Shown here: one piece after another, positions 1-63,032 of the stretch
How positions within the stretch are numbered: position 1 is the first letter of the stretch
How the letters are laid out: each line of letters starts with the position of its first letter
Source: a virus
Taxonomy: Duplodnaviria; Caudoviricetes
Reading direction: 5' to 3' (one strand)
Virus record (IMG/VR): IMGVR_UViG_3300017766_001347
Location: 1-63,032 of that record
DNA length: 63,032 nt
The notes under the pieces: generated by a model
Databases searched by the model: none
Told to the model about the DNA's origin: nothing
What the model saw: the letters and a program-made list of their open reading frames with translations, nothing else
Translations under genes and position numbers: made by a program

Positions 1-191
1 CCATGAAAGTCTCTTCTGGCACTACTATTGGTGTTGCTGGTCATACTTGGTTTGTTTTGTTTTTCCGAAACAACACCGATGCCCAAATTGGAGTGTATAA
101 ATTTACTGGAACTACTACGGCGGGTGCCATACAAACTGCGGTTGGTATGACAGTGAGTGTAATATATCTCGTTGCTTGCAGAATTGCGTAA
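1..191 (+). CDS. 3' end of an upstream gene, probably a virion structural protein (truncated by window edge)
   Basis: Open frame from the window start to TAA at 189-191; Gly/Thr-rich; lies just before gp13. Confidence 0.5.
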   Translation, partial: MKVSSGTTIGVAGHTWFVLFFRNNTDAQIGVYKFTGTTTAGAIQTAVGMTVSVIYLVACRIA

Positions 192-224
192 ATTAGACCA
201 CTATAAAGTGGCTCCTGCACTAGT

Positions 225-231
225 CTAAATA
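225..231 (+). promoter_or_regulatory. T4-type late promoter-like motif (CTAAATA)
   Basis: Variant of TATAAATA, followed by SD AAGGAG and the gp13 ATG; the same motif recurs before many late genes. Confidence 0.6.
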
Positions 232-248
232 CTTGAAAAGGAGACTGC

Positions 249-1004
249 ATGGCAACCCCGTATTCACGAAATGAACTGAAAGAGTACTGCCTCCGAGCAT
301 TGGGTCAGCCTGTGATTGAGGTCAATGTGGAAGACTCACAGGTGGAAGATCGCATTGACGAGGCATTACAGTACTTTGCCCGCTGGCACCATGACGGCGG
401 TGGCAAGATGTACTACACATACGAACTCACGGCAGAAGACATTTCGCGCAAGTGGATAGACACGAATCCGATTGATCCCCGCATCATCACCATCAACCGG
501 ATATTTCAGACCGGGTTCAACATCTCCACGCACAACATCTTCAATATCCGCTATCAGTTGGCACTGAATGACTTTTACGGGCTGCGTACCGGGCAGACAA
601 ACCTCAACTACTATGTGTCCACCATGCAGTACATTGAAATGTTACAGCAACTGCTTGATCCAGAAAAGCAGATTCGCTTTAATCGGGTGAATAATCGCCT
701 ATACATTGATGCCACCACCAGTGACATGGTTGAGGGATCGTACCTGATGATTGAGGCGTATACGGTGTTCAATCCCGAAACCGTCACGGAGATATACAAC
801 GACCACTTCTTGAAAAAGTACACCACTGCTCTCATCAAGCGGCAATGGGGGGTGAATCTTTCCAAGTACGAAGGAATGCCTCTGCCGGGAAATGTCACAT
901 TCAACGGTGGCAAGATTTATCAGGAATCAGTTGAGGAAATTGCTAAACTTGAGGAAGATGTGCAATCGAAGTATCAGTTGCCTCCGGACTTCATCACAGG
1001 ATAA
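249..1004 (+). CDS. gp13: neck protein gp13
   Basis: LKEYCLRALG.PVIEVNV...RIDEALQYF and KRQWG.NLSKY..LPG motifs; T4 synteny 13-14-15-16-17. Confidence 0.93.
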   Translation: MATPYSRNELKEYCLRALGQPVIEVNVEDSQVEDRIDEALQYFARWHHDGGGKMYYTYELTAEDISRKWIDTNPIDPRIITINRIFQTGFNISTHNIFNIRYQLALNDFYGLRTGQTNLNYYVSTMQYIEMLQQLLDPEKQIRFNRVNNRLYIDATTSDMVEGSYLMIEAYTVFNPETVTEIYNDHFLKKYTTALIKRQWGVNLSKYEGMPLPGNVTFNGGKIYQESVEEIAKLEEDVQSKYQLPPDFITG

Positions 1005-1007
1005 AGC

Positions 1008-1898
1008 ATGGCAGTAAACCCGTATTTTCGCCGGAATGTTCAGGGAGAGCAGAACCTCCTAGAATCGCTGACCACCGAAGCCATCAAGATTCACGGTCAC
1101 GAAATGGTGTACATTCCACGGGAAACAGTGAAGGACGACAAGATTTTCGGAGAAGAGGTGTCGCGGTTCAAGGACGCAAACCGAATTGAGATGTACATGG
1201 AGAACGCCGAAGGATTTGACGGCGAAAGCGACATGACTCGTTTCGGTCTGGACATTCGGGAGAACTGCACTTTCGTAGTGTCCAAACGGCGATTCTTGGA
1301 AGTCATGGGGCACAATCTGTCTATTCGTGATCTTGGTCGCCCCCGTGAAGGCGATCTGATCTATTTTGACTATCCGTACAACATATTTGAGATCAAGTAT
1401 GTGGAACACGACAATCCGTTCTACCCATTGGGTCAGCGGTACTCTTTCAAACTGTACTGTGAATCCTTCAAGTACACGCAGGAAGAGATCGACACAGGCG
1501 AAACCGACATGGATGCTATTGTTACCGCAGTTGCCACCTACAAGAAACGCATCACGCTTGGTAGCGGAAGCGGAACCTATACAAAGGGAGAGCAGGTGTA
1601 CGCAGGAACCGAATCTGATCCACACGCCACGGGTTATGTGGATTCGTATACAGTCACCAATGACGATCCGCCCGTCAAGTATCTCACGGTCAATGTGGCA
1701 AAAGGCAAGTTTGAGGTTGGAGACACCGTTATTGGCAAGACCAGCGGTGCTTCCTACACGGCAAGTGCCATCACCGATACCGATGTCCGCACAACGAATG
1801 CAGACATACAAGACAACGAAGCCCTTGATCTTGAAGCCAATCGTGATGACATATTCGACTTTACCGAAAACGATCCGTTTAGTGAGGGGCTGTACTGA
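1008..1898 (+). CDS. gp14: neck/head completion protein gp14
   Basis: NPYF...EQNLLE, RPREGDLIY, FEIKYVEH..PFY, C-terminal DFTENDPF. Confidence 0.93.
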   Translation: MAVNPYFRRNVQGEQNLLESLTTEAIKIHGHEMVYIPRETVKDDKIFGEEVSRFKDANRIEMYMENAEGFDGESDMTRFGLDIRENCTFVVSKRRFLEVMGHNLSIRDLGRPREGDLIYFDYPYNIFEIKYVEHDNPFYPLGQRYSFKLYCESFKYTQEEIDTGETDMDAIVTAVATYKKRITLGSGSGTYTKGEQVYAGTESDPHATGYVDSYTVTNDDPPVKYLTVNVAKGKFEVGDTVIGKTSGASYTASAITDTDVRTTNADIQDNEALDLEANRDDIFDFTENDPFSEGLY

Positions 1899-2770
1899 TG
1901 TTTACGCAGTTCTACAACGGCTCCATTCGCAAGATGGTGGTGGCATTTGGTTCCATATTCAATCAAATCACCATATCCCGTCAGGAAGCAAGCGGAACGA
2001 AGTACATTGAAATTCCCATTGCCTATGCTCCAAAGGAAAAGTACAAGGTGCGTTTGGCAGGAGATCCGTATCTCGCCAATCCCATGCAGATCACGCTTCC
2101 ACGAATAGCGTTTGAGATAACGGGATTTGCTTATGATCCAACGCGCAAGCGCAACAGCATGCAGCGGAACATTGTCCGGGACACGCAGACCGCTGCCATG
2201 AAGTACACATTTGCAGAGGTGCCGTACAATATTGATTTTGGTCTGTACATCTATGTGCGAAACATGGACGATGGATTGCAGATTGTAGAGCAGATACTGC
2301 CGTACTTTGCCCCGGAGTTTGTGGCAACCATGAATTTCGATGAAGTGAATCGCAAGGTGGATGTCCCGATTTACCTCAACTCGGTGACATCGGAAGAGGA
2401 CTACGAGGGCGATTTTCAGACTCGCCGCTCCATCATCTTCACCCTGAACTTTACCATGAAGTCTTACATCTTTGGTCCTGTGAAGAGTTACAGCGAAATC
2501 CGAAAGGTTGTTCCCCGCTTCTTGGACATGTCGTACTACGACAGCGGATACACTGCCGGATACACGGGATCAGGAGCCACTGCTGCGGATCTGGTAAAGA
2601 TTTTCGTAGGTATCTCCGGCCCAAGTGGAGCAAGTTCGGACAAGTACAACTACGATCCGTATGCGAAGATTTACGAGTATCAGAGCGGAAGCACCCTCGC
2701 ACAAGGTGTCACCGTGAACTGGTTTGATTCTTCCGGGATAACATATAGCATGGGATCATTCTATGGTTGA
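1898..2770 (+). CDS. gp15: tail sheath stabiliser/terminator gp15
   Basis: IRK.VVAFGSIFN, IPIAYAPKEK, TLPRIAFE, VPYN, QIVEQILPYF.P. Confidence 0.93.
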   Translation: MFTQFYNGSIRKMVVAFGSIFNQITISRQEASGTKYIEIPIAYAPKEKYKVRLAGDPYLANPMQITLPRIAFEITGFAYDPTRKRNSMQRNIVRDTQTAAMKYTFAEVPYNIDFGLYIYVRNMDDGLQIVEQILPYFAPEFVATMNFDEVNRKVDVPIYLNSVTSEEDYEGDFQTRRSIIFTLNFTMKSYIFGPVKSYSEIRKVVPRFLDMSYYDSGYTAGYTGSGATAADLVKIFVGISGPSGASSDKYNYDPYAKIYEYQSGSTLAQGVTVNWFDSSGITYSMGSFYG

Positions 2771-3257
2771 TGGATTTTCAAACATTGAAACCGCACTAGG
2801 CATAACACCACAGCAAACTGAAGGTTCTCTGCTGAAGTCAGAATCCGATCAGAGGATGCCTATTGTGAAGATACCGTCCGTTCCCCTCACGGACGAGGGC
2901 TTGGAAAAAGACCTGAAGCATGACTACGATACCGTTCGCGGAAATCTGCGGGAACTTGTTGACGCAGGAAAGAACGCACTGGACGGTGTGCTGGCTGTGG
3001 CACAGGAGGGCGATTCCCCCCGTGCATATGAAGTAGTGGCGCAGATGATTAAGACCCTTTCCGAAACAAATCGTGATTTGCTCAGTCTGCACGATCAAAT
3101 GAAAGCAATTCGGAAAACAGAGTCAAACAAAACCACGAACAACACTACAAATAATGCCATCTATGTTGGTTCAACCCGAGAATTGCAGGACATCATCAAC
3201 AGTGCCCGATCCACGCGAAAGGCATTTGTTGAACAGCCACCCGAAGAATCCGCATAA
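2763..3257 (+). CDS. gp16: terminase small subunit gp16
   Basis: DY...R.NL, SPRAYEV, NNAIYVGST.ELQ motifs. Confidence 0.92.
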   Translation: MVDGFSNIETALGITPQQTEGSLLKSESDQRMPIVKIPSVPLTDEGLEKDLKHDYDTVRGNLRELVDAGKNALDGVLAVAQEGDSPRAYEVVAQMIKTLSETNRDLLSLHDQMKAIRKTESNKTTNNTTNNAIYVGSTRELQDIINSARSTRKAFVEQPPEESA

Positions 3258-3276
3258 ATAGGCGTGGAGGTGCGCC

Positions 3277-3627
3277 GTGATTCTATTTGAAATAGCGTGG
3301 ATTGCTTTCTTGTTGTGGATTCTGTACGGCACATCAGCCGTCTACGAGTACATCCGGCTTGTTCCGTTTGTGGACAGGTGGACGCGAATCACATCATACG
3401 AGCAGTTCAAGAAAAACGATCCTGAATTAAGATACAGCGATTTTATGCTTTCTATGCGTCCGACTTTTCTTGTCCGGTTGTTTTCGTGTCCGTTTTGTTT
3501 TGGTTTTTGGCTGACTGCCGGAACATGTTTGTTTTTTGGAAACCCTGTCGGTATTCCAGTGGTGTATGGTGGTGGGGTCTTGGGATATTGTCTGTTCAAA
3601 AAACTCATGGGTTGGATCAATGGGTGA
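3277..3627 (+). CDS. hypothetical membrane protein with CPFC motif (DUF1360-like)
   Basis: GTG start after SD GGAGG; hydrophobic segments; LFSCPFCFGFW. Confidence 0.65.
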   Translation: MILFEIAWIAFLLWILYGTSAVYEYIRLVPFVDRWTRITSYEQFKKNDPELRYSDFMLSMRPTFLVRLFSCPFCFGFWLTAGTCLFFGNPVGIPVVYGGGVLGYCLFKKLMGWING

Positions 3628-3937
3628 ACTAGTATTCGAATCTCCGATTGAGTTGTTGAAACACCTGTATGCAGGAGAAGACTCTCGTACAGGAATATGC
3701 CGTGCCCCGAGTGCTTTGTTTGGATGGTACAGCCGAGCAAAACGGGTGTACGATTCCTCCCTGTGCGGATCGTGCAAAGGCAAGGTAACGCGAGAACAGG
3801 TGGAACAGGAATACAGACAAATACTCAACTACACACCGGACGAACAGAAAAAGGCAGTGCTTGCTGTTGGTGGAAACTTTGCCTTGAAAATGAACGGAGA
3901 GGTTTTGGGAAAGGTGGAGTTCCATGAACAAGAGTGA
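3620..3937 (+). CDS. hypothetical protein with Cys-rich motif (LCGSCKG)
   Basis: ATG at 3620 overlaps previous gene end; stop overlaps the gp17 start. Confidence 0.6.
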   Translation: MGELVFESPIELLKHLYAGEDSRTGICRAPSALFGWYSRAKRVYDSSLCGSCKGKVTREQVEQEYRQILNYTPDEQKKAVLAVGGNFALKMNGEVLGKVEFHEQE

Positions 3938-5570
3938 AAGTTATCTGGGAAACTCCAACCTGAAGGCAGCGGGTGTAAACATCAATTTCACCCCCAAGCA
4001 GATCGAAGAGTATGTGAAATGCTCCCAAGATCCTCTGTATTTCATCAAGAACTATGTGAAGATCGTATCATTGGACAAGGGCTTGGTTCCGTTTGAGCCT
4101 TACGACTTTCAGGAAGACATCGTAAACAAGATACACACCAACCGATTCGTGATTGCCAAACTGCCCCGTCAGAGCGGTAAATCCACCACGGTTGTTGCAT
4201 CACTGCTCCACTATATCCTGTTCAATCAGAACATGAGCGTTGCAATTCTCGCAAACAAACTCGCAACAGCCCGTGAACTGCTTGGTCGCCTGAAACTTGC
4301 CTATGAGTATTTGCCCCTATGGTTGCAGCAGGGTGTCGTTGAGTGGAACAAAGGATCAATCGTTCTAGAGAACGGCTCCAAGGTTCTTGCTGCTGCCACA
4401 TCGTCCTCTGCTGTTCGTGGTGGATCGTTCAACTGCATCATGTTGGACGAGTTTGCGTATGTTCCGCAGAATGTGGCAGAAGAGTTCTTCTCGTCCGTGT
4501 ATCCCACCATCACTAGCGGCAAGGAAACCAAGGTAATCATTGTATCAACCCCCAAGGGATTGAACATGTTCTATCGCCTGTGGGTGAATGCCAACAAGCG
4601 ACCGGGCGAGGAAGGCAAGAACGAGTATGTGCCTATTGAGGTGCATTGGAGCGATGTTCCCGGTCGTGACGAGAAATGGAAACAACAGACCATCTCCAAT
4701 ACATCCGAGGAGCAGTTTCGCACGGAGTTTGAGTGCGAATTCCTTGGATCGGTTCACACGCTCGTACACCCCGAAAAACTGAAGTGCATGGTGTACCGAA
4801 CACCGGAGTTCTCCAACGGAGAGGGGTTGCGGGTCTATGCTCGTCCTTTGCCGGAACACAAGTATGTGATCGTGGTGGACACCTCCCGTGGAGTGGGGCA
4901 GGACTACCATGCTTTTTCCGTGATTGATGTTTCACAGATGCCGTATCGTGTTGCTGCTACATTCCGAAACAACGAACTACCGCCCATGTTGTACCCTAAT
5001 GCGATTTATCCCATAGCACGGCAGTACAATAATGCGTATGTGCTTGTGGAGATAAACGACATCGGGCAACAGGTGGCAGACATTCTGCATGACGAATTGG
5101 AATACGATAACATCATTTATGTGCAGATGCAGGGGCGAAAGGGACAGATTGTGAACGGTGGATTCGGGCGAGGTGGTTCATCCATGAAAGGAGTAAAAAC
5201 CTCTACTGCGGTGAAGCGAATCGGCTGCTCAATTCTCAAAAATCTATTGGAGGACTCTAAACTCATAGTAGAGGACTTTAATGTGGTGGACGAATTGTGT
5301 TCTTTTGTGGCAAAGGGAGACTCCTTTGAGGCAGAGGAAAACCACCATGATGACTTGGTTATGACCCTTGTGCTGTTTGGGTGGCTCACCACACAGGCAT
5401 ATTTTAAAGACATCACGGGCAGCGACATCCGCCGTGACCTCTATGAAGACCAAATGAAAAATCTAGAGGAGGAAATGACCCCCTTCGGTTTCATAGACGA
5501 CGGGGGAGAAAATCCGTCTTTTACGGACAATACAGGGACAGTTTGGAACTGGGGCAACGATCCACAGTGA
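3924..5570 (+). CDS. gp17: terminase large subunit gp17
   Basis: YLGN.NLK, Walker A PRQSGKST, Walker B LDEFA, nuclease VDTSRG and HDDLVM. Confidence 0.97.
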   Translation: MNKSESYLGNSNLKAAGVNINFTPKQIEEYVKCSQDPLYFIKNYVKIVSLDKGLVPFEPYDFQEDIVNKIHTNRFVIAKLPRQSGKSTTVVASLLHYILFNQNMSVAILANKLATARELLGRLKLAYEYLPLWLQQGVVEWNKGSIVLENGSKVLAAATSSSAVRGGSFNCIMLDEFAYVPQNVAEEFFSSVYPTITSGKETKVIIVSTPKGLNMFYRLWVNANKRPGEEGKNEYVPIEVHWSDVPGRDEKWKQQTISNTSEEQFRTEFECEFLGSVHTLVHPEKLKCMVYRTPEFSNGEGLRVYARPLPEHKYVIVVDTSRGVGQDYHAFSVIDVSQMPYRVAATFRNNELPPMLYPNAIYPIARQYNNAYVLVEINDIGQQVADILHDELEYDNIIYVQMQGRKGQIVNGGFGRGGSSMKGVKTSTAVKRIGCSILKNLLEDSKLIVEDFNVVDELCSFVAKGDSFEAEENHHDDLVMTLVLFGWLTTQAYFKDITGSDIRRDLYEDQMKNLEEEMTPFGFIDDGGENPSFTDNTGTVWNWGNDPQ

Positions 5571-5654
5571 GGCACACAGAAAAATCCAAATAATACATAG
5601 AAGTAGAAGTAATGACACCCAACCCTGTGCTTCACAGACGAAGGAGACACCACA

Positions 5655-7691
5655 ATGGGATTCAGAGTTAGCCCCGGCGTAAGCATCAAAGAAATCGACT
5701 TGACCACAATTGTTCCCGCTGTTGCCACCACTCCCGGTGGTTACGCCGGATATTTTTATTGGGGTCCTTGCAAGCAGATCGTAACCGTTGCCAACGAAAC
5801 CGAACTGGCTGCGATCTTTGGAAAGCCTGATTCCACCAACTATGTGGACTTCTTCACCCCCGCCAACTTCTTGCAGTACGGCAACAGCATGCAAGTGGTT
5901 CGCGTGGTTGGATCTGCTGCAACCAACTCTGCTGCCAGCATAGCGGCAGCAACTGGTGGTCTAGACATCAACAACGAAGACGAGTACGATGCTCCTTCTG
6001 CTGCTGTTACTACGGCTATGGCAGCAGGAACGGTTTTTGCCGGAAAGTTCCCCGGTGCGCTTGGAAACAGCCTTCGCGTTGTCGTGATCAGTGGTTCGGG
6101 TGTAACCACATACGGCGGTGCAACTCTGGCAAACGCGGTCAGTTTCGGAGAAACTGGACTGACTTTCTGTGTCAAGAACGATGCAGAAACGTATCACTTT
6201 GCTGTGGGTGACGAAATTCGCTTTGCTGACGGAACCAGCGTTCTTGTTTCAACTGTTCAGAGAAACTTGGCAGGAAACACTTCTCAGTTTGTTGATGTAA
6301 CGCCGTCAAATCAAGAGTTTCAAGGTGTCTGTTCAGAAGCAACAGGATTCATCAAGATTAATTTTCAGAATCCCATCACCAAAGCACAGGTGGCTGGATC
6401 CACTTTTGAACACAAGAGCGTATACACCAAGTATGTGAACACGATTGCAACAACCACCAGTTACGCAGACAGCGTTGGTGGAGCAGGCGATCTCATCAGC
6501 GTACTGGTGTTTGATAGTGACGGCAAGTGGACAGGAACAGCAAATACGCTGCTTGAGAAGTTTGAGGGTGTTTCCCGTGCGAAAGACGCAAGAAACGGTG
6601 ACGGATCAGGTAACTACTACAAGGATGTGATCCGTGAACGGTCAAACTACATTTACGCCATTCAGCGTGATCTTGCAAACAACACCGACAATCAGTTGTC
6701 CACCAAGACCAACTGGACTACACTGAACGCCATCAGCGGTGCCCGGTTGATGGGGCAGAACATTGTTTCTCTGCCTCTTGGAAACGGAGCAAACAGCACA
6801 CCAAACGACAGCGAACGGTGGACTGATGGCTGGAGTTATTTTGCCGATCCGGATCAGATTGATGTGTCTCTGCTTCCACTTGGAAACGCATCTGCAACTT
6901 TGGCAAAACTCGTAGTCAACAACATCTGCGAAAAGCGTCTTGACTGCATGGCGTTTGCTTCTCCTGCATCAAGCGATGTCGTAAATGCTCTGCCATACGA
7001 AGCCTTGAACAAAATCAAGACTTTCCGCGACAGCACTTTCAACATCAATTCGTCCTATGCAGTGCTTGACAGCGGTTGGAAGTTCCAGTTGGACACCTAC
7101 AACAATGTCCTCCGCACCATGCCGCTCAACGCAGACATTGCAGGTCTTGTTGCTCGTACAGAGTTCACCAACGAGGCTTGGTTCTCGCCTGCGGGATTCA
7201 ACCGTGGGCAGATCAAGAGCGTTGTGAAGTTGGCGTACAACCCCACTTCCGAGGCTCACCGCGACGAACTGTACACCCGTCAGGTCAACCCTGTGGTGTC
7301 GTTCCCCGGCGAAGGCGTGATCCTGTTCGGTGACAAGACCGCACAGACCAAGCCATCGGCATTCGACCGCATCAATGTTCGTCGTCTGTTCATCATTCTT
7401 GAGAAGGCAATTGCAACTGCGTCCAAGTTCTTCCTGTTCGAACAGAACGATGGATTTACTCGCGCTCAGTTCAAGAATCTGATTGTTCCGTTCCTCAAGA
7501 CGGTTCAGCAGCGGCGAGGCATCACCGACTTCAAGGTGGTGTGCGACGAAACCAACAACACTGGCGAGGTGATCGACCGCAACGAGTTTGTTGCCGATAT
7601 CTTCGTCAAGCCCACTCGCAGCATCAACTTCATTCAGTTGAACTTTATTGCCACCAAGACTGGCGTTAATTTTAGCGAAGTTGGCGGTTGA
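5655..7691 (+). CDS. gp18: tail sheath protein gp18
   Basis: SPGVSIKEIDLT, WFSPAGFNRG, SAFDRINVRRLF, KPTRSINFIQLNF. Confidence 0.97.
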   Translation: MGFRVSPGVSIKEIDLTTIVPAVATTPGGYAGYFYWGPCKQIVTVANETELAAIFGKPDSTNYVDFFTPANFLQYGNSMQVVRVVGSAATNSAASIAAATGGLDINNEDEYDAPSAAVTTAMAAGTVFAGKFPGALGNSLRVVVISGSGVTTYGGATLANAVSFGETGLTFCVKNDAETYHFAVGDEIRFADGTSVLVSTVQRNLAGNTSQFVDVTPSNQEFQGVCSEATGFIKINFQNPITKAQVAGSTFEHKSVYTKYVNTIATTTSYADSVGGAGDLISVLVFDSDGKWTGTANTLLEKFEGVSRAKDARNGDGSGNYYKDVIRERSNYIYAIQRDLANNTDNQLSTKTNWTTLNAISGARLMGQNIVSLPLGNGANSTPNDSERWTDGWSYFADPDQIDVSLLPLGNASATLAKLVVNNICEKRLDCMAFASPASSDVVNALPYEALNKIKTFRDSTFNINSSYAVLDSGWKFQLDTYNNVLRTMPLNADIAGLVARTEFTNEAWFSPAGFNRGQIKSVVKLAYNPTSEAHRDELYTRQVNPVVSFPGEGVILFGDKTAQTKPSAFDRINVRRLFIILEKAIATASKFFLFEQNDGFTRAQFKNLIVPFLKTVQQRRGITDFKVVCDETNNTGEVIDRNEFVADIFVKPTRSINFIQLNFIATKTGVNFSEVGG

Positions 7692-7728
7692 TCGTATAGA
7701 TATTCGGGTTAACAAAAGGAGCAATTAA

Positions 7729-8343
7729 ATGCCAGTAGATCCAACCAACAATATTTCAGGATTTGTGAATGCCTTCTCTGGTGGAGGTATCCGCACAAAC
7801 CTGTTCGTGGTCAATGGCACCATTCCCGGTTATTCGAACAACCGAGCCATTTCGTTCTTGTGTAAGGCTGCACAGATCCCTGCCTCGTCCCTTGGAACCA
7901 TTGAGGTTCCATACCGTGGTCGCCGCATCAAACTTCCGGGTGACCGCACATTCCAAGACTGGCAGTTGACGGTTATTTCAGATGCCAATCTTGCACTTCG
8001 TTCGGCTTTTGAAAACTGGAGCGCAATCTTCAATTCTCACACCTCCAATGTTGCTCCCCGCAACTTCATGGAGTTCATGCCTACATGGTCGGTCACCCAA
8101 CTGCACCGCGATGGAGAAGCACTGCGAACCTATAGTTTCGTTGGATGCTTCCCCTCGGAAGTAGGAACCATTGATCTGTCGTATGAAAACAACGATCAGA
8201 TTGCCGAGTTCCCTGTCACCATCAACTACTCTTGGTGGGAGGCTGCTCCCGGCTCTGCAATTCCTGCAATTGGAAGTGGTTCTGGCATCAACCTGAACGG
8301 ACTACTACAGAATCTCGGAATCAACATCGGTATCGGATTCTAA
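7729..8343 (+). CDS. gp19: tail tube protein gp19
   Basis: GG.RTNLF, FLCKAAQIPAS, VPYRGR.IKLPGDRTF..W, FPSEVG.IDLSY. Confidence 0.96.
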   Translation: MPVDPTNNISGFVNAFSGGGIRTNLFVVNGTIPGYSNNRAISFLCKAAQIPASSLGTIEVPYRGRRIKLPGDRTFQDWQLTVISDANLALRSAFENWSAIFNSHTSNVAPRNFMEFMPTWSVTQLHRDGEALRTYSFVGCFPSEVGTIDLSYENNDQIAEFPVTINYSWWEAAPGSAIPAIGSGSGINLNGLLQNLGINIGIGF

Positions 8344-8368
8344 CTTACTCTGAAAGGGTATCTACATT

Positions 8369-10066
8369 ATGGCAATCAACCTGTTCGGGTTTAGCATCGG
8401 GAAAAAAGACGGCAAAGAAACGGCTTCTGCTGAGGATATCCTCAAGAAGCCTGTTTCATTTGTCCCTCCGGATTACGATGACGGAGCAACACCGATTGAG
8501 GTGGGTGGTTACTTTGGAGCGTATGTTGATTTTGACGGTTCGGTAAAGTCTGACATTGAACTCATCTACAAATACCGCGAGATGGCACTCCATCCGGAGT
8601 GCGAGAGCGCAATTGCAGACATCTGCAACGAAAGCATCGTATACAACGATACGCTTGATGCAGTAAAGATTGATGTGTCCGCAGTAAAGCAGTCCAAGGC
8701 AATCAAGGACAAAATAGAGGACGAATTCCATGAAGTCCTGCAACTACTTGATTTCACCAGACGCGGTTACGAGGTATTCAGAAAGTGGTATGTGGACAGC
8801 AGAATTTACTACCACATCATTATTGACGAGAAGAACCGGAAAAAAGGAATCATTGAACTGCGACCGATTGATCCGGTTCGCATACGCAAGGTTCGTAAGA
8901 TAAAGAAAAAGCCACTGGCAGCAGACACCGGAACCGGAGTCACTAACAGAGGCCCGATGGGTATTAGTTTGGTTTCAGATATCGAAGAGTTTTACATCTA
9001 CAGCGAACAAGATCAGTCTTCTTCAACTATGACACTTGACGGGCTGAAGATCAATCCTGACGCAATCTGCTTTGTACACAGCGGTCTGTACGATTCTCGC
9101 CGCAAAAAAATCATCGGTTATCTGCATAAGGCAATCAAGGCACTCAATCAGTTGCGGATGATCGAAGACTCGGTAATCATCTATCGTCTTGCCCGTGCCC
9201 CCGAACGCCGCATATTCTATGTGGATGTCGGAAATCTACCGAAACAGAAAGCAGAAGAATATGTTCGTGGGCTGATGCAGCGGTATCGCAACAAACTCAT
9301 GTACGATCCCAACACGGGAGAGATGAGCGATCAGCGCAAGCACATGTCCATGCTTGAGGATTTCTGGATGCCCCGCCGTGAAGGTGGAAAGGGAACAGAA
9401 GTAAGCACCCTGCAAGGTGGTCAGAATCTCGGAGAGATGGAAGATGTGAAATACTTCCAAAAGAAACTTTTCCAATCTCTGAATGTTCCAACTTCCCGAT
9501 TGGAAGAAAGTACGGGATTCAATATTGGTCGCGCATCTGAAATCAGCCGCGATGAAGTCAAATTCTTCAAATTCGTGGAACGCCTTCGTATGAAGTTCTC
9601 TGAGGTATTCCTGAATCTTCTCCGCACACAGTTGGTGCTGAAGGGTGTGATTCGTGAGGAAGAGTGGAAGGATATTGAACCAAAAATTGCGTTCAGGTTC
9701 AACAAGGATTCCCACTTCAGCGAACTGAAGGAGAGTGAAGTTCTCAAGGACAGGCTGCAAACCGCCCGTGATGCAGAGGATTTTGTAGGCAAGTACTACT
9801 CGCGTGATTTCGTCAGGCGGCATATCCTGAAGCAGACCGCCGAAGATATTGAAGAAATAGACGATGCCATCAAGGAAGAACTTGCTCAGGGCAAGATTGT
9901 TGCTCCGGAGGGCATGCAGACCCCCGTTCCGGCAGAGGGCACACCCGAACAGGTACAGGGTGCTGCCCCGGCAGCGGGTGGAGAAGCACCAACTTCAAAT
10001 ATTACAATCGGTGAAATTGTTGGCGGGGACGAGGATGAAGACGAATTAGGAAACCCGAAAGAGTGA
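8369..10066 (+). CDS. gp20: portal protein gp20
   Basis: YREMALHPE, YLHKAIK.LNQLRMIED, RAPERRIFYVDVGNLP, MLEDFW.PRREGGKGTE. Confidence 0.97.
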   Translation: MAINLFGFSIGKKDGKETASAEDILKKPVSFVPPDYDDGATPIEVGGYFGAYVDFDGSVKSDIELIYKYREMALHPECESAIADICNESIVYNDTLDAVKIDVSAVKQSKAIKDKIEDEFHEVLQLLDFTRRGYEVFRKWYVDSRIYYHIIIDEKNRKKGIIELRPIDPVRIRKVRKIKKKPLAADTGTGVTNRGPMGISLVSDIEEFYIYSEQDQSSSTMTLDGLKINPDAICFVHSGLYDSRRKKIIGYLHKAIKALNQLRMIEDSVIIYRLARAPERRIFYVDVGNLPKQKAEEYVRGLMQRYRNKLMYDPNTGEMSDQRKHMSMLEDFWMPRREGGKGTEVSTLQGGQNLGEMEDVKYFQKKLFQSLNVPTSRLEESTGFNIGRASEISRDEVKFFKFVERLRMKFSEVFLNLLRTQLVLKGVIREEEWKDIEPKIAFRFNKDSHFSELKESEVLKDRLQTARDAEDFVGKYYSRDFVRRHILKQTAEDIEEIDDAIKEELAQGKIVAPEGMQTPVPAEGTPEQVQGAAPAAGGEAPTSNITIGEIVGGDEDEDELGNPKE

Positions 10067-10133
10067 TTTGAAATGACATCTATTTTGCGGAAAATACAGA
10101 GAATCTAAATATAAGGTCTGACAAGGAGAACAC

Positions 10134-10397
10134 ATGGACACGAACAAAAAGATCGTAAAAGCCCTGCTAGAGAAGAACTATGTGGACGCTAAGGAAAGCG
10201 TTTTCAAGTCTCTGTACGCCAAGGCTTCACTCCTGATGGACGAGGAGCGCGTCAAGATTTCTGGTGCCCTGTTTGCTGAAGCAAAGGGAGAAGCAGAGGT
10301 CGAAGAAACCAAGGAAGACGACAAGGCTCCAAAGACCAAAGTTGTTGCAAAGAAGTCTAAAGTCAGCACCGTAGCCGACTCAGATTCACACTACTAA
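10134..10397 (+). CDS. small prohead core protein (gp67/gp68-like position)
   Basis: Small charged ORF between portal and protease; CTAAATA at 10105 and SD AAGGAG. Confidence 0.6.
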   Translation: MDTNKKIVKALLEKNYVDAKESVFKSLYAKASLLMDEERVKISGALFAEAKGEAEVEETKEDDKAPKTKVVAKKSKVSTVADSDSHY

Positions 10398-10399
10398 AC

Positions 10400-11041
10400 A
10401 TGAAACTAATAACCGAAACAATTCAGGACATCAACATTCTGACCGAAGAAAAAAACGGTCAGAAGCACTACTTCATTGAAGGTGTGTTCATGCAGGCTGA
10501 AGCGAAGAATCGCAACGGTCGTGTGTATCCCATGCCTGTCATGGAGAAGGAACTGAAGCGGTACAACAACGATTATGTGAAGACGAATCGTGCAATGGGT
10601 GAACTTGGTCATCCCGAAGGTCCAACCGTGAACTTGGAGCGTGTCTCGCATCTCATCAAGGACTTGCGCCTTGAAGGAAATGATGTGTACGGCAAAGCCA
10701 AGATTCTTGACACCCCCTATGGCAAGATTGTTCGCAATCTGATTGACGAGGGTGTAAAACTAGGAGTTTCTTCCCGTGGCATGGGTTCGCTGAAAGAGCA
10801 GGACGGAGTGAATGTCGTACAGGAAGACTTCATGTTGGCTGCGGTGGATGTGGTCGCTGACCCATCCGCTCCGAATGCATTTGTGAACGGCATCATGGAA
10901 GGACGGGAATGGATTTGGGAAAACGGGGTTCTCAAGCCAGTGGTAATTGAGCAGTATAAAGAAACCATCAAAAACACCCCATCTCGCAAATTGGAAGAGC
11001 AGGCAATCCGGCTCTTCAAGGACTTCATCTCAAGACTCTGA
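10400..11041 (+). CDS. gp21: prohead protease gp21
   Basis: MKLITE, NRNGRVYP, GELGHP, GVSSRGMGS, DVVADPSAPNAFV. Confidence 0.96.
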   Translation: MKLITETIQDINILTEEKNGQKHYFIEGVFMQAEAKNRNGRVYPMPVMEKELKRYNNDYVKTNRAMGELGHPEGPTVNLERVSHLIKDLRLEGNDVYGKAKILDTPYGKIVRNLIDEGVKLGVSSRGMGSLKEQDGVNVVQEDFMLAAVDVVADPSAPNAFVNGIMEGREWIWENGVLKPVVIEQYKETIKNTPSRKLEEQAIRLFKDFISRL

Positions 11042-11076
11042 AGCGTCTACATATTTCTTAAAGGAGAACTCCAGTC

Positions 11077-12192
11077 ATGGCTAACGAAAAGATCGAAGAT
11101 GTCATCAAGAAGGTAATCCTCGGTGAGAACTTCCTCGCTGAGAACACCGACCCCACCGAACCTGAAGAGGTCGATGAGGAGGTTTTTGAAGAGGAAGTAG
11201 AAGAGATTGAGGAAGCCAAGGACGAAGAGGAAGAGGAGTCCGAGGAAGAAGAAGGCGAAGAAGAGGAAGAAGAGGACAAGAAGCCCGCCTTCCTGAAGAA
11301 GAAGTCCATGAAGGAAGCCGCTTCCGATTTCGCTGACACCAAGATTGCCCATGACGCAAACAAGAAGGGTCAGAAGATTGCCGAGCCGACCGGAGACAAC
11401 TCTGGCAAGAACATGGGCACCATCAAGCCCAAGCCAAGCGCAGCCAGCAGCAAGATTGAGAAGCCCTCCATGAAGGAGAGCATCGAAACCTTGTTCGCTG
11501 GCAAGGAACTCAGCGAGGAGTTCAAGACTGAGGCTGCGACTCTGTTCGAAGCCCAACTTGCTGCTCGTACACAGGAACTAGAAGAAGAAATTCAGGCAAA
11601 GTATTCCACTCTTCTTGAGGAACACACTCTTGCGGTAACCGAGGAAATGGTCGGACGCATTGATGAATACCTCAACTATGTTGTGGAAGAGTGGATGCAG
11701 GAAAACCGTCTTGCCGTAAGCAACGGTCTTCGCACCGAAATCACCGAAGGTTTCATTGAAAAACTGCGCGGCGTGTTTGCCGAGTCGTACATCGAAATTC
11801 CTGAAGAGAAACTTGATCTGTTTGAATCCACGGTTGAGGACTACGAAACCCTCAAGAGTGAACTAGACGAGCAAGTAGAAAAGAACATGGAGATCAACGA
11901 AGAGTGCGAACAACTCCGTTGCGAACTCCTGTTCCGAGAACTCGCAGAAGGACTCACCGACACCGAAACTCAGAAACTCCGCAGCCTTGCGGAAAGCCTT
12001 GAGTTTGATTCAGTAGAGCAGTTTGCCGAGAAACTTGAAGTTCTCCGTGAGAACATCGAAAACATCGGCACCACCGAAGCCAAAACCAATCCATCCAACG
12101 AAGAGTCCCTTGAGGAGTCTTACGAGGAAGCGTCCGAGACTTCACCACTCATGGAGGCGTACATCAAGTCCATGAGCAAGAGCAAGGACTAA
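11077..12192 (+). CDS. gp22: prohead scaffold/core protein gp22
   Basis: Very acidic; LSEEFK..A.TLFEA, DEYLNYVVEEWM.EN..A...GLR.EI. Confidence 0.93.
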   Translation: MANEKIEDVIKKVILGENFLAENTDPTEPEEVDEEVFEEEVEEIEEAKDEEEEESEEEEGEEEEEEDKKPAFLKKKSMKEAASDFADTKIAHDANKKGQKIAEPTGDNSGKNMGTIKPKPSAASSKIEKPSMKESIETLFAGKELSEEFKTEAATLFEAQLAARTQELEEEIQAKYSTLLEEHTLAVTEEMVGRIDEYLNYVVEEWMQENRLAVSNGLRTEITEGFIEKLRGVFAESYIEIPEEKLDLFESTVEDYETLKSELDEQVEKNMEINEECEQLRCELLFRELAEGLTDTETQKLRSLAESLEFDSVEQFAEKLEVLRENIENIGTTEAKTNPSNEESLEESYEEASETSPLMEAYIKSMSKSKD

Positions 12193-12246
12193 TTTACTTC
12201 AAACCATTCAGTCATTCCTGACTGTTAACACCAAGGAGATAGACAC

Positions 12247-13710
12247 ATGAGCGTTAAGAACGACCTACTCACAGAACAGGCTCTCCGCAAGTGGAAGCCC
12301 GTTCTAGACCACAGCGACATGGCTCCAATTACGGATCCACATCGCCGTGCCATCACCGCCACCCTCTTGGAGAACCAAGAGAAGGCAATCAAGGAGCAGA
12401 TGCTCAACGAAGCACTGCCCGCCAACTACATTGGCGGCGGAATTTCCAACACCAGCGGCGAAGGCAACATCAAGGGTTACGATCCAATTCTCATCCAGTT
12501 GGTTCGTCGCGCCATGCCAAACCTCATGGCATACGATGTCTGCGGCGTTCAGGCCATGTCGGCTCCGACTGGTCTGATCTTTGCAATGCGTAGCCGTTAC
12601 GCCACTCAGACCGGAACCGAAGCGTTCTACAACGAACCCGTTGCTTCGTACTCGGGTTCGACTTCGAACACCGTTGCTCCCGGCGTTACCACTTCGCAGG
12701 CAGGCGGCGGCGCACAGGCTACCAACCTTAACGGCTGGAACGGTCTGTCCAACTTGGATCCGTTCGGCTACGGTGCCCCCGGACTCGACCCACGCAGCGC
12801 AAGCGGTCTAACCACAGGCAGTGGTCTTCAGACGCAGATTGGCGAAGACGCTACTCCGAACAACATGGCGTTCAGCATTGAGCGCGTTGCTGTTCAGGCG
12901 GCTACTCGTACCCTTGCTGCATCGTACAGCGTTGAATTGGCTCAGGATCTCAAGGCTGTTCACGGCTTGGATGCTGAAACCGAACTCGCCAACATTCTCA
13001 GCACGGAAATCCTTGCCGAGATCAACCGCGAGGTTGTTCGTAACATCTATCGCACTGCTAAACTCGGAGCGCAGCAGCCGGATCTGTATTACAAGGGTAT
13101 TGCAGGTGGTCTGACCACTGCTGGCAACGGTACTGCTTATGGTGGTGTTTACAATCTCATTCAGGACTCTGACGGTCGTTGGAGCGCGGAAAAGTTCCGT
13201 GGTCTGATGTTCCAGATTGAGCGTGAATGCAATCAGATCGCCAAGGATACCCGTCGCGGTAAGGGCAATTTCATCATATGCTCGGCAGATGTTGCTTCGG
13301 CCCTCGCAATGGGCGGCTTCCTGAACCTCAGCCCCGCGCTGAATGTCAACCTTGATATTGATGACACTGGCAACACCTTTGCCGGAACCCTCAACGGTAA
13401 GATCAAGGTCTACATTGATCCGTATCAGGATGTCAGCGGCACAACCAACACGAACTTTATTTGCGTTGGTTATAAGGGAACAAGCCCCTACGATGCGGGT
13501 CTGTTCTACTGCCCATATGTCCCACTACAGATGATGCGCGCTGTTGACACCGCCAACTTCCAGCCCAAGATTGCGTTCAAGACCCGCTACGGCATGGTTG
13601 CGAACCCCTTCGCGGAAGGAGCCAATGTTGGTTTCGGTGCGCTCAACACTCGTAGCAACCTCTATTACCGCATCTTCCGCGTGGACGATCTCCACGGCGT
13701 GGCTTCGTAA
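12247..13710 (+). CDS. gp23: major capsid protein gp23
   Basis: KW.PVL, LLENQE, LVRRAMPNL.AYDVCGVQ.M..PTGLIFAMR, ELAQDLKAVHGLDAE, YCPYVPL, FKTRYG. Confidence 0.98.
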   Translation: MSVKNDLLTEQALRKWKPVLDHSDMAPITDPHRRAITATLLENQEKAIKEQMLNEALPANYIGGGISNTSGEGNIKGYDPILIQLVRRAMPNLMAYDVCGVQAMSAPTGLIFAMRSRYATQTGTEAFYNEPVASYSGSTSNTVAPGVTTSQAGGGAQATNLNGWNGLSNLDPFGYGAPGLDPRSASGLTTGSGLQTQIGEDATPNNMAFSIERVAVQAATRTLAASYSVELAQDLKAVHGLDAETELANILSTEILAEINREVVRNIYRTAKLGAQQPDLYYKGIAGGLTTAGNGTAYGGVYNLIQDSDGRWSAEKFRGLMFQIERECNQIAKDTRRGKGNFIICSADVASALAMGGFLNLSPALNVNLDIDDTGNTFAGTLNGKIKVYIDPYQDVSGTTNTNFICVGYKGTSPYDAGLFYCPYVPLQMMRAVDTANFQPKIAFKTRYGMVANPFAEGANVGFGALNTRSNLYYRIFRVDDLHGVAS

Positions 13711-13733
13711 TAGACGCTTCAACCTTACGGATC

Positions 13734-13761
13734 GGGGGAGAGGGAAACCTCTCCCCCTTTT
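13734..13761 (+). terminator. Rho-independent terminator after gp23
   Basis: Perfect 10-bp stem GGGGGAGAGG / CCTCTCCCCC with GAAA loop, followed by TTTT. Confidence 0.9.
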
Positions 13762-13771
13762 CGTTTGGGCG

Positions 13772-13779
13772 TATAAATA
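13772..13779 (+). promoter_or_regulatory. T4 late promoter consensus TATAAATA
   Basis: Exact consensus just after the terminator, 9 nt before the gp3 ATG. Confidence 0.8.
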
Positions 13780-13788
13780 CCTGTACAC

Positions 13789-14316
13789 ATGTCTATTCCA
13801 TATAACTTCACCGACATTGAACAGGGAATCCTAGACCGATACCCGCAGCAGATGAATCCTCTGCTGCCCACTTACTATCGGTTCAGCATTGCACGGCTTC
13901 CCAAGGTATCGTATTTCTGCCAGAGTGTTTCCTTGCCCACCATCACTATGAGTGAGGTGATTATGCCTACTCCATTTGTTCAGATTTCAAGACCGTCTAA
14001 ACTTGATTTCGATGAACTGACGGTGGGGTTCGTGGTTGATGAAAATATGGGCAACTGGCTGGAAATATACAATTGGATGCGCTCAGTCACCAATGTTGAA
14101 AATTATGAAGAGTTTAGAGCAGTGAATACCCATGTGTCTACTGCAAATCTAATCATCCTGAACTCCAAGAAGAATCCAAAATTGAATGTGACTTTCTATG
14201 ACATCTATCCACGAACCCTTTCGTCTATAGACTTTAATTCTGCGGTGATGGATCCCGAGCCTTTCGTAGCCAACTGCACTTTTAAATACAGGAGTTATGA
14301 AATAGAAGTGCTTTGA
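13789..14316 (+). CDS. gp3: tail tube terminator/completion protein gp3
   Basis: P.VSYFCQSVSLP, FVVDENM.NWLEIYNWM; position after gp23 as in cyanophage-type T4-likes. Confidence 0.88.
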   Translation: MSIPYNFTDIEQGILDRYPQQMNPLLPTYYRFSIARLPKVSYFCQSVSLPTITMSEVIMPTPFVQISRPSKLDFDELTVGFVVDENMGNWLEIYNWMRSVTNVENYEEFRAVNTHVSTANLIILNSKKNPKLNVTFYDIYPRTLSSIDFNSAVMDPEPFVANCTFKYRSYEIEVL

Positions 14317-14322
14317 TTGCTC

Positions 14323-14350
14323 TTGACTCGTCTTGTAGACAGTGTATACT
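14323..14350 (+). promoter_or_regulatory. sigma70-like early/middle promoter upstream of uvsY
   Basis: TTGACT-N16-TATACT. Confidence 0.6.
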
Positions 14351-14369
14351 CCTCCAACGGAGATTCGCC

Positions 14370-14804
14370 ATGAACCTAGAAGACATCAGAAAAGAAATAC
14401 AGCGCGACATGGAATTGGACGATTCGGCTCTTGATTTGGAGTCGCTGAAGATTCCACAACTGCACGGCAAGTACTTGAACTTTCTCATGGACGAGCGGCT
14501 TGCCATGCGTAAGGCGGAAGCAGAGTACAATACCATGATCCGTGTAAAGTGGGAGTACTACACAGGCAAGATGTCGCAGGAAGAACTGACCGCCCGTGGG
14601 TGGGAGCCGTTTCCTCTAAAGATTCTGCGAAACGATCTTGATTTGTACTTGGATTCAGATGAAGACCTGTGCAAGATGTCGCAGAAGTTCATCTTTCAAA
14701 AAGAGAAGGTGTCCCTGCTTGAAGAGGTGGTCAAAGAACTGAATACTCGCCATTGGAAGATTCGTAACGCCATAGAGTGGAGAAAATTCACAAGTGGTCA
14801 ATGA
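14370..14804 (+). CDS. uvsY: recombination mediator UvsY
   Basis: ESLKIPQLHGKYL, WEYYTGK, I.NAIEW.KF; ATG at 14370 after GGAG. Confidence 0.9.
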   Translation: MNLEDIRKEIQRDMELDDSALDLESLKIPQLHGKYLNFLMDERLAMRKAEAEYNTMIRVKWEYYTGKMSQEELTARGWEPFPLKILRNDLDLYLDSDEDLCKMSQKFIFQKEKVSLLEEVVKELNTRHWKIRNAIEWRKFTSGQ

Positions 14805-15345
14805 TTGGGACAGCCTCATGCAGTACGATCCGGAGAACGAGGATCGTGATGCCGTGTACTTGACCGATGTGTGGAACATGGCTTCCCGGCACAGCAGCGA
14901 TCCCAATACACAGGTTGCTGCTGCTCTTGTTTCTTGGGGCGGTGGGATAGTGCTTGTGGGATGGAACGAGGTTCCTCCGCAGATTGCAAACAAAGGGTAT
15001 CCGAAGTGCGTACACACAAAGAATTTCTGCACAGAACACGCAGAACGGCGAGTGCTGTTCAAGGCTGTGGGAAATCGTTTGCCCACCGACAAATTGCAGA
15101 TGTATGGAACATGGATGGCGTGTGCAGAGTGCGCTCGGGCAATAATCCAATTCGGAATACGGCGCGTGGTGACTTTTCGTAAACTAGTACACCGAACACC
15201 CCCAAAGTGGCAGGAGTCTACTTTGGAAGGATTGAAAATGATGAATGATGCCGGAATACAGGTAGTAGGGTGGGACGGAGAAATCCACACCGAAAGCACA
15301 ATTAGATTCCACGGAGAAACGCTGAACAGAACAGCAGTTCAATAA
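14794..15345 (+). CDS. dCMP/cytidine deaminase family protein
   Basis: S.DPNTQV.A, HAE zinc motif, CAEC..AIIQ.GI.RVV. Confidence 0.85.
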   Translation: MVNDWDSLMQYDPENEDRDAVYLTDVWNMASRHSSDPNTQVAAALVSWGGGIVLVGWNEVPPQIANKGYPKCVHTKNFCTEHAERRVLFKAVGNRLPTDKLQMYGTWMACAECARAIIQFGIRRVVTFRKLVHRTPPKWQESTLEGLKMMNDAGIQVVGWDGEIHTESTIRFHGETLNRTAVQ

Positions 15346-16850
15346 TGGTAAACCTAGATGTGAGCATAGTCGATTCTGTTTGGCTCCGCGTAAACTGCGA
15401 ACGCGGAATAGCCAAGGAACTATCCGATTATTTCACATTCAAGGTTCCGGGATACAAGTTCATGCCAGCGTATCGAAGCCGTATGTGGAACGGAGAGATA
15501 TGCCTGTACAACATACACACGCAGCAGATTTACGCAGGATTAGCCGATTACATAGCCCGGTTTGCGGAAGAGCGTGGTTACACAATCACCATGCCGTCCA
15601 AGAACAAGTTCAAAATCACTCCCGAAGGCGTGAAAAAATTCGTAGACGATTTCTTGCAGATACATGTGGGCGGGAAAAAAGCGCAGGCGCATGAACACCA
15701 AGTAAATGCTGTGCATCACGCTATGGAGCAGGAACGGTGTTTGTTGCTGTCACCCACCGGAAGCGGAAAAAGCCTTATCATTTATTCCCTGATACGGTAC
15801 TACTTGGACAAGATGCCAAAGGGTAAAAAGGTGTTAGTGATAGTTCCAACGGTATCCCTAGTGGAGCAAATGGTTTCGGATTTCAAGGACTATTCCACGG
15901 GGAACGGGTGGAGCGTGGATAAGTACTGCCACAAAATAATGGGCGGTATTTCCAAGATCACAGATAAAAGAGTTGTGGTCACGACATGGCAGAGCGTGTT
16001 CAAGCAGTCGGAAAAGTACTTTGAGCAGTTTGGAGCAGTGGTTGGTGATGAGGCGCACCTGTTCAAAGCCAAGTCCCTTACCTCCATAATGACCAAACTG
16101 AAGACATGCCCGTTCCGCGTAGGCACGACAGGAACACTTGACGGCACACAGACACATAGGCTTGTGCTTGAAGGGCTTTTCGGAAGAGCCTATGAAGTCA
16201 CGAAGACCAAGGAACTGATGGAACAGAAGATTCTCAGCGACTTGAAGATAGACTGCATCATTCTTCAATATCCACAGGAAGAGAGAGAAGCAACAAAGAG
16301 AGCAAAGTACCAAGATGAAATCAAATGGCTCATATCATCAGATCGGCGGAACACATTCATTGCCGATATGTGTGAAAAATTGAAGGGCAATACTCTTGTT
16401 CTATTTCAATTTGTCGAAGGACATGGAGCAGGGCTAAATAAGTTGGTGCAAGAGCGCGTAGGCTCTTCTCGTAAGGTATTCTTTGTTCACGGCGGAACCG
16501 AAGCGGGAGAGCGTGAAGAAATCAGAAAGATAGTTGAACAGGAAGAGAATGCTGTTATCATTGCTTCCTACGGAACATTCAGCACTGGCATTTCCATACG
16601 CAGACTGAACAACATTCTTTTCGCATCCCCTTCCAAGTCCCGTATACGGGTACTCCAAAGCATAGGAAGACAACTACGAGTATCAGAACATAAGAGCGTT
16701 GCACGGCTGTTCGACATCGGTGACGATCTTTCGTGGAAGTCTTGGATCAACCACACAATGAGGCACATGAACGAGCGCATGAAGATTTACGAGTCCGAGG
16801 GATTCACCTACAGGGTTATTCGGATAGATATAGGAGACAAGAAGACATGA
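15345..16850 (+). CDS. uvsW: SF2 DNA helicase UvsW
   Basis: FKVPGYKFMP.YR...W.G, SPTGSGKS, DEAH, LQSIGR.LR. Confidence 0.95.
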   Translation: MVNLDVSIVDSVWLRVNCERGIAKELSDYFTFKVPGYKFMPAYRSRMWNGEICLYNIHTQQIYAGLADYIARFAEERGYTITMPSKNKFKITPEGVKKFVDDFLQIHVGGKKAQAHEHQVNAVHHAMEQERCLLLSPTGSGKSLIIYSLIRYYLDKMPKGKKVLVIVPTVSLVEQMVSDFKDYSTGNGWSVDKYCHKIMGGISKITDKRVVVTTWQSVFKQSEKYFEQFGAVVGDEAHLFKAKSLTSIMTKLKTCPFRVGTTGTLDGTQTHRLVLEGLFGRAYEVTKTKELMEQKILSDLKIDCIILQYPQEEREATKRAKYQDEIKWLISSDRRNTFIADMCEKLKGNTLVLFQFVEGHGAGLNKLVQERVGSSRKVFFVHGGTEAGEREEIRKIVEQEENAVIIASYGTFSTGISIRRLNNILFASPSKSRIRVLQSIGRQLRVSEHKSVARLFDIGDDLSWKSWINHTMRHMNERMKIYESEGFTYRVIRIDIGDKKT

Positions 16851-17692
16851 GAGAAAAGAAGTCATCCCTCCGAGTCTTCAAACTGCGTAGCGGTGAGGAG
16901 ATCATTGCCAAGATATCCGCAAAACCTCGCGGCAAGATCACCGTTGAGCGTCCAATGAGAATCAACTATTCGGTTGTTGCAGACCCTTTCACGGGGATCA
17001 AGAAGAGTGTTATTTATTTTACGGATTGGCTTGGTGGTGCTACAGAACTCATGGTGGATATCCCGAAAGATTTTATCCTCATGGATCTGACACCCGATCC
17101 GGACATGGAAAGACTGTATGTAACACAGACCGAGGCTCAGGATAAGATGGGAAATCCGCCACCCGCAAAAAAAGAACCACTCCCCGAATTGGACGATGAT
17201 ATGTCCAATCTCCCCATGCCCACCGAGGAAGAACTCAAAAAATTAGACGCTCTGATGGAATCTATGGGGCTTGCTATGGCTGAAGAAGCCGACAAGAAAA
17301 ATCCATCAGATGAAAATTCAAAACCACCATTCATTCCTCCACATTTTCCTATGCCTCCGTCCGCGTCACAGAGAGGAGTGATATTCACGGTATCAATTCC
17401 CAGTGATTTGGTAAACGAGTGGGTACAATCAGGAATAGTGGACTATCTCCGAGACTGTTTTCAGGATTTCATGGAAAGCGAGATGGCTGATTATTTTGCT
17501 CCACCTCCTCCAAAGAAGAAGAAGAAAAAGTCTTCAGCAAACAAAGAAAAGTCATCCAAAGAGCAGTGGAATGCTCCTACCGAAGAGCAGCAAAAGGAAC
17601 GAGACTACGGAAATCGAATAACCGATTGGTCGCCGTTCATCAAAGACTATCTTCCGGGCAGTACGGGAGAAAATCATTCTGAAGGTTCTTGA
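16847..17692 (+). CDS. hypothetical protein, N-terminal Sm-like domain with low-complexity tail
   Basis: KLRSGEEIIA motif typical of the gene between uvsW and gp55 in T4-like phages; ATGA overlap with uvsW. Confidence 0.65.
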   Translation: MREKKSSLRVFKLRSGEEIIAKISAKPRGKITVERPMRINYSVVADPFTGIKKSVIYFTDWLGGATELMVDIPKDFILMDLTPDPDMERLYVTQTEAQDKMGNPPPAKKEPLPELDDDMSNLPMPTEEELKKLDALMESMGLAMAEEADKKNPSDENSKPPFIPPHFPMPPSASQRGVIFTVSIPSDLVNEWVQSGIVDYLRDCFQDFMESEMADYFAPPPPKKKKKKSSANKEKSSKEQWNAPTEEQQKERDYGNRITDWSPFIKDYLPGSTGENHSEGS

Positions 17693-17717
17693 CAGACCGT
17701 GTAACCTGTGTTACCAT
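17689..17717 (+). promoter_or_regulatory. sigma70-like promoter upstream of gp55
   Basis: TTGACA-N17-TACCAT with TGn extended -10. Confidence 0.65.
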
Positions 17718-17733
17718 TCGAAATGAGATCAAC

Positions 17734-18297
17734 ATGAACAAGAAAAAGACCGACCACTACATAGACAACAAACGATTTTTTGAAGAGATGAAGGCTTGGA
17801 AAACACTTGTCAAGGCAGCAGACAAGGAGGAGAAGCCCCATCCGCCTGTAACGGATTACATCGGTGAGTGCTTTATGGCAATCGCAGACAGGCTATCACG
17901 CAAGCCAAATTTCATCAACTATCCGTACAGAGATGAGATGATTTCGGACGGTATCGAAAATTGTCTGCTGTACGCATACAACTTTGATCCGAAGAAGTCT
18001 ACGAATCCATTTTCATATTTCACGCAGATCATTTACTATGCTTTCTTGCGCCGAATATCCAAGGAAAAGAAACAGGCGTACATCAAACTGAAGAAGATAG
18101 AAAATTCGGACATCGACTCCACTCTCAAAAAGTGGTTTCGTGAAAACTATCTTGGTGGCTCGGACAACAAGCCATCGGTGCTGACCGACACCGACATAAT
18201 GAATTTTGAAAAGAAAAGCCCGGATGCAGAAGAAGAGTCGGGCAAGACAGTGAAGGGCAAGAAAAATAAGCCCGTGAAGAAGGCAAAGAAGAAGTGA
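17734..18297 (+). CDS. gp55: late transcription sigma factor gp55
   Basis: HYIDNK.F, YIGECF..IA..LS.KPNF.NY.YRDEMISDGIENC, NPFSYFTQI.YYAFLRRI. Confidence 0.96.
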   Translation: MNKKKTDHYIDNKRFFEEMKAWKTLVKAADKEEKPHPPVTDYIGECFMAIADRLSRKPNFINYPYRDEMISDGIENCLLYAYNFDPKKSTNPFSYFTQIIYYAFLRRISKEKKQAYIKLKKIENSDIDSTLKKWFRENYLGGSDNKPSVLTDTDIMNFEKKSPDAEEESGKTVKGKKNKPVKKAKKK

Positions 18298-19364
18298 AAG
18301 TACCCATCATCACAGATACTCATTTCGGGGCACGGAATGATTCTCCGGTGTTCTTGGAATATTTCATGCGATTCTTTGATCGCGTGTTTTTTCCGTGGGT
18401 GGAATTGCACCGCCCCGAGTACATTCTTCACTTGGGTGATTTTCTTGATCGCCGGAAGTTCGTTAACTTCCTGACGCTGAACTCTGTAAACAACAATTTT
18501 ATCACTCGCCTTGAGAAGAGCGGTGCGGTCATGCACTGCATTCTTGGCAATCACGACATCTTCTTCAAGAACAAGAGCGAAGTAAACTCTCTAGAGGAAC
18601 TTTTCTCCACAACAAACAGCATCGTGGTTCACAACAAACCCGGTGAGTTCTTTTTTGGAGGCAAGAAGAAGATTGCCCTGCTGCCGTGGATCAACAAAGA
18701 CAACGAAGCAGAGTCCCTGAAGTTTATCGAAGAAACCGATGCTCCTATTTTGTGTGGGCACTTGGAACTTCATGGATATCAAGTTCTGAGAAACACACCA
18801 TTTGATGGCGGAATGAAATCGGAACCATTCAATAAATTTGAGGCAGTGTATACGGGTCATTTCCACACTCGCCACAGCATGGACAACATCCACTATTTGG
18901 GTTGCCCGTATCAGATCACCATGAACGATTACGGCGACAAGAAGGGGTTTCATGTACTTGATACGGATACGGGAGAATTGGAGTTTATTCCCAATCCATA
19001 CACCATCTTCACCCAACTGCGGTACGATGATGCTGATGCAGACGCGGCGGTTCCTATCACGGTCGATGAAGCACGGGTCAAGGGCAAGTTTGTCCGGGTC
19101 ATCGTGGAGAAGAAGACCAAGCCATATCTATTTGAGAAATTCATAGACTCTCTGTATGCACATCAGCCACAGGCAGTAAACATCATTGAAGACCTCACGC
19201 CCGATACCTCGGTGGAAGAGAATGTGGATCTAACGGAAGATACCATCACTATCATCAACCGAGAGATTGACGCATTACAGAATGTTGACAGTTTTCGCTT
19301 GAAGAACCTGTTGCGTGAACTGTATACTGACACACAGGCACTTGAAAACACCAAGCAGCAATGA
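18294..19364 (+). CDS. gp47: recombination endonuclease subunit gp47 (Mre11/SbcD-like)
   Basis: DTHFG, LGD..DRR, GNHD, GHFH metallophosphoesterase motifs. Confidence 0.95.
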   Translation: MKVPIITDTHFGARNDSPVFLEYFMRFFDRVFFPWVELHRPEYILHLGDFLDRRKFVNFLTLNSVNNNFITRLEKSGAVMHCILGNHDIFFKNKSEVNSLEELFSTTNSIVVHNKPGEFFFGGKKKIALLPWINKDNEAESLKFIEETDAPILCGHLELHGYQVLRNTPFDGGMKSEPFNKFEAVYTGHFHTRHSMDNIHYLGCPYQITMNDYGDKKGFHVLDTDTGELEFIPNPYTIFTQLRYDDADADAAVPITVDEARVKGKFVRVIVEKKTKPYLFEKFIDSLYAHQPQAVNIIEDLTPDTSVEENVDLTEDTITIINREIDALQNVDSFRLKNLLRELYTDTQALENTKQQ

Positions 19365-21079
19365 TCCAATTCACAAAAATTCGATGGAAGAACCTGTTGA
19401 GTACGGGTAACACCTTCACCGAAGTCCGGTTGGACAAGCATCCAACCACACTGATATGTGGCGAAAACGGTGCGGGGAAAACCACGCTTTTGGATGCACT
19501 CACATTTGTTCTGTACGGAAAGCCGTATCGCGGAGTCAATCTGCCGCAACTGGTGAACTCCATCAATGGCAAAGACTGTGTAGTGGAAATAGAATTCACG
19601 GTTAATGGTAATTCCTACAAGGTTGTTCGTGGGCTGGCTCCGAAGGTTTTTGCAATGGAGTTGAATGGCAATCCAGTGGAACAGACCGCGAATGCCAAGG
19701 ACTATCAGGCGATTCTTGAAACGCAGGTCTTGAAGATGAACTACAAAACTTTCTGTCAAGTGGTCATTCTTGGCTCGACAAATTACATTCCATTTATGCG
19801 GCTGTCTGCGGGTGATCGCCGTGGTATCGTGGAAAACCTGTTAGATATTGATGTGTTCTCCAAGATGAACGATATGCTGAAGTCTCGTCTACAGGACGCA
19901 AAAGAGGAATTGCGTGGAATCGAAAGTGAGATTGCCACGCTCAAACTGAAATCCGAACACAAGAAGGATTTGATTTCAAAAATCGAACAGAAGTCAGATT
20001 CTCAGTTGGAGTCGTATCGCAATTCAGAACAGGAAGAGCAGAAGTCTCTTGATTCTCTGATTGAGCGCAAGGACGCTCTGCAACAGGAAATGACCGAATT
20101 GGTTGCGAACACTGCGGCAATAGAAGCCAAGCGTGACTCGCTGAACCAGTACTCCTCTCTGAAGAAGCAGATGAGCAGCGGAATCAAGAAGGCACAGGAA
20201 GAAAGCACCTTCTATCAGACGCATGAGGATTGCCCTGTGTGCAAGCACGATCTTCCACAGGAATTCCGTGATGAGATGATTGCAAAGAAGCAGTCCCGGC
20301 AGACGGAACTAGAAGTTGCGTTGAAGCAGTTGGAAGAGATGATCCGCAAGGAAAAGGAATCTCTTGATGCGCTGCTTGAACAAGCAGATGTTGTTGCGGA
20401 GAAGAAGACGGAGATTACCAAGACAGACACCGCAATCGCTTCTTCAAAGAAGTACATCAAGCAGTTGCGTGATCTGCAAGCCAAGACGGTGCAGGAGCGA
20501 GACAGCATACAGGCAGAGCGAATTGCATTGGAAGCCATCAGTGCCGATCAGGAAAAGAAGGAAAGCGACCGAAAGGCATCGGTCGAAGACATACACACAA
20601 TGGAGATTGCCACCGTTCTTCTCAAGGACAGCGGCATCAAGCGCAAGATCATCAAGAAATACATTCCTGCACTAAACAAGATCATCAACAAGTACTTGGT
20701 GACTATGGACTTCTTTGCACAGTTCACGCTTAATGAAGATTTCGTGGAAATCATCAAGAGTCGCCATCGTGACGAATTTTCATACGAGAACTTCAGCGAA
20801 GGCGAAAAACTGCGTATTGATGTGTCTCTGCTGTTGGCATGGCGTGACATAGCCAAGATGAAAAATTCAGCAAACACCAATCTGTTGATTCTTGACGAAG
20901 TGTTTGATTCATCTCTAGACGGTGTTGGAACAGAAGAGGTCATCAAGATTTTGCAAAATATGGGCGCGGCAAACAATGTATTCGTAATTAGCCACAAATC
21001 CGACCAACTGCTGGACAAATTTGCTAACATACTTACATTCAAGAAGGTGAACAACTTTAGCCGCATATGCACACCATGA
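19361..21079 (+). CDS. gp46: recombination ATPase gp46 (Rad50/SbcC-like)
   Basis: Walker A GENGAGKTT, coiled coil, CPVC zinc hook, FSEGE, LDEVFDSSLD. Confidence 0.96.
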   Translation: MIQFTKIRWKNLLSTGNTFTEVRLDKHPTTLICGENGAGKTTLLDALTFVLYGKPYRGVNLPQLVNSINGKDCVVEIEFTVNGNSYKVVRGLAPKVFAMELNGNPVEQTANAKDYQAILETQVLKMNYKTFCQVVILGSTNYIPFMRLSAGDRRGIVENLLDIDVFSKMNDMLKSRLQDAKEELRGIESEIATLKLKSEHKKDLISKIEQKSDSQLESYRNSEQEEQKSLDSLIERKDALQQEMTELVANTAAIEAKRDSLNQYSSLKKQMSSGIKKAQEESTFYQTHEDCPVCKHDLPQEFRDEMIAKKQSRQTELEVALKQLEEMIRKEKESLDALLEQADVVAEKKTEITKTDTAIASSKKYIKQLRDLQAKTVQERDSIQAERIALEAISADQEKKESDRKASVEDIHTMEIATVLLKDSGIKRKIIKKYIPALNKIINKYLVTMDFFAQFTLNEDFVEIIKSRHRDEFSYENFSEGEKLRIDVSLLLAWRDIAKMKNSANTNLLILDEVFDSSLDGVGTEEVIKILQNMGAANNVFVISHKSDQLLDKFANILTFKKVNNFSRICTP

Positions 21080-22182
21080 GCAAAAAACTATCCAAAGAAC
21101 GAGTGCAGAGAATCCTGAATGGTGGTTCCGAGCCGCTGTTCACCGCAGAGGACATGGCAACGGACGATAGCCGTGATCGCGCCATGAGTCGTGCCATGTA
21201 TTGGTACAGGCAGTCTTTCAGCACTGCTGCTGCCAAGGAATGGATCTCTGATTGGCTTGAAGAAAAAGGCCGTACGGAAGATGCCAAACTTGTCACCCGT
21301 GCATCGAAGAGCCATCTACGGCTTGTGTCGCCGTACTGCCGAATGCAAGCCCGTGGATACAAGTTCACGGAAGAGCAGCACGAAACAATTGAAAAATACA
21401 TTAGCGAACTCCTGAAGGACGCTCGTACCCATGTTCCCACCGATGAAGATGTTCCAAATATTCAAGACAGAGTACGGGCAAAGGCTAATCAGACTCTAGA
21501 AGAACTAGAGCCACTGTTTGACGATACATTCACCGGAGTCGCAGAGAAACGCTATAAGCCCGTCATAGCGTCTTGGATTTCTTCCAAGGACATGACTCGC
21601 CCTACTGCCATAATCGTTCGTGAGCGGCTAGAATCGGTTCTGGCAGAGGTTAAAGCGGCGTATACAAACACGGATCCTGATCTGGCAGAAGGATATTCAT
21701 ATTTGAAGAAATCATCCATGAAGCGCATCATTGAGATATTTGAAAGTGCTGTGTCGGAATTGAATTCAAAAATCAGTGGTCTGACTGCTGCCCGCAAGCC
21801 ACGAAAGCCGCGTACTGTAAACGCAGAAAAACTCATCAAGCGATTAAACTACATGGAAAAAGATCCAAAGTCAGGCTTTACTTCCTTGGATCCCCGTGGT
21901 ATAGTTGGTGGCGCAGGACTGATCGTGTTCAACACCAAGACCAACAAAGCAACCGTTTTCCATGCTGCTGAACCCAAGTTGGGCTTAAGCGTCAAGGGTT
22001 CCACCGTGACCGGATGGGACGAAAAGCGGTCGTTTGAGAAGACGGTTCGCAAGCCAGAACAGTGGTTGAAGCAGTCAAGTGGTTTTGGTGGCATGATGAA
22101 GTCTCTTGAGGATGTTAAAACCAAGTCCGCAACCCCAACAGGGAGGATCAACAAGCACTGCTTGTTGGTTAGAATCTTTTGA
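21076..22182 (+). CDS. hypothetical protein
   Basis: Long ORF coupled to gp46 (ATGA) and rnh; no catalytic motif recognised. Confidence 0.75.
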   Translation: MSKKLSKERVQRILNGGSEPLFTAEDMATDDSRDRAMSRAMYWYRQSFSTAAAKEWISDWLEEKGRTEDAKLVTRASKSHLRLVSPYCRMQARGYKFTEEQHETIEKYISELLKDARTHVPTDEDVPNIQDRVRAKANQTLEELEPLFDDTFTGVAEKRYKPVIASWISSKDMTRPTAIIVRERLESVLAEVKAAYTNTDPDLAEGYSYLKKSSMKRIIEIFESAVSELNSKISGLTAARKPRKPRTVNAEKLIKRLNYMEKDPKSGFTSLDPRGIVGGAGLIVFNTKTNKATVFHAAEPKLGLSVKGSTVTGWDEKRSFEKTVRKPEQWLKQSSGFGGMMKSLEDVKTKSATPTGRINKHCLLVRIF

Positions 22183-23033
22183 TCCTAGTAGACAACAGCC
22201 AAGTAATCATGTCGTCCTTGTTCGCACAGAGGGATTTGGACTACACCGATGAGTCCTTGATCCGTCATATGGTGCTGAACACCTACCGTATGTACCGCAA
22301 GCGTTTCGGAAATGAATACGGTGAACTAGTCCTGTGCCAAGAGGGGCGGGGCGGCGAGTATTCATGGCGGCGCAAGTTCTTTCCCCTGTACAAAGCAGCA
22401 AGGCGTGAGTCCCGCAAGGACAATCCCGACATGTGGAAGCGGTTCTACGAGATCATGGATTCCGTCAGAACCGAAGTACGAGAAGTGTTTCCGTACAAGA
22501 ACATTTCGGTGAGCGGCTGCGAAGCAGACGATGTTATTGCTGTTCTGACTCGTAATCTTCACCATAGTGAACCTGTTCTCATCTTGAGCGGGGACAAGGA
22601 TTTTGGGCAGTTGCAGGTGTATCCGGGAGTGAAGCAATACTCTCCCATGCAGAAGAAGTTTGTGGTGGTTGACAATCCAAAGAGTTTCCTGTTTGAACAC
22701 ATCGTGAAGGGCGATTCTTCAGACGGTGTTCCCAATGTTCTCTCCGATGATGACTGTTTCGTGACGGATGGAAAGCGACAGAAGCCCATCACACGGAAGC
22801 GGTTGGAAGAACTAGAGAAGTCTTGGGCAGAGAGCGGTAAGGTTCCTGATGCCGTTGCTGCCAATTGGAACAGAAACGAGACACTAATCTCGCATCTGTG
22901 CATTCCTTCAGAGTACGAAACCCGTATCATGGAGGAATGGAACAAGCCGTTCGCCGCTAATCGCTCCAAGATTTTGGGGTACATGATTAGCAAGGGATTG
23001 AAGAATCTAATTTCAGAAATAGGAGACTTTTGA
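22179..23033 (+). CDS. rnh: RNase H / 5'-3' exonuclease (T4 rnh)
   Basis: MILVD, WRR..FP.YK..R, EADDVI, SGDKDF.QL, GD.SDGVPN. Confidence 0.94.
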   Translation: MILVDNSQVIMSSLFAQRDLDYTDESLIRHMVLNTYRMYRKRFGNEYGELVLCQEGRGGEYSWRRKFFPLYKAARRESRKDNPDMWKRFYEIMDSVRTEVREVFPYKNISVSGCEADDVIAVLTRNLHHSEPVLILSGDKDFGQLQVYPGVKQYSPMQKKFVVVDNPKSFLFEHIVKGDSSDGVPNVLSDDDCFVTDGKRQKPITRKRLEELEKSWAESGKVPDAVAANWNRNETLISHLCIPSEYETRIMEEWNKPFAANRSKILGYMISKGLKNLISEIGDF

Positions 23034-23212
23034 TGGAACAGCCTAGAAATTGGGACGATATGGATCGTGCCGCAAAGAAGGCTCGTAAGAGTGCTTCTGT
23101 CAAGAAGAAGCGTGGAAAGCGGCATCAAGACCGCCAAGAGTTGCGTAACTGGCTAAACGATCTAAATTCAGGCAGAAAGGGACGATACGATGAGTACGGC
23201 GACGAAGAGTGA
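23033..23212 (+). CDS. small basic hypothetical protein
   Basis: ATG overlaps rnh stop; SD AGGAG; Lys/Arg-rich. Confidence 0.55.
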   Translation: MEQPRNWDDMDRAAKKARKSASVKKKRGKRHQDRQELRNWLNDLNSGRKGRYDEYGDEE

Positions 23213-23891
23213 GACAATGAAGATTTCTAAGCGGACTTTGGACATCCTCAAGAATTTTGCGGGGATCAACACAGGCATCTTGGTGAACGAAGGCAATACG
23301 ATTAGTACCCTTTCCAACACCAAGAGCATTTTTGCGGAAGCAAAGGTGGATGAAACCTTTGCCCGTCAGTTTGCCCTGTGGGATTTGAACAAGTTTCTTG
23401 GAACGGTGAGTCTGTTCAAGGATCCGGAATTCGTCTTTGAGCAGAACTACATCACTATTCAGAACGGCAAGTCAAGTCTGAAGTACTACTACTGTGATCC
23501 GAAGTTGGTGCTGTCCACCAACAAGAAGATCAACATGCCCAAGGCTGTGGTGTCGTTCACCCTGCTGTCCAAGGATTTCTCGGAAATCCTGAAGGCAGCA
23601 TCGGTGCTTCAGGTTCAGCACCTTTGCGTTGAACCAACAGAAGACGGCAAGCAAGTGCAGATTGTTGCCCGTGACAAGGACGACAGCACCTCCAATCAGT
23701 ATTCTTTGGTGGTTGGAGAAAACGACAGCGGTGCCAATTTTGAGTTTATTTTCGATGTGGAGAATTTGAAGATTCTCCCCGGAGACTATCAGGTAGAGAT
23801 TTCCGAAAAGGTGGTGAGCAAGTTCTCAAACAAGAACGAGCCACTTTCGTATTGGATTGCTCTGCATGCTGATTCTAGTTACACCCCCTGA
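23190..23891 (+). CDS. gp45: DNA polymerase sliding clamp gp45
   Basis: MKISK.TL.ILKNFA.IN, DLN.FL, ENLKILPGDY.V, YWIAL. Confidence 0.94.
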   Translation: MSTATKSETMKISKRTLDILKNFAGINTGILVNEGNTISTLSNTKSIFAEAKVDETFARQFALWDLNKFLGTVSLFKDPEFVFEQNYITIQNGKSSLKYYYCDPKLVLSTNKKINMPKAVVSFTLLSKDFSEILKAASVLQVQHLCVEPTEDGKQVQIVARDKDDSTSNQYSLVVGENDSGANFEFIFDVENLKILPGDYQVEISEKVVSKFSNKNEPLSYWIALHADSSYTP

Positions 23892-23899
23892 AAGGAAAC

Positions 23900-24853
23900 A
23901 TGAATACCAACGAAACCGTGAAGGGTCTTTGGGTTGAGAGATACCGTCCGCAACGAGTTGAGGACTGTATCTTGCCACAGGACACACAGGAAGCGTTCGC
24001 CCAAATGGTGAAGCGCAACGAACCGCAGAACTTGCTCCTGTCAGGAGGAGCGGGTTGCGGAAAGACCTCTGTGGCAAAGGCACTGTGCAATGATCTTGGA
24101 TGTGATTGGTTGATGGTTAACTGCTCGGAAGACGGCAACATCGACACACTACGCACCAAGATTCGCCAATTTGCGTCAACGGTGAGCCTCACCGATGGTG
24201 TTAAGAAGGTGGTCATTCTAGACGAGTTTGACTATTCAAACGCACAGTCCACTCAACCCGCCCTTCGCGGTTTCATTGAGGAGTTTGCGGCTAACTGCCG
24301 ATTCATCTTGACTTGCAATTTCAAGAATCGCGTGATTGAGCCACTGCACTCCAGATGCACTTGCATTGACTTCAGAATCCCTCAGAAGGAAAAGGCAAAA
24401 CTGGCTGTTCGCTTCCTGAAGCGGGCAGAGGATATCTTGAAGCGTGAAGGGATTGAATACGATCAGAAAGTGGTTGCCCAACTCGTTGGCAAGTATTTCC
24501 CTGACTTCCGCCGTACCCTGAACGAGTTGCAGCGGTATTCCGCTTGCGGCAAGATTGATGTTGGTATTCTTAATTCCATTGCCGATGTACAGATCAAGGA
24601 ATTGGTCAAGTGCATGAAGAGCAGGGATTTTGCGGGTGTTCGCAAGTGGGTGGTGGAGAACTTGGACAACGACACTACTCGGATATTCCGTGCGGTGTAT
24701 GACGGGCTTTACGAAAACTTGGAAGGCGGTTCCATCCCACAAGCGATTCTTATTCTTGCGGACTATCAGTACAAGGCAGCGTTTGCTGCTGACGCAGAGA
24801 TCAACCTGACTGCTTGCATGGCACAACTAATGATGGAGTGTAAGTTCAAGTGA
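23900..24853 (+). CDS. gp44: clamp loader large subunit gp44
   Basis: LWVERYRP, G.GKTS, ILDEFD, PLHSRC, FPDFRR.LNELQ. Confidence 0.96.
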   Translation: MNTNETVKGLWVERYRPQRVEDCILPQDTQEAFAQMVKRNEPQNLLLSGGAGCGKTSVAKALCNDLGCDWLMVNCSEDGNIDTLRTKIRQFASTVSLTDGVKKVVILDEFDYSNAQSTQPALRGFIEEFAANCRFILTCNFKNRVIEPLHSRCTCIDFRIPQKEKAKLAVRFLKRAEDILKREGIEYDQKVVAQLVGKYFPDFRRTLNELQRYSACGKIDVGILNSIADVQIKELVKCMKSRDFAGVRKWVVENLDNDTTRIFRAVYDGLYENLEGGSIPQAILILADYQYKAAFAADAEINLTACMAQLMMECKFK

Positions 24854-25236
24854 GCCATCAACTCTCTGATTATTTGAAAGCCATCAACGAAACAAAGGAA
24901 CCGCTGATGGACACCCCGGAATGGGGAAAGCCGTCCTATCCCGCGTTTGTGGTGGGGCGTTGCCTGTCGTATTTCCCCGATACGGTGTTTCCCGTGAATG
25001 AAATGAATATTCGACCGGGAATAGACCCCAAGATGCATTTTGATTTTCTTCGGGGTGCCGTTCGCAAGCGCAAGCGGTTCTCCAAGTGGTTGAAGCGGGA
25101 ACAGGACGAACGGGTTCAGGCGTTGATTGAATATTACGGCATGTCCGCAAAGAAAGCCCGAGAAGCACTCTTGGTGCTGACCGAGACTCAAGTATCTGAA
25201 ATTGTGCAAGCCGTTTCCAAAGGTGGAAAGCGGTAG
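24850..25236 (+). CDS. gp62: clamp loader small subunit gp62
   Basis: DYL.AIN..K, CLSYF.DT, NEMN, RKRKRFSKW. Confidence 0.92.
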   Translation: MSHQLSDYLKAINETKEPLMDTPEWGKPSYPAFVVGRCLSYFPDTVFPVNEMNIRPGIDPKMHFDFLRGAVRKRKRFSKWLKREQDERVQALIEYYGMSAKKAREALLVLTETQVSEIVQAVSKGGKR

Positions 25237-25240
25237 CAAA

Positions 25241-25247
25241 CTAAATA
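25241..25247 (+). promoter_or_regulatory. late promoter-like motif (CTAAATA) upstream of regA
   Basis: Intergenic; same motif as before gp13, the core protein and the tail fibre. Confidence 0.5.
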
Positions 25248-25287
25248 GTTCTGTGTCTGAATGTAATTTTTAGAAAGTGGTATAGAC

Positions 25288-25728
25288 ATGGAACAACCAA
25301 ACGAACGATATATTGATCTTGAACCGAAAGACCTTCTTGAAGTCACGATTGCAAAGCCCGATGACTTTCTGAAAGTGCGTGAAACCCTGACGCGGATCGG
25401 GGTGTCTTCCCGAAAAGAAAAGAAGTTGTGGCAGTCTTGTCACATACTCCACAAGCGTGGCAGGTACTACATTGTCCACTTCAAGGAGATGTTTGCGCTT
25501 GATGACCTGCCCACTTCCATCGACTCTGAAGACATCGGGCGGCGCAACACCATTGCGTGTCTGCTTGAAGAGTGGGGGCTGCTGAAGATCGTGGACAAAA
25601 ACAAGATTGCAGACAAGGTTCCCCTCAACAAAATAAAGATCCTGCCCCACAAGGAAAAGGGAGAATGGGAATTGTGTCCTAAATACCACATAGGACGGAG
25701 CAAACCCGGACACAAGACTGAAGACTAA
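25288..25728 (+). CDS. regA: translational repressor RegA
   Basis: PDDFLKVRETLTRIGV, LWQSCHILHKRG.YYIVHFKE.F.LD, RRNTIA.LL.EWGL. Confidence 0.97.
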   Translation: MEQPNERYIDLEPKDLLEVTIAKPDDFLKVRETLTRIGVSSRKEKKLWQSCHILHKRGRYYIVHFKEMFALDDLPTSIDSEDIGRRNTIACLLEEWGLLKIVDKNKIADKVPLNKIKILPHKEKGEWELCPKYHIGRSKPGHKTED

Positions 25729-25744
25729 ACAGGAGATATTCGTA

Positions 25745-26452
25745 ATGAGCAGACTAGTGATTAAGTTTCCGACCCGGAATCGTCCGGACAAGTTCAAAGC
25801 CGTTTTCACCCGCTACCTCACTTTTTTGAGTGGGCGACACGATGTTCGTTTCATCATCACGATGGACGAAGACGATGCCACCATGAACAATTCTGCGATG
25901 CAACAGTGGATTTCCACTCGCGCAGGAAACGCTCATGTTGAGTGCTTCTACGGTCAGTCCAAGAGCAAAATTGAAGCCTGTAATGCCAATCTAGAAGGCG
26001 TTGACGGCGATGTACTGCTGCTTGCCTCCGATGACATGGTTCCTGTACAGATGGGATATGATGACATCATCTTCCGCTGCTTTGAGCAAGCGTTTCCGGA
26101 TTACGATGGAGCCATCAAGTTTTGGGATGGGTTGCGCCCGAAGGAAGATCCGCTGATGACCCTGACGGTCATGGGATTTCCTCTGTACAAGCGGTTTGGG
26201 TACATCTACAATCCCGAATACAAGTCCCTGTACTGCGACAACGAACAGACACAGGTGTGTGCTGCTTTGAACAAACTGCGCCGCTGTGACATATGCATTA
26301 TTCAGCATCAGTGGACAGCAGAGCCGTTTGATGCGCTTCATGCCCGTAACGAAAATCGTGAAATGTACGGAGTAGACGGTGAGACATTCAAGCGGAGAGC
26401 CGCCAACAAATTTGACATGGAGACTATGTTTAATGCCAGTACCCGAATCTGA
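25745..26452 (+). CDS. glycosyltransferase, GT2-like (GT-A fold)
   Basis: KFPTRNRP, SKI.A.N, ASDDM, Y.SLYCDNE. Confidence 0.75.
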   Translation: MSRLVIKFPTRNRPDKFKAVFTRYLTFLSGRHDVRFIITMDEDDATMNNSAMQQWISTRAGNAHVECFYGQSKSKIEACNANLEGVDGDVLLLASDDMVPVQMGYDDIIFRCFEQAFPDYDGAIKFWDGLRPKEDPLMTLTVMGFPLYKRFGYIYNPEYKSLYCDNEQTQVCAALNKLRRCDICIIQHQWTAEPFDALHARNENREMYGVDGETFKRRAANKFDMETMFNASTRI

Positions 26453-27077
26453 AATCAAGTTAAGTGTACTAATTCTTTCCATTCCTTCTCGTATGGAATC
26501 GCTATCCGCATCCATGCAGGAATTGCAGAGACAGGCAGACGCAACCGGAAAAGCCAAGTCCGTAGAGGTTCTTGCCTTCTTGGACAACCGCTCACAAACC
26601 ATTTCAGAAAAGCGAAATGTGCTGCTTGCGGCGGCGCGTGGTGAATACCTTGCGTTCTTGGACGACGATGACGGTTTCAGCAAGGAGTACATTGCAAAGA
26701 TTCTGCATGCGATAGAAACCAATCGCGGAGTGGACTGTATTACTTTCGATCAGTGGTGCAATATTGACGGTGAACCAATGACTGTTAATTTTGGCATCGG
26801 AAATCCTCACTCCGGTCTGTACCGTGACGAAGAAGGTTTCTTGGTAGACATCAAGCGTCCACCGTACCATATGTGCGTGTGGAAGACCAGCATTGCACAG
26901 AGCGAGTCATTTAGACCTATGATTGGGGCAAACGGTCAGTCTTACGGAGAAGACCTTGATTGGCTGATGCGGCTGTATCCCAAGATTCAGACCGAACACC
27001 ACATTGACGATACTCTTCACAATTACATTTACAACTCCAAGACAACAACATCTCTGGTGGCACAAGGAAACACATGA
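26433..27077 (+). CDS. glycosyltransferase family 2
   Basis: LSVLI, EKRN.LL..ARGEY.AFLDDDD, GED.DW. Confidence 0.88.
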   Translation: MPVPESEIKLSVLILSIPSRMESLSASMQELQRQADATGKAKSVEVLAFLDNRSQTISEKRNVLLAAARGEYLAFLDDDDGFSKEYIAKILHAIETNRGVDCITFDQWCNIDGEPMTVNFGIGNPHSGLYRDEEGFLVDIKRPPYHMCVWKTSIAQSESFRPMIGANGQSYGEDLDWLMRLYPKIQTEHHIDDTLHNYIYNSKTTTSLVAQGNT

Positions 27078-27787
27078 ACATTCTATTGAATTATTCAAGT
27101 GGTGGACGATTTTCGCAAGCACAACTATACAATTGTCAGACTGGACTGGCAGCAGGATTCAATGTTGTATATCGCATGACTGATGCTGACATCGACAAGC
27201 AGTTTGCCACAGAACACGAACATATTCTGAAGCAGAAAAGGGGTGCTGGATACTGGTTGTGGAAACCTTATTTCGTTGACCGTTTCATACAGACCATAGG
27301 AGAGGATGATGTTCTATTCTATTCTGACTCTGGTTCACACTTCGTCAAGGTGATGGAACCCATCTTCAATGCTGTACGGAGAGATTCGAATGGGGTTATA
27401 GCATTCAATCTATCAGGCGGTCATATTGAAAAAGAGTACACCAAACGAGACATATTTCGGGCTATAGGTGCAGATTCAGCGGAATACAAGGACACCCCAC
27501 AAAGAATGGCTAGTTTCATGGCTTTTCGTGGAACTCCATTTGCCAAGGCATTTGTCCGCGAATATCTGAATCTGTGCTGCAATGCCCAACTCATTACAGA
27601 TCAGCCAAATTCCGATGGATGGGTAGAACCGGGATTTCGTGATAATAGGCACGATCAGTCCATCTGGAGTGTATTGACAAAGAAGCATCGAATAACAGTT
27701 CTTCCTGATATTTCTCAGTGGGGTATCATACACAAGGAAACCACTGAAGCGGACATGTACATAAACCACACTAGGAACGATCAATGA
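27074..27787 (+). CDS. putative glycosyltransferase-like protein
   Basis: RGAGYWLWKPY, YSDSG, RHDQSI.S motifs of a family common in polysaccharide loci. Confidence 0.6.
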   Translation: MNILLNYSSGGRFSQAQLYNCQTGLAAGFNVVYRMTDADIDKQFATEHEHILKQKRGAGYWLWKPYFVDRFIQTIGEDDVLFYSDSGSHFVKVMEPIFNAVRRDSNGVIAFNLSGGHIEKEYTKRDIFRAIGADSAEYKDTPQRMASFMAFRGTPFAKAFVREYLNLCCNAQLITDQPNSDGWVEPGFRDNRHDQSIWSVLTKKHRITVLPDISQWGIIHKETTEADMYINHTRNDQ

Positions 27788-28617
27788 ACATCGACATCGT
27801 GACATTTTCTTGTGATTCGACTCCCATCTATTATGAGTTCTGGAAACCTATCTCCAAGCACTGGAAAACCAAGTTTGGAATTCACCCTGTCCTTCTGTAC
27901 TGCGGAGACAAGAACATAGACTTGTCGGAGGAATACGGAACGGTTCATCGTGTACCTTCTGTTTCAGGTGTGGCAGATTATCACTCAGCAACATGGGGTC
28001 GATTTTGGATAACCAAAAAGTATCCCGGTAAGGTTTGCATCACCGGAGACATTGATATGATTCCACTGTCTCGTAAGTTTTTTGTTGACGATGTTGTAAA
28101 ATTCAACGAGGACACTTATGTTCATTTGAATTCCGGTTGGTACTACGGAAACAACACCGAAACATGGAAACAGGAATACAACATCATATCAGCATACTAT
28201 CATGTCGCCACCGGAAAGGTTTTTGATGATGTGTATGGATTCGAAGACGATTTTTCTGATGAGATGCGAAAGTTTGAATCTGTAGATTACACAGGAAAAA
28301 ACAAAGGGGTAGGAATCGGGTACGCCCCACTTCGTGATGTTGCAAATCATCTAAAGCACGCCAGCAGCGAAATGGGCGGTAAATGGGGGCAGGACGAATT
28401 GTATTCTACTGATCTGATGCGTAAGTATTTGAATAGCGGCGGAAAGGTTAATACTGAAACAAAGATTCAGAGAAACCAAAGGATAGATCGGAGTCATTGG
28501 GAATACTATCCACAATTGGTCTTTGAAGGAACTCACTATGTGGATTCTCATCTGCTTCGCCCATATTCAGGAGAAGCACAGAGACACATTGATTTTCTTA
28601 TGCATCTTGTTCCATGA
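27784..28617 (+). CDS. putative glycosyltransferase (DxD)
   Basis: TGDIDMIPLS DxD motif; WGQDE; RIDR; island context. Confidence 0.55.
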   Translation: MNIDIVTFSCDSTPIYYEFWKPISKHWKTKFGIHPVLLYCGDKNIDLSEEYGTVHRVPSVSGVADYHSATWGRFWITKKYPGKVCITGDIDMIPLSRKFFVDDVVKFNEDTYVHLNSGWYYGNNTETWKQEYNIISAYYHVATGKVFDDVYGFEDDFSDEMRKFESVDYTGKNKGVGIGYAPLRDVANHLKHASSEMGGKWGQDELYSTDLMRKYLNSGGKVNTETKIQRNQRIDRSHWEYYPQLVFEGTHYVDSHLLRPYSGEAQRHIDFLMHLVP

Positions 28618-29495
28618 TAGACATACAACCTTCCGAAATAATAAGATCACAAAACTTCATCCAACGCTGTGATTTTTGGTTTGCGATAACGGCGTTGAAT
28701 GGTGCTTTTCCTTTTCCAAACACCGCACAACAAGTTGTGCGGAGAAGCGAGTCTTTTGGCGATTACATAAATCAATTTGATGTGGATCTGTTAAAGCCGG
28801 ATTCGGTGGTCTTTTGTAAGTTTGATTATTTGCAGCACTTGGCAGACTATCTTCAATTCAAGAATTGCAACAAGCCTTTCGTTCTTTTGACGGGTCAAAG
28901 TGATTTTTCAATAACGGATCATGCTTTTGGCTATATGAAGTCTAGGCTCTCTCATCCCTTGAACTGGTGGGGCTGCAACAATGAATCTGATTTGGCAAAC
29001 GGAATTCCTTTGGGGATAGCAGATGATTTCTGTAAACTGACTGTCAAAGAGGGATTCTGCAAAACCAAAGGGACTCGTTTACTGTATGTCAATCACCGGA
29101 TTGATACATTTCCTATGGTCAGAAAACCTTTGTATGAATTGTTTTCTGATAAGAGTTGGTCAACAGTTCGTGTTCCTAGCGAAAAAGGAACAGCAGGATC
29201 GTATCGTGAAGAACTTCTAGATCACAAATTCATGCTGTGTCCTCGCGGGAATGGGGTAGATACTCACCGTATGTGGGAAGCCCTTTATTGCGGCGTGATT
29301 CCGATTGTTCAACGACACAAGACGCATTGTGGATTGGAAGGAAATCTTCCGATTCTTTTTGTTGACTCTTTTTACGAAGTCACAGAAGACTTGCTGAAAC
29401 AGACTTACGAAGAGTTCAAAACAAAAACATGGAACACAGACATGCTGAAGGTGTCTTGGTGGATGAAACAAATGAAGGAGTCTACGAATGGATAA
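28614..29495 (+). CDS. exostosin-like glycosyltransferase (GT47)
   Basis: KF.LCPRGNG.DTHR.WEALY.G.IPIV. Confidence 0.8.
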   Translation: MIDIQPSEIIRSQNFIQRCDFWFAITALNGAFPFPNTAQQVVRRSESFGDYINQFDVDLLKPDSVVFCKFDYLQHLADYLQFKNCNKPFVLLTGQSDFSITDHAFGYMKSRLSHPLNWWGCNNESDLANGIPLGIADDFCKLTVKEGFCKTKGTRLLYVNHRIDTFPMVRKPLYELFSDKSWSTVRVPSEKGTAGSYREELLDHKFMLCPRGNGVDTHRMWEALYCGVIPIVQRHKTHCGLEGNLPILFVDSFYEVTEDLLKQTYEEFKTKTWNTDMLKVSWWMKQMKESTNG

Positions 29496-30171
29496 CAAAT
29501 TTCCAAAAATCATCTATCAGACATGGTTTACCAAAAATATACCGAGCAAAATACAGGAAAGCATATCACACATGCTTAGAATGAATCCGCAGTACGGATA
29601 TGAACTGTCTGACGATGCTGACATGCTTTCTTTTATAGAAGAGAATTACGACAAAGAAATATTGGATTGTTTTTTGTCCCTGAAGATAGGAGCGGCAAAG
29701 GCTGATTTATGGAGATACCTAAAACTGTACAAAACTGGTGGTGTTTACATAGACATAGATTCTGTGATTGTTGGAAGATTAGATGAACTGATATCCGATG
29801 ACAATTGCTCTATCATCAGCAGAGAAACCAATCCCGGAAAATTTGTGCAGTGGTGCTTGATGTTTATGCCCAATCATCCGATTTTGAAGTTGTGCATAGA
29901 CTCTTGTGTTGACAACATAAAGAACCAAAAGTACAAAAATGTGTTGCAATTAACAGGACCTGTGGTATACTCTGATTCTGTAAAACGCTTTTTCAACGAT
30001 TGGGATGTCTATAGCAAGACAGATGAGCAAGTAAATTCACAGAAGAAAACTACGGGTGTACGATTTCACTCCTTTGATTATAGCGGATACGCTTATTTCG
30101 AACATCCAAACAAGTCAGAACTGTATGTGAGTAAGCCACACTGGACTGTTGAACAGGCTAGGCAAAACTAG
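29488..30171 (+). CDS. glycosyltransferase GT32 (Och1-like, DxD)
   Basis: PKIIYQTW, ADLWRY..LY..GGVYIDID, TGP. Confidence 0.9.
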   Translation: MDNKFPKIIYQTWFTKNIPSKIQESISHMLRMNPQYGYELSDDADMLSFIEENYDKEILDCFLSLKIGAAKADLWRYLKLYKTGGVYIDIDSVIVGRLDELISDDNCSIISRETNPGKFVQWCLMFMPNHPILKLCIDSCVDNIKNQKYKNVLQLTGPVVYSDSVKRFFNDWDVYSKTDEQVNSQKKTTGVRFHSFDYSGYAYFEHPNKSELYVSKPHWTVEQARQN

Positions 30172-30181
30172 GAGACAAGAT

Positions 30182-30847
30182 ATGCTAGACAATATTGACA
30201 TGATTTACATCTGCCACTACAAGAAATTGGTGGATAGAAAGAAAACCATAACCGAGCAGTTGTCTAGATTGGGTCTTCAAAACTTCATGTTTGTGGAACA
30301 GTTTGACAAGGACTGTTGGAACATGGAAGAGATTTGTAAACAGTTTCCCAAGATAAATGACCCTGAAAATCGGATGACAGATGGCGAGAAATCACTCGCT
30401 CTAAAACATGCTTGGCTGATAAAGGACATGTATGCTAATGACTATTCTTCCGTTTTGGTACTGGAAGACGATGCAATCCTGTGTGATGATTTTGTGACGA
30501 AATACAACTCATACATGAAGCAAATGCCTCCCGATTGGGACATTGGATGGGTGGGAAGTTGTTTCAACTTGAGAGAACCACAAATACCCGGTGTCAATGT
30601 GTACAAAACCGCCCGTGGATCACGATGCACTCACGCATTCTGCTTGAGCAGATCGTTTGCAGAAAAGATGATTGAAGAAATCTCAAACATCAATCAACCA
30701 TCGGACAGATACTATAACTACATTGTGAAGCAGCACAACCTAAACAACTACTGGTTTCAGCCTGCTCTCGCACTGCAAAGCCTAGAGTTCTGTTCATCAT
30801 TGAATTCGAATCCAAATCACAAATGGAATCCACAGGAGATGGGTTAA
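30182..30847 (+). CDS. glycosyltransferase family 25
   Basis: IY.......DRK, GE.S..L.H, LVLEDDA. Confidence 0.82.
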   Translation: MLDNIDMIYICHYKKLVDRKKTITEQLSRLGLQNFMFVEQFDKDCWNMEEICKQFPKINDPENRMTDGEKSLALKHAWLIKDMYANDYSSVLVLEDDAILCDDFVTKYNSYMKQMPPDWDIGWVGSCFNLREPQIPGVNVYKTARGSRCTHAFCLSRSFAEKMIEEISNINQPSDRYYNYIVKQHNLNNYWFQPALALQSLEFCSSLNSNPNHKWNPQEMG

Positions 30848-30848
30848 C

Positions 30849-31700
30849 ATGAATATATCGTTTTCTGATTTTTGGGGTGGAGTTGATCCTTACAATAACT
30901 TTTTCATAGACTTGTTGCAGAGCATGAATCCTGACTACAGGGTTGTTCCATTCTCCAACGAGAATACTGATATATTGATCTATTCTTGTTTCGGAAACAC
31001 TCACCACCAAGCGGATCGTTCAAAGGTAAAGAAGATATTCTATACCGGAGAAAACAAGCGACCAAACTACAACGAGTGTGACTATAGCCTGACATTTGAT
31101 TTCCCTGATTACGGTGGTAGAAACATCAGGTTGCCGCTTTGGTTGATGCAGATAGATTGGTTTGGTAAGGTCAACTACGGAAATCCACAGTTTGTCATTC
31201 CTCCATCTGAACTTCGAAACAGCAGATATTCAAGTCGCCCAAAGACAGAGTTCTGCTGCATCGTGTTTAACAATCCAATACCAAATCGTGTTGAGATACT
31301 TAAGAAACTGTCCAAGTATAAGGATATCCATTGTTACGGCAATCCATTCGGAAATCACTTTTATGGAGAAGACAATAAATACGAAGTGATTTCTAGATAC
31401 AAGTTTAATATCTGTTTTGAGAACGGCATTCATCCGGGATATTACACAGAGAAACCTATCCATGCAAAGGTAGCCGGATGCTTGCCCTTGTATTGGGCAG
31501 ATGAAAACTGCAAGCACGATTTCAACACGGGATCGTTCCTGAATCTAAATGATTTCTCTGATATGGACGCTTTCGTGGAACGAATCATAGAACTGGATAG
31601 AAACGAAGACGAATACAATCACATAGCATCGCAGTATTTGTTTGAAGGCATGGAGCCTTCTCTTGAGCCACTGAAAGCAGCATTGGAGAAGATACTGTGA
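30849..31700 (+). CDS. alpha-1,3-fucosyltransferase-like (GT10)
   Basis: FYTGEN.RP, YKFNICFEN...GYYTEK, P.YW. Confidence 0.9.
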   Translation: MNISFSDFWGGVDPYNNFFIDLLQSMNPDYRVVPFSNENTDILIYSCFGNTHHQADRSKVKKIFYTGENKRPNYNECDYSLTFDFPDYGGRNIRLPLWLMQIDWFGKVNYGNPQFVIPPSELRNSRYSSRPKTEFCCIVFNNPIPNRVEILKKLSKYKDIHCYGNPFGNHFYGEDNKYEVISRYKFNICFENGIHPGYYTEKPIHAKVAGCLPLYWADENCKHDFNTGSFLNLNDFSDMDAFVERIIELDRNEDEYNHIASQYLFEGMEPSLEPLKAALEKIL

Positions 31701-32755
31701 AGTATGTCCTTATTACAGGTTCTTCCGGACTGATTGGTAGTCAATCGGTAGACTTTTTCCACAAAATGGGATACGGAATCATCGGTATTGACAATGATAT
31801 GCGAGCATATTTCTTTGGAAAGGAAGCGTCAACAACTCCTTCAAAGAATTCTATAGTAGAATCGTATCCAAACTATATTCATTTTGATTACGACATTCGC
31901 TCGTTTGAATCTATGCAGTCTGTATTTGAAAAATATGGAAAGAGTATCGAACTCATAATTCATACAGCAGCACAGCCTTCTCACGACTGGGCAGCCAAAG
32001 AGCCACTTACGGATTTTTCCGTGAATGCAGTCGGTACTCTGAATCTGCTAGAACTCACTCGTAAACACTGCCCCGATGCAACATTCGTGTTTACATCTAC
32101 AAATAAGGTGTACGGAGATAGACCCAACTACTTGAAGATCGTGGAACAGAAAACACGATACGAATGCTTTGATGATTGGTCGTGCCCCTACGCTGTCCCC
32201 GAAACCATGTCCATAGATCACACAAAGCATTCAGTGTTTGGTGCTTCAAAGGTAGCAGCAGATGTAATGTGTCAGGAATACGGGCGGTATTTTGGTCTTA
32301 AGACAGGTGTGTTCCGTGGTGGTTGCCTCACCGGACCAAACCATGCGGGAACGGAATTGCACGGATTCTTGTCCTATCTTGTAAAGTGTATGGTACACGA
32401 CAAACCATACACTATATTTGGATACAAGGGAAAACAAGTCCGAGACAACATCCACAGTTACGATCTGGTTAATATGTTTTGGCATTTTCACAAGAATCCA
32501 CGATGTGGTGAAGTCTATAATGCTGGAGGAGGAAGAGACAATTCTTGTTCCATATTAGAAGCCATAGATATGGTAAACCAAAAGACGGGCTTGGGGTGGA
32601 ATCAATATACGGTTTCGGAAAACAACAGGATCGGAGATCATATCTGGTACATAAGTGATTTGAGCAAATTTAAGAGTCATTATTCAGAATGGTCTATCAA
32701 ACATAATCTATCTGATACTCTTGATTCCATGATTACTGTCGAAATCAACAGATGA
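31697..32755 (+). CDS. NAD-dependent sugar epimerase (CDP-paratose 2-epimerase-like)
   Basis: ITGSSGLIG, HTAAQPSHD, STNKVYG, FGASK, G.QVRDNIH. Confidence 0.88.
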   Translation: MKYVLITGSSGLIGSQSVDFFHKMGYGIIGIDNDMRAYFFGKEASTTPSKNSIVESYPNYIHFDYDIRSFESMQSVFEKYGKSIELIIHTAAQPSHDWAAKEPLTDFSVNAVGTLNLLELTRKHCPDATFVFTSTNKVYGDRPNYLKIVEQKTRYECFDDWSCPYAVPETMSIDHTKHSVFGASKVAADVMCQEYGRYFGLKTGVFRGGCLTGPNHAGTELHGFLSYLVKCMVHDKPYTIFGYKGKQVRDNIHSYDLVNMFWHFHKNPRCGEVYNAGGGRDNSCSILEAIDMVNQKTGLGWNQYTVSENNRIGDHIWYISDLSKFKSHYSEWSIKHNLSDTLDSMITVEINR

Positions 32756-33546
32756 GCAAGCCACGACTGGTTTTTCTTTTTGCTGGTCAACTCAGAACAT
32801 TCGACTCGCTTCCGGTTGTTAGAAGTTGGAGAAAGTTTTTTGATGCATATGATGTTTTGGTCTATGGATGTTTTTGGAGCAATCGTGGAAAGTCGGCGTG
32901 TTCAATCAGTTCTGGCATAGCAACAGATGTTAATCCGGATGAAGTAATCTCATTGGATTGCGTGAAGGATGTATTTCAGACAAACAACATATGGTTGTAT
33001 GACTACGAAGATTTCCTATCTGGTCTTCCTACGGAGTATGCTCAATTTCAGTCATGTCAGTATTTTGGTTGTTCGGTTCCACACTCCTTCTTGAGAAAGC
33101 AAGTGTGTGACAAAATGATAGAAGACGGAAAAGATATTTCATTCGATCCCATGTCTTATACATTGATTCGACCTGACTTGATTTGGCTGACCGAACCGCC
33201 ACAGTGCTTTACAGATCACGGCAATTTTTTGTGGCACAACGACTCACCTCAAGCATATCATCCCAATCGAATATACGACATATTCATGTGTTCAAACCGA
33301 CAGAATGTACTTAAGATGGGAAACATGTATGAAGATGTTTCCGGATTTTTAACAGCGGTTGATTCAACATTTAATTGCAGCCTTCATCCGTTGGACAGTT
33401 GTAGGCTGAATTACAACTATTCTGTTCTGAATGGGATTGAGGTTCGTAGTCAGCAGAGACTACATATTGATGTTCTCCGAGAGGATTCTGATGTGGACAG
33501 ATACCGAGAAGTCTACACGAAGCATCCTCTATGGGGAGTGGCTTGA
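32752..33546 (+). CDS. hypothetical glycan-locus protein (GQLR...RPD family)
   Basis: FLFAGQLR and LIRPD motifs shared with ORFs at 38344 and 39101. Confidence 0.6.
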   Translation: MSKPRLVFLFAGQLRTFDSLPVVRSWRKFFDAYDVLVYGCFWSNRGKSACSISSGIATDVNPDEVISLDCVKDVFQTNNIWLYDYEDFLSGLPTEYAQFQSCQYFGCSVPHSFLRKQVCDKMIEDGKDISFDPMSYTLIRPDLIWLTEPPQCFTDHGNFLWHNDSPQAYHPNRIYDIFMCSNRQNVLKMGNMYEDVSGFLTAVDSTFNCSLHPLDSCRLNYNYSVLNGIEVRSQQRLHIDVLREDSDVDRYREVYTKHPLWGVA

Positions 33547-33611
33547 TACAGATCAAATAAACATTTGCATGATCTTCTCGGGTTTGTTTTGTTCCGTTCA
33601 ATACGGGTTCG

Positions 33612-33618
33612 CTAAATA
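33612..33618 (+). promoter_or_regulatory. late promoter-like motif (CTAAATA) upstream of ribB
   Basis: In the only sizeable intergenic gap of the island; followed by SD GAGGA. Confidence 0.5.
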
Positions 33619-33648
33619 CTCTTACGCACCAAATGAGGATTGATTGAA

Positions 33649-34281
33649 ATGAAGACTTCAAACAATATGGAAACAATCGTGAGTGACATCAAGGCAGGAA
33701 AGCCTGTGATAATCGTAGACAGTTATGATCGTGAAAACGAGGGTGATCTCATGCTTGCAGCAGAGATGGCAACTCCTGAGACATTGGCTTTCATGGCAAA
33801 GTGGGGGCGTGGGATCATGTGCCTTCCATGTATGGCAGACCGATTGGAGCGTCTGTCCGTTCCTATGATGCAGAGCAACAAACTAGACAAGTTTGTTACG
33901 CCTTTTGCGAACAGTATTGATGCATCAGAGGGCGTGTCAACGGGAGTGAGCGTGAACGACAGAATGGTTACCATTCAGAAGTTTGTCAGTGAAACCAGTG
34001 TTCCTAGCGACTTTGCACAGCCCGGTCACCTGTTTCCGCTTCGTGCCCGTCCCGGTCTACTCCAAGAGAGACAAGGACACACGGAATCTAGTGTTGAACT
34101 GTGTCTGCTAGCAGGAGTCAAGCCAGTAGCAATCATTATCGAAGTTATGAACGATGATGGTTCAATGGCACGACTCCCACAACTAGAAGAACTGGCAAAG
34201 CGTTTTCAGTTGAACATGATCTCTATTGATGAAATCATTGAGCATAAGTATGGAAAAGTCATTCAACACGCGAGCCTATAA
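33649..34281 (+). CDS. ribB: 3,4-dihydroxy-2-butanone-4-phosphate synthase
   Basis: D..DRENEGDL, G..CL, TGVS..DR, PGHLFPL, R.GHTE, DDG.MAR. Confidence 0.93.
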   Translation: MKTSNNMETIVSDIKAGKPVIIVDSYDRENEGDLMLAAEMATPETLAFMAKWGRGIMCLPCMADRLERLSVPMMQSNKLDKFVTPFANSIDASEGVSTGVSVNDRMVTIQKFVSETSVPSDFAQPGHLFPLRARPGLLQERQGHTESSVELCLLAGVKPVAIIIEVMNDDGSMARLPQLEELAKRFQLNMISIDEIIEHKYGKVIQHASL

Positions 34282-35194
34282 CAGCATAGAATTACTGCCT
34301 TTCGGTCTTGTCAGAAAAAGCAGTGCTTCTGATAGGCTATCGGATGAAGTGTTCTATTACGATTCCATCCCATCGGATGTGCTGCATCTCTTTCCTAGAA
34401 AGAAAGATTTCTACACTAAAGATGGAAAACACAACCTTGTTCTTGAGTACTACCCATATCAAAATCTTGGTCAGCACATGATGTGCAACGAAGTGTTTGA
34501 TTGGGGTTCTGTTTTTTCAAATCTAAAGAGTGCCATAGATTTGATGAGAGAGCATACAGAACACAGTGATGATTCTGAAAAATATGCTTCTTCGATGTAC
34601 ATTACCAAGACAAAAACCGAGTACGAGAACTTAAAGAAGACCTACTATGACAGTGAACTTTTTTCTTCCGAAAAACTAGTAATCAACGGCAAAGAGTACA
34701 CTAATTTTGAGGGTCTGTGGTTCAAGGTGCAATCCCTGATCGAAAAGCACCTTCTTTCCTATCGCAGAAATATGATTCACGGGGACATGTGTTTCAGCAA
34801 CATACTGTATCACCCGAAGGTTGGTGCCAGATTCATAGACATGCGAGGCTCTTTTGGTGCAAGAGGTGTTTACGGAGACACCATGTACGATTACGCAAAA
34901 CTTCTGCATTCTGTTGAGGGTGGATATGAACTATTCATCAATGACAGTTTTTCTGTGGAAAGGGAGTCGCGTGGTGTATACAATGCTTATCTGTTCTCAA
35001 ACAAGAACAAGGATCTTGCTTTTGATGCCTACATGCAAACATTTGCAGATAAAAACATTGACCTGATCCGTTTGGTTGAGGGGCTGATATTTGTTGGAAT
35101 GTGTGCCCGACACTACGATAGCGAAAAGCGTCAGATGATAATGTACTTGACAGGAATCAAAACTCTAAACGAGGCAGTGAAACAACTATGCTAA
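34250..35194 (+). CDS. APH/choline-kinase-like phosphotransferase (capsule-locus type)
   Basis: HGDMCFSNIL, IDMRG.FG, GD..YD.AKL.HS..GGY. Confidence 0.82.
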   Translation: MEKSFNTRAYNSIELLPFGLVRKSSASDRLSDEVFYYDSIPSDVLHLFPRKKDFYTKDGKHNLVLEYYPYQNLGQHMMCNEVFDWGSVFSNLKSAIDLMREHTEHSDDSEKYASSMYITKTKTEYENLKKTYYDSELFSSEKLVINGKEYTNFEGLWFKVQSLIEKHLLSYRRNMIHGDMCFSNILYHPKVGARFIDMRGSFGARGVYGDTMYDYAKLLHSVEGGYELFINDSFSVERESRGVYNAYLFSNKNKDLAFDAYMQTFADKNIDLIRLVEGLIFVGMCARHYDSEKRQMIMYLTGIKTLNEAVKQLC

Positions 35195-35970
35195 ACATTG
35201 TGGTATTGATGGCAGGCAGGGGCAGCAGATTCACGGAAAAGGGATATCGTGTTCCAAAGCCTATGGTGATGGTCAATGGAAAGACTATTCTTCAATGGAC
35301 TACTGAATCATGTCCATTCATTCGACATGACGGAAGGGGACAGAGTTCCGATGTGAACCTTTGTTTTGCCGTTCTGTTGGAGCATCTAGAGGACGGTCTT
35401 GGAGAATTTTTGAAATCAGTTTATGGAAATAACATCACCATCATTCCTTTTGAAAAGGTTACTCGCGGAAATCTAGAGACTGCTAGACTCGCTTGCGATA
35501 AGTTGCATTTTTCAAATCAGCCAATACTTTTCTTGGATTCGGACAACAAATACGATCACTGCGGTATGGATGAGTTTTTTCAGTCTCTTCCAAACGATCT
35601 TACCACAATGGCTATTTGCTGCTTTGATGATCCCAGCAAAACCCTTCCCAATAAGTGGTCAAATGCAAGAATGAAAAATGGATTGGCTGTAGAAATAAAA
35701 GAGAAAGACGATCTGTGGGTCAACTATCCCGCGCTTGTTGGAGCATTTTATTTCTCTAGGGTAGATCAGTTTAGAAACTACGCAGACTTTATCATGCATA
35801 ATGTTAATCCTGTTGGTGCTAGGGGCAAGGAAGAGTACTACATTAGTATGGTTCCAAAGCATCATGCAAACATAGGACAACCAGTTCATGTCCATATGGT
35901 GAATTCTGTTGTTCCTCTAGGAACACCGGAAGATGTGAATGTTTTTATGCAGAGAGGTAGCAACAAGTGA
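35188..35970 (+). CDS. sugar-phosphate nucleotidyltransferase
   Basis: LMAGRGSRF...GY..PKP, DSD, G.FYF, EYYIS, LGTPED. Confidence 0.88.
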   Translation: MLNIVVLMAGRGSRFTEKGYRVPKPMVMVNGKTILQWTTESCPFIRHDGRGQSSDVNLCFAVLLEHLEDGLGEFLKSVYGNNITIIPFEKVTRGNLETARLACDKLHFSNQPILFLDSDNKYDHCGMDEFFQSLPNDLTTMAICCFDDPSKTLPNKWSNARMKNGLAVEIKEKDDLWVNYPALVGAFYFSRVDQFRNYADFIMHNVNPVGARGKEEYYISMVPKHHANIGQPVHVHMVNSVVPLGTPEDVNVFMQRGSNK

Positions 35971-36347
35971 TATTCGCTTTTGATCTAGACAACACCGTAT
36001 GCGAACGGAAATTGGGTAACATGACATATTCAGATGTTCTTCCTTTTCAGGAAGCAGTGGATATCATCAGATGGTTGAAGTCCGAGGGTCATACCATCAT
36101 CCTACATACTGGCAGACACATGAGAACATGTGGAGGAAATCAGGGAAAAGTATTAGGAAAACAAGGCAAGATTTTATTTGATTGGTTGGAAAAACACCAG
36201 ATACCTTATGATGAGATATGGTGGAGCAAGCCACACGCAGACCTATTCATAGACGATGCCGTTCATCGTCACACTGATTGGAAAACCTCATTGGAAGCAA
36301 TTAAAGATCGACTTGCAAAAGGCGACAGAACAGCGGAGAATCCTTAA
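35967..36347 (+). CDS. HAD-superfamily phosphatase (capsule-locus type)
   Basis: FDLDNT, HTGR.M, WL..H.IPYDEI, KP..D.FIDD. Confidence 0.87.
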   Translation: MIFAFDLDNTVCERKLGNMTYSDVLPFQEAVDIIRWLKSEGHTIILHTGRHMRTCGGNQGKVLGKQGKILFDWLEKHQIPYDEIWWSKPHADLFIDDAVHRHTDWKTSLEAIKDRLAKGDRTAENP

Positions 36348-36349
36348 CC

Positions 36350-37219
36350 ATGAACACAGCAGAAACAGTACTTCCGGCATTTTTCTTTGACACCGCAGAC
36401 ACGCAAGCCATAAAGCGCATTTGGGACAAGTTGGGCAAGAAAGTATCATCTAAGTCCTGCTTGGGCATAACAACAAATCCAAACGCTCTAGCCAAGGTTA
36501 ACTGCCATACAGTGGCAGAACTTGAGAAGTTAGTGAAGAGCATGAGCGATACTATGGATGAAATCTGTGGTGGAGATTCGTTGATCTATGTGCAGGTTCC
36601 AAATTCCTGCATGAATCCAGCCAACATCGTTGAATGGGCAAATCTAATCTCAAAGTTCGATACTGGAAAGAGCAAGATTGCTCTGAAGATACCGCACTTC
36701 AGTTACATTCTACGAGAAACTGATCGACCTGTTTTCTGGAACACCGGACTCTTTGGTGCGTTCAAGAACCTGTATTTGAATGTCACTGGAATATCCGATA
36801 GCGGAACTATCATCAAGGCATTGAGTTATGAGAATGTCTCCTATGCCAGTATTATTCCCGGAAGAATGGAAGAGGCTGGAATTGATGCTAATGCACATCT
36901 CAAGTACCTCTGCGAACAGAAATTCAAGAAACACCAAGCAGTAATCACGGGCAGCATGAGAACTATCAAAGGTCTAAAGGATTCAGTTTACTATCGAACT
37001 GTCCCGACAATTGGAACTCGCGTGTGGGATTTGATTGAACAGGGTGATCTTTGGGAAGAGTTCCCGACATATTGGAATGAGTTGTATTCTCGTTGCGAAG
37101 GCGCAGTTCAGGACTATTGCCCCGAAACGACCCAAGACAACATTGGACTAAGCAAGCAATTCTTTGAGCAGATGGATTCTCTAGGGAATAAACTGTACGA
37201 AGATTTCATGCGCCCATAA
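36350..37219 (+). CDS. divergent transaldolase / fructose-6-phosphate aldolase family protein
   Basis: DTAD, GITTNP, Schiff-base LKIP, NVT, Y.S...GR, SMR. Confidence 0.8.
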   Translation: MNTAETVLPAFFFDTADTQAIKRIWDKLGKKVSSKSCLGITTNPNALAKVNCHTVAELEKLVKSMSDTMDEICGGDSLIYVQVPNSCMNPANIVEWANLISKFDTGKSKIALKIPHFSYILRETDRPVFWNTGLFGAFKNLYLNVTGISDSGTIIKALSYENVSYASIIPGRMEEAGIDANAHLKYLCEQKFKKHQAVITGSMRTIKGLKDSVYYRTVPTIGTRVWDLIEQGDLWEEFPTYWNELYSRCEGAVQDYCPETTQDNIGLSKQFFEQMDSLGNKLYEDFMRP

Positions 37220-37231
37220 AGGAAAGCACAC

Positions 37232-38338
37232 ATGGTCAAGAGAACTAACTGTGTGTTGTGTTCTGGACATTTGAGGTTCGTTCAGGTATTCAAGAATTTT
37301 CCTGTATACATGGGAGTTACCGACAAGAGTGAGCCTGAACTCTATCAAGATATGGAGTTTTGTTCCTGCATTAAGTGTGGTTGTGTACAACTCAGTGGGC
37401 TTGTTGATCCACAAGTTCTCTACAAGCACCCACACAATCCAGCAATAGGAAAAACATGGGAACTGCACAATCAGGCTTTGTCTGAATTTGTAATTTCAAC
37501 TGGTGCAAAGAACATTATTGACATTGGTGGAGCAAACATGAAGATAGCAAACGCCGTTTGCAAGTCTTCGTCTGTCGAATCATACACAGTCTGCGATGTG
37601 TCTGTTGGATCTTATCTGTGCGAAAGCAATCCAAAGGTAAGCACAATTCAAGATTACATTGAGAACATTGAATCAGACAAGAAATACGATACTGCTGTTT
37701 TATCACATACACTAGAACATTTCTACAATCCGGTTCAGGTTCTTTCGAAAATCAAAGATATATTGACTGCTGATGGTGTCGTAGTTGTTTCTGTTCCTAA
37801 TATAGAACAGCAGTTGAAAGATGGATTTTTGAATGCGCTGAATTTTGAACACACATACTACATCAGCCACGACTATATGAATTTCATGGTGGGTATGGCT
37901 GGACTTCAAGTTGTAGACAGACATGATTTTTCAAAACATAATTCCTTCTATCTTCTAAAAAGAACAGCCTCATCACCGGAGTTTCCCGTAGACATATCAA
38001 AAGCAAGAGTTGTATACGAGACATTCGTAAAAAATCTTCTCAAGGATGTTGCAAACATCAATTTTCAAACCATTGGGAAAAAGATGTACTGCTTTGGGGC
38101 ACACATCTTCACGCAAATGCTTATTGCTTCGGGTCTTAATACCGATTCGATAATTGGTGTTTTGGACAACGACAAGAGCAAAAACGGAAAGTTCCTTTAC
38201 GGCACCAATTTGATGGTGTACAATCCATCTTTTATAGCACAAGAAGAAGAGCCTTGCGTTGTTTTGCGGGTCGCTCAGTATAAAGATGAGATAGTGGATT
38301 CCATCAAAAATCACAACCAAGGGGTAAAAATCATTTGA
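37232..38338 (+). CDS. SAM-dependent methyltransferase (NDP-sugar C-methyltransferase-like)
   Basis: N-terminal CVLC...CIKC, IDIGG, SHTLEH, VPN, EH, C-terminal FGA...LDND..K.GK. Confidence 0.82.
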   Translation: MVKRTNCVLCSGHLRFVQVFKNFPVYMGVTDKSEPELYQDMEFCSCIKCGCVQLSGLVDPQVLYKHPHNPAIGKTWELHNQALSEFVISTGAKNIIDIGGANMKIANAVCKSSSVESYTVCDVSVGSYLCESNPKVSTIQDYIENIESDKKYDTAVLSHTLEHFYNPVQVLSKIKDILTADGVVVVSVPNIEQQLKDGFLNALNFEHTYYISHDYMNFMVGMAGLQVVDRHDFSKHNSFYLLKRTASSPEFPVDISKARVVYETFVKNLLKDVANINFQTIGKKMYCFGAHIFTQMLIASGLNTDSIIGVLDNDKSKNGKFLYGTNLMVYNPSFIAQEEEPCVVLRVAQYKDEIVDSIKNHNQGVKII

Positions 38339-38343
38339 GTAGG

Positions 38344-39099
38344 ATGAAAGTTGCTTTATGTCTACACGGACAGGCTAGGGGGCTAGGACTCCTGACCGAC
38401 TGCTCTCCTGTTTCTATAGACTATCAAAACAAAAATCTCCTAAAAAGAGATGATGTCTCGGTTGATGTTTTTTTCCATACATGGGACTATTCCAAATCTA
38501 TAAGAAATTTCAAACAGAGAATCATTGATCTATATTCTCCAAAATCTTTCATGTTTGAATCTCCTTTGGACTGGAATTTTGTTCAGCAGTTTAAGGACGG
38601 CTCGGCACCGCCAGAATATGTGTATTCGAACTACTCCCACTATCACAGTGTTTATTTTTCTGATTTGAAGAGGATAGAATACGAACAATCAACAGGACAA
38701 TGTTACGATTGGGTGATATGTACACGATTCGATGTTGCTCTGAATGTCAGATTAGATTTTGACTCTTTGGACAAGTCGAAGGTATACCAATCAGATTTTA
38801 ACATGGATCAGTACATGTCCAACGGATTGAAAGTTCAGAATCCGGTGTTTGCAGTTGGAGGAGGAGAAAACATGAAAAAGTATTCTGCAATGCTTACAAA
38901 CTTGCAACACTTGCTTGATTCGTCCCACTCTATTGATGGTCATTCGATTTTTGGTGCGAATTTGAAGTATCAAGGACTGATAGATTCTATGATGCATCTA
39001 GACATGAATCACCCATTTCCACCACGCGGAAGAGATGCTTCTCCTAATTCGTTCGTCAGAGATGATTTTCATTCATTTATGAATTTACAAAACACCTGA
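38344..39099 (+). CDS. hypothetical glycan-locus protein (GQ.R...RFD family)
   Basis: KVALCLHGQAR, DVFFHTW, YDWVI.TRFD. Confidence 0.65.
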   Translation: MKVALCLHGQARGLGLLTDCSPVSIDYQNKNLLKRDDVSVDVFFHTWDYSKSIRNFKQRIIDLYSPKSFMFESPLDWNFVQQFKDGSAPPEYVYSNYSHYHSVYFSDLKRIEYEQSTGQCYDWVICTRFDVALNVRLDFDSLDKSKVYQSDFNMDQYMSNGLKVQNPVFAVGGGENMKKYSAMLTNLQHLLDSSHSIDGHSIFGANLKYQGLIDSMMHLDMNHPFPPRGRDASPNSFVRDDFHSFMNLQNT

Positions 39100-39100
39100 C

Positions 39101-39880
39101 ATGAATAAATCAAAAATAGCCATTCTGTTTACTGGTCATTTGCGATCACTAGATCGTGCTATTCCTGATTGGAAGTCCAAGCATCCGGAGTTTTATGATG
39201 CTGATAAGACTGATGTTTTTTGCCACACATGGAGTGGAGAAAACAAAACCGGATGGGAAAATGACAATAAACCCAGAATTATGAGAAACACCCTGTACAC
39301 CATAGATGATCTCAAACAGCATATGAATGTTGTTTCCTGTGATGTAGAGGAATACGATAGCAGTCCGGTGGGAGAGTTGACCAAACAAAACAACTACATT
39401 GGAACCAATTTTTCTCAAGCATACACATCAAGACGAGTGTACGAGATGTTTGAAAAGTATTCCAATGAAACAAACACCAAGTACGATCTAGTCATAAAGA
39501 CTCGCGTTGATACATTCTTAGGGAGGTTTCCACCGCAGTTTTCTGCTTATGGTGACTCCGGTGATCCTCAGCCTCTACCAATCGAATTGTTGAAAGACAA
39601 GGTTAAGGAAAGCCCCGATAAGGTCATGGTTCCTTGGTTCAACAACTGCGATCATGGAGGCATGACGGATCAGGTGTTGATTGGCAGTAAGGGGTCGATG
39701 CAGGGAATATGCTGCCTGTATATTGAGTGGTTGCAGAAAAATGCCGGAACGATTGGGCATTGGCACATAGAGACTAATTTCAAAAAATTCACAGATCACT
39801 ACGGGTTCAATATCGAACGATTCCATTACAACTTGGGAATTCTACGCAGCATTCCGGGTTGGGATGGAGCAGTACCATAA
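39101..39880 (+). CDS. hypothetical glycan-locus protein (GH.R...RVD family)
   Basis: KIAILFTGHLR, DVFCHTW, YDLVIKTRVD. Confidence 0.65.
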   Translation: MNKSKIAILFTGHLRSLDRAIPDWKSKHPEFYDADKTDVFCHTWSGENKTGWENDNKPRIMRNTLYTIDDLKQHMNVVSCDVEEYDSSPVGELTKQNNYIGTNFSQAYTSRRVYEMFEKYSNETNTKYDLVIKTRVDTFLGRFPPQFSAYGDSGDPQPLPIELLKDKVKESPDKVMVPWFNNCDHGGMTDQVLIGSKGSMQGICCLYIEWLQKNAGTIGHWHIETNFKKFTDHYGFNIERFHYNLGILRSIPGWDGAVP

Positions 39881-39891
39881 TAGGATTTAAT

Positions 39892-40848
39892 ATGAAGATA
39901 GCCTTTCACGACAATTCTCTTTCGCTTTTTGGAACCACTCTAGCAGTTTACAATTGGGCTTATTGGGGACGAGAACTGCTCGGCGTAGAGCCGATCATAA
40001 TGTACAACGGAAACAATCGTGCAAACCATCCATCGGTTGTAGAGAAGTTCAGCAATACATTCGGCGGCAAAGTGTTTCCGTATACCGATCCTAGTCAGAT
40101 AGATGGAATACTACAAGCCAACGGCTGCACTCATTTCTTCATGGAGAAATGCGGACGGCGTGACGGAATCATTTCAACAGTCTGCAAAAATCTAGTGAAT
40201 GCTATAGCGGTATGCACACCTCAAGACATTCACGGTGATGTGTTTGCTATGGCTTCAGAATGGTTGTGCAAGACTATAGATAACCGTGTTCCGTTCGTTC
40301 CCTATATTGTTACCCTTCCTGAAGGGCACGATGATCTTCGTGAGCAGTTGGGTATTCCTGCGGACGCTTTTGTGTTTGCTCGGAACGGTGGTCTTGAGAC
40401 ATTCGACATACCTTTCGTGAAGGAAGCAATCCGAGAGGTCATTGACGAACGATCCGACATTTGGTTTGTGTTTCAATGCACGGAGAAATTCATAGATCAC
40501 GAACGGGTGATTTTCTTGCCCCCTTCCACGGATTCGGACTACAAAGTAAAGTTCATAAACACATGCGATGCCATGCTTCACGCCCGAACTGTTGGAGAAT
40601 CTTTCGGCATGGCATGCGGAGAATTTTCAATAAAGAACAAGCCTGTCATCACATGGTGGGGATCTCCCGAAAGAAGTCACATTGATATATTGGGAGAAAC
40701 GGGAATCTACTACAACACCAAGGAAGATGTTATAGATATTCTGCTGAACATCTCCAAGAGCGATGTCAGCAATCGTGATTGGAATGCTTATCGTGAATAC
40801 GAGCCGGAAAAGGTGATGAACAAGTTCAAGCAAGTCTATCTGACTTGA
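39892..40848 (+). CDS. glycosyltransferase, GT4-like (GT-B fold)
   Basis: R..LGIP, CDAMLHAR..GESFG....E....KPVIT. Confidence 0.82.
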   Translation: MKIAFHDNSLSLFGTTLAVYNWAYWGRELLGVEPIIMYNGNNRANHPSVVEKFSNTFGGKVFPYTDPSQIDGILQANGCTHFFMEKCGRRDGIISTVCKNLVNAIAVCTPQDIHGDVFAMASEWLCKTIDNRVPFVPYIVTLPEGHDDLREQLGIPADAFVFARNGGLETFDIPFVKEAIREVIDERSDIWFVFQCTEKFIDHERVIFLPPSTDSDYKVKFINTCDAMLHARTVGESFGMACGEFSIKNKPVITWWGSPERSHIDILGETGIYYNTKEDVIDILLNISKSDVSNRDWNAYREYEPEKVMNKFKQVYLT

Positions 40849-40864
40849 TCGAAACGGAGACAGC

Positions 40865-41806
40865 ATGAAAGCAATAGTGACAGGTGGAGCAGGATTTATT
40901 GGATCGAATTTGGTTGATCGTTTGTTGAGCGAAGGGCATGAAGTAATCGTCATCGACAACGAATCATCCGATGCAAACGAGCAGTTCTATTGGAATCCTG
41001 CTGCAAAGAATTACAAATACGATATATTGGATTACGAATCAACCCGTCCTCTGTATGAAGGCGTAGACTTTGTTTTCCACCTTGCTGCCGAAGCCCGCAT
41101 TCAGCCATGCATCGTGAATCCCCTCAAGGCAGTTCAAGTGAATGCCCTAGGAACCGCAACGGTGCTTCAATGTGCCAGAGAAGCAGGGGTAAAGCGGGTA
41201 ATGTATTCATCCACATCCGCTTCTTACGGATTGAAAAATATTCCTCCTCTAAAGGAAACCATGCCAACGGATTGCCTGAATCCGTATTCGGTCAGCAAAG
41301 TAAGCGGAGAAGAGTTGTGCAAGATGTACACCCGACTATATGGCTTGGAGACTGTGATTTTTCGATATTTCAATGTGTACGGTGAGCGTCAGCCTTTGAA
41401 GGGTCAATACGCTCCAGTGATTGGCATTTTCCTGCGCCAAAAGGCAGCAGGAGAACCGATGACGATTGTTGGTGACGGAAATCAGCGCAGAGACTTTACC
41501 CATGTGAGTGATGTGGTAGAGGCAAATGTTCTTGCCGCAAATTTCACTGCTCCCGATTATCAAGTGAAGGACACCGGGGGATGCAGGGTATACAACACTT
41601 GGGATTGGGGTCAAGTCTACAATATCGGAACAGGGGTCAACTACTCCGTGAACGAGATCGCAGACATGATTGGCGGTGATCGCGTCAATATTCCTCCACG
41701 GCTAGGAGAAGCAAGAATCACGCTGGCAGACAATTCCAAGGCAAAAACAGAACTGAGATGGAATTCAAAAATTCAACTAACAGATTGGATACGGGAAAAT
41801 GTATAA
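40865..41806 (+). CDS. NAD-dependent epimerase/dehydratase (UDP-glucose 4-epimerase-like)
   Basis: VTGGAGFIGSN, FHLAA, YSVSK, RYFNVYG, GDG.Q.RDFTHV.DVV. Confidence 0.92.
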   Translation: MKAIVTGGAGFIGSNLVDRLLSEGHEVIVIDNESSDANEQFYWNPAAKNYKYDILDYESTRPLYEGVDFVFHLAAEARIQPCIVNPLKAVQVNALGTATVLQCAREAGVKRVMYSSTSASYGLKNIPPLKETMPTDCLNPYSVSKVSGEELCKMYTRLYGLETVIFRYFNVYGERQPLKGQYAPVIGIFLRQKAAGEPMTIVGDGNQRRDFTHVSDVVEANVLAANFTAPDYQVKDTGGCRVYNTWDWGQVYNIGTGVNYSVNEIADMIGGDRVNIPPRLGEARITLADNSKAKTELRWNSKIQLTDWIRENV

Positions 41807-42542
41807 AGCAATACTAGATGAACTAGTTGTATACAGCCCGGTCAACACCAAGCGAAGATTTGGATCAAGCGTTCCTACGGGAGATGGTGGTTATGTTGTA
41901 GTAGATGGATACGATTACGACCATTACATCGGGTGTGGTGTTGGAGGAAACGCCTCTTTCGATTTTGAATTTTTGCAGAACAGACCAAACATGACCGGAT
42001 TGATTTTTGATGGATTCATCAATTTCTATCCGCTATTTCCGAGTCATGTATATTTTGTCCATCGCAACATAGGGGTGTCCAACACTCAACAGACCACCAA
42101 CCTCAACAACGAAACAAAGCAGTACAAAAACATCTTTATGAAGATGGATATTGAGGGGCATGAGTGGAAGTGGATAAGATCGTTTGAGAACTTTTCCAAC
42201 ATCAAACAGTTTGTAATTGAGATCCACGGATTGTTTCCTGATCCAAGCACATGGAACTGGGAAAGCACGGTTGGATTTGATACCACGGATGTCCATGAAG
42301 GACTGAAAAAAATCAATCAGACTCACTATCTCGTACATTTCCACTCCAATACTTCTGCGGAATACACAAAAGTAGAAGGTAAAGAAATGCCAACGGTTGC
42401 TGAACTGACCTACATACGGAAAGAGGATTGTGCAATACACGGTCTTAACAAAACCCCTCTTCCAATCACTGGTCTTGATTTTGTCAATGGTTATGATCGT
42501 CCCGATCTATCTTTTACGGAATATCCGTTCTGTTCGAAATAA
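41799..42542 (+). CDS. FkbM-like methyltransferase
   Basis: R.G...DGGY, G.G...SF, MKMDIEG.EW, Q.VIE.H, ELTY. Confidence 0.78.
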   Translation: MYKAILDELVVYSPVNTKRRFGSSVPTGDGGYVVVDGYDYDHYIGCGVGGNASFDFEFLQNRPNMTGLIFDGFINFYPLFPSHVYFVHRNIGVSNTQQTTNLNNETKQYKNIFMKMDIEGHEWKWIRSFENFSNIKQFVIEIHGLFPDPSTWNWESTVGFDTTDVHEGLKKINQTHYLVHFHSNTSAEYTKVEGKEMPTVAELTYIRKEDCAIHGLNKTPLPITGLDFVNGYDRPDLSFTEYPFCSK

Positions 42543-42564
42543 ACACTGATTTGGAGAATAGTGA

Positions 42565-43857
42565 ATGTCCACGGTATGCCTCTCAATGATCGTCAAGAAT
42601 GAAACCAACATTATCCATGAGTGCTTTGATTCTGTCTACAAGCACATTGACTATTGGGTTATTGTTGACACAGGTTCCACGGACGGAACACAGGAACTCA
42701 TCAAAAAGTACTTTGCGGAAAAGGGCATTCCCGGAGAACTGCATGAACGCCCGTGGGTGGGTTTCGGTCACAACCGTACAGAAGCCCTTGATCTCTGCAT
42801 CGGCAAAGCCGACTACGCATGGATGATTGATGCTGATGATCGCATAGTTGGAGACTTTAAGTATCCACAGAACAAGAATCTGACCGCTGATGCATACGCC
42901 TTGAAGTGCGGTCGGGATCAGTGCATCTGGTGGCGCAATCAGATATTCAAGACAGGTATCGGATGGAAGTATGTGGGAATCCTGCATGAATACGCACACT
43001 GCGAGAAGCAGCCGCTGACACAGGAAAAGATTGAAGGCGACTACTATCTTGAGGCGCGTACCCTTGGTGCCCGAAACGCCAATGTCACGCCCATCGAAAA
43101 GTATTCTAAGGACGCAGAGGTTCTGCTTGAAGCCCTGAAGACCGAACCCGGAAACACCCGGTATCAGTTCTATCTCGCGCAATCGTACTTTGACTCGCAG
43201 CAGTGGGACAAGGCTACGGAGGCGTACTACAAGCGGGTGGAGATGGGCGGATGGGAAGAGGAGTGCTATTACTCGCTGTTCCGGGTGGCTCTCATCGCTA
43301 TGGCACAGGAAAAGGAATGGCCCGTCATTCAGCAGAAACTGCTTGATGCCTACGACTACCGCCCGTGCCGTGCCGAGCCGCTACACGCGATTGCACGAAC
43401 CCTGCGTATGATGGGTCGCCCCCGTGCAGCGTATATGTTTGCAAAGGAAGCGGCGCAGATTCCGTTCCCGCAGCACGACATCCTGTTTATTGACACCAAT
43501 GTGTACAAGTGGATGGCACTGGACGAACTTTCTGCCACGGCATACTATGTCCATGACTACGCCACTGGATTTGCTGCTTCCGAGGCACTGCTGAAGCAGA
43601 ATCGCCTTCCGCAGAATGAAGTCGAACGAGTGCAGAAGAACCATGCTGCATACGCTGAAAAATTGGAAGAGCGGCGCAGAATGGAGCAGCAGCAAATGCT
43701 GATGCAGCAGGGAATGGTGCCGTTTACCCATCAAATGAACACTATTCCGATGATTACCCTGCCTCAGCAAACAGCACTAACCGTTCCTCCGGTCACGGAG
43801 ATGAAGTCTGCCTACATACCTCCTAGAGCAAACCGCTTCAAGAAGAGGAAGAAGTAA
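42565..43857 (+). CDS. GT2 glycosyltransferase with C-terminal TPR repeats
   Basis: MIVKNE, VDTGSTDGT, IDADD, G.LHE; TPR-like RYQFYLAQSY.D, RP.RAEP. Confidence 0.9.
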   Translation: MSTVCLSMIVKNETNIIHECFDSVYKHIDYWVIVDTGSTDGTQELIKKYFAEKGIPGELHERPWVGFGHNRTEALDLCIGKADYAWMIDADDRIVGDFKYPQNKNLTADAYALKCGRDQCIWWRNQIFKTGIGWKYVGILHEYAHCEKQPLTQEKIEGDYYLEARTLGARNANVTPIEKYSKDAEVLLEALKTEPGNTRYQFYLAQSYFDSQQWDKATEAYYKRVEMGGWEEECYYSLFRVALIAMAQEKEWPVIQQKLLDAYDYRPCRAEPLHAIARTLRMMGRPRAAYMFAKEAAQIPFPQHDILFIDTNVYKWMALDELSATAYYVHDYATGFAASEALLKQNRLPQNEVERVQKNHAAYAEKLEERRRMEQQQMLMQQGMVPFTHQMNTIPMITLPQQTALTVPPVTEMKSAYIPPRANRFKKRKK

Positions 43858-44279
43858 TGGCATCAGCACAGTACGACATCCACACAAAACAGCATTCCAC
43901 CCTCAATTTTCATGCCGAATATTATGATGAAAACGGCAATGCTGTGGATCTGACTGGCTATACTGCACGGTTGCATGTTCGTCCGAGTGACGACTATTCA
44001 AAACTGTATCTTGCTATTACCACATTCGGTGTCACAAGCGGTGGAAGCACCGGAGAGTTCGGGGCAACCACCGGAATCAGCGGCAGCGGCGGGATATTTT
44101 TGAATAGAGGTGAAACCGGATCGGTTTTCACTGGTGGAATTCTCATAACCGCTGATGCCACAACTATGGGTTATGTTCGCGCAGGAACATGGAGATATTC
44201 CCTTGATCTCACAAAGGGAGTCACCACGGACGAATTGATGGAAGGTCGATTCGTTGTGGCTCCAAAAACCACCCGATGA
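43857..44279 (+). CDS. putative virion structural protein
   Basis: VDLTGYTA...R and Y.L...G.F.V.P pattern of small Ig-like virion proteins; CTACATA motif at 43812. Confidence 0.55.
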   Translation: MASAQYDIHTKQHSTLNFHAEYYDENGNAVDLTGYTARLHVRPSDDYSKLYLAITTFGVTSGGSTGEFGATTGISGSGGIFLNRGETGSVFTGGILITADATTMGYVRAGTWRYSLDLTKGVTTDELMEGRFVVAPKTTR

Positions 44280-45130
44280 AACTAAAGATCAAAAACGCCG
44301 TTTATTCGGTAAAACCCAAACAGGTTGAAGGAAAACTGCTTGTACGATATGACAAGTTTTCAGTCAAACCGAAACGAATAGATCACGGAAAAATTCGCGT
44401 TCTGTCTTATTCTTTCTCCGTGAAGCCTAAACCCGATGGAGTAAAAATATACAGATTCAAAGAGCGGTCTGTTTTTAAACTTGATTCAGAGTCGGGTGTA
44501 AAACTGTATCTTGCAAAACGCAAATCGGTGTTTAAAACAGACGAGCGATTCGGCACAAGAATATATCAGCGAAACAAAGTTTCTGTGTTGAAGCAGACCT
44601 GTGACGGTACAATATTCACATGGGACGCAACCGCATCTGTTTTCCGACCACAAACAAATAACATATCAAATTCTATGTCTGCTGGTGTTGGTCTTATCTT
44701 TTTTCAGAATCTGCTGACGCGAGTGTACGATACAGAGCGACCGATAGTGATCGGTGTTACATGGAGCAACACTATAAGTGGTGGAGCAGGCGGTGTTAAT
44801 TTCCCTGACGGTAATTATCCAGAAACCATTTCATCCATATATTACACCACGGAGATCAGGAGAACTCCAACGGCAGTAGACAATTCTACGGGTTCTGTTT
44901 TTGATAGATTGCTTGGTCTTACTGCTATGAGCGGTTCAACGGGAATAACATTTCCGTTTGACTCGGTAGCAGGGAACTATTGGTTCCGGGTTCAGGCAGG
45001 ATTTACCTCGTCAACACCTACAATATTCAAGCCGTCCGGAACAAAGGTCATTCGTGACTTCACAATAAGAAATGTTTCTGATAGAGATGCGCTGTTGGGA
45101 AGATTCCTAATGGGGTTCCGAGTTACTTGA
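44276..45130 (+). CDS. hypothetical protein with N-terminal basic ~18-19 aa repeats, possibly virion-associated
   Basis: Seven degenerate repeats around SV(K/F/L); Gly/Thr-rich C-terminal half. Confidence 0.6.
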   Translation: MKLKIKNAVYSVKPKQVEGKLLVRYDKFSVKPKRIDHGKIRVLSYSFSVKPKPDGVKIYRFKERSVFKLDSESGVKLYLAKRKSVFKTDERFGTRIYQRNKVSVLKQTCDGTIFTWDATASVFRPQTNNISNSMSAGVGLIFFQNLLTRVYDTERPIVIGVTWSNTISGGAGGVNFPDGNYPETISSIYYTTEIRRTPTAVDNSTGSVFDRLLGLTAMSGSTGITFPFDSVAGNYWFRVQAGFTSSTPTIFKPSGTKVIRDFTIRNVSDRDALLGRFLMGFRVT

Positions 45131-45154
45131 CACGCCTGATACTTGTGATACAAT
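45127..45154 (+). promoter_or_regulatory. sigma70-like promoter upstream of dUTPase
   Basis: TTGACA-N16-TACAAT with TGn extension; SD AAGGAG downstream. Confidence 0.7.
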
Positions 45155-45175
45155 TCCCTCAAAGGAGACTACATC

Positions 45176-45748
45176 ATGGACAAACCCAAACTTGGTTTCT
45201 ATTGCATTCCCGATACAGGTGCCACGGTTCCGCAGTTTGCAACGGACGGATCTGCGTGTTTTGACATCTGTGCCCGGTTCCATCACGACAAGGACAACTC
45301 TTGGAATGATTGGGAAGCCCACAAGCCCGTGGTTGCATACGGCCCACAAAATGTAAAGATGGAACTGCACCCCACTCAAGGAGTCTTGGACATTCCTGCC
45401 GGGTGGCGATTCCTTATTCCCACGGGACTCATCTTGGACATTCCCCAAGGCTATTCTGTGCGCCTCCATGCTCGTAGCGGACTTGCCCTGAAGGAAGGTT
45501 TGGTGCTTGCGAATGCAGAAGGCGTGATTGACTCGGACTACACCGATGAACTGAAGATCATGGTGACCGCTATCTCTTCCTGTGTTGTATCGGTTCCCAA
45601 CGGATCACGCATCTGTCAGGCAGAACTGGTGCGGAATCAGCCAGTGGAGTTCACCGCACTAGACTCCCCTCCGCAGCGGAAGACGCAGCGTGAAGGCGGA
45701 TTCGGCAGTACGGGACAGTTTTCATGGGACGCTAACAAGGGAGCCTGA
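45176..45748 (+). CDS. dut: trimeric dUTPase
   Basis: GSACFD, RSGLA, GVIDSDY, RICQ, R.GGFGSTG. Confidence 0.95.
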   Translation: MDKPKLGFYCIPDTGATVPQFATDGSACFDICARFHHDKDNSWNDWEAHKPVVAYGPQNVKMELHPTQGVLDIPAGWRFLIPTGLILDIPQGYSVRLHARSGLALKEGLVLANAEGVIDSDYTDELKIMVTAISSCVVSVPNGSRICQAELVRNQPVEFTALDSPPQRKTQREGGFGSTGQFSWDANKGA

Positions 45749-45749
45749 C

Positions 45750-46121
45750 ATGACACGCGATGAACTACTGAAGTTTCACGAAGAGATCACGAAAGAAGCC
45801 CGCGAACTGATGAGCAAGAAGAACCGCGACTACGCTGGCAAGGAAGGAGTTGAGCCTTTTGCCAACTTTACCCGCGTGGAGTCTATGGGCATCTGCAAGA
45901 CCGAGCAGGGCTTCATGGTGCGGTTAACCGACAAGATGAGCCGCTTGTCCTCTTTCATTCACGCTGGCAAGATGAATGTGCAGGACGAGTCCTTCATGGA
46001 CACCTGCGTGGATGTAATTAATTATATGGTTCTGCTTGCCGCATATTTAAAAGACAAAGATGCAGAAAATACCTCCAAACCCCTTGACTCAAATATTAGT
46101 GGCGGTAAGATTGGGGCATGA
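45750..46121 (+). CDS. DUF1599 / nucleotide-modification-associated all-alpha domain protein
   Basis: KKN.DY, R..DK..RL, ES..DT..D..NY. Confidence 0.75.
   Translation: MTRDELLKFHEEITKEARELMSKKNRDYAGKEGVEPFANFTRVESMGICKTEQGFMVRLTDKMSRLSSFIHAGKMNVQDESFMDTCVDVINYMVLLAAYLKDKDAENTSKPLDSNISGGKIGA
46084..46111 (+). promoter_or_regulatory. sigma70-like promoter for uvsE (probably leaderless)
   Basis: TTGACT-N16-TAAGAT ending 6 nt before ATG 46118. Confidence 0.5.
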
Positions 46122-47047
46122 TCCGACACCTCGGCTACGCTTGCCAAAATCTGTCTCTGTGTGAAGGGCGCAAGGCAAAGGACAGACTCTTCACCGACCG
46201 TACCTTGCGTATGGATCGGTTTTCCATAGAGAGGGTGGGAGAACTCGGTGCGCGGAACGCCGCCGACCTTCTCCCCATCCTCGAATGGAATGTAGCCAAC
46301 GGGATCAAGTTCTTCCGTATTGGCAGCGGGATGTTTCCGTTCATGGATCACCCCACGCTTGGCTACGAGATCACGGACTTGCTGCCTGAACACGAAGCCT
46401 CCATCCGCGCATCGCTGATCATGGCGGGTTGGTACGCCAAGCAGAACAAGATGCGCCTGTCGTGCCATCCCGGTCCGTACACTTGCATTGCCTCGCCTGA
46501 TCCGCATACGGTGGAGAAGAGCGTGAAGTCTTTGGCTATGCACTCGCTTATTGCCGACATCTTGGGCTACGGTGACGAGTTTGCTATCAACATCCACATG
46601 GGCGGCGTGTACGGCGATAAGCACCAAACCGCAGGGCGGTTCCTCCGCGAGTTCTCCCGACTGCCCGACAGCATCAAGCGGCGGCTTACCCTTGAGAACG
46701 ATGACAAGCCCACGATGTGGAGCATGACGGAACTATTCAAAGAAGTTGGCAAGCACTGCACCGTGAAACTAGTGTTGGACATCCACCACCACCGCTTCTG
46801 CCATCAGGAGTCGCTGCGAGAAGCCGCTGACATGGCGTTCCGTACATGGCAGGGATTCTGTGAAATCCCGAAAGTACACTACTCGGAGTCCAAGGCGGGA
46901 GCGCGACCGCAAGCCCACTCGGACTACATTCGTGAAGAGATTCCTCTGCTGTCGGATACAGTAGAGTACGATGTGATGATTGAAGCCAAGGCAAAGGACT
47001 TGGCACTACTTGAATACAGAAAGGTTCACACACCATGTTTGGTTTGA
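46118..47047 (+). CDS. uvsE: UV damage endonuclease (UvsE/UVDE)
   Basis: LGYAC, FFRI.S, HPG, IH.GG, LENDD, D.HHH, HYSES, AHSDY, IEAK.KD. Confidence 0.93.
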   Translation: MIRHLGYACQNLSLCEGRKAKDRLFTDRTLRMDRFSIERVGELGARNAADLLPILEWNVANGIKFFRIGSGMFPFMDHPTLGYEITDLLPEHEASIRASLIMAGWYAKQNKMRLSCHPGPYTCIASPDPHTVEKSVKSLAMHSLIADILGYGDEFAINIHMGGVYGDKHQTAGRFLREFSRLPDSIKRRLTLENDDKPTMWSMTELFKEVGKHCTVKLVLDIHHHRFCHQESLREAADMAFRTWQGFCEIPKVHYSESKAGARPQAHSDYIREEIPLLSDTVEYDVMIEAKAKDLALLEYRKVHTPCLV

Positions 47048-47463
47048 TTCTCTCTACCGTGCTTCTCGCTGCTCCCCCTGCCAACGGCAAGCCATATCCC
47101 GTTCTGCCACTTCCTGTGGAGTGCTACACCGTTGACAATCTCTTGGATGCCATGTACACTGTTGAGTCCAATCGGGGAAAGAACCTCGTTGGTGACGGCG
47201 GGAAGGCTATTGGCCCGTATCAGATTTGGCGTGAGTACTGGCAGGATGCTGTGGAACACGACCCGTCCATCGGCGGGGAGTACAAGGACTGCATGAACAA
47301 GGCGTATGCCGAAAAGATCATTCGTGCGTATTGGGCGCGATACGCACCGAAGGGTGCGACCCTTGAGCAGTTGGCGCGTATCCACAATGGTGGACCGCGT
47401 GGACACAAGCGCAGCGCGACCGTGAAGTATTGGAACAAGATTGTAAAGGAGATGACCAAGTGA
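47035..47463 (+). CDS. invertebrate (i-type)/destabilase-like lysozyme with signal peptide
   Basis: VES, GPYQI...YW.DA, ARIHNGGP.G, T..YW.K; hydrophobic N-terminus. Confidence 0.8.
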   Translation: MFGLILSTVLLAAPPANGKPYPVLPLPVECYTVDNLLDAMYTVESNRGKNLVGDGGKAIGPYQIWREYWQDAVEHDPSIGGEYKDCMNKAYAEKIIRAYWARYAPKGATLEQLARIHNGGPRGHKRSATVKYWNKIVKEMTK

Positions 47464-47852
47464 ACAAGCCATTCGGATATTCGTATTACCTTGACATGTA
47501 CCGTTGCCGCGCAGGAGCAGCGGATGACTTGGAACTGCACTACCGCTTTCTTGAGCGCGTTGTGGACAAGATCGGCATGACCCGCATGAGTCAGCCTTTC
47601 GTGATCCATGCTCCCACCCACAACGGCGTGGAGGTGTACCCCAACAAGGCAGGGGTGAGCGGTTGGGTTCCGCTTATTGAGAGCGGCATTCAGATTCATT
47701 CCATTGAACCCACCCACTTCATCACGCTTGATGTGTATTCATGCAACAAGTTTGACAAGCAGATCATTCTTGACTACGCACGGGAGTGCTTTGGATTTGA
47801 GCAGCACGAAGAGCGGTACTTTGAGCGTGGTGTGAAGTACGGAGATTGTTAA
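47460..47852 (+). CDS. speD: S-adenosylmethionine decarboxylase proenzyme-like
   Basis: G.SG...LIE|S..IH, LDVYSC..F. Confidence 0.8.
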   Translation: MNKPFGYSYYLDMYRCRAGAADDLELHYRFLERVVDKIGMTRMSQPFVIHAPTHNGVEVYPNKAGVSGWVPLIESGIQIHSIEPTHFITLDVYSCNKFDKQIILDYARECFGFEQHEERYFERGVKYGDC

Positions 47853-48775
47853 TGGATGAACTAGCCCAAGACGCTTGCCTACGCGAGTACGAAAAGAACC
47901 ACTGTTGGCAATACGACATCCGCCTCCGCAACCGGGAGGAGGATCTTAAAGCCGCAGGAATCACGGAGGAGGTCGCCAAGACCCTCCGTGTTTCTGATTT
48001 CACCTTTCGTCCCATCGTTTCCGATGCGGACAAGGCAGAAGCGGTGGAGTTCATCAAGCGTCACGAATGGCTAGGGACACTTTCCCAATACACCACCCAT
48101 TGGTTTGGTGCGTACTATCACGATCCCGATCAGGGGTTGGTGGGCAAAGACATTCTTGCGGGTGTGTGCTTGATGAATCTTCCAAACGCATTTTCAAAAT
48201 TGCTTGGCGAAGACACCAAGAAAATAGAAAGGCTCATCAGCCGTGGTGCTTGCGTGTCTTGGAGTCCAAAGAATCTTGCAAGTTCTTTTCTTATGTGGTG
48301 CTGTGGGTGGATGGTGAAGAACTCACCGTACCGCCTGTTTACCGCTTACTCCGATCCCACTGCGAAGGAGTTGGGCACAATCTACCAAGCGTGTAACTTC
48401 TACTACTTGGGCAACGACAGCGGAACCACCACACGGTACATCAATCCGTATACGGGCAAGGTGGTGAGCGACCGATTCTTCCGGGTTCGTTCCGCGTACA
48501 AAAAGTATGCCAAGGAATTGGGGATCGAATGGGAAAAGGATTGGAACAACGATCAACGCATGCTGTGGGAGAATATCCCCGACAGCGTGGAAAAGCAGTT
48601 GCGGGAACACTCCAAGAAGAAGCAGCAGGGTGCAACGAAGATCACCATGCCAAGCAAACACAAGTATGCATTCGTTTTGGGTGCCACAAAAGCCGAAACA
48701 AAAAAGTTGCGGCGTGAGTTTGAGACTCGGAACGCAGACATCATCAAGCCGTATCCTAAAGTGAGGGGAACATGA
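47852..48775 (+). CDS. Mom-like DNA modification enzyme (GNAT fold)
   Basis: A.EFI..HEW, E..ISR, AYSDP....GTIYQA.NF.YLG, KHKY. Confidence 0.72.
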   Translation: MDELAQDACLREYEKNHCWQYDIRLRNREEDLKAAGITEEVAKTLRVSDFTFRPIVSDADKAEAVEFIKRHEWLGTLSQYTTHWFGAYYHDPDQGLVGKDILAGVCLMNLPNAFSKLLGEDTKKIERLISRGACVSWSPKNLASSFLMWCCGWMVKNSPYRLFTAYSDPTAKELGTIYQACNFYYLGNDSGTTTRYINPYTGKVVSDRFFRVRSAYKKYAKELGIEWEKDWNNDQRMLWENIPDSVEKQLREHSKKKQQGATKITMPSKHKYAFVLGATKAETKKLRREFETRNADIIKPYPKVRGT

Positions 48776-49629
48776 ACACACACCGCATCATTCTTGGCGA
48801 CTGCATTACGGGCATGAAGACGCTGCCTGACGGCTGCGTTCAGACTTGCATTACATCGCCACCGTACTTCGGGCTTCGTGATTATCAAGGAGGAGAAGCC
48901 GAGATCGGTCAAGAGGACACCGTGGACGGCTATGTGCAGAAGATGACCGAAGTGTTCCGCGAGGTGCGCCGCATCCTGCGTGATGACGGTACGCTGTGGT
49001 TGAACTTGGGAGACACCTACGCAGCAAATAGAACTTATCAGGTTCGTCAGTCCGTGCAGGGAGACTACTGCACCGATGATGAACGATACGGGGGCAGGGG
49101 TAGCAAAGTTCCCGAAGGGCTTAAATCCAAGGATTTGATCGGGATTCCGTGGCGCGTAGCGTTTGCTCTGCAAGCGGACGGGTGGTATCTGCGGCAGGAC
49201 ATCATCTGGCACAAGCCAAACCCCATGCCCGAGAGCGTGGAAGACCGCTGCACGAAGACACACGAATACATTTTTTTGCTGTCCAAGAAGCCCAAGTACT
49301 ACTACGATCACGAAGCGGTCAAGGAAACCACCGTGAGTGGTGGCGAAAAGAAGAACAAGCGATCAGTATGGACGGTGAACGCCAAGGGCTACAAAGGCGC
49401 ACACTTTGCGGTGTACCCCGAGAACCTGATTGAGCCGTGTGTGCTTGCAGGATGCCCCGCAGGAGGCACGGTGTTTGATCCGTTCACAGGCAGCGGCACC
49501 ACTGCTGTGGTGGCACTGAAGAATGGGCGCAACTTTGTTGGATGCGAATTGAATCCTGAATATGTGAAACTAGCGGAAACGCGAATCCAAGAAAACATTA
49601 AACCAACTCTTGAGGAGATATTCGAATGA
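48772..49629 (+). CDS. DNA N4-cytosine/N6-adenine methyltransferase (beta class)
   Basis: TSPPY, IIW.KPNPMPES, HFA.YP, DPF.GSGTT, ELNPEY. Confidence 0.93.
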   Translation: MNTHRIILGDCITGMKTLPDGCVQTCITSPPYFGLRDYQGGEAEIGQEDTVDGYVQKMTEVFREVRRILRDDGTLWLNLGDTYAANRTYQVRQSVQGDYCTDDERYGGRGSKVPEGLKSKDLIGIPWRVAFALQADGWYLRQDIIWHKPNPMPESVEDRCTKTHEYIFLLSKKPKYYYDHEAVKETTVSGGEKKNKRSVWTVNAKGYKGAHFAVYPENLIEPCVLAGCPAGGTVFDPFTGSGTTAVVALKNGRNFVGCELNPEYVKLAETRIQENIKPTLEEIFE

Positions 49630-50162
49630 GCGATCAGGAAATATGGTTGCCTCTCAAAAGATTCGGCAAGGTGATTCCCGATTATTCTATTTCCGATCAG
49701 GGCAGAGTGCGAAGAATAAGCACCAATGAAATTCTCACACCAAATACCACAGGTCAACCTTGGAAAAATTGGGCAGGATTGTGTGTTAGCATACGGATTC
49801 CCTCTACCGATTTTTTTGGTGAGGAGTACAAGTATTCGTCAAGAAGCATTACCGTCAGAGTCCACAGACTTGTCATGGAGGCGTTTCGCCCTATTGACGA
49901 ATATCCCCCTATTCCCGAGAATGATTGGAATGCAACGCCCGAAACTGCCAAGCAATTCATTCGGGAAAGTGTGCTGATAGATCACATAAACAATGATCCT
50001 CTAGATAATCGTTTAGAGAATTTGCGGTGGATTTCCGCTCTGCAAAATAGTTCTGTACGAAAGAAAGCCAAGATGGTCAAAGACGGAATACAATTGCCTG
50101 AGAAGCGTGGTGTAAAAATCGAAGAATCAACAACCCCAACACTAGAAAGTCTATTTGTATGA
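49626..50162 (+). CDS. NUMOD4-HNH homing endonuclease
   Basis: EIW.P......Y.IS..GRVR, VHRLV..AF, IDHIN....DNR..NLRW....N. Confidence 0.85.
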   Translation: MSDQEIWLPLKRFGKVIPDYSISDQGRVRRISTNEILTPNTTGQPWKNWAGLCVSIRIPSTDFFGEEYKYSSRSITVRVHRLVMEAFRPIDEYPPIPENDWNATPETAKQFIRESVLIDHINNDPLDNRLENLRWISALQNSSVRKKAKMVKDGIQLPEKRGVKIEESTTPTLESLFV

Positions 50163-50425
50163 AGAACACATTTAAGCCAATTGGAAAATGGATCGCAGTA
50201 CAAACCAGTTTGGGCGGTCAGAAGACCACCGAAGCAGGAATCATTTATACAGAAAAGGTCAACAGCAGATTGATTTGGAGTACAGTGGTGGCTGTCAGCA
50301 CGGATCTCACCGAGGACATTAAAGTAGGAGATCGTGTGCTATGGGACTTGACGAAGAACGCAGGTCGCGGGTATGATGGTAAGGACATGGTTCATCAGGA
50401 TTGGGTCGAATTGGTGGAGAGATAA
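50159..50425 (+). CDS. groES: co-chaperonin GroES-like
   Basis: KPIG..I.V, KT.T.AGII mobile loop, VVAV, IKVGDRVL. Confidence 0.78.
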   Translation: MKNTFKPIGKWIAVQTSLGGQKTTEAGIIYTEKVNSRLIWSTVVAVSTDLTEDIKVGDRVLWDLTKNAGRGYDGKDMVHQDWVELVER

Positions 50426-52980
50426 TGGACTTCTACACTTCCGTTGACATTCGTGGCAAGAACATCCTGTACCGTGGATGGCGTAACGGGCAGAGGCAGC
50501 ACCTCCGCGTTCCGTTCTGCCCTACTCTGTACTTGCCCACCCACAAGGGCGGAACGGAGTTCACCACGATCTACGGAACGCCAGTGGAACCCATGCAGTT
50601 TGATGGTATTGATGAAGCCCGTCAGTTCATGGACAGGTTCAAGGATGTGAGCAACTACCAGTTCTACGGAAACACCAACTTCGTATATCAATACTTGTAT
50701 AAAGAGTTTCCCCATGAAGTCGAATACGATTTCAACAGTCTCCGCATAGCCAACTTGGACATCGAAACCTCCTGTGAGGGCGGATTCCCGTCCCCCGACA
50801 CGGCAGATGAGCGCGTGATTGCGATCACCGTTTCGATGGGAGACAAGACCTATGTGCTAGGCTTGGGGGACTTTCACATTGAGGGAGAGGGAGTATCCTG
50901 CATCCCATACGATGACGAACGCGAACTTCTACAGGGATTCGTTGAACTGTGGAAGTCGCTTGATCCGGACATCGTGACAGGATGGAACATCCGATTCTTC
51001 GACATTCCGTACCTTGTGGCACGGATGAATCGTCTTGAGGAAGGATGGGCAAACTCCCTCTCCCCGTGGGGCAAGTTGCGGGAAACCAAGGTTAACCGCA
51101 TGAACCGTGAGCAGACGGCTTTCACCATCAGCGGTGTTGCAACTCTTGACTACTTTGAATTGTATCAGACATTCACCTATGTGAAGCAGGAGTCCTACTC
51201 CCTCAATCACATTTCCAAGGTGGAGTTGGGCGAGGAGAAACTTTCGTATGCGGAATACGAAACCATTCAGGAGTTCTACACGCGGGACTTTCAGCGGTTC
51301 ATGGAATATAACCTTCAGGATGTGCGACTTGTCGATAAACTAGAAGCCAAACTGAAACTCATGGAACTTGCCGTGGCTCTTGCGTATTCAGCCCGTGTAA
51401 ACTTTGAGGATGTGTTTTCCCAAGTCCGCACATGGGATGCCATCATCCATCATCACTTGATGAGCAAGGGCATGGTGATTCCGCAGAAAAAGGAAAACGA
51501 CAAGGACGATCAATACGCGGGTGCGTATGTGAAAGATCCCATCGTTGGCAAGCATGATTGGGTGGTTAGTTTTGACTTGAACTCCCTGTATCCCCACCTC
51601 ATCATGCAGTACAACATCTCTCCGGAAACCAAGAACACCAATCCCATATGGAAGCGAAACATGATTTCGCCTGATTCCATCTTGAGCAGGAATCGTGGTG
51701 AAGTGGTCAAGACATTCATTGATCCTGCCGAGTATTTGAACTCCGCAAAGCAGGACAATCTTTCTGTTGCTGCTAATGGAATCGCGTTTAGCCGTGATCG
51801 CCACGGGTTCCTTCCGGAACTCATGGAAAAGATGTACGCTGAACGCAAGCACTACAAGGGGCTGATGATTGAGGCGCAAAAGCGTCTTGTTGGATTAGAC
51901 AAGTCTGCTCCCAAAGAAGAGAGGCAAAAAATCGAATACGAGATTTCCAAGTATCATAACTTTCAGTTGGTTCGTAAGATTCAGTTGAACTCCGCTTACG
52001 GCGCAATCGGTAACCAATACTTCAGGTTCTTTGATGTGGAACTTGCAGAAGCCATTACCCTGTCCGGTCAGTTGAGCATTCAATGGATCGGAGAAGCACT
52101 GAACAGGTTCCTGAACAAGATTCTAGGAACAGAAGACGAAGATTATGTGATTGCGTCCGACACCGACTCTGTTTATTTGCGGCTAGGAGGTGTCGTGGAG
52201 TTGTCGTACAAGGGTGATCGTGATCCACAGAAGATCGTGGATTTCCTCAACAAGTTTTGTGATCGGGTTCTTCAGCCGTATATCGACAAGCAGTTCACGG
52301 AACTTGCGTCTGTGATGAATGCGTATCAAAACAAGATGTCGATGGGACGCGAAGTCATTGCCGAGAAGGGCGTATGGACTGCCAAGAAGCGGTACATGCT
52401 GTCGGTATGGGACGCAGAGGGTGTCAGATACAAGACTCCCAAGTTCAAGATCATGGGCATGGAGACTGCGCGTTCCTCCACTCCTGCGTATGTCCGCAAG
52501 GCGTTGAAGACCGCAATTGAATTGGTTCTAATGCAGAATGAGGCAGCACTTCAGAAGTTCGTGAAGAAGACGGAAGAGGAATTCAAGTCCCTGCCAGTTG
52601 AGGACATCTCTTCTCCCCGTGGTGTGTCTAACATGCAAGAGTACAGTTCTGATTCAAGCGTCTACAAGAAGGCTACTCCCATCGCGGTGAAAGCAGCACT
52701 GCTGCACAATCACCTCATCAAGAAGATGAAACTTGGTCGCAAGTATCGGATCATCGGAGAAGGCGAGAAGATCAAGTTCATCTATTTGAAGACACCCAAT
52801 CCTATTCGTGAGGGTGTGATTGGTTATTCCACTTCTCTACCGAAGGAATTCGAACTGCACAAGTATGTGGATTATGATACTCAATTTCAAAAGACATTTC
52901 TTGAACCGCTGAAGGCTATTACTGACGCGGTTGGTTGGAACCCGGAGGAAACGAATAGTTTGGAATCGCTTTTTGCCTGA
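50425..52980 (+). CDS. gp43: family B DNA polymerase gp43
   Basis: ExoI DIET, GWN..FFDIPY, SFDLNSLYP, K..LNSAYG, DTDS, KKRY. Confidence 0.98.
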   Translation: MDFYTSVDIRGKNILYRGWRNGQRQHLRVPFCPTLYLPTHKGGTEFTTIYGTPVEPMQFDGIDEARQFMDRFKDVSNYQFYGNTNFVYQYLYKEFPHEVEYDFNSLRIANLDIETSCEGGFPSPDTADERVIAITVSMGDKTYVLGLGDFHIEGEGVSCIPYDDERELLQGFVELWKSLDPDIVTGWNIRFFDIPYLVARMNRLEEGWANSLSPWGKLRETKVNRMNREQTAFTISGVATLDYFELYQTFTYVKQESYSLNHISKVELGEEKLSYAEYETIQEFYTRDFQRFMEYNLQDVRLVDKLEAKLKLMELAVALAYSARVNFEDVFSQVRTWDAIIHHHLMSKGMVIPQKKENDKDDQYAGAYVKDPIVGKHDWVVSFDLNSLYPHLIMQYNISPETKNTNPIWKRNMISPDSILSRNRGEVVKTFIDPAEYLNSAKQDNLSVAANGIAFSRDRHGFLPELMEKMYAERKHYKGLMIEAQKRLVGLDKSAPKEERQKIEYEISKYHNFQLVRKIQLNSAYGAIGNQYFRFFDVELAEAITLSGQLSIQWIGEALNRFLNKILGTEDEDYVIASDTDSVYLRLGGVVELSYKGDRDPQKIVDFLNKFCDRVLQPYIDKQFTELASVMNAYQNKMSMGREVIAEKGVWTAKKRYMLSVWDAEGVRYKTPKFKIMGMETARSSTPAYVRKALKTAIELVLMQNEAALQKFVKKTEEEFKSLPVEDISSPRGVSNMQEYSSDSSVYKKATPIAVKAALLHNHLIKKMKLGRKYRIIGEGEKIKFIYLKTPNPIREGVIGYSTSLPKEFELHKYVDYDTQFQKTFLEPLKAITDAVGWNPEETNSLESLFA

Positions 52981-53022
52981 ACACAGGCTACATACTGTAA
53001 CCCTTAACAATGGAGATTTAAA

Positions 53023-53358
53023 ATGGTAACGAAGATTTTGAAGATGCGTAGTGGTGAAGAAGTGATTGCCCGAGTCGATATGAAGTTTGAAGGCGACAAG
53101 ACGGTTGCTTATACGATAAAGAATCCATGCATGCTTGTCCCCATGCCCGGTCGCGGTGGTCAGGGACCAAGTCTTGCAATTGTTCCGTGGATGGCTTCAG
53201 TGAAGCAGGATCAGGGCTTTACCATTCCCGTGGAAGCCGTGCTGTTCACTGCCGAGCCTCTTGACGAATTGGCAAACGAGTTTAATAGCGCGTTTGGATC
53301 AGGTTTGGTTGTTCCAACCAAGGATATTGCTGCGCCATCGCTCAAGTTGACTACTTGA
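53023..53358 (+). CDS. hypothetical protein (Sm-like fold)
   Basis: KMRSGEEVIA, PWM, FGSGLVVP; SD GGAG; CTACATA at 52988. Confidence 0.75.
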   Translation: MVTKILKMRSGEEVIARVDMKFEGDKTVAYTIKNPCMLVPMPGRGGQGPSLAIVPWMASVKQDQGFTIPVEAVLFTAEPLDELANEFNSAFGSGLVVPTKDIAAPSLKLTT

Positions 53359-53359
53359 G

Positions 53360-53536
53360 ATGAAGCCTGAAGTAGACAAGCACTATATTTCGGAACTCCT
53401 TCATAAACGCAAGGAGTGGTTGCAGTCTGAAGTAAAGCGGATGACGCTTGACAAGTCTGCTTCTTTGGCTATCATTGAAGGATACATTCGTGAGATGGAA
53501 ACGATTGACGAACAGAGAAAGGCAATAAGCAAATGA
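53360..53536 (+). CDS. small hypothetical protein (58 aa, not in supplied ORF track)
   Basis: MKPEVDKHYISELL...QRKAISK; fills the gap exactly, with ATGA overlap onto uvsX. Confidence 0.6.
   Translation: MKPEVDKHYISELLHKRKEWLQSEVKRMTLDKSASLAIIEGYIREMETIDEQRKAISK
53448..53475 (+). promoter_or_regulatory. sigma70-like promoter upstream of uvsX
   Basis: TTGACA-N16-TATCAT. Confidence 0.55.
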
Positions 53537-54603
53537 AACTAAAGGACATTCTGAAGGCAGCAGGAAACAAGTACGCCACCGTAGCCTCTGACGGCTTGGA
53601 GGGCAGCGATGTAAAGGGATTCATCTCTACCGGATCATATGCGTTCAACGCGCTATTGAGCGGTTCCATCCACGGTGGAATCCCCGACAACAAGATCGTG
53701 GCTCTTGCGGGGGAGCAAGCCACGGGCAAGACCTACTTTGCCCTGAATGTGGTGCGCGAGTTCCTGAATTCCGATCCCAACGCGATGGTCATGTACTTTG
53801 ATACGGAGCAAGCCATCACTTCGGATCTGCTGAAGTCCCGTGGCATTGACACCGACCGAGTGGCTGTTCTGCCTGTGGCTACCGTTGAGGAGTTCCGTCA
53901 TCAGTGCGTTCTGTCGGTGGACAAGTACCTTGAAGCAGACAAGGACTCCCGCCCCCGCATGATGATCGTGCTTGACTCGCTTGGAATGTTGTCCACCGAG
54001 AAGGAGATGAACGACACCGCAGAGGGCAAGAACACCCGCGACATGACTCGCGCACAGGTCACGAAGGCGGCGTTCCGCGTCCTGACCATCAAGTTGGGTC
54101 ACGCACGGATTCCTCTGCTGATGACGAACCACACCTACGATGTGGTTGGTGCGTATGTACCCACGAAGGAGATGGGCGGCGGCAGCGGTCTGAAGTACGC
54201 TGCTTCCACCATCATCTACCTGTCCAAGAAGAAGGACAAGGTGGACAACGAGGTGGTGGGCAACATCATCCACTGCAAGGCGTACAAAAGCCGCCTGACG
54301 AAGCAGGACAAGATGGTGGATGTGCAGTTGAACTTTGAGACAGGGCTAAACAAGTACTACGGTCTGCTTGACATTGCGTTGAAGCATGGTATCTTCAACA
54401 AGGTGTCAACGAAGATTCAGTTGCCTGATGGCAAGACCGTGTTTGAGTCTCAGATCAACAAGAATCCCGAGAAGTATTACAATGAAGACATTCTCCGGGC
54501 TATTGATATTGCGTCCAAGAAAGAGTTTTGCTATGGCAAGGACGAGGCACAGCAGGCGATGGACAAACTCGCTGAACTTGATGAAGAACTGGGGCTAAAC
54601 TAA
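53533..54603 (+). CDS. uvsX: RecA-like recombinase UvsX
   Basis: TGSY.FNALLSGS, AGE.ATGKT, LDSLG, DMTRA, NHTY, GGSGLKYAAS. Confidence 0.96.
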   Translation: MKLKDILKAAGNKYATVASDGLEGSDVKGFISTGSYAFNALLSGSIHGGIPDNKIVALAGEQATGKTYFALNVVREFLNSDPNAMVMYFDTEQAITSDLLKSRGIDTDRVAVLPVATVEEFRHQCVLSVDKYLEADKDSRPRMMIVLDSLGMLSTEKEMNDTAEGKNTRDMTRAQVTKAAFRVLTIKLGHARIPLLMTNHTYDVVGAYVPTKEMGGGSGLKYAASTIIYLSKKKDKVDNEVVGNIIHCKAYKSRLTKQDKMVDVQLNFETGLNKYYGLLDIALKHGIFNKVSTKIQLPDGKTVFESQINKNPEKYYNEDILRAIDIASKKEFCYGKDEAQQAMDKLAELDEELGLN

Positions 54604-54612
54604 GGAGCGAGA

Positions 54613-56025
54613 ATGAGTACCGTAGAACAGACCGTGATTGCAGGACTCCTCAACAATGATGAATTCTGCAAGAAGGCTACACCATTCGTTCAGGAAGAGT
54701 ACTTCACAAATCGCCCTGATCGGGCAGTGTTCCGAGAGATCAAGGCATTCATAGAGAAATACAAGGGGGTTCCGTCAAAGGAAGCCCTCCTTATTTCTTT
54801 GGAAGGTGACAAGGCTCTCACCGAAGACGAGATGAAGCGATGTCGTGACATCGTGGATTCGGTGTCCCGTTCACAGAAGCAGGACACCCAATGGCTGCTA
54901 GACACCACGGAGAAGTTCTGCAAGGACAAGGCTCTGTACAACGCAGTGCTTGAGTCCATTCACATCATTGACGGCAAGGACAAGGTTCGTACACCCAATG
55001 CCCTGCCTGAAATATTGAGCAAGGCTCTCGCGGTTTCGTTTGACACGAACATTGGTCACGATTACTTGGAGAACTACGAGGATCGTTATGAAGTCCTGCA
55101 CCGTGAAGAAGACAAGATTCCGTTCGACTTGGAGATGTTCAATCTAATTACCAAGGGCGGCGTTGCTCCGAAGACATTCAATGTCATCATGGCAGGAACA
55201 GGCGTGGGCAAGTCCCTGTTCATGTGTCATCATGCGGCTTGCTGCCTGATGCAGAACAAGAATGTTCTGTACATCACTCTTGAAATGGCAGAGGAGCGGA
55301 TCGCAGAACGAATTGACGCAAACATCATGGACATCACGATGGACGATCTGCACGATCTGCCCAAGGACATGTACGAAAAGCGATTGGTGGCATCCACCCG
55401 AGGCGTGAGCGGGAAACTCATCATCAAGGAATATCCAACATCGGTTGCCAACGCAAACCATTTCCGAATCCTGATGGACGAACTGAAACTGAAGAAAGGC
55501 TTCACCCCGGATATCGTGTTCATCGACTACATCAATATTTGCTCGTCCTCCCGACTGAAGAGCGGCGGCAGCAATGTGAATTCGTATAGTTACATCAAGG
55601 CAATCGCGGAAGAACTCCGTGGTCTTGCAATGGAACGAAATGTTCCTGTATTTACGGCTACACAGGTGAATCGTTCAGGATATTCGTCCACCGATGTTGA
55701 ACTCACCGATACTTCAGAATCGTTTGGTCTTCCCCATACCGCAGACTTCATGGCAGCACTGATTACGACTGAAGAATTGGAAAAAGCGGGGCAGATCATG
55801 GTAAAGCAGTTGAAGAACCGCTACAATACCAAGGCAGCAAATAAGAAGTTTATTGTTGGACTGAATTACGCCAAGATGAAGTTCTACGATGTGAAGAAGG
55901 ACGAATTCGAAGACCTGAGCCAAGCAGCAACAACCAAAGAAGAAGGATTTGGAAGCGGTTACGGCAAGCGCGACTTCACCAAGAAGTTCGGCGGAAACCG
56001 TGACGCAAGCGACTGGAATTTCTGA
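54613..56025 (+). CDS. gp41: replicative helicase gp41
   Basis: AGTGVGKS, ITLEMAEERIAERIDAN, IKEYPT, DY.NIC, ATQ.NRSG, SESFGLP, QLKNRY. Confidence 0.97.
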   Translation: MSTVEQTVIAGLLNNDEFCKKATPFVQEEYFTNRPDRAVFREIKAFIEKYKGVPSKEALLISLEGDKALTEDEMKRCRDIVDSVSRSQKQDTQWLLDTTEKFCKDKALYNAVLESIHIIDGKDKVRTPNALPEILSKALAVSFDTNIGHDYLENYEDRYEVLHREEDKIPFDLEMFNLITKGGVAPKTFNVIMAGTGVGKSLFMCHHAACCLMQNKNVLYITLEMAEERIAERIDANIMDITMDDLHDLPKDMYEKRLVASTRGVSGKLIIKEYPTSVANANHFRILMDELKLKKGFTPDIVFIDYINICSSSRLKSGGSNVNSYSYIKAIAEELRGLAMERNVPVFTATQVNRSGYSSTDVELTDTSESFGLPHTADFMAALITTEELEKAGQIMVKQLKNRYNTKAANKKFIVGLNYAKMKFYDVKKDEFEDLSQAATTKEEGFGSGYGKRDFTKKFGGNRDASDWNF

Positions 56026-57017
56026 TGTCGGCACTCATAGACAAGAAGTACATCAATTTGGTGTCTCCACAGTTGCAGCGTTTCAAGTGGAAGAGCGATA
56101 CACTTGCAAACTGCCGTTGCCCCATCTGCGGTGATTCACAGAAGAACAAGACCAAAGCCCGTGGTTTTTTCTTTCCGAAGAAGAACGATTACTTCTACAA
56201 GTGCCACAACTGCGGTATTGGTCACACCATATACAAGTTCTTGGAGATTGTTGCTCCTGTTCTGTGCCGCGAGTACGCACTAGAGCGATGGCGAAACGGT
56301 GAAAACGGACACTCCAACTACACCAAGCCCATCGAAAAAGAAATACTGAAGCCTCGGATCAATATCAATCTGCCACGGATTTCTGATCTGCCAGAGGATC
56401 ATGCAGCACGGAGATACCTACACTCCCGGCGGATTCCGTGTTTGAACAGGTTCTATTTTTCAGATTCCTTCGGGGATTGGGTTCGTGGGATTGACCCTAC
56501 ATATTCCACTGTGCCCAATGACGAGCGAATCGTCATTCCGTTCCTGAACAAGAACGGCGAACTTCTTGGGGTACAGGGTCGCGCCATTGGCGGTTCAAAG
56601 AATGGAATACGGTACATCACCGTGAAGTTCGTGAAGAGCGGCAGAATCTTCTTTGGAGGAGACACCGTTGACTATTCACGCAGAGTGTACGCAACTGAAG
56701 GCCCGATTGATTCTGTATTCTTGGATAATGGGATTGCTTTTGCCGGAAGCGAAGTGGGAGACATTGTTAAGGGCTTCACCGATGTTGTTGTTGTTCTGGA
56801 CAATGAGCCTCGCAACCGGGAAATCGTGGAAGCGACCCGTCAAGCCATAGAAGACGGGCATCAGGTATGCATATGGCAATCGGGAATTATTGAAAAAGAC
56901 ATTAATGACATGGTTCTTTCGGGAAAAAGCCCACAGCAAATCCGCGAAGACATTGATAAATACTCTTGCAGCGGAATGGAAGCCCGACTCCGATGGAGTC
57001 AATGGAAAAGGATCTAA
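56025..57017 (+). CDS. gp61: DNA primase gp61
   Basis: CPICGDS...KARG, CHNC zinc finger, EGPIDS.F, DNEPRN, KDINDM. Confidence 0.96.
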   Translation: MSALIDKKYINLVSPQLQRFKWKSDTLANCRCPICGDSQKNKTKARGFFFPKKNDYFYKCHNCGIGHTIYKFLEIVAPVLCREYALERWRNGENGHSNYTKPIEKEILKPRININLPRISDLPEDHAARRYLHSRRIPCLNRFYFSDSFGDWVRGIDPTYSTVPNDERIVIPFLNKNGELLGVQGRAIGGSKNGIRYITVKFVKSGRIFFGGDTVDYSRRVYATEGPIDSVFLDNGIAFAGSEVGDIVKGFTDVVVVLDNEPRNREIVEATRQAIEDGHQVCIWQSGIIEKDINDMVLSGKSPQQIREDIDKYSCSGMEARLRWSQWKRI

Positions 57018-57018
57018 C

Positions 57019-57276
57019 ATGAGCGAAGACCAGTTCAGCATCAAGCACCCCATCGTAAGTTATGCTTTCGCAATCATGGAGTATGTAAAGTCCACTGATC
57101 CTGCTCTGTTCAAGCGGGCAGAAGAATACGCAACAGACCTGACTGGCGTACAACTTGAGGATTTCGTTCTACAGGAAGTAGACGAAGAGGACGAGATTCC
57201 CGACAACGATATTACTGAAGACATCATTGAAGAAATTGGCGAGGATGAATATTATGACGATGAAGAGCAAGCGTGA
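57019..57276 (+). CDS. small acidic hypothetical protein
   Basis: ATG 1 nt after the primase stop; D/E-rich C-terminus. Confidence 0.6.
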   Translation: MSEDQFSIKHPIVSYAFAIMEYVKSTDPALFKRAEEYATDLTGVQLEDFVLQEVDEEDEIPDNDITEDIIEEIGEDEYYDDEEQA

Positions 57277-57982
57277 AGATTTCATTTCCGTTCTGAATTG
57301 CGGACATGTTGAATATGTGGATCACTTGGGCAACGATCTCACGGTCGTGAATGCTGCTCGGGTTTCCTTCAACAAGGAGAGCGATTGGGACGGCGAACAC
57401 CATTGGAGTGGTTCCCGTGAACAAAAACTGTCCGAGCGTGACGAAAAACTAATTCGCTATCTTGCCACCCACAAGCACTGGACTCCGTTTGCCCATCCAC
57501 AGATCACCCTGCGGATCAAGGCTCCGATTTTTGTTCGTACCCAACTTTTCAAGCACAAGGTTGGGTTCACCGAGAACGAAGTGTCCCGGCGATATGTCAC
57601 AGATCCGCCACAGTTCTACATTCCTGAATGGCGTAGTGCCCCCACAAACGGAGCAAAGCAGGGCAGTAGCGACTTTATTCCTCCGGATCAGTGTAATGAA
57701 CTCACGGAAGCGTACACTGCCGCAGTAAAGCAAGCAGAGTACACCTACGATCAACTCATTGCCCGAGGCGTTGCTCCTGAACAGGCACGGTCGGTTTTGC
57801 CGCAGGGAACCTATACGGAGTGGTGGTGGACAGGATCTCTGTCTGCATATGCCCGTGTGTATTCACAGAGAATTGATGCTCATGCTCAGTGGGAAGTGCA
57901 GCAGTACGCACAGGCAATTTCTCAAATCATTGCCCCGCTCTTTCCCCACTCTTGGAAGGCACTAACGGGGAACCCTACATAA
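57254..57982 (+). CDS. thyX: flavin-dependent thymidylate synthase
   Basis: [40 protein letters not shown]. Confidence 0.96.
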
Positions 57983-57986
57983 GTGG

Positions 57987-59657
57987 ATGGAAGATTTCAA
58001 GCGTTTTTCATTGCCCAAAGCCGAAAAATCGGCTCCTAAACCCCTCCCGTTTTCGGAGGGGCGGTACGGTTTTGGGGCAAACTTTACACTTACGCACAGA
58101 ATCAAAGGCACCGATTACCGTATCGGTGACACTTTCACCTACATTTCCGAAACAGATTCCCGTCACCGTGATCCTTATATTCTGAAAATCGGGGACGGAA
58201 TAGGGGAAACATGTTTCATTGATCCCAAGGGCAGGGCAGTGATACTGTCGGCGGATGTTGGTGTAGTAAACACTATATTTGAATATAAAGAACTGCCCCC
58301 CAAAACAGTGGTGCTATCGGAGGTAGATGAGTATACTCCTCCCCAATCCCCTGTATTCATTACAGAAAACCAATTCACAGAATTCCGAAAGGGGCTGGCT
58401 ACAGTTCTTACGGAGATTGCCTCCATCGTTCCAGAAAAGGGCGACCGTGGTGATCGTGGAGATCGCGGCGAAAAAGGTGATCCGGGCGAACCCGGAGCGC
58501 AGGGGCTTCCCGGTGAACCCGGAGTCCCCGGCATTCAGGGTGAAAAAGGCGAAAAAGGAGAACCCGGAGAACGGGGAGAAAAAGGAGAAAAAGGTGATAC
58601 AGGAAACAAAGGCGAAACTGGAGAACGCGGTACTAAAGGCGAAAAGGGTGATCGTGGAGAAGTGGGCCCTCGCGGTGAACGCGGTGAAAAGGGTGCTGAC
58701 GGTAATCCGGGACGCGATGGTGCAGACGGTAAACCGGGTAAAGACGGTCGTGACGGGAAGCCCGGTGCAAAAGGCGCAAAAGGCGCAAAAGGTGAAAAGG
58801 GTGAAAAAGGTGATCGGGGCGAAACAGGCAAGCCGGGTGAAAAAGGTGAGAAAGGTGACCAAGGGCTAAAAGGAGAAAAGGGAGATAGAGGAGAAAAAGG
58901 TGACACGGGACTACTGACCGCCAAGTTCCCGCTTGTATACGATCCTAAAGAAAAGTCTGTTGGGATTGACGAAGCGCGTCTTGATAAGATTCTGAAAAAG
59001 ATTCTTGGCGGTGGCAAGGTGTCTGCTGCGGATATGGGATGGCTTGCCTCCACTGGCGGTGGCGGCAAGGTGGCTGTGTATGTGAACGGCGCAAAGATTA
59101 CGCCTGATGTTCGTACATTAGATTTCACGGGCGCAGGAGTCACCGCTAGCAAGGTTGGCGGAAAAGTTACTATTAACTTTACAAGCACGGGTGGTAGTGG
59201 TGGCGGAACCAACTTTTACTATCAGCAAGACGCGCCAACACTGGGAGTCACGATTGGTTCCCGTTGGATGGATTCCGACAACGGGCAAGAGTATGTGTAT
59301 GTGAATGACGGAAACAGCGACCATTGGGTGCAGCCCACCGTGAATCCTTTCTTTGGCCCTGTGACATACGCCACCGCAACCGTAACTGGTGCGACATACG
59401 AAGCCACCGCGCAGGACTACTATATTGGCGTGAGTTACGCGGGAACCCCCACATTGTATCTGCCTTCTGCTCCGGGAACAGGCAGAGAAGTAGTAGTAAA
59501 AGACGAATCAGGAAACGCAGGAGCAGCGAATCGGTACATTACCGTGCGTGGTGCAAGCGGTTCAATCGACACCATAGACAATCAGGCTTCTGCGGTAATC
59601 AACCTAAATAATGCAGGTGTTCACTTCATTTACAGAGGCGGATGGAGAATCATATGA
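57987..59657 (+). CDS. collagen triple-helix repeat virion protein
   Basis: Long Gly-X-Y tract; C-terminal fibre-like domain; CTACATA 5 nt before ATG. Confidence 0.85.
58440..58910 (+). repeat. collagen Gly-X-Y repeat (52 uninterrupted triplets)
   Basis: [14 protein letters not shown] 9-nt periodicity. Confidence 0.92.
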
Positions 59658-60889
59658 GTTACCTGTTCAACAACAAGGTTGGTTTCGTTGACAATGCAGT
59701 GGATGCTTTCAACCGTTTGAAGGTTGCCAATCCGTTCACGCTGTTTGACAGCCAACAACGCTATCAGAGAAACGACAAGTGGGATATTTTTGGAGTAACA
59801 GGCGGAACTGCATCCTATGCGATCACTGAGAGTACGGTGAAACTATCTGTGGGTACAACCGTTGGCAGCAAACTCACAACCGAAACCAAGCGTGTATTTC
59901 CGTATCAGCCGGGAAAGTCGCTGCTTGTACTCAACACATTTGCCATGAACACCCCAAAGGAGGGGTTACGGCAGCGGATCGGATATTTTGGAATAACAGG
60001 TGGAGCCACAGCGGGTACTCCGTATAATGGAGTCTATCTACAGCAAGACGGCTTGACTTTATCCTTTTGCTTGGCAAGCGCATCACAGGCAACCACGACC
60101 ACCGTGAACCAATCACAGTGGAACGGCGACAAGTTTAACGGAACTGGAGCGTCAAGCCGAACGCTTGATGTCGCCAAAGGCAACATCTTTTGGACGGATA
60201 TTGAGTGGTTGGGCGTGGGCGATGTGCGTTGCGGATTCTTTGTGGATGGAAAGCCCGTGGTAGCCCATACTTTCCACAACGATAATGTCCACCCCACCAC
60301 ATACATGACCACGGCTGTGCTGCCTATACGATACGAAATAGAAAATACGACCGCACAAGCGGCAGACAGCACACTCACACAAATCTGTTCAAGCGTCATC
60401 AGTGAAGGTGGATACGAAGGCTTTAGCCGCAGATACAATGTGACGCAGAACGATGCAACACTCAAGACTCTGACAACAGCAGGAACGCAGTATCCGATTA
60501 TTGCCTTGAGACTGAATGCCAACAGACTTGACAGCGTGATTGTTCCGTCCAACATCAGTGCTATTGTCCAAGAAACTTCGAACAACAAGCCCAACACTGT
60601 TCAGTACAGAATCCTGTTGAATCCTACCCTGACAGGTGGATCGTGGACTACGCACTACAACGGAAATGTGGACTCCAACACCACTGCAACAGCCGTGTCT
60701 GGCGGAACAGACATTATCGGCGGATACATCAGCAGCAGTGGAGCGTTTTCTGTGTCTGATGTCAATGATTTCAACTTTCAGTTGGGGAGAACACAAACAG
60801 GAGTAAGCGATGTGATTGTATTCACCATGACTCCCATAAACGATGGCGCAAAGATTTGTGCCGACTTCTCTTGGTTTGAGATCGTCTAA
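59654..60889 (+). CDS. putative virion structural protein
   Basis: DAF.RL.V..P.TLFD, YQPGK, WLGVG.VR.GF motifs; CTAAATA at 59604. Confidence 0.72.
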
Positions 60890-62112
60890 TGCCCCTTGAC
60901 TTTCCACCAACACCAGTACTGAATCAAGTTTACTCCCTCGGCGGCAAGTCGTGGAAGTGGAACGGTGCTGCATGGGAAACCTACAACGACAATCTCGGCG
61001 TTGATTTTGTTGAAACGGTAAACGGAATCACTGGCGATGTGTCTGTGGTCGGAGGAACCGACATTTCCGTTAGTTCAAGTGGAAAGAACCTTACTGTTAA
61101 CTACACAGGTTCAAGTGTTTCTAATGTTGTATCATCGTTCAACGGTCGGACTGGTGCCGTGCAAGGTGTATCCGCAGCAGTGGCAAGCACAGGCATCTTT
61201 GTCAGTGGCAGCACAGGCACCGTCACCATCACCAACACGGGTGTTCAGTCATTCAACGGACTTACTGGTTCCATACAAGGCGTTTCTAGTTGGAACGGGC
61301 AGACTGGTGCTGTTCAATTCCACAACTATGTCTCGTCCTTTAATGGTGCAACAGGTGCGGTGGCGGGAGTATCAGCCGTAAACGGCGTAACTGGTGAATT
61401 TACCATCAGATCAGGAATGGGCATAACCCATTCCGTATCAAACAACGGCATATCTCTTGAAATCAACTACATTCGTGGTGGTCAACCGTTTCCGACACTG
61501 ATTGGAGCGAGCGGAAAAGCACTCATGGCTCAGGATAACCTGATGCTTCTGTCATTCAAGAACAGTGGTGCATCTGCTGGCTTTATGTACACTACAAGGA
61601 TTCAAGACTTCTTGGAGAAGTTTGTAGGCGCAAGAGTGGTTGAACCACTTGCAGAAGATCCCTCAACTGCCTCGTTCCTGATGGTTGGAGGTGGTGGAGA
61701 AGGTTATGTAGATTTTGCTTCAATGCCGTTGGTGACTTCGGTAAACGGTAAGACCGGATCAATAGGATTTGTTGCACAGCAGGGCATAACACTGTCCGTG
61801 TCTGGCACTACCACAAGCATAAGCCTTAATTACCTTCAAGGCGCGTCTGCAATTGCCACAACCAAATATCCTGAAAAAGATGATTGGCTTGTTTTGCAGG
61901 ACAATGGTTCTCCGTATTCCATGCAGAGAACACAACTAGGGAATATTTCGTATCTGTTTTTAGGTACACAGCAAACCAAAGGTTCTGGTTCTTTTTTAAG
62001 AATGGTTTCAAACATCAATTCTGGTGCAGGAACAGTGGATGATGAGTACATAACATTCACCGATCTTGCAGATGAATTGGTAGGAATCATAGATGGCGGC
62101 ACATTCGCCTAA
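60889..62112 (+). CDS. tail fibre-like protein with VxSxNGxTG repeats
   Basis: N-terminal LDFP..P..NQ.Y....W.WNG..W; seven NGxTG repeats; C-terminal IDGGTF. Confidence 0.8.
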   Translation: MPLDFPPTPVLNQVYSLGGKSWKWNGAAWETYNDNLGVDFVETVNGITGDVSVVGGTDISVSSSGKNLTVNYTGSSVSNVVSSFNGRTGAVQGVSAAVASTGIFVSGSTGTVTITNTGVQSFNGLTGSIQGVSSWNGQTGAVQFHNYVSSFNGATGAVAGVSAVNGVTGEFTIRSGMGITHSVSNNGISLEINYIRGGQPFPTLIGASGKALMAQDNLMLLSFKNSGASAGFMYTTRIQDFLEKFVGARVVEPLAEDPSTASFLMVGGGGEGYVDFASMPLVTSVNGKTGSIGFVAQQGITLSVSGTTTSISLNYLQGASAIATTKYPEKDDWLVLQDNGSPYSMQRTQLGNISYLFLGTQQTKGSGSFLRMVSNINSGAGTVDDEYITFTDLADELVGIIDGGTFA

Positions 62113-62138
62113 ATACTCTACACAGAGGAAACTAGTAC

Positions 62139-63032
62139 ATGGGAACCACGATCATATTCCGCAGAGGCGAAAACGACCCCACATCAGGGTCGGGACTCAC
62201 GCTTGCCGAACCAGCGTTCAATACCACGCTGAAGACTTTCCATATTGGTTTAGGTCACGGTGTTACTGCGATGTGGGTTGGCGCACCAATCAGCGGCTTG
62301 AGCGCGGAGATTGCAGCAGGCATCACCTACAAGATTCCCACGCTTGCGGCTGTTAAGAACTATATCAGTGGGCTGTGTTTCGGCAACACTGCTGATGGCG
62401 GTGGCGGTGGAGCAGTTTCTTCAGTATCAGGTTCAGGAAACGGCATTTCGGTTTCACCAACCACAGGTGCAGTTGTTGTATCCAATACTGGTGTCCACTC
62501 ATTCAACGGACGCACAGGTGCAGTCACAGGCGCATCGCTTGGTGCAAACACCTTCACGGAACTCAATACATTTAATGCGGGAATTTCTGCCAGCGGAGCC
62601 ACATTTGCTAGCGATATCAGCGTGAACACCATGACGGTTGGTCGCGGAAGTGCTAGCGGTGCTGTATCAAATACTGCTTTGGGAGTCAATGTGTTGGCTG
62701 TGAACAGCGGCACATTCAACACAGGAGTCGGAAACTCTGCTCTAACCGCAAACACGACTGGTGGCTCCAACACAGCGGTGGGAAGACGCGCACTGTTTGT
62801 AAACACCACTGGCTCATCCAACACAGCGATTGGCCAAAATGCGCTCGGTGCGGTCACTGGGGGTGTGTTCAACACCGCGATTGGCCCAAATACTCTGACT
62901 TCAACGACAGTAAGCAACAGTACAGCCGTTGGAGCGGGTTCAATTCAGTTTAATCAGAGCGGCAACTACAACACTGCTGTGGGTGCGTTTGCGGGATCGT
63001 TCTGGGGTGAAGGGTCTACGGCATCCATTTCA
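62139..63032 (+). CDS. tail fibre/adhesin protein, runs off the window end (not in ORF track)
   Basis: MGTTIIFRRG...LAEPAF N-terminus; NTAVG..AL..NTTG YadA-head-like repeats; SD GAGG; CTAAATA at 62109. Confidence 0.82.
   Translation, partial: MGTTIIFRRGENDPTSGSGLTLAEPAFNTTLKTFHIGLGHGVTAMWVGAPISGLSAEIAAGITYKIPTLAAVKNYISGLCFGNTADGGGGGAVSSVSGSGNGISVSPTTGAVVVSNTGVHSFNGRTGAVTGASLGANTFTELNTFNAGISASGATFASDISVNTMTVGRGSASGAVSNTALGVNVLAVNSGTFNTGVGNSALTANTTGGSNTAVGRRALFVNTTGSSNTAIGQNALGAVTGGVFNTAIGPNTLTSTTVSNSTAVGAGSIQFNQSGNYNTAVGAFAGSFWGEGSTASIS

Follow-up and report, generated by a model that had tools for sequence, protein, structure and literature searches.

A conserved phage cassette that pairs RibB with a transaldolase-like enzyme may make a nucleotide-activated sugar

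A RibB-containing cassette within a phage glycan island

What is a gene for RibB, the synthase of 3,4-dihydroxy-2-butanone-4-phosphate (DHBP), doing among the glycan genes of a phage? The gene lies in a 63,032-nt stretch of DNA (the window) from a T4-like freshwater phage, representing about 35% of the phage genome as estimated by CheckV. A sequence-only reading had described five tightly linked genes inside a glycan island and had proposed that they give RibB a role outside riboflavin synthesis, in a route to a branched ketose nucleotide sugar. All five were confirmed at 33649-37219, on one strand:

33649..34281, plus strand: RibB, 3,4-dihydroxy-2-butanone-4-phosphate synthase (PF00926, E 3.8e-72)
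34226..35194, plus strand: small-molecule kinase of the APH/choline-kinase (protein-kinase-like) fold (HGDxxxxN loop)
35188..35970, plus strand: sugar-phosphate nucleotidyltransferase, NT (profile match to PDB 4evw)
35967..36347, plus strand: capless HAD phosphatase of the EcbF/BcbF kind (TIGR01689, E 8.7e-18)
36350..37219, plus strand: divergent transaldolase/FSA-fold class I aldolase-like enzyme (Foldseek, AF2 model and invariant residues)

The genes are co-directional, and their junctions are overlaps of 4-56 nt or a 2-nt gap. They sit in a region of low GC (0.40-0.43 across 28-40 kb versus 0.45-0.54 in the rest of the window), which also encodes GT2, GT47-like, DXD-GT, GT25, GT10 fucosyltransferase and GT-B proteins, SDR epimerases/dehydratases and a C-methyltransferase. 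The same glycan setting was seen in eight other loci, that is, everywhere examined. We somewhat favour the view that the five genes constitute one virus-specific cassette, which would convert ribulose-5-phosphate into a nucleotide-activated, DHBP-derived sugar for the island glycosyltransferases; the more general claim, that the cassette yields an NDP-activated DHBP-derived sugar and not riboflavin, is probable. If this is true, phages make a previously undescribed activated sugar for glycan rather than a vitamin. We found no report of such a cassette in the literature searched.

The five genes are inherited together

To examine the linkage of these genes, loci were collected from two directions. 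With the aldolase profile we recovered 36 loci: one in the cultured Synechococcus phage S-SKS1, one on a MAG contig and the rest on 34 IMG/VR contigs. In these, tblastn (E<=1e-4) found RibB and the kinase in 36/36 each, the HAD protein in 35/36 and the NT in 33/36. When a RibB profile was used instead, with peptide patterns from cassette RibBs and therefore a bias towards them, 51 IMG/VR contigs were recovered, of which 49 carried the aldolase, 49 the kinase, 46 the HAD protein and 45 the NT. As for the two misses, one locus (L086) ends at a contig edge, while the other (L089) has a 41%-identical RibB without the cassette. Across loci the cassette genes keep a single strand and a single order. 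The cassette is shared by dozens of contigs whose proteins are 32-86% identical (the range seen for the aldolase), which puts the linkage far beyond chance. Many loci are near-duplicates (e.g. L002/L003, L010/L011 and L021/L022/L035), and the number of independent lineages is accordingly smaller than that of loci.

In addition, neighbouring genes are fused in some phages. NT and RibB form one ORF of 449-491 aa in 12/36 loci, including S-SKS1 (SWZG_00042), and NT and HAD form one ORF in L017 and L037. The aldolase clade and RibB are locked together, RibB in these cassettes always being paired with the unusual transaldolase-like enzyme. This conserved neighbourhood, seen from both directions, together with the NT-RibB fusions, supports the proposal of a non-riboflavin role for RibB; the sequence-only interpretation as a whole is partly supported.

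RibB looks canonical but probably lies outside a riboflavin pathway

The RibB ORF (33640-34281) opens at TTG 33640, and the likely start is ATG 33649, which lies 9 nt after GAGGA. The protein is a full-length family match that scores 209 bits against TIGR00506, exceeding the cut-off of 177. A 24-sequence alignment including Salmonella RibB, whose numbering is used here, shows no variation at D33, R37, E38, E40, D42, C67, H136, R150, H153, T154, E155 and E174; overall, cassette RibBs are only 33-43% identical to the Salmonella protein. The phage RibB is canonical-looking, with its catalytic residues intact, and is predicted to be active.

This low identity would leave some room for a changed RibB reaction, in which a diketo or branched intermediate is released or another ketose phosphate is used, so that the sugar would not derive from DHBP. 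So would the RuBisCO-like protein that adjoins the cassette in some contigs, as RuBisCO-like enzymes have diketo and branched sugar phosphates for substrates. However, the catalytic and metal-binding positions are all invariant and the equivalog score is above its cut-off, making a changed reaction improbable.

Canonical RibB enzymes serve riboflavin synthesis, and the Salmonella ribB used in our comparison has an annotated FMN riboswitch. In the window, as the sequence-only reading had noted, we detected no FMN riboswitch (there were zero Rfam matches of any kind) and no other rib genes among the ORFs scanned. Because the window represents only part of the genome, more complete relatives were also checked. 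A scan for RibA, RibH and RibE (PF00925, PF00885 and PF00677) found none of them in S-SKS1 (208 kb) or in three relatives, G001 (100% complete), G002 (90%) and G003 (67%); it recovered its controls in 10-14 of the 14 genomes. Thus ribA, ribH and ribE, which if present elsewhere without conserved linkage would speak for riboflavin synthesis, are missing from S-SKS1 and from two records that are at least 90% complete. Unlike RibB of the riboflavin pathway, the phage protein lacks RibA, RibD-C, RibH and RibE partners, and in many phages it is fused to a nucleotidyltransferase. These data support the placement of the cassette RibB outside any riboflavin pathway.

The kinase, HAD and NT genes form a probable sugar-activation module also found in bacteria

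The window's own kinase (P0202) is called in the database from ATG 34250, with a length of 314 aa. H185, D187, N192 and D205 are invariant, the HGDxxxxN loop is present, and 14/19 relatives match PF01636 (APH) at E<=1 (best 7.4e-5). An AF2 model (pLDDT 90.5) has APH(3'), FN3K, NahK and LicA as its top Foldseek matches. For the NT, in which G10, G12, R14 and K24 are invariant, the best profile match is PDB 4evw, an 'NDP-sugar pyrophosphorylase' (E 1.8e-25), followed by GlmU, HddC-like proteins, ManC and RmlA. The NT also matches phrog_3980, the profile of the NT-RibB fusion (2.3e-27), matches the MobA/IspD-type NTP_transf_3 family weakly in its N-terminal part, and has MurU among its weak NCBIfam matches. 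The HAD protein, with a DLDNT motif visible in its translation, scores 64.5 bits against TIGR01689 (EcbF-BcbF), below the cut-off of 162, and matches PDB 1xpj (E 2e-15) and 9iqw, a 'capsule biosynthesis protein' (1.6e-5).

Homologues of all three lie side by side in five plasmid capsule/LPS loci, from Legionella, Citrobacter, Caballeronia, Aeromonas and Phaeobacter, supporting in general form the likeness to capsule-locus sets that the sequence-only reading had proposed. That reading had put such sets in fructose-branched capsule loci of Pasteurella and E. coli K4, a putative link. The Legionella plasmid proteins are 31% (kinase, E 2e-37), 46% (HAD, E 8e-30) and 22% (NT) identical to those of the phage. 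In bacteria this module of HAD (EcbF/BcbF, TIGR01689), APH-like kinase and NT is often found beside WavE-family genes, and its kinase often has an N-terminal NT-like domain. RibB and the aldolase are absent from all five plasmid loci, and the phage HAD, as noted, falls below the TIGR01689 cut-off. In bacteria, then, the kinase-HAD-NT trio stands on its own, and the phage cassette can be read as this activation module joined to a front end of two enzymes, RibB and the aldolase, that would supply its substrate.

The proposed logic resembles that of the ADP-/GDP-heptose pathway, which uses GmhA, the kinase HldE or HddA, the HAD phosphatase GmhB and the nucleotidyltransferase HldE or HddC. In both, a ketose-derived sugar phosphate would receive a second phosphate, lose the distal one to a small HAD phosphatase and be nucleotidylated, and HddC-like proteins are among the PDB matches of the cassette NT. 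On the other hand, the cassette kinase is APH/protein-kinase-like rather than of the ribokinase or GHMP fold, its substrate would come from RibB and the transaldolase-like enzyme rather than being taken from sedoheptulose-7-P, and the cassette lacks a SIS isomerase; we count the lack of any isomerase in the cassette against our reading, as we do the want of a confirmed precedent for an NDP-2-ketose reached through kinase, phosphatase and NT. A second parallel is with NahK and AmgK/MurU, salvage pairs of anomeric kinase and nucleotidyltransferase that act on free, common amino sugars. In these pairs, too, the NT comes after an APH-fold sugar kinase, and NahK is itself a Foldseek match of the cassette kinase, but the salvage pairs can do without a phosphatase and without enzymes that build the sugar.

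The fusion of NT to RibB could equally reflect an NT that acts on DHBP directly, and to that extent counts against the cassette reading. The NT would then join DHBP and NTP into NDP-3,4-dihydroxy-2-butanone, from which a phospho-butanone unit would be moved to glycan, while the kinase, HAD and aldolase would belong to a different step or a different sugar. The phosphate precursors of CDP-glycerol, CDP-ribitol and CDP-ME are activated in this way, and the weak MobA/IspD-type matches point the same way as the shared polypeptide. The NT profile, however, best fits sugar-1-phosphate nucleotidyltransferases, and this explanation does not account for the kinase, HAD and aldolase, which are strictly co-inherited. 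Furthermore, fused enzymes need not catalyse consecutive steps, HldE being an example. Direct activation of DHBP is therefore unlikely.

A divergent transaldolase-like enzyme retains a Schiff-base lysine

The window's own aldolase falls below every Pfam threshold, which counts against our reading, and it is likewise missed by PDB sequence profiles. Among its relatives, 21/24 match PF00923 at E<=1 (best 1.7e-6). The AF2 model (pLDDT 87.9) has transaldolases as its top Foldseek matches (E 3.6e-10, probability 1.00), and hhalign aligns the cassette aldolase with the TalC of S-SKS1 at a probability of 89% (E 2.2e-6). D14, N43, K113, N144, T146, S167, R172, S202 and R204 are invariant, so that the enzyme keeps the Schiff-base lysine (Lys113), the Asp, the TTNP Asn, the NVT motif, Asn144/Ser167 and a distal phosphate site (Arg172/Ser202/Arg204). 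It differs from the TalC/PF00923 family in being about 60 residues longer and in always occurring in the cassette, never alone. It also lacks the usual acid/base residues: where TAL is marked by Glu and Phe, and FSA by Gln and Tyr, it has Gln82 and Ile169, the former placed by strand register in a segment left unaligned by hhalign. This pair appears to speak against the proposed chemistry, and we know of transaldolase-family enzymes with aldehyde acceptors but of none with ketone acceptors, a further point against it.

Judged by its residues, the enzyme would suit a dihydroxyacetone-type donor, whose C1 hydroxyl is presumably held by Asn144 and Ser167, as in TalB and FSA work, and a product whose phosphate is as distant as in fructose-6-P. 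The conserved residues are thus consistent with, and no proof of, the proposed addition to DHBP. Alternatively, DHBP might itself be the aldol donor, its C2 ketone forming the Schiff base with Lys113 and its C3 attacking an aldehyde, to give a 1-deoxy-3-C-(phosphooxymethyl) branched ketose that the trio would then activate. An FSA-like Gln in place of Glu, as suggested by the strand register, would fit this scheme, since FSA-type enzymes take 1-deoxy donors such as hydroxyacetone. Yet Asn144 and Ser167 are invariant at positions that we take to bind the C1 hydroxyl in transaldolases, where FSA has Leu/Ala, and the distal phosphate site, at fructose-6-P spacing, would lie beyond the C4 phosphate of bound DHBP. 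DHBP as donor is accordingly a rather unlikely arrangement, slightly more so than direct activation.

Finally, RibB and the aldolase might be ordinary AMGs and chance neighbours, RibB lifting host riboflavin synthesis and the aldolase acting as a pentose-phosphate transaldolase like cyanophage TalC. RibB does look fully canonical, and talC is common in cyanophages. But S-SKS1 carries its ordinary talC (SWZG_00025) in addition to the divergent aldolase, which is therefore an extra enzyme, and a search of 1.84 billion proteins with the aldolase profile yields only 167 representatives, canonical transaldolases being out of its reach. When the co-inheritance with kinase, HAD and NT, the gene fusions, the lack of other rib genes in complete relatives and the constant glycan-island setting are also considered, this is the least credible of the explanations and very improbable.

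A proposed route to an activated branched ketose

In the cassette pathway that we favour, RibB would first make L-3,4-dihydroxy-2-butanone-4-phosphate and formate. The transaldolase-like enzyme would carry a dihydroxyacetone unit on Lys113, taken from fructose-6-P, sedoheptulose-7-P or free DHA, and would add it to DHBP to give a seven-carbon branched ketose phosphate, 4-C-methyl-hexulose-6-P. Following heptose-pathway logic, the kinase would then add a second phosphate and the HAD phosphatase take off the distal one, before the NT and NTP turned the sugar phosphate into an NDP-sugar, the order and regiochemistry of these steps being our best guess. In the scheme proposed for the branched hexulose, the dihydroxyacetone unit would add to the ketone of DHBP, phosphorylation would fall at C2 and dephosphorylation at C6. 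The sugar might then be placed onto a phage- or host-borne glycan by a linked GT-B or by some other transferase of the island. The specific product, a 4-C-methyl-ketose, fits the conserved residues and is put forward tentatively, as one possibility.

Neighbouring genes include a candidate transferase

Downstream of the cassette lie the following genes:

37232..38338, plus strand: TylC3-type sugar C-methyltransferase (Methyltransf_23, 8.5e-10; C-terminal Methyltransf_14 domain, 1.3e-6)
38335-39099 and 39101-39880, plus strand: two phrog_13607 paralogues, DUF7796-like (1.3e-11 and 4.5e-12)
39859..40848, plus strand: GT-B glycosyltransferase (7/10 relatives match PF00534, best 1.1e-10; PDB B736L, 9.5e-4)
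40865..41806, plus strand: GalE-like SDR epimerase/dehydratase (PF01370, 2.9e-59), adjoining the GT-B gene

The C-methyltransferase, directly 3' of the cassette, has relatives in 9/36 loci and is a neighbour outside the cassette core. The phrog_13607 paralogues, for which the Atlas provided the DUF7796 lead, are frequent neighbours (relatives in 22/36 loci by tblastn). The GT-B protein is 59% identical to SWZG_00038, which comes directly after the aldolase in S-SKS1, and it is present in 12/36 aldolase-found and 18/51 RibB-found loci; being often cassette-linked, it is a candidate transferase for the cassette product. The GalE-like SDR is 62% identical to SWZG_00037, and the order aldolase-GT-SDR is common to S-SKS1, L005, L020 and L030; its membership of the cassette is uncertain. 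The RuBisCO-like protein stands beside the cassette in 8/51 contigs.

A conserved viral cassette couples RibB to a transaldolase-like protein

The genes called at 33649-37219 by the sequence-only reading proved right: five plus-strand genes whose ends overlap or abut.

33649..34281, + strand, RibB
34226..35194, + strand, predicted small-molecule kinase
35188..35970, + strand, predicted sugar-phosphate nucleotidyltransferase (NT)
35967..36347, + strand, HAD phosphatase
36350..37219, + strand, transaldolase-like protein (aldolase)

Together they form a real, strongly conserved and virus-specific gene set, in which RibB and a re-tooled transaldolase have probably been recruited into nucleotide-sugar synthesis. 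The proposal of a non-riboflavin role for RibB had been tied to a neighbourhood check of ribB against this aldolase clade, and the association held from either side. In the 36 loci found through the aldolase (34 IMG/VR contigs, Synechococcus phage S-SKS1 and one contig of a Saprospiraceae MAG), tblastn at E<=1e-4 recovered both RibB and the kinase in all 36, HAD in 35 and NT in 33, with the cassette genes on the same strand and in the order RibB-kinase-NT-HAD-aldolase or NT-RibB-kinase-HAD-aldolase. A RibB profile, with scan patterns derived from the cassette RibBs, found 51 IMG/VR contigs, all 34 aldolase contigs among them; the aldolase was present in 49 of these, the kinase in 49, HAD in 46 and NT in 45, several of the compared loci being near-duplicates. 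One of the two exceptions lies at a contig edge, and the other, a RibB of 41% identity, lacks the cassette. Set beside these counts, a reading of RibB and the aldolase as two unrelated auxiliary metabolic genes (AMGs) explains the whole cassette less well.

Members of the cassette are also found fused. NT and RibB share one ORF of 449-491 aa in 12/36 loci, including SWZG_00042 of S-SKS1, and PHROG 3980 is an NT-RibB profile; NT and HAD form one ORF in two loci. The NT-RibB fusion suggests that L-3,4-dihydroxy-2-butanone-4-phosphate (DHBP), the RibB product, might be nucleotidylated directly, a route that accounts less well for the cassette as a whole.

When the aldolase profile was searched against 185,579 prokaryote species genomes, the only locus found was on the Saprospiraceae MAG contig, which carries this cassette, so that no bacterium of known glycan structure is linked to it. 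This 7-kb contig (L006) looks more viral than bacterial. Its NT and aldolase (L006:2013-4056) are both broken into two ORFs, indicating frameshifts or assembly errors. The portions of the literature covered by our search yielded no description of the cassette or of a non-riboflavin role for RibB.

RibB retains its catalytic positions outside a riboflavin context

By sequence, the window RibB can be assigned unambiguously to the DHBP synthase family. It matched PF00926 over its full length (E 3.8e-72, 242 bits, cut-off 26.4) and scored 209 bits with TIGR00506, over the cut-off of 177.45. The acidic loop RENEGD, Cys67, His136, His153-Thr-Glu and Glu174, which we take to be the catalytic and metal-binding positions of RibB, were invariant in a 24-sequence alignment that included Salmonella RibB. 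RibB converts ribulose-5-phosphate (Ru5P) to DHBP and formate, and the cassette enzyme would likewise make DHBP; an altered reaction catalysed by this RibB homologue is a rival reading that explains the whole cassette less well.

Further rib genes in the phage had been named in advance as the sign that would speak against a non-riboflavin role. Four records were searched for RibA (PF00925), RibH (PF00885) and RibE (PF00677): the whole genome of S-SKS1, a 217-kb record bearing terminal repeats (100% complete), and two further ones of 159 kb (90%) and 131 kb (67%). Each gene was found in 0/4, the controls of this search being recovered in 10-14 of 14 reference genomes, and all three were absent from the window ORFs scanned. 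The window gave no Rfam match of any kind, and so none to an FMN riboswitch; in Salmonella, the ribB taken for comparison is annotated with one. Judged by its gene content, the cassette does not resemble a riboflavin operon or a vitamin AMG.

A divergent transaldolase with altered catalytic residues

The 289-aa aldolase has no Pfam match of its own, and none to PF00923 at E<=1. Among its relatives, 21/24 matched PF00923 at E<=1 (best 1.7e-6), with the gathering score not reached (24.3 bits for the L006 fragment against a cut-off of 27). An AlphaFold 2 model (pLDDT 87.9) gave top Foldseek matches that were all transaldolases (E 3.6e-10, TM ~0.75 by target length), and hhalign aligned the protein to the ordinary TalC of S-SKS1 with a probability of 89% (E 2.2e-6). 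Single-sequence and profile searches of the PDB gave no match, the family being shown by fold search and hhalign only. As modelled, the protein has the TIM-barrel fold of transaldolases.

Residues D14, K113, R172, S202 and R204 are invariant, and hhalign places them on the motifs of S-SKS1 TalC. The protein keeps Asp14, Asn43 (TTNP), the Schiff-base Lys113, Asn144/Thr146, Ser167 and the distal phosphate site Arg172/Ser202/Arg204. Transaldolases are defined by a catalytic Glu together with Phe, and fructose-6-phosphate (F6P) aldolases by Gln together with Tyr. Here, Ile169 is aligned with the TalC Phe and Gln82 ends strand 78-82 (register inferred), so that the aligned sequence appears to fit neither canonical pattern. 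With Gln82 and Ile169 at the defining positions, the catalytic apparatus is altered; this is compatible with a new acceptor, the chemistry itself not being readable from sequence.

The aldolase family is small and viral. There were 524 homologues in a set of 5.8 billion proteins, nearly all of them unnamed, and among 1.84 billion the profile reached 167 representatives at E<=1e-3, with canonical transaldolases beyond its reach. S-SKS1 carries an ordinary talC elsewhere in its genome, so the divergent aldolase is there in addition to a normal one.

A kinase, HAD and NT trio shared with bacterial capsule and LPS loci

The 322-aa protein is a predicted protein-kinase-like small-molecule kinase of the APH/choline-kinase fold. 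Residues H185, D187 and N192 of the HxDxxxxN loop and the metal-binding D205 are invariant, and 14/19 relatives matched Pfam APH at E<=1, weakly. The top Foldseek matches of its AlphaFold 2 model (pLDDT 90.5) were APH(3'), fructosamine-3-kinase (FN3K), N-acetylhexosamine 1-kinase (NahK) and the choline kinase LicA, with a probability of 1.00 against APH, FN3K and NahK; single-sequence and profile searches of the PDB returned chance-level matches only. The 260-aa protein is, on profile evidence, a predicted nucleotidyltransferase, matching PDB 4evw (‘NDP-sugar pyrophosphorylase’) at E 1.8e-25, far ahead of GlmU, HddC-like, ManC and RmlA entries. In the capless, 126-aa HAD phosphatase, the DxDxT motif is intact as DLDNT at residues 6-10. 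This protein matched PDB 1xpj (126 aa) at E 2e-15, and lay nearest to TIGR01689 EcbF-BcbF (E 8.7e-18, 64.5 bits, below the cut-off of 162), which points to a homologue of that family, not a called member. The label ‘phosphoheptose isomerase’ that the cassette HAD carries in S-SKS1 (SWZG_00040, L005 36761-37117) and in PHROGs (phrog_1238) looks like a propagated misannotation.

The sequence-only reading had pointed to similar kinase, HAD and nucleotidyltransferase sets in capsule loci, and in general form this likeness holds. Through tblastn of HAD and NT against PLSDB plasmids, we reached five plasmid loci in which homologues of all three genes stand side by side within capsule or LPS loci, in Legionella sainthelensi, Citrobacter, Caballeronia, Aeromonas and Phaeobacter (Legionella kinase E 2e-37, HAD 8e-30). 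In four of the five, the kinase has an extra N-terminal, weakly NT-like domain, and WavE-family genes adjoin the trio in three; RibB and the aldolase were found in none of the five. With the fructose genes of E. coli K4 kfo and Pasteurella bcbE/F/G, the TIGR01689 name is the sole connection of the phage cassette. In the parts of the sources consulted, KfoE and HS1.08 are named as fructose transferases and a kinase/HAD/NT route is not described (PMC8858990, PMC11924219, PMC7901785).

The Rhizobium rosettiformans plasmid p1 (L092, 156995-159114) has an NT-NT fusion that resembles the phage NT, and close to it lie split transketolase/DXS-like genes and a gene for a RuBisCO-large-subunit-like protein, a further RuBisCO-like protein (RLP) in the vicinity of a related nucleotidyltransferase.

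As in heptose-type NDP-sugar activation, a predicted kinase, HAD phosphatase and NT are encoded together in the phage cassette too. The kind of system, a sugar-phosphate activation module, is already known; its front end and predicted product are new in the literature searched.

A possible route to a branched ketose

By analogy with TalB and FSA, the Asn144/Ser167 pair would contact the C1 hydroxyl of a bound dihydroxyacetone unit. FSA has Leu/Ala at the Asn/Ser positions and tolerates 1-deoxy donors. By the same analogy, the Arg/Ser site of the aldolase would hold a phosphate at the distance found in fructose-6-phosphate. Taken together, these patterns favour a dihydroxyacetone-type donor and an acceptor phosphate with a three-carbon backbone. 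Within the cassette, the only sensible acceptor suggested by the gene content would be DHBP, the methyl-ketone analogue of L-glyceraldehyde-3-phosphate. DHBP might instead act as the aldol donor, a reading that explains the whole cassette less well. With DHBP as acceptor, the aldolase product would be 4-C-methyl-hexulose-6-phosphate, which the trio, by the logic of the heptose pathway, would convert to an NDP-sugar. The best candidate transferase for this product would be the GT-B protein (39859-40848); its gene directly follows the aldolase in S-SKS1 and in two further loci (L020 and L030), and the window copy is 59% identical to that of S-SKS1.

We offer only as a tentative and still doubtful possibility that aquatic tailed phages encode a self-contained pathway to a monosaccharide not known from cellular metabolism, in which a rare aldol addition to the ketone of DHBP gives a 4-C-methyl branched ketohexose phosphate, without SAM-dependent C-methylation, and the capsule-type trio then makes from it an NDP-ketose for glycans of the virion or host surface. 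If true, RibB would for the first time be seen in a role outside riboflavin synthesis, branched-chain sugars would gain a new route, and nucleotide-activated ketoses a new class. In viromes, RibB is usually taken for a vitamin gene, and the transaldolases of phages for boosters of the pentose-phosphate pathway; as both belong here to one conserved, presumably glycan-building cassette, such annotations would be wrong across the clade. Confirmation of the product would add a new monosaccharide, with branched sugars formed through a class I aldolase C-C bond on a ketone; it would give a function to the uncharacterised bacterial capsule/LPS trio of HAD, APH-like kinase and NT, and experiments could begin on the large, so far unexplained glycan islands that T4-like aquatic phages carry. 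Since the cassette occurs in a cultured pair, S-SKS1 and Synechococcus WH7803, the question is directly testable.

The glycan island and its phage

The 63-kb window record is 35% complete by CheckV estimate. It carries the genes of a T4-like myovirus (neck, sheath, tube, portal, prohead protease, scaffold and gp23, the last at ~55% identity with gp23 of Synechococcus myoviruses) and also encodes UvsY, UvsW, gp46/47-like proteins, RNase H, gp45, gp44/62, RegA, DNA polymerase B, UvsX and a gp41-like protein. The cassette lies in a block of sugar genes.

Sugar-gene block of the window: ~20 kb, between regA and a dUTPase-like gene
Transferases of the island: GT2, GT47-like, DXD-type, GT25, GT10 (fucosyltransferase), GT-B
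Modifying enzymes of the island: SDR epimerases/dehydratases, TylC3-type C-methyltransferase

GC content at 28-40 kb is 0.40-0.43, against 0.45-0.54 elsewhere in the window. Searched at the DNA level, the region matched none of 50,697 phage records; freshwater metagenomes contain DNA near-identical to the window. Three freshwater metatranscriptome libraries, each from a different study, have contigs that contain sequence words of the cassette, and one RNA-library contig equals 35675-36872 with zero differences, reaching from the end of NT through HAD to about the middle of the aldolase. As these are contigs to which DNA carry-over may have contributed, they do not serve as proof of transcription. 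Between 26000 and 45500, a promoter and terminator scan found 37 and 15 sites where 39.6 and 15.4 were expected, which is no excess.

Directly after the cassette, at 37232-38338, lies a TylC3-type sugar C-methyltransferase with N-terminal Cys pairs and a C-terminal Methyltransf_14 domain, 32% identical to its S-SKS1 homologue SWZG_00045; from its presence, a second branched sugar, this one SAM-methylated, may be produced by the island. Next, at 38335-39880, come two paralogues in tandem from an uncharacterised, DUF7796-like viral family (phrog_13607), which occur in 22/36 loci; a relation to a WavE protein was not detected by hhalign (probability 0.1%).

Other loci carry further neighbours. 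A 409-aa RuBisCO-large-chain-like protein (L008:11958-13187, PF00016 E 6.9e-33), absent from the window, recurs in L009-L013, L031/L071 and L085, in all in 8/51 IMG/VR contigs, within ~1-1.5 kb of the cassette. These proteins fall into two groups with only 50-54% identity between them, and the neighbour is a form-IV-type RLP beside a cassette predicted to consume Ru5P. An APS kinase gene (L019:13653-14396) lies among the glycan-island genes of a phage record of 159 kb, and sulfotransferase-bearing relatives are listed in the Atlas; together these hint at sulfated phage glycans.

Elsewhere in the window, the 556-aa protein encoded at 57987-59657 has collagen triple-helix repeats (PF01391 7.6e-29); it probably serves as a fibre or decoration protein, and a role as glycosylation target is conceivable. 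Finally, three genes in a row at 47430-49629 may form a DNA-modification module: one is AdoMet-decarboxylase-like, one encodes a Mom-family protein (PF25680 2.1e-12) and one an N6/N4 DNA methylase.
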